A DNA stretch of 36,516 nt from Basidiobolus ranarum (taxonomy: Eukaryota). A program made the position numbers and the translations under genes. Below, one piece after another: positions 1 through 36,516 of the stretch (its first letter is position 1; every line of letters starts with the position of its first letter). Under the pieces are notes generated by a model. The model was given only the letters and a program-made list of their open reading frames with translations, ran no database searches and was not told the DNA's origin. The stretch is from the NCBI GenBank assembly GCA_040143965.1, contig JASJQH010000058.1, positions 1 through 36,516 on the forward strand. The letters run 5' to 3'.

Positions 1-499
1 GAAGCCTATCCGATGGCGTAAATATGAGTGCACCATCGACGCAAGAGAGCAATCATTGTGGTAAGATTCCCAATAGGATCTTAGAAGAGTTTGAGCTGGT
101 CGATGAAACCCGCATCAGAGAAACCACAGGATCGAAGTCCATTTGTGGCGATTATGCCAGATATGGACTTATTCAAGTCCTATATGGATATGCGAATTGG
201 GTCAATATTTTCCCTAAATATATGCAAACTGAAGACCAAGACAGTACTCTAGTACCAATAGCGAATCGACTTCCAGGTGGAATACATTAACGGAAGTGTC
301 GCTTTGATCGTAGCAACGGATATTGGTGCTAGAACCCCTACCCCCTTCACGAGTTAAACCAACTGGTTAATGCGACCATTGTTTCGAGACCACCAAGTTT
401 CGAGGAGACGTGGGAAGGATTCACGGAGAAGAGCGTCTTGGTTGCTCTCAGACATCCAATGCAATGAGCTGTGCCACAATTTATTCCAATCCAAATGCA

Positions 500-1500
500 A
501 ACACTTATATTTCTATTGAATTGATCAACAAACACCTCCTAAGCCCTTCACGAAGAGAGTAGATATGAACATGGTGAGAATCCCATATTTAAGTAGCCTC
601 CAAGTCAATACGAACTGTCATACTGTATCGAGAAACCTGATATTCCTGACCAATGTTACTCACATCTCTGTGAGTGTCGGCGCCCATTTGCAGAGCCAGG
701 GCCAATCCCATGGTGATAGTATATGTCATTAGGTGGGTATTTGTTTGATTCATAGATAAAATCAATGCGAGCGTCTGGATTGCACTAGCAGCGCCATTTA
801 TTAACATGGAACATCTCAAACAGATTGGACAATTTTGCAATATCTGCACTTGTTCATGTATCGAAAGGAGCACAATTAGATACCAATTGGCAGTACCGAG
901 TGCAATAAGCATCATCGCATTTCTTATTTATATACTGTCTAGCGCCATTGTGCAATGTATATGATCATTGTGTCAAAACAAATGTGACACGAAACAAACC
1001 AATTTAAACAAGGGGTAGTTACAATGAGAGATATCCCAGCCAGAGCTCGTGCTTGTAATTTGCGCGGTGCATTTAATATCAACTCTAATTCGACTTTAGA
1101 TAGAAGGTCCTCGGAAATCCCAAGCTTCATTTAACTTTCACCCTTGATGGTTCCGCCATGGCAATCAAGGGCCTTGACCAAGACTGCTTCTATTGCGACG
1201 TATGCATCGTATTATTACAATATGGCATCAAGAGCTGGATGTTGTGGATTCCTTGCGGGGAGTTGTATTCTACCATTTTGGTGCACACTCTGTTGGCAGG
1301 CATGGATCAGATTGTCTTTACATACAATGAATAGCTCAGTATCTTGAGACGATCTGCTGGCATCTAGAAGGGTCTCGACCGGGGCTTGATTAATCGAAAA
1401 ACCTTCGAATAGTGGATAATCCAAATTAGAGATCTCGTTGAGATACGATTAATAAATCTCTTGTGTTGGCAATCGGGTAGGATCTTTAGGAATTTGTGAA
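500..1500 (-). pseudogene. Degenerate transposase relic, probably Kyakuja-Dileera-Zisupton (KDZ) family
   Basis: Minus-strand reading with stops and frameshifts gives, in order, ALDCHGGTI..ISE..SKV (~1165-1095), CDDAY (~920-905), FEMFHVNKWRC*CNP (~820-775) and QRCE*HWSGISGF (~670-632). This resembles the order C-x-G..SE / YDDAC / D-x-FH..WC..CNP / CEQ-x-W that I recall for KDZ catalytic domains. Boundaries approximate; no HMM search was possible. Confidence 0.4.
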
Positions 1501-4500
1501 TTCAGTATTTTAAATCACCTATCATTCCATAAACTATCGGGTTTTCATGGTTGGCTGAGTAACTTGAAGTGGCTTGCTGGCAAGAACCGCCAAGTATGCA
1601 AACTGGTTCTTGATCGAAGACATGCTATAATCAAACCTAGATCCATACCTTTCACAGCTTAATCTATTAACCTAAAAAATTCGCATGCATGCATGATAGG
1701 TAATTTATGCTCTACTCAGCAAGGGGTGTTGCTAAATTACAACCTACTCCTTGTTACGTAATAATGCTGAACACTCTCTTCATGAATCGAGCCTACCAGC
1801 CCATGATGAAATGGGCACTTGTTAAGCCACTCGGGCTGTGCGTGGGGGAATGGTCTCGTAATGGCAAATAGCCGAAAACTGTTGCTTGTTGGCAATATAA
1901 ATAGCAATATCAAAGAGACATATATTTAAGGGATGCAAAGACTTCATTACGTCAACCTATTAAGGTTTCGCATCTATCGATATTTGGTAGTATGGGTGGT
2001 GAGAGCATGGTGAATATAGCTAGAGTAGTATTACCAAAGTAAAACATGAAAACCGTTGTGCTGAATAAAGGAAACGGAAGTCAACATCCCCTTTTGAATT
2101 CGAGTTTACCCAATGGTACTATGAAGAATGCACATATTTACCATATGAGTTCACTATACATGAGGCCACTATTTAGGCTGAAAAAAGCATGGAAAACTTG
2201 GAGGAAAAGAAATGGATAATTCGCTCAACTCAAATAGGCTTGGGAATTACTAATTAAACTCTATAAGGGGAATAAGCTAAGGAACTCTCAATTGATACTG
2301 CTTAAACTCGAGATTAGAATGGTACATCCACGTGTTTGGGGATTAAAAGCGCCTTTGGCTACGATACTCTGTATACACAAGTGGATGAAGTCATTCCATT
2401 GGTTTGAGACAGTGGTTTAAGATTCTATTCCTGTATTTCCAATCGTTGCTACTGGTCGTTCAAGGATTATAATTCAAAACCATTCGGACACCGCTTCACT
2501 AAACAGCCATGTAGGCATCAAATCTCCGACGCACAAGAAAAGTACTCACCTATCAGTAGGGCACCCTAGGTATGACGGACATTTGTATATGGAAGAAAGT
2601 CGAAGAAAATGAAAATCTCAAGGTAGAAAGTATACAGTTACCATGCTATTGCGAGGATTCCTGGGGAAACTAAGCACGTAGACAATATATCATTTATTCA
2701 TGGAGAAGAAGCATCAGTATTTAGTATTATTGTAGAAATATCTTAAACTAAATGGTTTCGTTTTATTCCCAGCACTTGCGATTCTCTACACTCAGCGATC
2801 CAACTGTGGTTTGATAGGGAGCGAGGATCTTCGGGTGCCAAACCTTCAGATGTCTGTATTGTATAACGTTTCATAACAATAACACAAAGAATCGCGAATC
2901 AAATATTGTGGTTAGGTACATCTAACCCATTTAAGGAGTCATATACTCTGATAAGAGGGAAGGTACTTTCAAAGGTCAATATCCTGATCTTAGTACTGCA
3001 AGGTCTATTGTCTTTATTATCACTTCCTTTATACACCTAGTTATTTCGTATCTTGGTTAGTTAATATCTGCTATTTATATATCATTCGGTTCAAAATCAG
3101 AACACACATTTTGTATATATGAATAATCCAAAAATTAGCAAATCTGAACTTGAAATTTTAAAGTTAACTAAAGCAATATACAGCTTCTATATATTTTGAA
3201 CACATTCACATGGTTCTGCTTTGTCCTACCTTCAAATTTGTAAAAACCCTACTCTAATCGTTGAATTACACTCGAGGAACATTTTCAGCAATGTAATAGA
3301 TAAAGCTTGTTTGTACTTCTTTCAAGTACAGAGCTTTTCTATACCAACTAATACCCTAAAGATTAAATAAGGGAATGAGCAGACTTTCAATTGTATTTTG
3401 TCAGCTGGACTATCAGTCATGTATCCAGACTCTATTCAGTATGTGAAAACATTTATGCATAAAAAACCTATGACATCTCTTAAGATCTTTGAGCATACAT
3501 AATGAAGGGTGTTTTGTGTCATTCCTTCTAATTTGTAATGAATTGATAAAAATTTTATTCAATTGATATAATCATTAACGAAGCTGAGGGGAAGATAGCA
3601 TATGAAGTAGTAACAATGTTAGTCAATGTAAATTTCCCAAAGTTATTAGTGTTTGGGATGAATTGCAAGCGTTTAGGATAATTTGAAGAATGTATTCTAA
3701 ATTGTATTGAATTGTAAGATGGTTTTTATAAGTTGTAAAGAGCAATAGCAACAGGACAGTGTTCCTAAGTCATAAACATTAAGCATGATAAACATGAATG
3801 CAAATATGTAGGTGCTTAATTTAAATACTTCAACAGTTCTAAGGACACCGTAAGTTGTAATAGTAAAAACCCGATCTGGAGCATAAAAATCCCAGTCTCC
3901 ACTTGATTGTGTCTGTAATGGTATGTTATAAAACATGGATTCTTTTGAAGCTGTATTTGTTCATTGAGTATCGAATCAAGCACTACATTATGGTTATATA
4001 GTAATGTCTACTGAAAATGGCAAAAATGGTAAATAAATCCAATAATTGAAGATTAAAGTGAAATGAATATATTTTTGATCTTCCACACATAATATAATAA
4101 GGGCAGTTGAACGTTGTTGCCATTCCTGATGCTATTTAGAGACAAATAAATCCAACATTTGCCTTGCATCATGATTGTTTTCTCTTTCGATCGTATGTTG
4201 CAAAAATATCGCAGAAGGAGCAATTATAGGTGATCTGACTCGGCTTTTTAAAGAAGTGTATTTCTAAGGTATTTCAATGCATCTTAATGGGATCCACTTA
4301 ATCATGTAGTCCGGGATATTTGCTGAAAAGACGACAACAGACAAGGAACGATAAAGAAAAGGAGAAAGATTACTTAAAAAAATAGAAATCGCTGGTTTTA
4401 TTGTATGGATAAAACGAATGAAGAGCTGCTTTACAAATTACCCAGCACAATTCAAAAGCCGAAGAGAAAAAGATAAAGTAGAGAGACTTTGGAGTTCAGA

Positions 4501-4566
4501 TTAAAGTGAGGAATGATGGGTATACAACGATGGTCTCTTTGAAACTCTACAAGACATTTTAGAGTT

Positions 4567-6812
<2,246 letters not shown>

Positions 6813-8507
6813 TATATTAAGCTCAAATAATATTTATTGAAGTTAAGAGAGCAGGCTTTGAAATTCAAGGTAAATATCTCAAAAGTATGGCAAGGTTAGG
6901 GGAAAGGTAAACAAAGTAAGATATCATAGCAATGGTCAGTATATTGAATGCAATCAGCCAAATGAATACTCCGAGCCACTTACGGAAATTCCAAATTATT
7001 AGTCGTTAATGGGATCTTAGTATGCCATCACAACTCTCATTAAAGAAAATTAAGAATCACCTGTCATATGGCATAGACAGCATCAAGCTGTAACAACATC
7101 GCTTATTGAAGTGTCTTTGTAATTGTGAATATATATTTCTTACTGAAAACAGGCTCAATTCTCTCAGTCAACCTGCTGCTCTAAACAACTGTAAAAAGGT
7201 GCAGTCGATCCCGTAACACGACAACAAGAAAGGATCACACCAGACGCTAAGTCTGGTCATAACCCAAAATGATGTTTGCTGGTAAGGCAGCATCTCATCC
7301 ACTACCAAGTAGCTATATATACATCATTAAAGTAAGCCAACCAATACGATTTGGCAACTTTTAAATAACCACCGCACCATGAAGCCACTACCAAATAGGC
7401 ACCCATTACTCTGCTTGACTCACCTGATGTAAACAAATCTACCAACTCTTATACCACGTACAATCATCAGCGTGACACCTTGATTCTCTGAGCCCCGGCT
7501 ACACGAAAGAGTTTCGAGACGACAGTTCTCTTAAGACACTGAGAGTAACACTGGTTTCACATTGAAACGCTAACAAGTACGGTGGAAAGCATCAACTCTT
7601 TCCGCTATCACCTCAAAGCAATGAAACGAGACTAACTAAAGCTTTCGTTTAGAGTTCAATGCCCATCAAGGCTAAGCTGTGTATTTGCCCGCTCTTGTGA
7701 AACGCTCATTGGGGCTTTCAGCAATATAATTAATACTTTTGAAACGAGATCGGTCCGATTTGTTTATGCCAGGATCTCCATCTATGAGCTCTGCCACCTC
7801 ATAGAGTACTGATGCAGAGTTTCGTCATGAATGAGGGTGTCTGAGTGACAATTAATTGATCTGGGCTCGCATACACACTCAATATTGGTCAGACCTCCCA
7901 AGTGTTCGATGATTCTGCTAATTTGAGGTGGCCAATAGAGATCGATTAAATTTGAATCGCCGTCCAGGCTACCGAATAATATTGAACTATCTAGTTCAAT
8001 TTTTGGAATTAAACAATCTTCTAGCTGAATGCCGATTCGCTGGTTCAATGTTTATTAAAAGGACTCGGAAGTTAATTGTTCAGAGGGGAAAATTTCCGTA
8101 GAACTTGTCCACGAAACTTGGTAAACAATCAAGGTTAATTAACCGCTTTTTGGATTTTAGGCCCAGCTCATCAGACTTTCTCAAATATTGTCTCCATTTC
8201 CCCTTATTATTTATTGTTTCTCTTAGTTTCAAGTTTGCCATCATTTCTATTTTTTTTTTAAACAATCCACTCAACTCTCTTTAAGAATCTGGCCAAATTC
8301 CTCGACAAGCTAATTTTACAGCTCTTCGCGCTCCACTATTCCCACATCACACATCACTTCTTTAGAGATAAACTCTCCCATCACACCCGTTCTTCTGCCA
8401 GTTTAACTTGACACTCTTGTACTTGGGTTATTTTAATCTTCCTTCTTTTACTCGCTACACGTTAGCTTCTTATTTACGACACCAACTTTCCTTGTCATAT
8501 CTCCCAG

Positions 8508-9091
8508 ATGGGTCTCCTTCAGAAATGCAATTGCTTTGGCATTAACGATGACGATGTGTTACTCTCTGAAATGCCAAACAGATACGGACAAGCTCCCAGA
8601 CCCAACGACAAAAGACCCAGACGTAAAATCGATAAAAGCGCCATAGGCAAGCCATCAAACTTTCAGGTGACATTTCAATGTAGCCCTGTCTATTAGAAAG
8701 CATCGACTAACTGTTAGTTTATTTATTCTCTCTAGCATACAGGTCATATAGGTATAGGCGAAGTACGAAGCGGAATAGTTGATCGAGTAGACGTAAGCTT
8801 TTCACTTTGTTATTATGTTCCTGAACCTGTTTACTCAATACCGTTTTCATCAAACAGCCTGAAAAGATCAAGAAGCAAATGGCGGAAATCGCAGCGGTAT
8901 TGAATTTCGACGATACGTTAGGCCCCGAAACTGAGCTCAATCCCAGTAAAAAATTATCTATAACTGAGGACAAACATTCTCAAGCGAACGTTCCACCATC
9001 AAAAGACGACTTCCATGTGGTAATATATATGTGACTATTTATCGATTGAGAGTATTCCTGATAATAACATCCCTGATCCATTGTTTAGTAA
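8508..9091 (+). CDS. Small CRIB-domain protein, CDC42 small effector (SPEC/CDC42SE)-like, ~125-130 aa
   Basis: Exon 1 MGLLQKCNCFG..KRPRRKIDKSAIGKPSNFQ splices to exon 2 HTGHIGIGEVRSGIVDRVD, completing a CRIB motif (IGKPSNFQHTGHIG). Exon 3 is PEKIKKQMAEIAAVL..DFHV. The stop is either TGA at 9034 (unspliced) or TAA at 9091 (spliced). Confidence 0.85.
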
Positions 9092-9892
9092 TATCAAAGT
9101 CAACAGCAACGACAAACTACCTAATTCGTTGTAAGGTGCACCTTCTACTCTGCCCGGTTTTATATCTCTTCCTAACTAGTTACCGTATGTTTATCACCCA
9201 ACAATTATGACAAGCACCACCTTCAACCACCTTTATAAATCCTGGTAATTATTTCATCCAGAATTTTGACCTTTATTTGTAGAGCCGTGGTGTTTTTCTT
9301 TGGTCTATGCAAATGCCAAACCGAGTATATTCCCAATCCTCCACTTTCTTCACCTACAGACACCCCTACTACCTTCATAATAGAAACGACAAAACGTTAT
9401 AACTGGAGTTTCAGTTATTAGTCGATTGATTGTTTTCTTTTCGAGCTATTTTGAAGAAGTCCATTGCATGCGAAATTGTAATCGATGTATTACATGTTTA
9501 TAAATAACTCCAAAAGGCCGTATTTTTAATTGCACAATAATCCAATGCATTCTTATGTATACCTTATAGTTATGATACTCAATCGAATGGCCGAGCCAAA
9601 CAAACAAATTATTTTATCCCCAGACAGCTACCCATGCAATGAAAAATTGTAATGTGAAGCAGACCGATATGGCTAGTATTCATAACATCTTGATCGGAAG
9701 AAAAATATTTATTTACGTAGATGACGTAAACTATTGATAGTAGCTAAATTAGGGAATTCACTACGGGTTGCAAATTTTCGATTGGGATTTATTGAATACA
9801 CTTTAGTATTGGTACACAACCAGGAGCAACTGCTTGAGAACAAAGCAGTTTAGACATTTATTTTATATCTAATACCCTCCCTTTAAGAACTG

Positions 9893-11285
9893 ATGAGCTT
9901 TATTAAAGTTATACACTCTCAACCGGAGTACCAACAACTCTTAAACTCCACTGCGCCTACCAAACTGGTACTATGCTTTTCCATTGACTTTTTATGTTGA
10001 AGATATCATTTACACCTATTCTATTCTAGGTTGTTGTAGACTTCACTGCCAAATGTAAAACCTCGTATTATTATTTATGATACTTTAGACGATTCGAGTT
10101 AATATTTCCTTTTTTTAAGGGTGTCAGCCATGTCAAATCATCGCACCCATCTTTAACAATCTCAGCTCAAAATATAGAAATGTAATTTTTGCTAAAGTTG
10201 ATGTTGATGATGTTCAGGTAAGTTTTCTTCCTCCACGTCAAAACTCCTCACTAGGTTTTTAACTGTTTGGGACGATGATGATTTTTAGGAAGTTGCTCAA
10301 GCTGCTGGAGTTAGTTCTATGTATGTTTTCAAATTTTACCTGTTGGTCACAAGAAACCATTTTTCTTACTAATCATGTGTACTCCTGTATTTAGGCCAAC
10401 TTTCCAAGTATTTCCTCATAGTTATATATCGTTGAATGTTTTGTACCATGGTGTTGATTTCTCTCCTGATATTCATAGCTCTTCAAGAATAAGGCCAAGA
10501 TCGCCGAGTTAAAAGGGGCTAATCCTCAACAACTGGAAGCACTTATCATTGAACACCAAGGAGAACCAGAAGAAGATTCTAATCATATCAATATCCCCGG
10601 ACATGTACGTAACATAAAAAGTATTGATGGTGAATATTTTAGCAATTACTAAAAACACTTAATGTAGTCGGACATCACGGAGTTTATCACACTCAACCAA
10701 CTGGAGTGTCTTAACCAAAAATCTGACCATAGTGTGCGCAATATATTTAAAAAGGATGCTGCTTACTTGGAAAGTGATGTTGATGAACAATTGATTATTG
10801 CCGTTTCTTTCAACCAACCAGTTAAACTTCATTCTATCAAGTTGATCGCACCTAAAGGTAATGTGATCAGGGTTTTCAAAGGATCTTCAAATGGGTTTCA
10901 ATCCACTAATAATCCCATCGAAATGTACAGAGTTCGCACCTAAAACCATCAAATTATTCTGTAACCGATTGACCCTTGGTTTCGACGAGGCAGATGATAT
11001 TCAAGAAACTCAAATGTTGGAGTTGACCGAAGAGGATTACGAAGAAAACGCAGTGATTCCCTTACGTTTTGTTAAATTCCAAAACGTCTCCAGTGTTATT
11101 GTAAGTCAATATTTCATGGAATTTCTCGTAAGCTATCCATTCTAACTAGATACCACTTAATCTAGCTATTCATCGAAGATAATCTTGGTGAGGAGGAGAC
11201 CACTAAAATACAGCAATTGGTGTTTGTTGGTTCTCCCATCGAAACTACCAAGATGGGGGATTTAAAGAATCAACACGCCCACTGA
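9893..11285 (+). CDS. TXNL1: Thioredoxin-like protein 1 (N-terminal thioredoxin + C-terminal PITH domain), 9 exons
   Basis: Spliced: MSFIKVIH..VVVDFTAKWCQPCQIIAPIF..FAKVDVD..SMPTFQLFKN..GANPQQLE.. then PITH: QLECLNQ..YLESDVDEQLII..FNQPVKLHSIK..PKTIKLF..IPLRFVKFQNVSSVILFIEDNLGEEETTKIQQLVFVGSP; ATG 9893, TGA 11283-11285. Confidence 0.93.
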
Positions 11286-12029
11286 GCATTTGTTCTACCT
11301 ACGCTTGTCCACTCTTATTCTATATAATAAATCGATCTTTGGCCCCGGTAGCTTTATCGTTCAAAATTACAATGTCAATTCCAAGCTCTTCTGTTCAGCC
11401 TTTAAATCATTGGTACACTCTTGGAATCGAACACAATCCAGGGTCAAGGTGTCTTTTTGGTTGGCCATGAATGGGGAGGTGACTTTACATGTTGAAACAA
11501 GGTTAGAGTGTTTGACATCTATACTACCTTATTGATCAATATACATGGTTGCCGAGACATTGTGTATATATCATATATTTTCGAATATGTCAATATAATG
11601 AGACAATGGTAGTGGTTCTTCATGGATCCAATTTCAAATTCATTACGTAAAAATAGCCCGGAGGAAGCACCATTTCACACAAAGACCATTACAGGTTTTA
11701 GATGATGTGAGGACCTCAAGGGTAATGACTTTGTATCATATTCACCCAGTTCAAATATTATACTCGCATTACATTCATACATGGGAACTAGTATTAACAG
11801 CACATTAGATTACTGTTATCTACAAGTTTTGTAACATGGTTGCGTTGGTGTTAAGTGTGGATCTAATGTTTCGCTGACTTCTATAGACTTGAAACACATA
11901 TAAATGATTGGTTGGGAAAACTAGTTCTCAAATCCAACATGAGAAGTTGGTTTTTCTAATATTTATTTGGATTTGAGAAACAAAAATGGTTTTAGGTTCT
12001 CTTCCGGTCTTTTGGATCATTGTGTACCT

Positions 12030-15000
12030 CTATCTGTATAGAGATGATCTTTTCTCCAGTTCTTTGTGTAAATTCTTGAATACGGTGGACCAGTTGCCGG
12101 TACAGTGATGGATCGTTTCATTTACAACTCCTTGGTTCTCCTGTAAGAGTTGTTTGAGTCATTATTGTTATTAAGTGGCATAGAGTGATTGAATTGAATA
12201 GAACATGCGACTAACCTTGTTGGAGACAAATTCGATAGGTATATTTGTGAGCTGTGTTAAGTATTTGGTTTTGGATTTAGGAGTAGTTGCTTCACTAAGT
12301 CCCTTGAGATGTTGTTTGAACTCTCTGGACGAAGTTTTACTTTCTTCGATGAACTTTTCGATGGCTTTGGTGGTATTGGCATCCTACGAGTTTTCAATAA
12401 GTTAATACAAAGCAAACACCATAGTATCAATCATATCAGTAGGTTTACCAAGGTGCGGTTGACTTGCTTCTTGCCTTTGGTAGCGGTATACTTTTGAAGA
12501 GTACTCAACGCGAAATTCAAATAATTGAAAACCTAGCAACATAATGAGTTTAGTTAAGTTGATTGATCCGGTGTTTCAAGTGCTTCTAGCCTATCCTATC
12601 TAACCTCAAGGTATCCAGTAATAGTTCTAACGAGTGACCCGGGAATAGCCGAGGTAGATTCCTTAATAGTTAGAAGTGATTCTGCATGGTAAAGTCAATT
12701 TTGTTAGCTTATTTGAGTAGGCACAGCTCCAGTGACTTCAATGTTCTCACCTTGAACTAAACTGATTACCCCGTCAAGTTCTTTCTCAATATCTATGGTT
12801 GGACATGTAATTAATCGTATGTATTTACACTGGCGACATTCACTTACAGAGACTTACCGATACCAAGATCTGCACCAGCAGTTTGTCCGATCACTCTGGC
12901 TAAACTGATCAGAACTCTGGTTGTCAATATATCGTTGCTGGATAGACTCTAGAAAAATAAAAGAAACATCAGCATTGCAACTATGACCAGAGGTGGAGGT
13001 AAATGTACAAACGTCTTTATCGGATCGTTCTTGATCGTGTTGCTTCAAAATAGACTCTAGTAGCCCAGTAGTCCCAACAATGGTAAGTTCTTTGTCGTCA
13101 TTAGCAATGGCACTTAAAACAGCAGGGACTATAGAACGGAGTTTCAACCAAAGAGCCTGTGGGTGGTTGGTGTTATTTATATGAGCATTGCTAAATATGT
13201 GCAGTATGGTTATTTACCCCTCTTTGAGGATTTGGCTTAGTAAGGGTTTCCACAGTTACTTCAGAGCGTGGATTCCAGTTAGCGAACGCTTCAAAATCTC
13301 TATTATCGCAAAGTGAATTGCAAAAGTCATCTAATTGAGAGTTTGAGAAACAACGAGGTAAAACGTAAGATTTTCAGAGAGGAGTACTTTACCATCATAT
13401 TTCAATGCGCTGACATCAAAATCACTGAAGTAGCTCTTGAGATTGTCAAGTGAGGTTATCCCAGAGAGTTCTTCCTGAATCAGACTGCGATCAAGGAGGT
13501 GTCTTTGTAGAGAGTCGTCGAGTCTTTTACGGAAATCAATGAATTCTTCAATCTATGAAAAGGGTTCTAGCACACATGTTTCTATTACAAAATTCGGTGT
13601 GGGTAATACTCTACCTTTGAGTAAGTGCCATATTTATAGGCTTGAACAATCATTTCAGGAGTCTATTAAAGATACAAAACATCTCAGCACTAACACACGC
13701 TACCTTTGATAGATTACGTCTACAACATACCTCGGTCGCATTGCTACTATAGATACCCAAAGACTCATAAATAACTCCAACTAGTTGCTCAGAAAGTCCG
13801 AGATCGGCGCCTGATTCAACAATCATGTGACTTTGAACGATTTAGTTTGCGTTTGATAGGAAGAACCATAATATTCGATCACAATACCTTAAAGTATCCA
13901 ATTGAATATGTTTGATATCCATACTTTTGTAGAGTTCGAGACCACGTTGGAATACACCCAAGATTTGATATAATCGAATGGCCAAGAACTTAAATTGGAA
14001 GTTATATATGCTCTTCTTTAAGGCATTCTCAAGAAGTACCAGAGCTTGAAACAAAAAGCCAGGGTCATCTAGGGAGGGAAACGAATTGTTACAGCAAGAA
14101 AAAGCCGACAAAAAAGTAAGAACATGCGCGTACCAGATCTTTTCCAGGTATCCACTAAAGTATGTGTGGCAAGCAGAATATAATCGTCACCATATTGCTT
14201 CTCGGTTTCTTCCAGGCCACGACCTATGCAGAGCAACATCATATTGTTAATACACTAAGAGGGCATTGCCATCCGTATAGGAATTGTAATTACCATACTC
14301 CAAAGCTGCGGTGTACGCTTTGACGAGCTCATTGACATGTTCAACCGCTTGTTCCGTGGAGAATTCAGAGTAAAGACCCACATAACGCTCGACCTTCTTT
14401 ATATTAATGTTTCTTTGAATATTCTTGATACTATTGGATTTGTCATCCTTTTCAATCTTGGGGACTGAATCCATGAACCTCTTGATGATCTCTTGAGCTT
14501 GCTCCTTAGGTACCAAATTCAAATAAGGCTGGAGATCCTCGAAACAGCAGAATTTGGATCCGAACTTGTCAAAATATTGAACAATCAACTCAATCAGATG
14601 CGAATTGTCGGTAACTAAAGATGAGGTTGAGCATGAGCAGCTTGGATATTCACTATATGAATAGAACTTACCGGTTCCTTCGTTGATCAGTTCCTTTTCA
14701 AACTCCAGCATGCTAAGGAAGGGGCCACGTTTGGGGCTTGAAGTAGCAGAGGCTTTCGCAACAAATTCGCCCAAAAACTTCTTCGCTTCTTCAATTCTTC
14801 GTTTTCAGGTAAATCACGTAAGGACAAATTTGTAAAGTTAAACTGGAACGATAAAATAAGCTTACAGATCATTTTTCTTCTCGGGGTTGGCTTTGACAAT
14901 ATTCATCAAAGAACTAAAGTAGTACTGATAATGGTTCCAATCATCGTAGCTATAATGATTACAATGTTAACATTCACTATCCTCAACAATCGAATCGCCT

Positions 15001-16277
15001 TTAGGCGCTATTGTCAAACAGTTTTACTAACTTCTCGATTAGCTTCTTCTTCGAGATGTCGATAATTTGTTCCCATTTGTTTAGCTTGGCCAGAAGTTCC
15101 AGTTTGATTCTGTGAAGTTCCATATCTGCTTTGCATCTAGAACCCAAATCTCCTTCGATGACTCCTAAAGCATCAGCATCTTTTCCTTGCGATAATAAAA
15201 CAGCCAAATACAAATGGACATCTAGGAGCAACAATGGTAAATCAATGAGAATGGTTGACGATTCAAACGATGTACAAACCTTCAGTAGTTTCTAAACGGC
15301 CTTCTTCGGCGGCTTTTTTCATCATACGTTCTGATAGAGTGTTAAACAAAGCTCGTTGACTCTCATTGTCCTTAGCCTAGAGCACATGTAAGTGGTGCAT
15401 GTCCAGAATTTAGTTCCTCTCTTGTATTTTAGTGCCAGAGAATAGATTGAAGTTAACAAACCTGTAGAATAAGGCTCATAACTGTCCAGAAGAGGTATTT
15501 GTTATGCTTGAAGGTTTTATGAAGCTTCAAAGAAGCCTAAAGAGGTTCAGCACAAGAGGTATATCAGCCATTATATCCATTACTATTTCTATAAAACCAT
15601 TGACTCCGCTATTACCTGTTGCTGTCCTTTGAAATCATTCGCGCGGACCATAGCCATGAACCAGTGATTGGCAATCTCTTCGTTATTGGGCATCACTTTG
15701 GATGCATTTCCATACAGATCCACCATGTCTTGGTCTAAATAAGAGAGAGTTGAGTTTAGGAAAATGTCGAGTACCAATATAAACTGTGACCTAATGTCAG
15801 GCACACTCGAGTTCTTTTTCATAATATCAATGAAGATACTTACGCTGTCCCATAGAACGGTATACCATTCCAACAATTTGGAGAGTTGGCTCGTCGATAG
15901 GCATACTTTTTTTGATAAATTTGCAAATCTCTAGAGCCTCTTCTTCCTTACCAGTACGATCCAAAGTTAAAGCTTTTAGAGCCTTTTAGAACAAAACCAG
16001 TTAGTATTGACAATAATCTACCTAGACAAAACGTTGAAGTTTAAGAACTCACCTGAACAATGAGAACATCACTCTGCTTTTTCAAGATTTTGTTGCATAA
16101 CTGCAAAGATTGCTTATAATTTTGGTTATCGATGGCATCTACAAAACGGTAAGGGTTTAGTTGAAACTAATTGAAGAGGAAAGTATCTTTGCAAGCTTAG
16201 GTTGTTATGCTATATATTCGAACCGTAAATAGAATACCATAAATAGGACGAAGTCTACGCTCGCTGAAGTCGGACAT
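12030..16277 (-). CDS. NAA25: N-terminal acetyltransferase B auxiliary subunit NAA25/MDM20, ~22 exons
   Basis: N-terminus MSDFSERRLRPIYDAIDNQNYKQSLQLCNKILKK; internal RGPFLSMLE, YFDKFGSKFCCFEDLQPY, LLENALKKSIYNFQFKFLAIRLY, MDIKHIQLDTL, TPEMIVQAYKYGTYSKIEEFIDFRKRLDDS are NatB_MDM20 hallmarks. ATG 16277, TAG 12032-12030. Confidence 0.93.
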
Positions 16278-16684
16278 TATTATGAGTATTCGTGTTCAAC
16301 TCAAAACTAACGTTTATACGAGATATCAAGTGAAGCGTCAGTGGAAGTCTGTTCCGAATTGTATGGACGTAGAGAGTGTTTACGCCAGTCGAATATCTTT
16401 TTGCAACCAATTTCATCATGGAAGATCCATCACATTCCATACACAGATGTATTTTTTTTTTGGAGGCATAGTTTGGATCCAATTCAGGTAGGATGATGCT
16501 ATTAATCTAGAATAGATTGTTCCGAAAGCTGATCTCCATAGAAATCAATGGTGAAAAAAAGTTTCCTCTTTGTTATCCCTAATTGTACGTGTTTTTCAAA
16601 ATTCATGAGGTGATTACAAAACCGATTTTGAACGAAATTCATCTCCGTAATTTAATCTTTACATAGTTCTTTATCGTTCAAGAA
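16278..16684. promoter_or_regulatory. Probable bidirectional promoter region between NAA25 and LSM6
   Basis: The two divergent start codons are only 407 bp apart. Confidence 0.5.
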
Positions 16685-17045
16685 ATGGAGCAATCTCACG
16701 AAAAGTCCCCTTCCGATTTTCTTAACCATATTATAGGACGTCCAGTTCTTGTCAAGTTAAACTCTGGGGTTGACTACAGAGGTAAAGCTTCTTCCTATAG
16801 CCTGTCACATTTAGTTCACGGATACTCAACAATCCATAGGAATTCTCGCCTGTCTAGATGGATACATGAATATTGCTCTTGAGCAGACCGAAGAATATGT
16901 TAATGGACAATTGAAGAATAAATATGGAGATGCATTCATCAGAGGGAACAATGGTATTCAGATTTGGTTAAATCTATTCTTATAGACCTATACTAACTTC
17001 CACTTCTCCAATCTAGTACTTTACATTAGCTCCTTGAAAGAATAA
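16685..17045 (+). CDS. LSM6: U6 snRNA-associated Sm-like protein LSm6, 3 exons
   Basis: Spliced: MEQSHEKSPSDFLNHIIGRPVLVKLNSGVDYRGILACLDGYMNIALEQTEEYVNGQLKNKYGDAFIRGNNVLYISSLKE*. Confidence 0.96.
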
Positions 17046-17446
17046 GATGCTCACTTTGGGAAGTCTTTTGATCGTAGAGTAGATATTTGAAAAGGATATT
17101 CTCATCGACAAAAACCCATTGCCTTTTTTTCTATTCAACTGAGGGGTAGTATTTGAATTGCAGATTTATGTAGAGTTGGTTTTTTATATAAATATTTAAA
17201 ACGACGTTATCCTTTCTATATTTACCATGAATAACACTTTTGTTAACGATCTGACGTTTGGAAAATTCTACGCCTAGTTACGTTTAGTAGTATGCAATTG
17301 TCATAAGTCGTTCAAGTTTCACGGTTTCTATAGCGTGATTTTCGATGTTAAGAAGTATTTCCTTCTTTCACTAGGAGTTGATGATATATGGAAATGAACT
17401 TGCCAATACAACGTTCATGGTTTTATTGAATAGAAAGGAATATATA

Positions 17447-17875
17447 TTAGTATATTATCTGAAGTAAAATACCTACACTTAGCAGCAGCATACGATCGAT
17501 TGGTAAGTCATGAAAACTATCGTTGACGTATGGAGTTTGTGATGTGATAGGAACCACACGAGTGGATGATCCCACGGTAACAGTGCTCATCGCTATTGAT
17601 GTAAACGAGACCGTTGTGGTTGGCGACAATAGGCTTGACAAACTAGATCCACTGGATTTTTGAGTACCGGTTGGAGATGCTAAGCTTCCAGAAATGGTTT
17701 GTTGATTAGCGTTCAAGTCACCCACATCTTCGTCATCCGAGGTGCTTTGGTTAGTGTTTGTAGACGACGGTAAGGCGGGGTTGGAGGGGGACTTGGTGGT
17801 TCCTACCGATTCATATTGCTGTACTAAACCCATTAATAAAGTCAAGAAAATCCAAACCACGAAAGGATTCCGCAT
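17447..17875 (-). CDS. Small Ser/Thr-rich secreted protein, probably GPI-anchored or cell-surface (142 aa from the second Met)
   Basis: Intronless ORF. Signal-peptide-like MRNPFVVWIFLTLLMGLVQQ, S/T/P-rich core and hydrophobic C-terminal tail MLLLSVGILLQIIY. The ORF extends upstream to an ATG at 17932, but a TATA-like TATATAAG sits only a few nt upstream of that ATG, favouring the ATG at 17875. Confidence 0.65.
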   Translation of the reverse strand: MRNPFVVWIFLTLLMGLVQQYESVGTTKSPSNPALPSSTNTNQSTSDDEDVGDLNANQQTISGSLASPTGTQKSSGSSLSSLLSPTTTVSFTSIAMSTVTVGSSTRVVPITSQTPYVNDSFHDLPIDRMLLLSVGILLQIIY

Positions 17876-18608
17876 TGGAATTGCTAAGTAAAGAAAAGGA
17901 AATAATGTGACAATGTTACCTCTGAACACCATAGCCTTATATAATTCCTGTACTCGCCCCCTATTTAGGGGGATCAGCTGTATAAGTTCACTTTAATTTC
18001 GCTGTAATACCAACGTTCGGTGGATGCTTCAAGCTTAGCTACTTGCAACATGCGCATACTTGGTTAATTGCTGCAATACCTATCTACCCCGTATCATTAC
18101 TGCTTTCGGCGAAAGAAAGCACTCCCTTCTTCAAGCATAATTGAAATTAATACCCCTTTTGCACTGTACTTCGGCCAAATTCTTTATCAAGAGTAGACAT
18201 TCTGTATTCGAATATGCACAAAGTACGGGGAACACCTAGAATGTTCATTCCGTGTCCTTTGACTTGTCTCTAGTTATTTTGGTTTATTTCTCAAACCAAT
18301 TTAAATAATTATCTGAGTGACTGTATTGTTTAGCATTCAAAACCAATATGGTTAACTATTTACTGATATCATACCTATGGAAATTTGTCACAATGACTCC
18401 AAGATAATCTCTTCACCATCTTTCGTCGAATACTTCAGATGGTCACTGCTGAGATATATATAATTAGCAACACTAATATTATGGTTTGATTGGCTTATCT
18501 GAGAGGTTGGTTAGATTCTGAATACATTGTAACTGAGCCAACATTCTCTCATTAGTTGTAGGTAAAATAGAAGAGTTTGGAGTAGCCTGAAGAATATACT
18601 TCCCTAAA

Positions 18609-18994
18609 ATGTTTTCTCACTTACGTCAAATAGCTCAAGTTACGGCTTTACGTACTTCGACTCCAAAAATATTTTACTCGACACAGTCAATGAACGCTGG
18701 AGAAAAGTTGCTTTTCGAGAAACTTAAAGAAAAATTCACACCAGCCAGTCTTCATGTTCACGACATTTCTGGTATGTTGAACCTTTTTTTTTACTGCAAT
18801 GATAATTAGTCTTCATAAGCCAACGTCTTTTTATTGAATCTTAAGGTGGTTGTGGCTCTATGTACGCCGTTGAAATCGTGTCCAAGAACTTTGAAGGCCT
18901 TTCCTTGGTTAAGCAACCTCGTCTGGTAACTGAATTTCTAGCTGACGATATAAAGAAAATGCATGGCATTCAACTGAAAACATCTGCCAAATAG
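18609..18994 (+). CDS. BOL3: Mitochondrial BolA-family protein (Bol3/BOLA3/Aim1-like), 2 exons
   Basis: Presequence-like MFSHLRQIAQVTALRTSTPKIFYST, then GEKLLFEKLKEKF..HDISG|GCGSMYAVEIVSKNFEGLSLVKQPRLVTEFLADDIKKMHGIQLKT. The GGCG Cys and MHG His are present. Confidence 0.88.
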
Positions 18995-19318
18995 TGGAAA
19001 GGTCTTTTGATTATGATAGAGAAAGCTGTGTTCTATTTGAAACCTTACCAAGTGGTATTGTTTACAAGCTCGTTATGCCCCCTCTAATCTATCAATTACA
19101 CTCAATTGCCACTCTCAAAGTTTAATTGAATAAATCAAGTTATATTTATTTTGTGTGGTGTGTCTGGTTTCAAGGTTGTGATTGCTATGGCAGTTTTTTT
19201 CTTTAATTAAACATGCTTTGAGTGCATTGCTTTAAAGTAGAATACAGAATCCCACCAAAAGGTCGTTAATAAGACTAATGAACAAAGGACACATGGGTAA
19301 AGAGGGGATTGAAAGATA

Positions 19319-21704
19319 TCAAGTGTAAATGGTTTCTTCATGCTTTCGCTTAGCTTTGAATGTGCCGGGTTTGATTTGAGCGGCTTCGTGATTAGCGAGC
19401 TCTGGTGGCACTCTAGAGAGTGGGGATTTCAACAACATCTGCTTCAGATCGTACATCACTTCGGTATCATTACTGCCCAAGAATGTAATTGCTGTACCCT
19501 TGTTACCAGCACGACCGGTACGACCGATTCTATGTGTGTAATCTTCAACATTCTTGGCCATATCGTAATTGATGACCAGGGAGACATTCTTAATATCAAT
19601 ACCACGTCCAGCAACATCAGTGGCTACTAGAATATCCATCGTACCATTTTTAAGTTGTGCAAGTGAGTACTCTCTCTGTTCTTGTGATTTACCACCGTGT
19701 AATGTCGTAACACGGTATCCAAGTTTGTTGAGCGCCTTGGCAAGCACATCACATCCCTTCTTCTGATTAACAAAAATGATGATCGGTGGTTCATACTGTT
19801 GACTATTAAGAATTTCAAGTAATCTATGTTTCTTCCTTCCTTCTTCGCCGATCATTTCAATCTTTTGTTCGACCGTGTCGACAGCTTGACCGGCAGTACC
19901 AATGGTTACTACAGCTGGTCTCCGTAAATAGCGCTTGGCAAGTCTCTCCACCGCTGTGGGCATGGTGGCTGAAAACATAGTAGTTTGTCTGTATTTAACC
20001 AAATCACTGCCAGTAAGCTCAATGGGGGCCTCTCCATCTTCGACCTCTGGCTTAATATTGGAAACTGGAAGGGCATCAAGGATAAAGTTAACGTCAAGCT
20101 CGAAACCCATATCAATCATTCTATCAGCTTCATCCATAACCACGTAAGTACATTGATTAAGTACGAGGACACGTCTATCCAGGCAATCCTTGAGACGACC
20201 AGGTGTAGCAATGATGATTTCAGCACCATTTCTTAAATTGAAGGCTTGCTCTTCCATGGCATGACCACCAACAATCGACACACAATTATAGCCGAGTTGA
20301 GTAGCAAACTTCAGAGTTTCTTGCTCAATCTGTTGTGCAAGTTCACGTGTAGGCACTAGAATTAGTGCATATGGCCCATCACCCATATTTTCTTCGTTCA
20401 ATGGTGGGAGTCGAGAGATGAAGACTAACATAGGAATCACGAAAGATGCCGTTTTACCACTACCGGTTTCAGCAATACCAATGATATCTCGATTCTGAAG
20501 TCCGATGGGAATAGCTTGTCTTTGGATAGGAGTAGGTTCATGATAGCCTACCTTTTCAATAACATCCAAAATCTTCTTGGGTAAGCCGGACTCACTCCAA
20601 GAACGATAAGGGTTGGGTAGACTTCCACCCTTGGTAGAGATATTGAAGTCTTCTTTGAAAATTCTCCAATCACGCTCTTTCATTTCAGTTTGAGGCTTCT
20701 CAGACCAATGTCTATCATCCCACATGGTCTTGGCCTCTCTTTTGGATTCGCGTTCTAGTAATAGCTCTGCCCTATGTTTCTCATCATCGGTTCTTCGCTT
20801 TTCGAGCAACTCTTGATAGAATTCAGATCTTGCGTTTTTCTGCTCCACGATGTCAATACCGGCAATATGACCTCTACCAAACATTTGAGCACCATGTCTA
20901 TCCGAATAAATGGGATTGACATCCTTGGAAGTATCCTCATTTGCGTCCCAGTCAAATACGAACTTCTTTTCATTCATTTTACGGATCTTTCTCTTTCTAC
21001 GCTCACCACCCATGTATCGCTCCTAATCGATAACAATAGAATGTTAGCAGACGATGGAAAATGAGAACTAGAATTTGAATGTATTTACTCTAATCTGTTG
21101 TAACTCCTTATCGGCAAGTTTGTTGATACCATCTTGATCAGTTTCTATGTCAGCGCGTTCAGATTGACGTTCAGGTGTCCTTTCTCTACCTTCCCTGCGT
21201 CTATCGTGTCTATATCTATCCCTACCACGATCTCTTTCACGAGACCGGTCACGATGATCACGACGATCTCTATCACGTTCTTTATCACGGCCTATATAGA
21301 TTCATCATAAGTATTAGAAACAATAACTCTAAATAACACGCAACTCTAATGGGGAAAAGTGAAGGGGTACAAACCTGATCTACGCTCCTTATCAGCTTCC
21401 TTTTCAAAATCTTCTCTAAACTTACGCTCTTCTTCCTGTCTCTTCTTTATCTCTTCCACTTCTTTTTGCCTTTTTTCAAGGGCGAGTTTGGCACGTTGTT
21501 CTTTGGTTAAAAACACTGGCTATTCCATAAAAGCAAACAATATAAAAAAAGGATATCATCAGAATAATTTGTATGGATATATATATATTATAATGGTTAT
21601 GAAGTGAAGTAAAAAGAAATACTTACCTTTTCCGCTTCTTTACTTTGTTCTTTTTTACGAATTAACTCTTCTAAAGATAAAGGTTCCTTTCTGTTGTTCG
21701 ACAT
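19319..21704 (-). CDS. PRP28: Pre-mRNA splicing DEAD-box helicase Prp28/DDX23, 4 exons
   Basis: N-terminus [32 protein letters not shown], an RD-rich exon, then [51 protein letters not shown] and [13 protein letters not shown] 21704. Confidence 0.97.
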
Positions 21705-22937
21705 GGTGTAAATTGATAAAAGAAAAAGTTACAAGTGATTTGGTGTATAAATTAATAAGATTCAAGTAAAAAAATCCTATTGATTCAATGAATTCATAAA
21801 TTTCTATACAATCTTCAGATCTGTCGAATTATTAGTAAATCTTTTTTATACTGTGGATGAGGGTGAAGAATTTCAATTTGTGGTTTAGGATCTAGTAGCA
21901 AAGTGTGTGAGAGTAGAAAGGATATCTATTGATTGGCATTCATGGACACTTGTTAGTAATATTCATTAGTATTGGTTTGGATGTATCTTCGCTTAGAAAA
22001 AGATCTACCTCCATGCATTATAGAGTTTAACAACTTTAGAAAAAGTGAAGACCATTCAACTAGGGAATAACTTGATGACGATATCACAATTACATATGCT
22101 TAGCCCTGCACAAGTATTGGGAGTTCCGTGCAGTGATTGGTATTAGAGAAGCGAAGATTTAACATCTCTCTAACATGAAACAAGTAGGCCTGGAGACAAG
22201 TTACTGTTCAAAGAGATATATTGTACATCGCACTTGGCCAATCGAGTGATGTATATCTTTCATTTGTAGAGCCTCAGCCAGACACAAACCATAATCCAAC
22301 TTCAAAATTACATGATCCATTGCCTCCCAACCGCTGCATAAATCTCATTGATCATTAAAGGAGTCACTGACAAGTACTACGAACGCTTTTCTGTAACATT
22401 GAATTTATTAACAATTATATCGTCATAGTCGAGGAACTAATCTGTAACTTGAATCTGATAGAATTCGACAAGGTGGTGGCACAGAGTCTCCAATCCCTGA
22501 AACGATGTGCCAACGACATTTGACAAATGAAGGGAAGTATATATGCTAAATAATATTGAAGACAAAACTGAGATAGAGAGATAGAGTTCAAATAAAATAG
22601 AATTTGTACACATGAATATAAGCGAAGTTGAAAAAAGTGAGGAAACTATAGATAAAAAACCCGGTGATGATCACAAACTTGAATAGACAGCCCCAAGAAA
22701 GTCGGAATTGACTAGGCTGTAGGGGACGTACATAATCCTTGAGGGCGAGGCTACAACGTTCGATTTAGTCTTTAACTCCAAGCTTAACACATATGGGGGA
22801 TATTCTACGGATCAAATCAAAATTGTGGGGGCGTACGGAAAATGCCGGTGCATTATCATGACCTGTCAGAGGTTTGAAAAAGAATGGCAACCGATGGATT
22901 GTATATGTATATTATGTTTCATGAACATGCATCACTA

Positions 22938-25131
22938 TTACTCGATTACTTCCAGTCTAGGTCTCTTTCTATGATCATCCTCGTCATAAGAATAATCTGC
23001 AGGACGTACATTCGAGTTGGTGGCAAACATTATCGAAGGAATAATAGCGGCACCTTGATTCATAGACGCATCATTCGGAATAGCAATTCCAGCCATCATT
23101 GATAGGTTATATCCGTTGTTTTGACCCATGTTCATGACGGGGATAGCAGAATAAGAACTCATAGACATAGGAGCAGAGGTAGAAGCTTGCGACGAGCTAC
23201 CCTCTTCATGGTCATTCAAGAAGTTTCCATGCATCAATGAATTGGTAAGAGCGGGATAAGGACTGGGATTTCGACCAATATGGCCCATATCTCTTATTGT
23301 ACGCAGATGCATACAGTATTTCTCGAGCATTCCGTTGAGACCAGCTTTTGAAAAGGGTTTGGCAAGAATATCATTCATACCGTTGGCCAAATAGGTCATA
23401 CAGTCGTTCTCTGTTGTGTTCGAGGTCATGGAGATAATAGGTGTGATTGCATCAAATTGGCGAATTCTGGTGGTAGCAGAAACTCCATCTAAATTAGGCA
23501 TCACAATATCCTTAAAAACACAAGAATCTATCTTTAGCAAAATTGTAAAACAATCAAGTGCAGCTTATTATTATTTACCATTAACACAATATCGTATTTT
23601 TCTAGGTTCATTTTGTTGACAGCAGCAACACCATCTGTGGCGACATCAAATGAGCATCCAAAAATTTGAAGAAGCTTGGTGCTAAGTCTTCTGCAGACGG
23701 CGTCATCTTCCACCAGAAGAACCTTAGGCGGAGTGGCCCAATTAGGCGTAAATGATCCCTTGCGAAGTTGGGTGTTCTCAGTATTGCTTTTGATTTGAGT
23801 ATTGCTACCATTACTGTTATTCAAGTTATTCCCCACGGAGCCATTGATCAAACCATTATTGTCCATGGAATTGGTTCCAAAGGGAAATGATTTGTCATTC
23901 ATGTTATCGCGATTTTCAAGTTGATTGAGGGATATTTCTAAACTCTCAAGATTGGGCTGGCCGAACCCACCTTCGTTGTTACTGTATCCACCAAGATCAG
24001 TGTTGTTCATGTTGACATTATTTATATCGTCAGAATTGTTACCAAACATACCCCCCACATGGTTCATCATAGGAACTGCAAACTGTGACAAAGATGTGCT
24101 GGCAAACTCTTGAAGAGATTGCGCCCTCTTAGAAAAATCATCAACTTGGTTGAGTGAGACTTTCGACAATTCATTGTAGGAATTCAAAAGTTTCAGCATG
24201 TCAGCGGAAGAACTTGTGTTGGAAAATGGGGCCCCATAACCAGAGTTTTCACTGACATTTTTGTGCTCTCGATTACGATCTAGAAGGGAAATAGGTTAAC
24301 TAAATTTTTACTATAAATAGAGGGAGTTCAGATGCTTACTTGAATCTTGATTAAGAACATATTGAACAACATTTTGTAGTAGTTGGTCTTGAGCTATAAT
24401 GCTTTTTCGGAAGCTTAGAATTTCTTCCACCATAACCTGATAATTTTTGCTCATCGATTGAAGATAATTGCCCATATCGCTTTGCAACTTAGAAACGGAA
24501 TTAACTTGTCCTTGTAGATCATCGGCAACCATTCTTATGTCTTCGGGTAACATACTGGTTCCAATACCGCTAATGCCAGGCTTGTTTTTGTTAGGGATTT
24601 TTCGCTAAAGAATCTGATCAGTCCTATTCATAACATACATACTTGGTGTGATGCGTTTCACATACCTTAATTGATTCTAACATCTCACACTTGTTGTGTT
24701 GAAAACTAGGATGTTGAAATTCCCAAGCCTAAAAAGTTTATAAGGTAAGTAAGTGGATTGCTTTAACCAGGTACCTTTTAGTGGAAAAATGAAATAGGAA
24801 ATCTTCGTACATGTTCTCCATAAGGTTTACTAGAGTCATCGGTATTCTTGATCTTATGAAAATCGTATTTGTTTAATTGACGAACAAAACTCGCAAAGTT
24901 ACTATGCTTAAAGTGCTTTGGAAGTATCGTTTTGGCGAATTCGTTTGGCTCTTTCACTACAAAAGTATCTCCGTTTAATCCCCAGGCTACAATATGGCCG
25001 TAGGTTGTATCTTCAAGCATTCTGATATAATATTAAGCATCAATACACTAATGCTTTGTGAAGTAACTCTAATAAATGTAGTACCTATATAGCTTCTTTA
25101 CGAAGTCAGGAACACCCGGAGCGGCTGACAT
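22938..25131 (-). CDS. SKN7: Skn7/Prr1-type transcription factor (HSF DNA-binding domain + coiled coil + response-regulator receiver), 6 exons
   Basis: MSAAPGVPDFVKKLYRMLED..FKHSNFASFVRQLNKYDFHK..AWEFQHPSF; receiver KVLLVEDDAVCRRLSTKLLQIFGC..YDIVLM|DIVMPNLDGVSAT..PIISMTSN..GMNDILAKPF, with the phosphoacceptor Asp intact. Confidence 0.95.
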
Positions 25132-27399
25132 TTTAAAAGTTTTCGTGAATTAACAGGGGATATTAATTGTGTAGTTCAACGTTGACAGTATTCAAATTGA
25201 CAAGAGAAAGAGGGTGGTTGAAATGAAAAGTATTTAGATCAGACAGTAGTGATAGTAAAGTTCAACACGAAGATAAAGAAATAAAAGAAGAGAAGGGAGA
25301 GGTAACCAAATAAGAGTAAATTGAAATTTTAGAGCTTTATGATAGCTTCGGATGGGGTTGAATCGTGATTGGTGAAAATTGAATCAAAGTAAATTTATAT
25401 AGATGCGAAGGATAAAATATTGCTTTTATTATGAACCCCCGTCTCCTTGATACGAATCGAGCACTTCGCATGGTTTCTGACTGGATATTGAGCTTGGAAA
25501 ACTGGTTGATTCTAAAAGATAATTTGCATAGTATCGTGAGACCAACAGAGGGATTCTCAACCTCATAATAGGCATGTTTTTATGGACCAAGCCCAATCAA
25601 ATCGCTGATTAGATAGATATTATCCAACTTATAGCTGGGGAATTCAAATGATGGCTGCTACGATCAGAGTCCACCATTGATTGGCATGAAGCGACGCATG
25701 AGAAGCACTAAAACTACCGTCCACTGATGAGTCAAGCAATGCCGCAAGGCTTAGTACCTGTTTTAGAACGGAAGATGGCAAGCAGACGAGTGGTTTGTGA
25801 GTATTCGACTGCTTTTCTCCACCCTATGTGGGGAAATCAAGAATATAATTGGCAGAGGCATCCATATCTCTAACTCGCAATAATAATAGAAGTGGTGTCT
25901 AATCTATTTGTTCCGAAAAAAGAAACCTAGAATAACGGAATCGATATAACATTCGAGCTGCGACCCAAAATGGAAATATTTGATTGGTAAGATGAATCCT
26001 CTGTCGCCAATCCAGCAACCAATGGCCGAAGTGCTCCTGAATCCTGATGAATTCGTAAAAGTCAAGGCTGCTACAACAGCTTCTCCTGATCAGGAATGCC
26101 GTCACGGAGTAAAATAATCAGCAAGGCATAATTCAAGCTCGCTTTCGTCTATTCAATCTATTATCATGACCAATTTGGCAGGATAAGCATCCATGTCCCC
26201 AATGTTGATACCTAGCGCTCAGAGAACAATGGATGGAATCTTCGAAACAGCTTGGTACATGAAAGCGATGTAACTCGGGAATACAGTGATTTGAAAACCG
26301 AGATAAATATTTTATGGGTGGGAATTGACAAATGACATCACCAGAAGGATTGCAGATTGCTGAAATTAACAAACCATCGACAATACGGCAAGGACTGCTC
26401 TAGACCCTTCCTATACCGGAAAGCGATTTGTGAGGGTTCGGAAAAACAGCCGATTTTTTAAGAAATCGCTATTTAGTTAGTTCAAGCGTCACCAACTATT
26501 CTCAGAAAATCGTGCCATTTTAAGCTGCAGGAAGTCTGAATCAGATCATTTGCCATTTCCTCCTTTCAAATCAACCTTTTATGGTCAAGTCGAATGGATA
26601 ATCCTAAGCAGATTATCCGAACATGGACTTATATAGATGTCCAAAAAAGGCATCGTTTAATGACCATTTCCAATTATAGCAGCAAGATCGTCTTGCGCGT
26701 GAAACATGTCCTTTCTGAAGGAGATTTTCCTAAAAAGAGCAAAAGTGCTATTGCTGTATAGTGAAGTTATGGAATCTTCTTTTATGCTTGCATTTGGGTT
26801 GAACTTCAAACTTACAAGTTCGATTTTGACTTCATTTAAAATGCGATTGACTTCATTATGATGTAGAGGGTTAAGATGGCAATGCATACCATACTGGTTG
26901 GTGCATGCAGTCCCAAACTTCAATACATTGAGAACATCATTGTTTCTAACTACCTACTTAGGTAGAAGGATGTACAAAGATGTCGTGCAACGCACAATTT
27001 CCCGGGGTTGTTCAAGTATTGAGATTAACTAGGAAATTGATTTCAAATCAACAGCAACCTCATAAAATTTACGCACGGTCTAAATCGCGTTGCAAGATGG
27101 TAATCTGGTTCGAAGCGTTAACATTCAAAAGAGACTTGCAGAATGAAACGGTGTTTCCAAACCAGCATTACTAGTTCTCTAAAGTGCATACCGTTCGTTT
27201 CTGATGGCAGGAGACATTCACATTATAACCCATACGGTTTTTTTTGAAAGTGAGCATATATGGATAGCGAAGTGTTGACCAGTTAATCAGCTTGAAGAGT
27301 GTCATGAATCCATTGTCCCGTCTTCAAATCAAATCATGAGTGCATTGAAAAAAATTCCTCCTAATCAAATAGATTGCTTTATATGCTGATGCTAATTTT

Positions 27400-28960
27400 A
27401 GCCACTGGCCCTCAGGACATGACTAAGGTGTTGGCGATTGAATGCAGTTAAGTGATAACGGCTTAAAATGGATGAAAACCAACAGTTTCTTGCAATGATG
27501 ACACATGGTTTCACTTGGCATTTGGACTTTGATCGAAGTGATTGGCTTAATTGAGAGCATCTAAAGAGGCACATCTTGCCCTGCACTGCTGCTTGTAAGA
27601 AAGCACCTAGTGTTGATCTGAAATGATATTCTTAATTAAAAACCATCAGAATGAGACAATTGTTAATCCTACGTGACATTAGTCCATTATACCTAAGTGT
27701 GAGCAGATAGGTCCCAGAGTGAATGGTGTCAGTAGTTGGGTTATACATATTGTTTGTACTCTGGCAATTATTGTGTATCACCACACAACACAGTTTGCTT
27801 GTAACTTGGTTGACTCGGCAGTAGTGCTCACATTAGAAGTTTGGAGTAAGTAGGATGCTTCATTTCTGAAGATGCTAATTCTTGATAGCCAGACTGAATT
27901 TATGTAGCTAGAAGAGTATGGTCGCTACCAGCATCCATTTTCTTTTGAAATCCAAAATATGAAGTCCAGGCTAATACAAGTGCTCAAGGGTCAAGGACGC
28001 TAATTGCTCTAGAACTGAAGGGTAGGTTTCAGAGTTTGGTGAGCAATCTTATACTATTGCTTTCAAAATCCACCACTGAATGTTTTCTTTACCTATGCAA
28101 CAAAGGTTGTGATGCAACTCATATCTATAGACAAAAATAGCCAAGAAATTGGAAGGGTGTATCACGTGCTTTCAAAGCTAAGTTGCTCAAACTGAGTTCA
28201 TATCTAGGTATTTCACCTTGAATGTCTAATAGTAGCAATGGGTAATGTTCAGAGTTTGAACATTGGATACTTTATCCTAGTTCATCAAATGGCTACTAGA
28301 ATAATAGGTCTTAAAATTACTCGAGCTTGAAAGATGTTGTATGCTGGATAGCCTGAACTTCATTAGAAAGGCATTACTTCTGCTTGATATGTTATTTCAT
28401 CACAAAGGTGTTGTACTTACTTGGTATTGGCTGATTTCAAATCCTCTTGAAATTTTATAGATGTTCATTCAACACTTGATATTTAATTGTGATTGAGATA
28501 GTCCTAAGTCTTCCCCTTGGCTATTTTTTACATGTATTGCAGGTTGTTCCTGTCAATCTAAGCAGAGCAGTGGAAGGTAGTCTAGATATGTCTACTTAAC
28601 CAGCATATTATGGGTTAGTAGGCTTACAGTAAAACAGCATTTCTGTTGAAGTACACAAAGGCTTTAGCATATTTCAGGCCAATTACACCATGGCCTTGTG
28701 ACAGAACTCGTGTGAAGCTGTTAACAATACCTCATTCAGCATCATTGAGTCACATGATCACGGCTTGAATGTGTTTGGTTCGAGTCGATTGAGTTTTCTT
28801 TAGTAACACCATATTTGTTTGACTTGATTCAGCACTTGACTAATTACCGCTCATTTCATTGTGATACCCAGGGAGTGAGGCAGAGAAACCTTTTGGGGTA
28901 CGGCCTCCTCAGTTTCATGTGTGTTTCTGTCAGTACATGTCATACGGGGCAGTGATAAAT
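27400..28960 (-). mobile_element. Highly decayed non-LTR (LINE-type) reverse transcriptase relic
   Basis: Minus-strand fragments in RT order and roughly correct spacing: LKYAKAFVYFNR (~28678-28640; cf. LDFxKAFDxVxR), QGEDL (~28520), AF-xNE (~28370; decayed FADD) and PFQFLGY (~28157-28137). The segment is CpG-poor. Boundaries approximate. Confidence 0.45.
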
Positions 28961-29582
28961 TAAAATTGGATTGTTGACGGATTGGCTGATACTACTTGAG
29001 CAGCAAAAACTCGGCATTTGGAGGCTCCTACAAACACTGATCTCATGGTAGGTTGTTGGAAATGCCAACAGAGATCAAACATTACCTCTTGTGGAAACCC
29101 CTTTTTTAGAAGGGATCTAAGAAACCTTGGGCTGAGTCCTCAGTGGGATGGATAATGGCTGGTGAATTGATTCTATTTCGTACTGTGATTACGACGATAG
29201 TGATTTTTATATGCTTTTTTTGACTGTCGTTTTATGCATTTCCTATATTGGTAGATAAATTCCGAACAGTGCTATTTATGGAATTAAATTGAATACAAAT
29301 CCTAAATGCCAATGATGAGTTGCGATGGATTTGATATAGTTTTCACTTCATTTGGTGATTTGTTTTCCAAGCTTTCTAACGAAACAATAAAGAAAATAAG
29401 GGAAAACCAACAATTATAGTACGGCGAAAAAAGAACATAAAAAAATAACCAAGCCAAACTGTAAAGACAAATAACAAAAGAATATATGAGTTGCGAAACA
29501 ATAAGAAAGCGAAAAAATTCGGGATTTCATGGTGTAATGAATGAGCGTGTGAGATATTGAGAAATATGCTAAAGTTCTAGAG

Positions 29583-30723
29583 CTACTTTGGCGTGCTTGA
29601 ATGCGGTGAAGGGTACTGTGGAGGTTTGGGGGCACCACTCGGATTCTCCCCACCATTCGTCCAGTAATTAGGCTGAGCCATATATTGATTGTTGGGTGCA
29701 GCGTAGGAGCCCATAGCTGGTTGATTGTACTGTGGATACTGCTGATTACTGATGTAATTACCAACGTTTCCCATAGAAACCTGACCTGGCATTTGTCCAG
29801 GGAGACCTCCATATTGATGTCCATAATTCATATTTGCGAGCGAAGGATTATATCCTTGTGTAGATGACTGCTGTTGCAGATTCCGCACATTCTAAATCGA
29901 AAGAATTAGCAAATTCCGCTTATGATAAGAAATATAGTTGCCCATACCTGTCTGTCATTTCCATATAAACTCCCAGAGTTAGCATCGACACCAGATGAGG
30001 TATCACCACCGTATCCGGGTGGTGTCTGTTGACTCTGTACCTGCGAAGGTAATGACTGAGGTTGTTGTGCTTGCTGACGCTGAAGTTTCGGCGAAGGAAT
30101 TTGCGTTGAGATTGGCCCTTGGGGCTGAGCAGATTGGGGTATAACGGTGGTTTGCTGAGTAGGCTGTGTCTATATCAAGTTAAGCAACGTATATGATTTC
30201 ATCAGCTTCTATACATTGTATGCCAATAATACATTTAAATTGACTTACAGTTGACTCTGCAGTATCTTTAGATGGTGCAGAATCGGGAGCATTCAGACAG
30301 GATTGAATCAAGTTTTTACCTTCAGGCTGAGTGACTAAAGGCTGTAGTTTTGGAGTGGTGAACGTATACACTAGTCCAGTTTCAGAAACTACCAGCAAAA
30401 GGACCTGGGTTCCAGTAAGCGTACTAAGCTCGTAAGCCTACCAATAATACTAATATTTTAATAAGAGAGTAGAAAATTGAAATCCAAAATTTGACTACCT
30501 TTTTCATGATTCCTGCTTTGCGCTTACTAAAAGTAATGTGTCTACGATTTTTGTCGTCAATGTATTCAATCTTAATCTTACGACGACCGGAGCGCTTTTC
30601 ATTTTTGGGGATGCTGTCATCAGAATCGGCATCTTCTTCCTCTTCAAATTCACGCTTTGTCCCGCGAGTTTCATCTTTTGTAGTTAGCCCTTGTGAGATA
30701 TTAGGGGATTCATTACGATTCAT
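29583..30723 (-). CDS. MCM1: MADS-box transcription factor, Mcm1/SRF type, 4 exons
   Basis: GRRKIKIEYIDDKNRRHITFSKRKAGIMKK|AYELSTLTGTQVLLLVVSETGLVYTFTTPKLQPLVTQPEGKNLIQSCLNAPD, followed by a Q/P/Y/N-rich C-terminal region; stop at 29583. Confidence 0.96.
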
Positions 30724-33439
30724 GACTAAAGTGTATCAAATGTTGTTAGAGAATATAACAATTTCTTTGAAAACTCATAAACGTTACTATCGAGGCTGCC
30801 AAAATGACACAATGTTGATTCTTATGGAAGTTGGGTACTATCGAGACTAAACTTACTGAGGAAATATATGGACTTTGTTCACCAAAGGATAGAATGTAGG
30901 GAGAGTCAGGGGAGAACTTTCAACAATAACAACTACTGCCAAGTGTACTGTAGCGGCTGGAGTATTGTATGGATAAGTTAAAAGGCTTAACTAACGAAAT
31001 ACGATAAGCGATAATGAACGATTAAAGGAAAAAATCGACAATGCTTCAAATGGGAAAGGATTTAGAGCAAAAAACGAATAAGGAACGCGGGGAAAGAACT
31101 ACACCGGGGCTTAATTATATAAATAAGGCAATAGTAAACAAGTGGGGAGAATTGTAGTAATTCGGGACCTAGAATCTTTCCAAAATGGAAGTAGGGCAAG
31201 TCTTTTTATGTTGTTAAGAGTGTGACCTGATAATAGTAGCCATGAAGCTAAAAGAATTAACAAGGGATTTTTATATGCAACTCAATTAATTAAAGTAAAG
31301 TATAGAATCCGCACTTGCAAATTCCCATTCGGTGAATGCCAACTCTTCAGCTAAACACAGAAATTCATGTATTAACAAAATATGAAAATGATGCGAATTA
31401 GGCTAGTCAAGGGTGAATGAGTCCTAAGGATCAGAAACGTTGCAAACTAGAATAAATTTGAGTAGCTACGTTGTAGTTTACTGCTACATGTAGCGAGTTC
31501 TTGTCAGGGCTTCCATATATCTATCAGTAATTATTAATGGTGTTCTATATATGCTCATATTAACGGATCGACGATTTGATGTTTGAACTTGTCCAAGCTT
31601 ACCAAATCAGGGTGCTAGAATGCGATGCTCTAACATTTGTGTCTCTGATATGATATCATCTAAGTTGGCCGTTATAGCCGATATTCCACCAAAACCCACC
31701 ATATATAATAGGGCGATTCTAGTGCTTACATAGTAACACTCCATACACGCGGGCTGGATGGGTATCGCCCAGAATCATTGGTAATATCTGACCATATTTG
31801 GCATAATGTCTCGAAACAGGAAGATTTAGAGATGCATGTGCATTAAGCTTAATGTTCTAAACAGTAATCAGACGTAGGATCCGTTCGCTGTTACTTATCC
31901 TTTTTGCTTGAATGGTCTTCAACACATACAAGTATTGCCTTACAGAGGCTCCAACACACTGCTAGATTTAGCCGCCTGCTGGTTGTTTTACACATTGAAG
32001 GATCATATCCACTTTGACCTCAACTGGCCGTGTGTGGTTATTACTCCGGTTGGAGGCAATTTAAACCAGAAATTTACGAGGTTTCATGGAGGCCCAGGGA
32101 GGTCACGATCTATATATGTAGCTGTATGCTGGATCACAAATGATTCGACATGTTGATATTCTCTGAACCAATTTGATTCATGTTGTTCCATAAAAGGAAA
32201 ACCACGATTGACTCACAAAGAGTGGGATTTCCGCATATGTAGCAGGCCGAAACCAGTAGCAGTATATGGTAAAAAGAATGTGCCTTCATTTGGTGAACAG
32301 GAATGCCTATGGCTCGGAATCGCCATGAGTCTGCACTCTAGTATATCCATAGAGTGCCATTCAATAAGCTACAAAAGGTGAATATTGATGACGGTGGACC
32401 TATTTTACGAACCGTTGACTCCTGGGAAGCTTGGAAAATCCCATTGATACTTCATTTATACCGAAGCAAGGGTATTTTGAGTGAACCATGTCTTAGCCAC
32501 ATTTCATCATACCTCCATCCAAAGCGAAATTGCCACCATCAGCTTCGATATACTAGCGCTCAATTACAAACTAGTTTAATCAGTAAATATGGTAAAGTCT
32601 TGGCAAATGCACAGTTTCCCCAACATTGAAAGTGATTGCAAATCATCTATTTGCTTCGAGCGAATTGCCATATTATCTTCGACTGCTGAGCATTTATCCT
32701 CAATGGATATAGTTAGCGCCTGGGTGCTTGCCATTATGGTCCTAGTGAAGAAGCACGAATTCAAGCAGAGGTCAAGATTCATTTTGAGAATGTGGTCACC
32801 ACTAGATACACTTCAGGGAGTACCAATATTCAGTTTGACCAGCTGCTTGATCGAAGCGCCTTGTACCAATAAGCATCGAATGAATAGAACACAGACCTGT
32901 CACTCATTTATTTTGCGCAACAGCAAGAATTTGTGAATATTTTACAATGAGTAATCATATTGCGGAGTAGTTAGACTGCACAGTGATTTGGGATAGGCCC
33001 GACAATCCGTGTTGAAGCAAACAAAATAGGAGATCGCTCTTCTGCTGGGCTACGATTAGATAGAATGATGGCGAAAAAGTCGATTCATTTGTAGAGAGCA
33101 CAGAGAGATCAAACCCAATAAAATCAACAACGTTGGGTTTCAAAAATAGACGGTATTTCTAGAAGGATGATACTCGCACTAAGCCATAAATAGAGAGTGT
33201 GCTAAGCTGGGGAAAATGGTGTATGTTTGATGTGAAGGATCCTGGAAGTGGGAATTCCTTTGCAAGGTTCCCGGCCGCCAGTTTATTGACAGTCTTTAGT
33301 CATGATGCAGCATCTAATGGTCTGCAGACAGATAATATATTGTAAGAAAGCCGATGGCGCACGGTCAGAGTTGGGATGTCTCCATTAGTGAAAGCTAAAC
33401 TAATGACCACAATCGAAGTGTGCTGATCACGTAGGCACT

Positions 33440-33870
33440 TTTCCTATTTTGGTATATCATGGACTAAAATGCACTTATCTCACCATTAAAGCTTCTGTTC
33501 CCAACATCTCAGTTTATACAGTCAATATGCTGGTGCAAGGAAGAACAAACCTTAATACTAAGAGGAATATGGCCTGTTTTGGATACATGCATGGCAATCA
33601 GAATGGTAAAGTTAGATTAGTGACGAAGAAAGATTTCGACTAAGCTGATGATTTGGTGGTGTATCAGATGGCACAGGCCCTACTCTCAGGCTTGGTGAGC
33701 TGCTGAATATTCGGACAATTGGTGAAGCTTTACTGGAATGATCGAGCCAAAGAGCTTTTCATAATGTCGCTCAGGCGCTTATGACACTCACTGTGGATCG
33801 TCACGAGTAGCTTGGGGAGTCAATAATACAAGATTGAGTTGTGGTTGCGGACTGGGAACAAGGTAATCAC
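33440..33870 (+). mobile_element. Decayed non-LTR RT fragment
   Basis: HGLK..CT/ISPL..LF (~33458-33500; cf. GLxQGCxLSPxLF), then FD*ADDLVV (33635-33661; YADD with Tyr->TAA) and QALLSGL..FGQLVKLYWN..K. Confidence 0.35.
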
Positions 33871-33884
33871 ATTTTAGAGTTAGG

Positions 33885-34138
33885 GGGGATGAAAAGTGCC
33901 AGGTGGTATGGACTTTATTTAGCATATATACTAATCTAAACCAAGTGACCCTCTAGACATCAATCTCTTAAGATATTGTGACAATAATGGATCATATCCA
34001 TACTTAACTTGATGACCAACGTAATCATGTTCTGAGGATGCAAATATAGTGTTGAGGCAAAGGTGATATGCAGAAAGGAAGGTATTCAGTACAAACAAAA
34101 TGAATAATAGGACAAAAGCCTGCAATAATAGGGATCAA
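33885..34138 (-). mobile_element. Short copy (3' end only) of the adjacent non-LTR retroelement
   Basis: About 255 bp that aligns collinearly with 34152-34407 and encodes the same C-terminus (DYVGHQVKYGYDPLLSQYLKRLMS vs DYIGHQVKHGYDPVLTQHLKRLMS), plus the same 3'UTR. Confidence 0.85.
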
Positions 34139-34151
34139 GGGCTTAGGAGGT

Positions 34152-35286
34152 GGGGATGAAAAGCACTAGGTGGTGTGGACTTTATTTAGTTTATATACTA
34201 GTCTAAACAAAGTGACAATCAAGACATCAATCTTTTAAGATGCTGTGTCAAAACTGGATCATATCCATGCTTAACTTGATGACCAATGTAATCCAGTTCT
34301 GAGGATGTAAACATAGGGTTAAGGAAAAAAGGTGGTAGGCAGAAAGGAAGATACTCAGTACAAACCAAATGGACAATAGGACAAAAACCTGCAATAATAG
34401 AGATCAAAAAAGGTGTCATGGAGGCAGTGCATTGCTTCCAAAGGTCTAGCTGAAAGTCTATAGCAACAATTTTGGGCTGTTTTGTTTAATGTAGTTGTAA
34501 AGCTAGTTCAGAAACAAGAGAGTTATCTTGTATCAGTTTCAGGCATACTAATGGATTTCTGCAATCATTTAGTTAGAGAAAAAATCTAGCCCTCAGTAGC
34601 ACTACTCTGATATGATATGTGAAGAATCCAAATGTTCCATTTAGAGCATGATCATAGGGAGTCTCAGGCAAGTCAAGCATCAGCAGCCTGAGGCAGTAGC
34701 TGATGAATCTAACAAGCTTAGAGTAGTCTCTTTGGTTCAGTGGGAGCAGATATACTCCATATTCCAGAACTGGTATCACATACTGCTTTAGAAGTGTTTG
34801 GCAACTATGATAAGGTGTATTGAGAGGTGTAACTGCAAGTAACTTGTGAACAGCCTATTTAGCTGAGATAATTCTAATTGATTGGTATTTTTTCATATCA
34901 ATGCCAGTTTGAGTGAATGGGAAGCCAAGATAGGTTGCATGGTTCATTTGAGAGAGCACAGTGTAATATAAGGGAATAGTACAACCAAGTGGAATTGTTT
35001 TAGCAATGGAAAGGTCCAAGTTATTTTCTGATAGATACCTCTGAATAGTAACTATAACCTGTTGAGGTGGAGAAGCAGAAACTCTGATATCATCAGCAAA
35101 TAAATTAAACAAAGATCCAGGAGACAAGCTGAGAAAAATCATTGAGAAATATTACAAAAAGCAGAGAGCCTAGCACAGAACCTTGCACTACACCATTTGG
35201 CACTGGGTACAAGCAGGAGGAGTGTTGTGCACCAACATACAAAGTTACTTAACATACAGCATATCTTTACAACTTGCATCAATATC
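34152..35286 (-). mobile_element. Non-LTR retrotransposon ORF2 remnant (RT C-terminal half + C-terminus + 3'UTR), pseudogenised
   Basis: YPVPNGVVQGSVLGSLLFVIFLND (35211-35140), LFADDI, LDLSIAKT, ATYLGFPF, YVIPVLEYG, a Cys/His cluster GFCPIVHLVCTEYLPFC, stop, and AATAAA at 34181-34186. Contains stops and frameshifts. Confidence 0.9.
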
Positions 35287-35755
35287 TGTTTAGTTAATCA
35301 TCATACTAACTAGTCACCAAACCTTATCTAGTGACCCTATCATGTGACTTATCACATTACTAACTATCTATTCTCTTATCCCTTCTATCAGATCATATGA
35401 CCAATCACATGATCATCATCCAAGTATTAGCCTCTGAGTCATATATCTAGATGTAAGTCCATATAAGTCACAAGATTCCCAACTAATGAGCTTGCACTGC
35501 AAAGACTTCAGCTGATGCATGACTTACTTATCTCTCTATCTATCTATCCAATCACATTGTCTATTATCAGAATTAGTCATCTATTATCTCAGTGCTGACT
35601 AATTCACTTTGCAATCAAAAAGTATAAATAAAGCTAACTGAATCTTATGATTTAGGATGTGTCTTAATAAATATAGGATCCTAACACTTCTCAGTGTTTC
35701 TCAGCAAATTCAATATTCCTCCCTCATTTCTATCTAAGCCTAGTATCCACAAGCA
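35287..35755 (+). mobile_element. Probable solo LTR interrupting the non-LTR element
   Basis: Starts TGTTT, ends ACAAGCA. Contains repeated CATGTG/CACATG boxes (CpG-decayed CACGTG), TATAAATA at ~35623 and a downstream AATAAA at ~35667. RT homology stops abruptly at its left edge. No clean TSD. Confidence 0.5.
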
Positions 35756-36254
35756 TCTAGAGAACACCAAGCCTAGCTGTCACAATAAGGAACTGGACAA
35801 GGGCTGGAAATAATAACAAGAGGCTAGAAGGCAGGAGAGTACTTGGGTGTAGACCACAAGACAAGACAAGACTGGACAAGGAAGATACATTGACAAGAAT
35901 CTTTATTGATAACTGGCATTGATCAGACTGAGGTCTGATCAAGGAATACATGGTGATTATATAGATATTGAAGGGTGAAACATAATATATTGAATGGGGA
36001 ATATACTATGGCAAGTTCAAGTGTCAGGATGTTTAGAACTACAAGAACCAATACAAAGAGGGATGATGTAAGGATAATCAGGTGACATTCCATGGAAGGT
36101 CTTGGTGGAAATACATCATGTGTGGGAGGACAAGATTGGTTAGGTTTCATGGATGGTTCCAAAGAACAAGACTTCCATATAAGGTAACCTGAATGAACTA
36201 ACACAAGATTGCCAAGAAGGGATGGCACAGCAAATATGATGTCATAATCTAATA

Positions 36255-36382
36255 GTTAGGGTATATAGATGTTCTGGTAAGGGTAAGGGAGGGTAAGGAT
36301 GAAAAGAGGGGGTCTGGGGGACGTAGTCCTCCCAGTATAAAAAGAAAGCAGGGGGTTTGGGGGATGGGTTAGGGTTAGGGGG
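36255..36382 (+). repeat. G-rich tract with telomeric GGGTTAGGGTTAGGG and variant TAAGGG repeats
   Basis: GTTAGGG (36255-61), GGTAAGGGTAAGGGAGGGTAAGG (36276-98), two AGGGGGTYTGGGGGA copies (36307-21, 36350-64) and GGGTTAGGGTTAGGG (36366-80). Confidence 0.8.
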
Positions 36383-36516
36383 ATGATAAACACCACAGGG
36401 TGTAGTATTTATTTAATAACTAGATAAACTACTATTAAACAAATAAGCCAATGTAGCATAATATGCTAACAACAAAAGTTGAAGTTAAAATATAAAGAAA
36501 ATAATAAAGTATGGAA
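36379..36516 (-). mobile_element. 3' terminus of a third, related element (runs off the window)
   Basis: GGGGATGATAAACACCACAGGGTGTAGTATTTATTTA aligns without gaps to the termini at 33885 and 34152 (GGGGATGAAAAGCACTAGGTGGTGTGGACTTTATTTA). Confidence 0.6.

Follow-up and report, generated by a model that had tools for sequence, protein, structure and literature searches.

The window analysed here, a stretch of 36,516 nt, is divided by a sharp compositional border. Left of position 33849 lies ordinary genic DNA, whereas the DNA to the right consists of repeats that are almost free of CpG (Table 1). The last CpG before this block is found at 33848, and the ratio of observed to expected CpG is 0.00–0.06 in each of the five bins of 500 nt that cover 34001–36500. 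It ranges between 0.5 and 1.15 in 60 of the 68 bins before them, the eight lower ones including 27501–29000 with 0.14–0.38. The DDX23 protein encoded in the window is 97% identical to a protein of Basidiobolus meristosporus, and its next best matches reach 79–80%. Judged by this similarity, the host is a Basidiobolus, in agreement with the early-diverging fungus that the initial annotation had proposed. TTAGGG hexamers are scattered over the plus strand of the window (nine in number).

Table 1. Features of the CpG-poor end of the window.
Feature	Position	Strand	Remarks
CpG-depleted block	33849..36516		only 2 CpG, at 34020 and 36322; reaches from the first telomere-like junction to the window end
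Telomere-like tract 1, TTAGAGTTAGGG	33874..33885	+	adjoins the 3' terminus of copy 1, final G run common to tract and terminus; 10–11/12 match
Copy 1, 5'-truncated LINE fragment	33885..34138	-	254 nt; 3' UTR and decayed end of ORF2; 86% identical to copy 2; reading frame decayed
Junction GGGCTTAGGAGGT	34139..34151	+	13 nt separating the truncated 5' side of copy 1 from the 3' end of copy 2; weak, degenerate telomere-like, 7/12
Copy 2, 3' UTR	34152..34218	-	67 nt; AATAAA 29 nt before the end; sense 3' end ...GCTTTTCATCCCC
Copy 2, coding remnant	34219..35248	-	RT palm/thumb and C-terminal part of ORF2; matches residues ~528–865+ of the relative P0002
CpG-free stretch	35300..36240		adjoins the truncated 5' side of copy 2; unlike the LINE family in sequence, without Pfam match
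G-rich degenerate telomere-like tract	36256..36380	+	recognised from the letters and with TRF
Copy 3, 3' end of a diverged related element	36379..36516	-	incomplete at the window end; AATAAA 30 nt ahead of the terminus; score 42

Arrangement of the LINE copies

The cluster of copies begins where normal DNA turns into CpG-free repeat DNA, and all 3' ends are directed toward the unique DNA with the genes DDX23, NatB and MADS. The only self-BLAST match within the window connects copies 1 and 2 (33885–34138 versus 34152–34407, 85.5% over 256 columns); in a global alignment of the two, 219 of 254 positions are identical (86%), with a K2P distance of 0.154. While all three termini had initially been assigned to one family, only copies 1 and 2 proved to be a true repeat. 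Copy 3 is a diverged relative that we attribute to another subfamily because the likeness is confined to some 75 nt at the terminus; the anchored alignment scored 42, a value that none of 2000 shuffled sequences attained (largest 27). On the sense strand, copy 1 ends in ...CTTTTCATCCCC and copy 3 in ...TTTATCATCCCCC, and the ending shared by the copies is ...UCAUCCCC.

The coding remnant of copy 2 contains three in-frame stop codons and one frameshift near 35105–35151. Its 5' truncation lies near 35250–35295, so that the copy begins at about residue 528 of an ORF2 of approximately 890 residues. The stop codon of the ORF at 34219–34221 lines up with the C-termini of the related proteins P0002, P0003 and P0004, and the 67-nt 3' UTR and its end can therefore be regarded as the true end of the element. 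Truncation at the 5' side without LTRs, as is usual for LINEs, is thus displayed by copy 2 and by copy 1 with its 254 nt. Another LINE trait, a poly(A) or simple-repeat tail combined with a target-site duplication, was found at none of the three termini. As claimed in the initial annotation, no run of A follows ...CATCCCC on the sense strand of any copy, and no target-site duplication was seen by reading around the unit formed by copies 1 and 2, whose 5' borders are imprecise. We make no claim for a conserved hairpin in the 3' UTR, given the weak consensus fold of the three sequences (-4.75 kcal/mol; compensatory changes in 2 of 16 pairs).

Copies 1 and 2 are placed head to tail with 13 nt between them. 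Beyond copy 2, neither self-BLAST nor tblastn with P0001–P0004 detected any continuation of copy 1 or of the reverse transcriptase (RT), and the pair is therefore not nested. At its 5' end copy 2 carries no telomere repeat and adjoins DNA that lacks recognised similarity. The ten ORFs of this CpG-free stretch have no Pfam match at E ≤ 1, tblastn with the family proteins found nothing in it, and the protein atlas gave no usable match. There is no telomere at the window end.

Reverse transcriptase and endonuclease of the family

The LINE-type RT motifs reported at the outset were confirmed in the minus-strand translation, which contains VVQGSVLGS, LFADDIRV, ATYLGFPF and VIPVLEYG; the latter and similar motifs following the RT are taken here to be LINE-like. 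A read-through of 35151–34219 comprising 311 residues was used as the RT query and matched four proteins at E ≤ 1e-30 and 18 at E ≤ 1e-3. The fragment is 40–48% identical to the four, and both named proteins among them belong to B. meristosporus. In Pfam, the read-through matched no family even at E ≤ 10, and a word-index search with it among longer proteins delivered 975 candidates, none of them at E ≤ 1e-3. A 47-aa piece of the copy itself scored 17.4 bits against RVT_1, which is under the cut-off of 29.6. Of the four close relatives, P0002 and P0003 match RVT_1 over the whole profile (79.6 and 87.2 bits), and P0001 passes with a partial match (40.7 bits); P0004 has none. For P0148 and P0149, the precomputed Pfam assignments consist of RVT_1 only. 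The best solved-structure matches of the relatives are L1 ORF2p and R2, and the RT is of the LINE type.

ORF2 of the family comprises about 890 residues, with a putative remnant of an APE-type endonuclease ahead of the RT. P0002 matches Exo_endo_phos_2 with a borderline 27.5 bits (cut-off 27.4), restricted to the C-terminal half of the domain. Among the APE motifs, GD[L/F]N and SDH show no variation in the three family members that cover this part; when the aligned distant relatives are included, GD[L/F]N, D and SDH are still invariant, which suggests that a nuclease has been retained. The available predicted proteins either lack the N-terminal half of the domain, with its motifs FNANGL and ETWL, or have it in unrecognisable form, and they may simply be cut at the N-terminus; both motifs are present in P0012, P0016, P0020 and the metagenomic locus L001 described below. 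The window copies, being 5'-truncated, lack the APE domain. [quoted passage not shown] Cluster look-ups for ten more distant relatives returned no informative names, the protein atlas listed for distant relatives only 'hypothetical protein' clusters with RVT_1/Exo_endo_phos, and nothing relevant was obtained when the endonuclease domain of L001 was compared with PDB sequences.

These data bear on the possibility of a Penelope-like element of the Athena/Coprina type. Such elements are endonuclease-deficient and contain hammerhead motifs. According to PMC8557442, they attach to G-rich telomeric overhangs via reverse-complement telomere repeats at their 3' end, and this polarity is the one found in the window. 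However, the relatives of the RT fall under RVT_1, an APE-type domain precedes the RT in one of them, and the structural matches point to L1 ORF2p and R2. A hammerhead ribozyme was not found by Rfam in 33500–36516, where no family reached the threshold and the sole match (E = 0.28) scored 18.8 bits versus a gathering score of 86. The Athena/Coprina combination of a PLE-type RT, a lack of endonuclease and a 3' hammerhead is therefore not present here. Since a relative possesses half an APE endonuclease domain, we classify the element as a LINE and not as Penelope-like, which upholds the original assignment to the non-LTR elements (RVT_1 in two of four close relatives, the APE half-domain in one, structural similarity to L1 ORF2p and R2) and makes a Penelope-like origin extremely improbable.

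Telomere-like DNA at the 3' ends

All junction strings quoted in the initial annotation were found at their positions. On the plus strand, TTAGAGTTAGGG (33874–33885) abuts GGGGATGAAAAG (33885–33896) at copy 1, GGGCTTAGGAGGT (34139–34151) abuts GGGGATGAAAAG (34152–34163) at copy 2, and GGGTTAGGGTTAGGG (36366–36380) overlaps GGGGGATGATAAA (36378–36390) at copy 3. The copies are joined at their 3' end to 1–2.5 telomere units, and the polarity is as had been proposed, with the cDNA strand continuing the G-rich strand in one orientation for all three copies.

Telomere-likeness was scored without gaps for the 12 nt upstream of each terminus against any phase of (TTAGGG)n. Measured with this yardstick, which is taken over from fungi generally and may not be the repeat of Basidiobolus itself, the tract of copy 1 matches at 10/12 positions (11/12 if the shared G is counted), that of copy 3 at 12/12 and 15/15, and that of copy 2 at 7/12 only. 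In the open-access literature, we found neither a published statement on the telomere repeat of Basidiobolus nor papers on its telomeres. Within the whole window, both strands included, at least 10/12 is attained by only 21 of 73,008 12-mers, most of which are parts of these junction tracts; the junctions of copies 1 and 3 are thus far beyond chance. The junction of copy 2, reading GGG-C-TTAGG and hence one and a half units plus an extra C, is not significant alone because 5,366 of the 73,008 12-mers score at least 7/12. Consequently, the earlier statement that telomere-like DNA precedes each terminus stands for copies 1 and 3, while copy 2 provides a weak case. The 3' end joined to telomere repeats in a fixed polarity, a trait of telomere-specific elements, is accordingly strong at two of three junctions.

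It could be argued that ordinary LINE fragments came to lie beside interstitial telomere-like DNA with no mechanistic link, as nine other TTAGGG hexamers are scattered over the plus strand and one of the three junctions, that of copy 2, is not significant. However, two junctions with at least 10/12 matches stop exactly at homologous termini and with one polarity, although so few 12-mers score as high, and such a coincidence is very unlikely.

The G-rich tract preceding copy 3 starts with TTAGGG at 36256 and continues with the variant units GTAAGGGTAAGGGAGGGTAAGG at 36277–36298, a 10-nt stretch that repeats the element terminus, GGATGAAAAG, at 36297–36306, and GGGGGAT at 36359–36365, which is followed by the perfect GGGTTAGGGTTAGGG. 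TRF reported GGTAAG x4.2 and GGGTTA x2.5 in this tract. Fragments of the terminus hence alternate with telomere-variant units at 36277–36380. Together with the 13-nt gap between copies 1 and 2, these interleaved fragments resemble the head-to-tail arrays with short telomere spacers that are typical of telomere elements.

Some LINEs carry (TAA)n or other microsatellite tails. In an analogous way, the RNA of the present family might end in a short, variable (CCCUAA)-like repeat and insert anywhere, so that the telomere-like DNA would be uninformative on the target, an alternative already raised in the initial annotation. The tails are indeed very short (11–15 nt) and degenerate, that of copy 1 passes directly into unique, CpG-bearing DNA, and the 5' end of copy 2 is devoid of telomere repeats. 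In contrast, a 3' end of copy 2 only 13 nt from the truncation point of copy 1, with neither nested in the other, is improbable if insertion is untargeted: random insertion of an element with an encoded tail fits poorly because the truncation point of an earlier copy would have to be hit to within a few bases. The repeat block that starts exactly at the first junction, the terminus fragments interleaved with telomere-variant units and the lack of a visible target-site duplication around copies 1 and 2 also speak against an encoded tail, which we consider unlikely.

The unnested head-to-tail pair argues instead for integration directed by telomere repeats, of the kind known from TRAS/SART and from MoTeR arrays and relics. 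Based on three decayed copies in one window, we therefore favour, with a probability of roughly 0.6, a Basidiobolus LINE family with TTAGGG telomere repeats as its integration site, whose 5'-truncated and since decayed copies form the head-to-tail cluster seen here. During such integration, the terminal C run of the RNA would pair with the ...GGG-3'OH of the telomeric G strand, the primer end being provided by an endonuclease nick in duplex repeats or by an exposed chromosome end. Reverse transcription would begin with the final base of the 3' UTR, and a poly(A) added past the AAUAAA signal would for this reason be left uncopied. Repeated events would produce arrays with very short repeat spacers, so that the locus would represent a present or former chromosome end. 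Its later decay by a methylation-type loss of CpG would make it a counterpart of MoTeR arrays and 'relics'.

A special case of telomere targeting, and the central idea of the initial annotation, is priming independent of an endonuclease, in which an exposed G-overhang or a healed break serves as primer and the element extends or heals chromosome ends. An overhang permits only the polarity in which cDNA continues the G strand, and this is shown by all copies; their 3' ends face unique DNA, and past the sharp boundary only repeat DNA follows. Moreover, the family proteins have no recognisable N-terminal half of the APE domain, and the excerpts of PMC8557442 provide a precedent in Penelope-like elements. 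On the other hand, the invariant residues point to a retained nuclease, the locus may not be terminal, and nicked duplex repeats would yield the same three copies. Healing without an endonuclease is not required since the family keeps APE motifs, and we regard this special case as doubtful.

Comparison with known telomere elements and distant relatives

Telomere-targeting retrotransposons have several separate origins. In fungi, telomere-targeting non-LTR elements are known as MoTeR, FoTeR and Cnl1, which belong to the CRE clade and have a restriction-enzyme-like endonuclease downstream of the RT (excerpts of PMC12857005 and PMC7367193). According to PMC7367193, adjacent MoTeRs are arranged head to tail, and the TTAGGG tract between them ranges from half a unit to over 20 units. 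Internal MoTeR relics, as described in PMC7367193 and PMC8381367, have 3' termini on a short telomere stretch, and unrelated DNA often follows at the site of 5' truncation. The window presents the same layout as MoTeR1/MoTeR2 of Pyricularia (Magnaporthe) oryzae and their relics, i.e. head-to-tail copies, short telomere spacers and truncated ends on unrelated DNA. In contrast to MoTeR, FoTeR and Cnl1, the Basidiobolus family has a putative APE-type remnant upstream of the RT and not a downstream REL, and it stems from Zoopagomycota, whereas those elements come from Dikarya.

Telomere-associated non-LTR elements of Mucoromycota or Zoopagomycota were not found in the open-access literature, and the fungal telomere-targeting retrotransposons described in the excerpted text of PMC12857005 are all CRE-clade elements of Dikarya with REL endonucleases. 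The pattern is known from telomere-targeting elements of other fungi and of insects and, as far as this literature shows, has not yet been described for the fungal group of Basidiobolus. If our reading is true, an APE-lineage telomere family without poly(A) in Zoopagomycota would constitute a further independent origin, and the pairing of a 3'-terminal C run with GGG-3'OH would appear as a recurring solution. Relics of this kind could then serve as markers of former chromosome ends and help to reconstruct rearrangements in the large, duplicated genomes of Basidiobolus.

Further loci were sought by pattern matching. None of 27 matches in genome contigs and none of 109 in viral contigs was confirmed as belonging to the family, and a degenerate terminus pattern had no match in genome contigs. 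The 89 matches in metagenome contigs led to one distant locus, L001, in which the element is repeated head to tail and (TTAGGG)2 sits precisely where the 3' UTR gives way to the following ORF1. Its telomere polarity is opposite, with TTAGGG on the sense strand versus CCCTAA in the Basidiobolus copies, and at 27% identity it is no nearer to the window family than other unnamed LINEs. For these two reasons, L001 backs the joining to telomeres only loosely.

TRAS and SART belong to the R1 clade and end in poly(A), which the Basidiobolus copies lack. In Bombyx mori, both are APE-type LINEs specific for telomeric repeats with opposite insertion orientations (excerpts of PMC10088271), and two polarities likewise occur here, in the window family (sense CCCTAA) and in the distant L001 (sense TTAGGG). 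Tentatively, one may imagine an APE-lineage LINE turned telomere element, whose RNA would pair through its C run with the TTAGGG overhang and be added to natural or broken ends without the half-lost endonuclease, building the chromosome ends in alternation with telomerase; a related, L001-type lineage would differ in the strand it uses, the relation being like that between SART and TRAS. Were this true, an early-diverging fungus would have reinvented, independently and with a LINE, the roles of endonuclease-deficient Penelope-like elements and of HeT-A/TART of Drosophila. HeT-A, TART and TAHRE are LINEs of the Jockey clade whose often 5'-truncated copies, with oligo(A) at their ends, form terminal head-to-tail arrays in place of telomerase repeats, whereas short TTAGGG units lie between the copies in the window.

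Termini and flanks of the element copies

All strings quoted in the initial annotation were found where it had placed them (Table). Its assumption of one family with three 3' termini was correct for copies 1 and 2 (33885-34138 and 34152 to ~35250, minus strand), a true repeat and the sole self-BLAST match in the 36.5-kb window (33885-34138 vs. 34152-34407, 85.5%). In a global alignment of both copies, 219/254 positions were identical, with 21 transitions and 14 transversions (K2P 0.154). Copy 3 (36379 to the window end, minus strand) is more remote, its terminus resembling those of copies 1 and 2 for no more than ~75 nt. In the anchored alignment it scored 42, above all of 2000 shuffles (best shuffle 27). 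The window stops 138 nt past this terminus; copy 3 is thus a diverged relative, of which the window includes the 3' end.

The stop codon of the window ORF (34219-34221) falls in the alignment where P0002, P0003 and P0004, three of the four closest protein relatives, end at the C-terminus; 34218-34152 (67 nt) is therefore the true 3' UTR and ...GCTTTTCATCCCC the true element end. Each of the three copies has an AATAAA 29-30 nt before its 3' terminus. The termini had been described as lacking a poly(A) tail, and an A-run beyond the element end was indeed absent (0/3 copies). The telomere-targeting elements TRAS and SART, unlike the window family, end in poly(A).

Features of the window and their coordinates (o/e, observed/expected)
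Feature	Position	Strand	Remarks
DDX23, NatB subunit, response-regulator domains, MADS box			ordinary eukaryotic genes of the window
Response-regulator receiver domain	22938-24295	-	split across two neighbouring frames
MADS/SRF-type box	~30400-30560	-	split by apparent intron; ordinary host gene
Telomere-like tract 1, TTAGAGTTAGGG	33874-33885	+	followed by terminus 12-mer GGGGATGAAAAG (copy 1)
Junction GGGCTTAGGAGGT	34139-34151	+	followed by terminus 12-mer GGGGATGAAAAG at 34152 (copy 2)
Telomere-like GGGTTAGGGTTAGGG	36366-36380	+	followed by terminus GGGGGATGATAAA (copy 3)
AATAAA (TTTATT on + strand)	33915-33920, 34182-34187, 36409-36414		copies 1, 2, 3
G-rich tract	36256-36380		TTAGGG; variant units GTAAGGGTAAGGGAGGGTAAGG; GGATGAAAAG; GGGGGAT; perfect 2.5 units
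Low CpG o/e bins	3001-4000		0.36, 0.45
Low CpG o/e bin	10001-10500		0.48
Low CpG o/e, boundary bin	11501-12000		0.50
Low CpG o/e bins	27501-29000		0.26, 0.14, 0.38
Low CpG o/e bin	33501-34000		0.44

The 12 nt before each terminus were scored ungapped against any phase of (TTAGGG)n, TTAGGG being the assumed host repeat. Telomere-like DNA, claimed for all three flanks, was present at copy 1 (10/12, or 11/12 counting a shared G) and copy 3 (12/12 and 15/15), while copy 2 reached only 7/12. Since a score of 10/12 is attained by 21 of the 73,008 12-mers on both strands of the window, mostly within these same tracts, compared with 5,366/73,008 for 7/12, the junctions of copies 1 and 3, which share an identical polarity, are telomeric far beyond chance. 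The copy 2 junction (GGG-C-TTAGG-AGGT) is suggestive only. Within the G-rich tract, GGATGAAAAG (36297-36306) matches the opening 10 nt of the terminus shared by copies 1 and 2, and GGGGGAT (36359-36365) is identical to its first bases over 7 nt, both adjoining telomere-like units. These fragments, too short for proof, may be very short relics, extreme 5' truncations or abortive starts lying among repeat units.

Genomic setting of the repeat block

At 97% identity, the DDX23 frame best matches a Basidiobolus meristosporus protein, followed by matches from Glomeromycotina and Mucorales at 79-80%. This assigns the window to a Basidiobolus (Zoopagomycota), with either a closely related species or a paralogous copy as its source, in line with the proposed early-diverging fungal host. 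The MADS box is the final recognisable gene, ~3.3 kb ahead of a repeat block that reaches the window end and in which all element 3' ends point to the genes. The last normal CpG lies at 33848, and 33849-36516 holds 2 CpG in 2,668 nt (34020, 36322); the five 500-nt bins of 34001-36500 have a CpG o/e of 0.00-0.06, as against 0.5-1.15 in 60 of the 68 preceding bins. Therefore, the repeat block begins at the telomere-like tract, with CpG depletion setting in no more than 26 nt from the first telomere-like junction. In 33849-36516, GpC is undepleted (o/e 0.51-1.30), and the block looks like the result of methylation-driven decay limited to repeat DNA.

The CpG-free DNA between copy 2 and the G-rich tract (35300-36240, ~940 nt) matched neither the LINE family nor Pfam or the protein atlas. 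A second low-CpG island (27501-28700, o/e 0.14-0.38) may be another old repeat; its six-frame translation gave no Pfam match, and neither LINE similarity nor a telomere-like motif was noted.

Coding remnant and class of the element

On the minus strand, 35151-34219 forms a single 311-codon reading frame interrupted by 3 stops, and an extra coding piece (35248-35105) sits in a different frame. The minus-strand translation contains VVQGSVLGS, LFADDIRV, ATYLGFPF and VIPVLEYG, and hence the RT motifs named initially. The 311-residue read-through of this decayed copy matched no Pfam family; a 47-aa piece scored 17.4 bits against RVT_1, under the cut-off. A HMMER search of 1.84 billion representatives returned 18 proteins at E<=1e-3, four of them at E<=1e-30 with 40-48% identity, and two of these four are from B. 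meristosporus CBS 931.73. By tblastn with the relatives, homology covers 35248-34219, corresponding to P0002 residues ~528-865, and none was found right of 35248, which shows that copy 2 is 5'-truncated near 35250-35295; copy 1 is a 254-nt stump. The annotated protein P0001 (B. meristosporus, ORX99946.1), another of the closest relatives, is a chain of three partial LINE ORF2 copies (RT middle piece, RT-to-C-terminus piece, RT middle-to-near-end piece), which suggests that this gene model reads through truncated copies lying in tandem in the B. meristosporus genome.

RVT_1 was matched over its entire profile length in P0002 and P0003 (2/4 close relatives), and the first 143 residues of P0002 gave a borderline match to Exo_endo_phos_2 (27.5 bits, cut-off 27.4). 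Two further family members, P0148 (896 aa) and P0149 (821 aa), have RVT_1 alone on record. In an alignment of three family members and four remoter LINE proteins that have complete APE domains, GD[L/F]N, a conserved D and SDH were invariant, and the N-terminal APE motifs FNANGL and ETWL were unrecognisable in the three family members. The top solved-structure matches were L1 ORF2p and R2, and Rfam yielded no hammerhead ribozyme and no family at threshold over 33500-36516; TeloSII_ncR30 at 35351-35450 (plus strand; 18.8 bits vs. a gathering score of 86, E 0.28) was taken as chance. Together, these sequence features identify the element as a LINE, probably of the APE lineage, in agreement with the LINE-type RT of the initial annotation, and rule out a Penelope-like identity.

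Telomere-targeting non-LTR elements are well known; those listed in a 2023 survey (SART/TRAS, GilM/GilT, Zepp, MoTeR1, Tx1-1_ACar and Drosophila HTT) span four clades (PMC10088271). The fungal MoTeR, FoTeR and Cnl1 are all placed in the REL-endonuclease CRE clade (PMC12857005). The window family differs from them in that an APE-type remnant precedes the RT and a REL domain is absent, which excludes membership in this clade. Searches of an open-access literature library returned nothing on Basidiobolus telomeres, nor any report from Mucoromycota or Zoopagomycota of non-LTR elements associated with telomeres.

Proposed integration at telomere repeats and possible priming

The 3' end of copy 2 lies 13 nt from the 5' truncation point of copy 1. 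Self-BLAST and tblastn with the relatives detected no remainder of copy 1 past copy 2, which rules out a nesting of copy 2 inside a longer copy 1. Therefore, if an untargeted element had brought its own telomere-like tail, copy 2 would need to have struck within a few bases of the earlier stump, which makes an encoded tail unlikely. The head-to-tail layout would arise directly if copies were added to an end capped by repeats or inserted into a tract of them. MoTeR arrays and relics have been described with this same anatomy: arrays run head to tail with spacers of half a unit to >20 units, and relics have 3' termini joined to a short telomere stretch and a 5' truncation point fused to foreign DNA after end-joining (PMC7367193; PMC8381367). 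Because of the arrangement of copies 1 and 2 and the MoTeR anatomy, we favour telomere-repeat-directed integration over untargeted insertion with an encoded tail for the three old copies in this window, with a probability of roughly 0.6.

As annotated initially, the cDNA continues the G strand at all junctions, and a natural overhang could give no other polarity. Overhang priming is the mechanism described for endonuclease-deficient Athena/Coprina elements (PMC8557442). As a special case of telomere-repeat-directed integration, endonuclease-free priming would match this polarity, but it is doubtful given that the family retains APE motifs and that a nick in duplex repeats leaves an identical product. 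A run of 4-6 G occurs at each junction, so that telomere and element have 1-3 bases in common. This would fit a pairing of the terminal C run of the RNA with GGG-3'OH, by which a poly(A) tail attached downstream of the AAUAAA signal would be left uncopied; if these steps hold, they would account for the absence of poly(A) from the copies.

The single related locus from metagenomes, L001, shares 27% identity with P0002 across the RT region (local BLASTP) and is no nearer to the window family than other LINEs. The first 104 nt of its 6,263-nt contig (GC 57%) are repeated exactly at the end, which implies a 6,159-nt head-to-tail unit. This unit consists of ORF1 (835 aa), ORF2 with complete APE and RT and, close to the ORF2 end, a CX2C...H...C motif, and a 3' UTR with AATAAA. 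TTAGGGTTAGGG (1289-1300, sense strand) lies 12 nt downstream of this AATAAA, between the 3' UTR and the directly adjoining next ORF1. Its polarity is opposite to that in the window copies, a contrast reminiscent of TRAS and SART, whose orientations are likewise opposite to each other (PMC10088271). This one contig hints at a telomere-repeat association that may be commoner among such LINEs.
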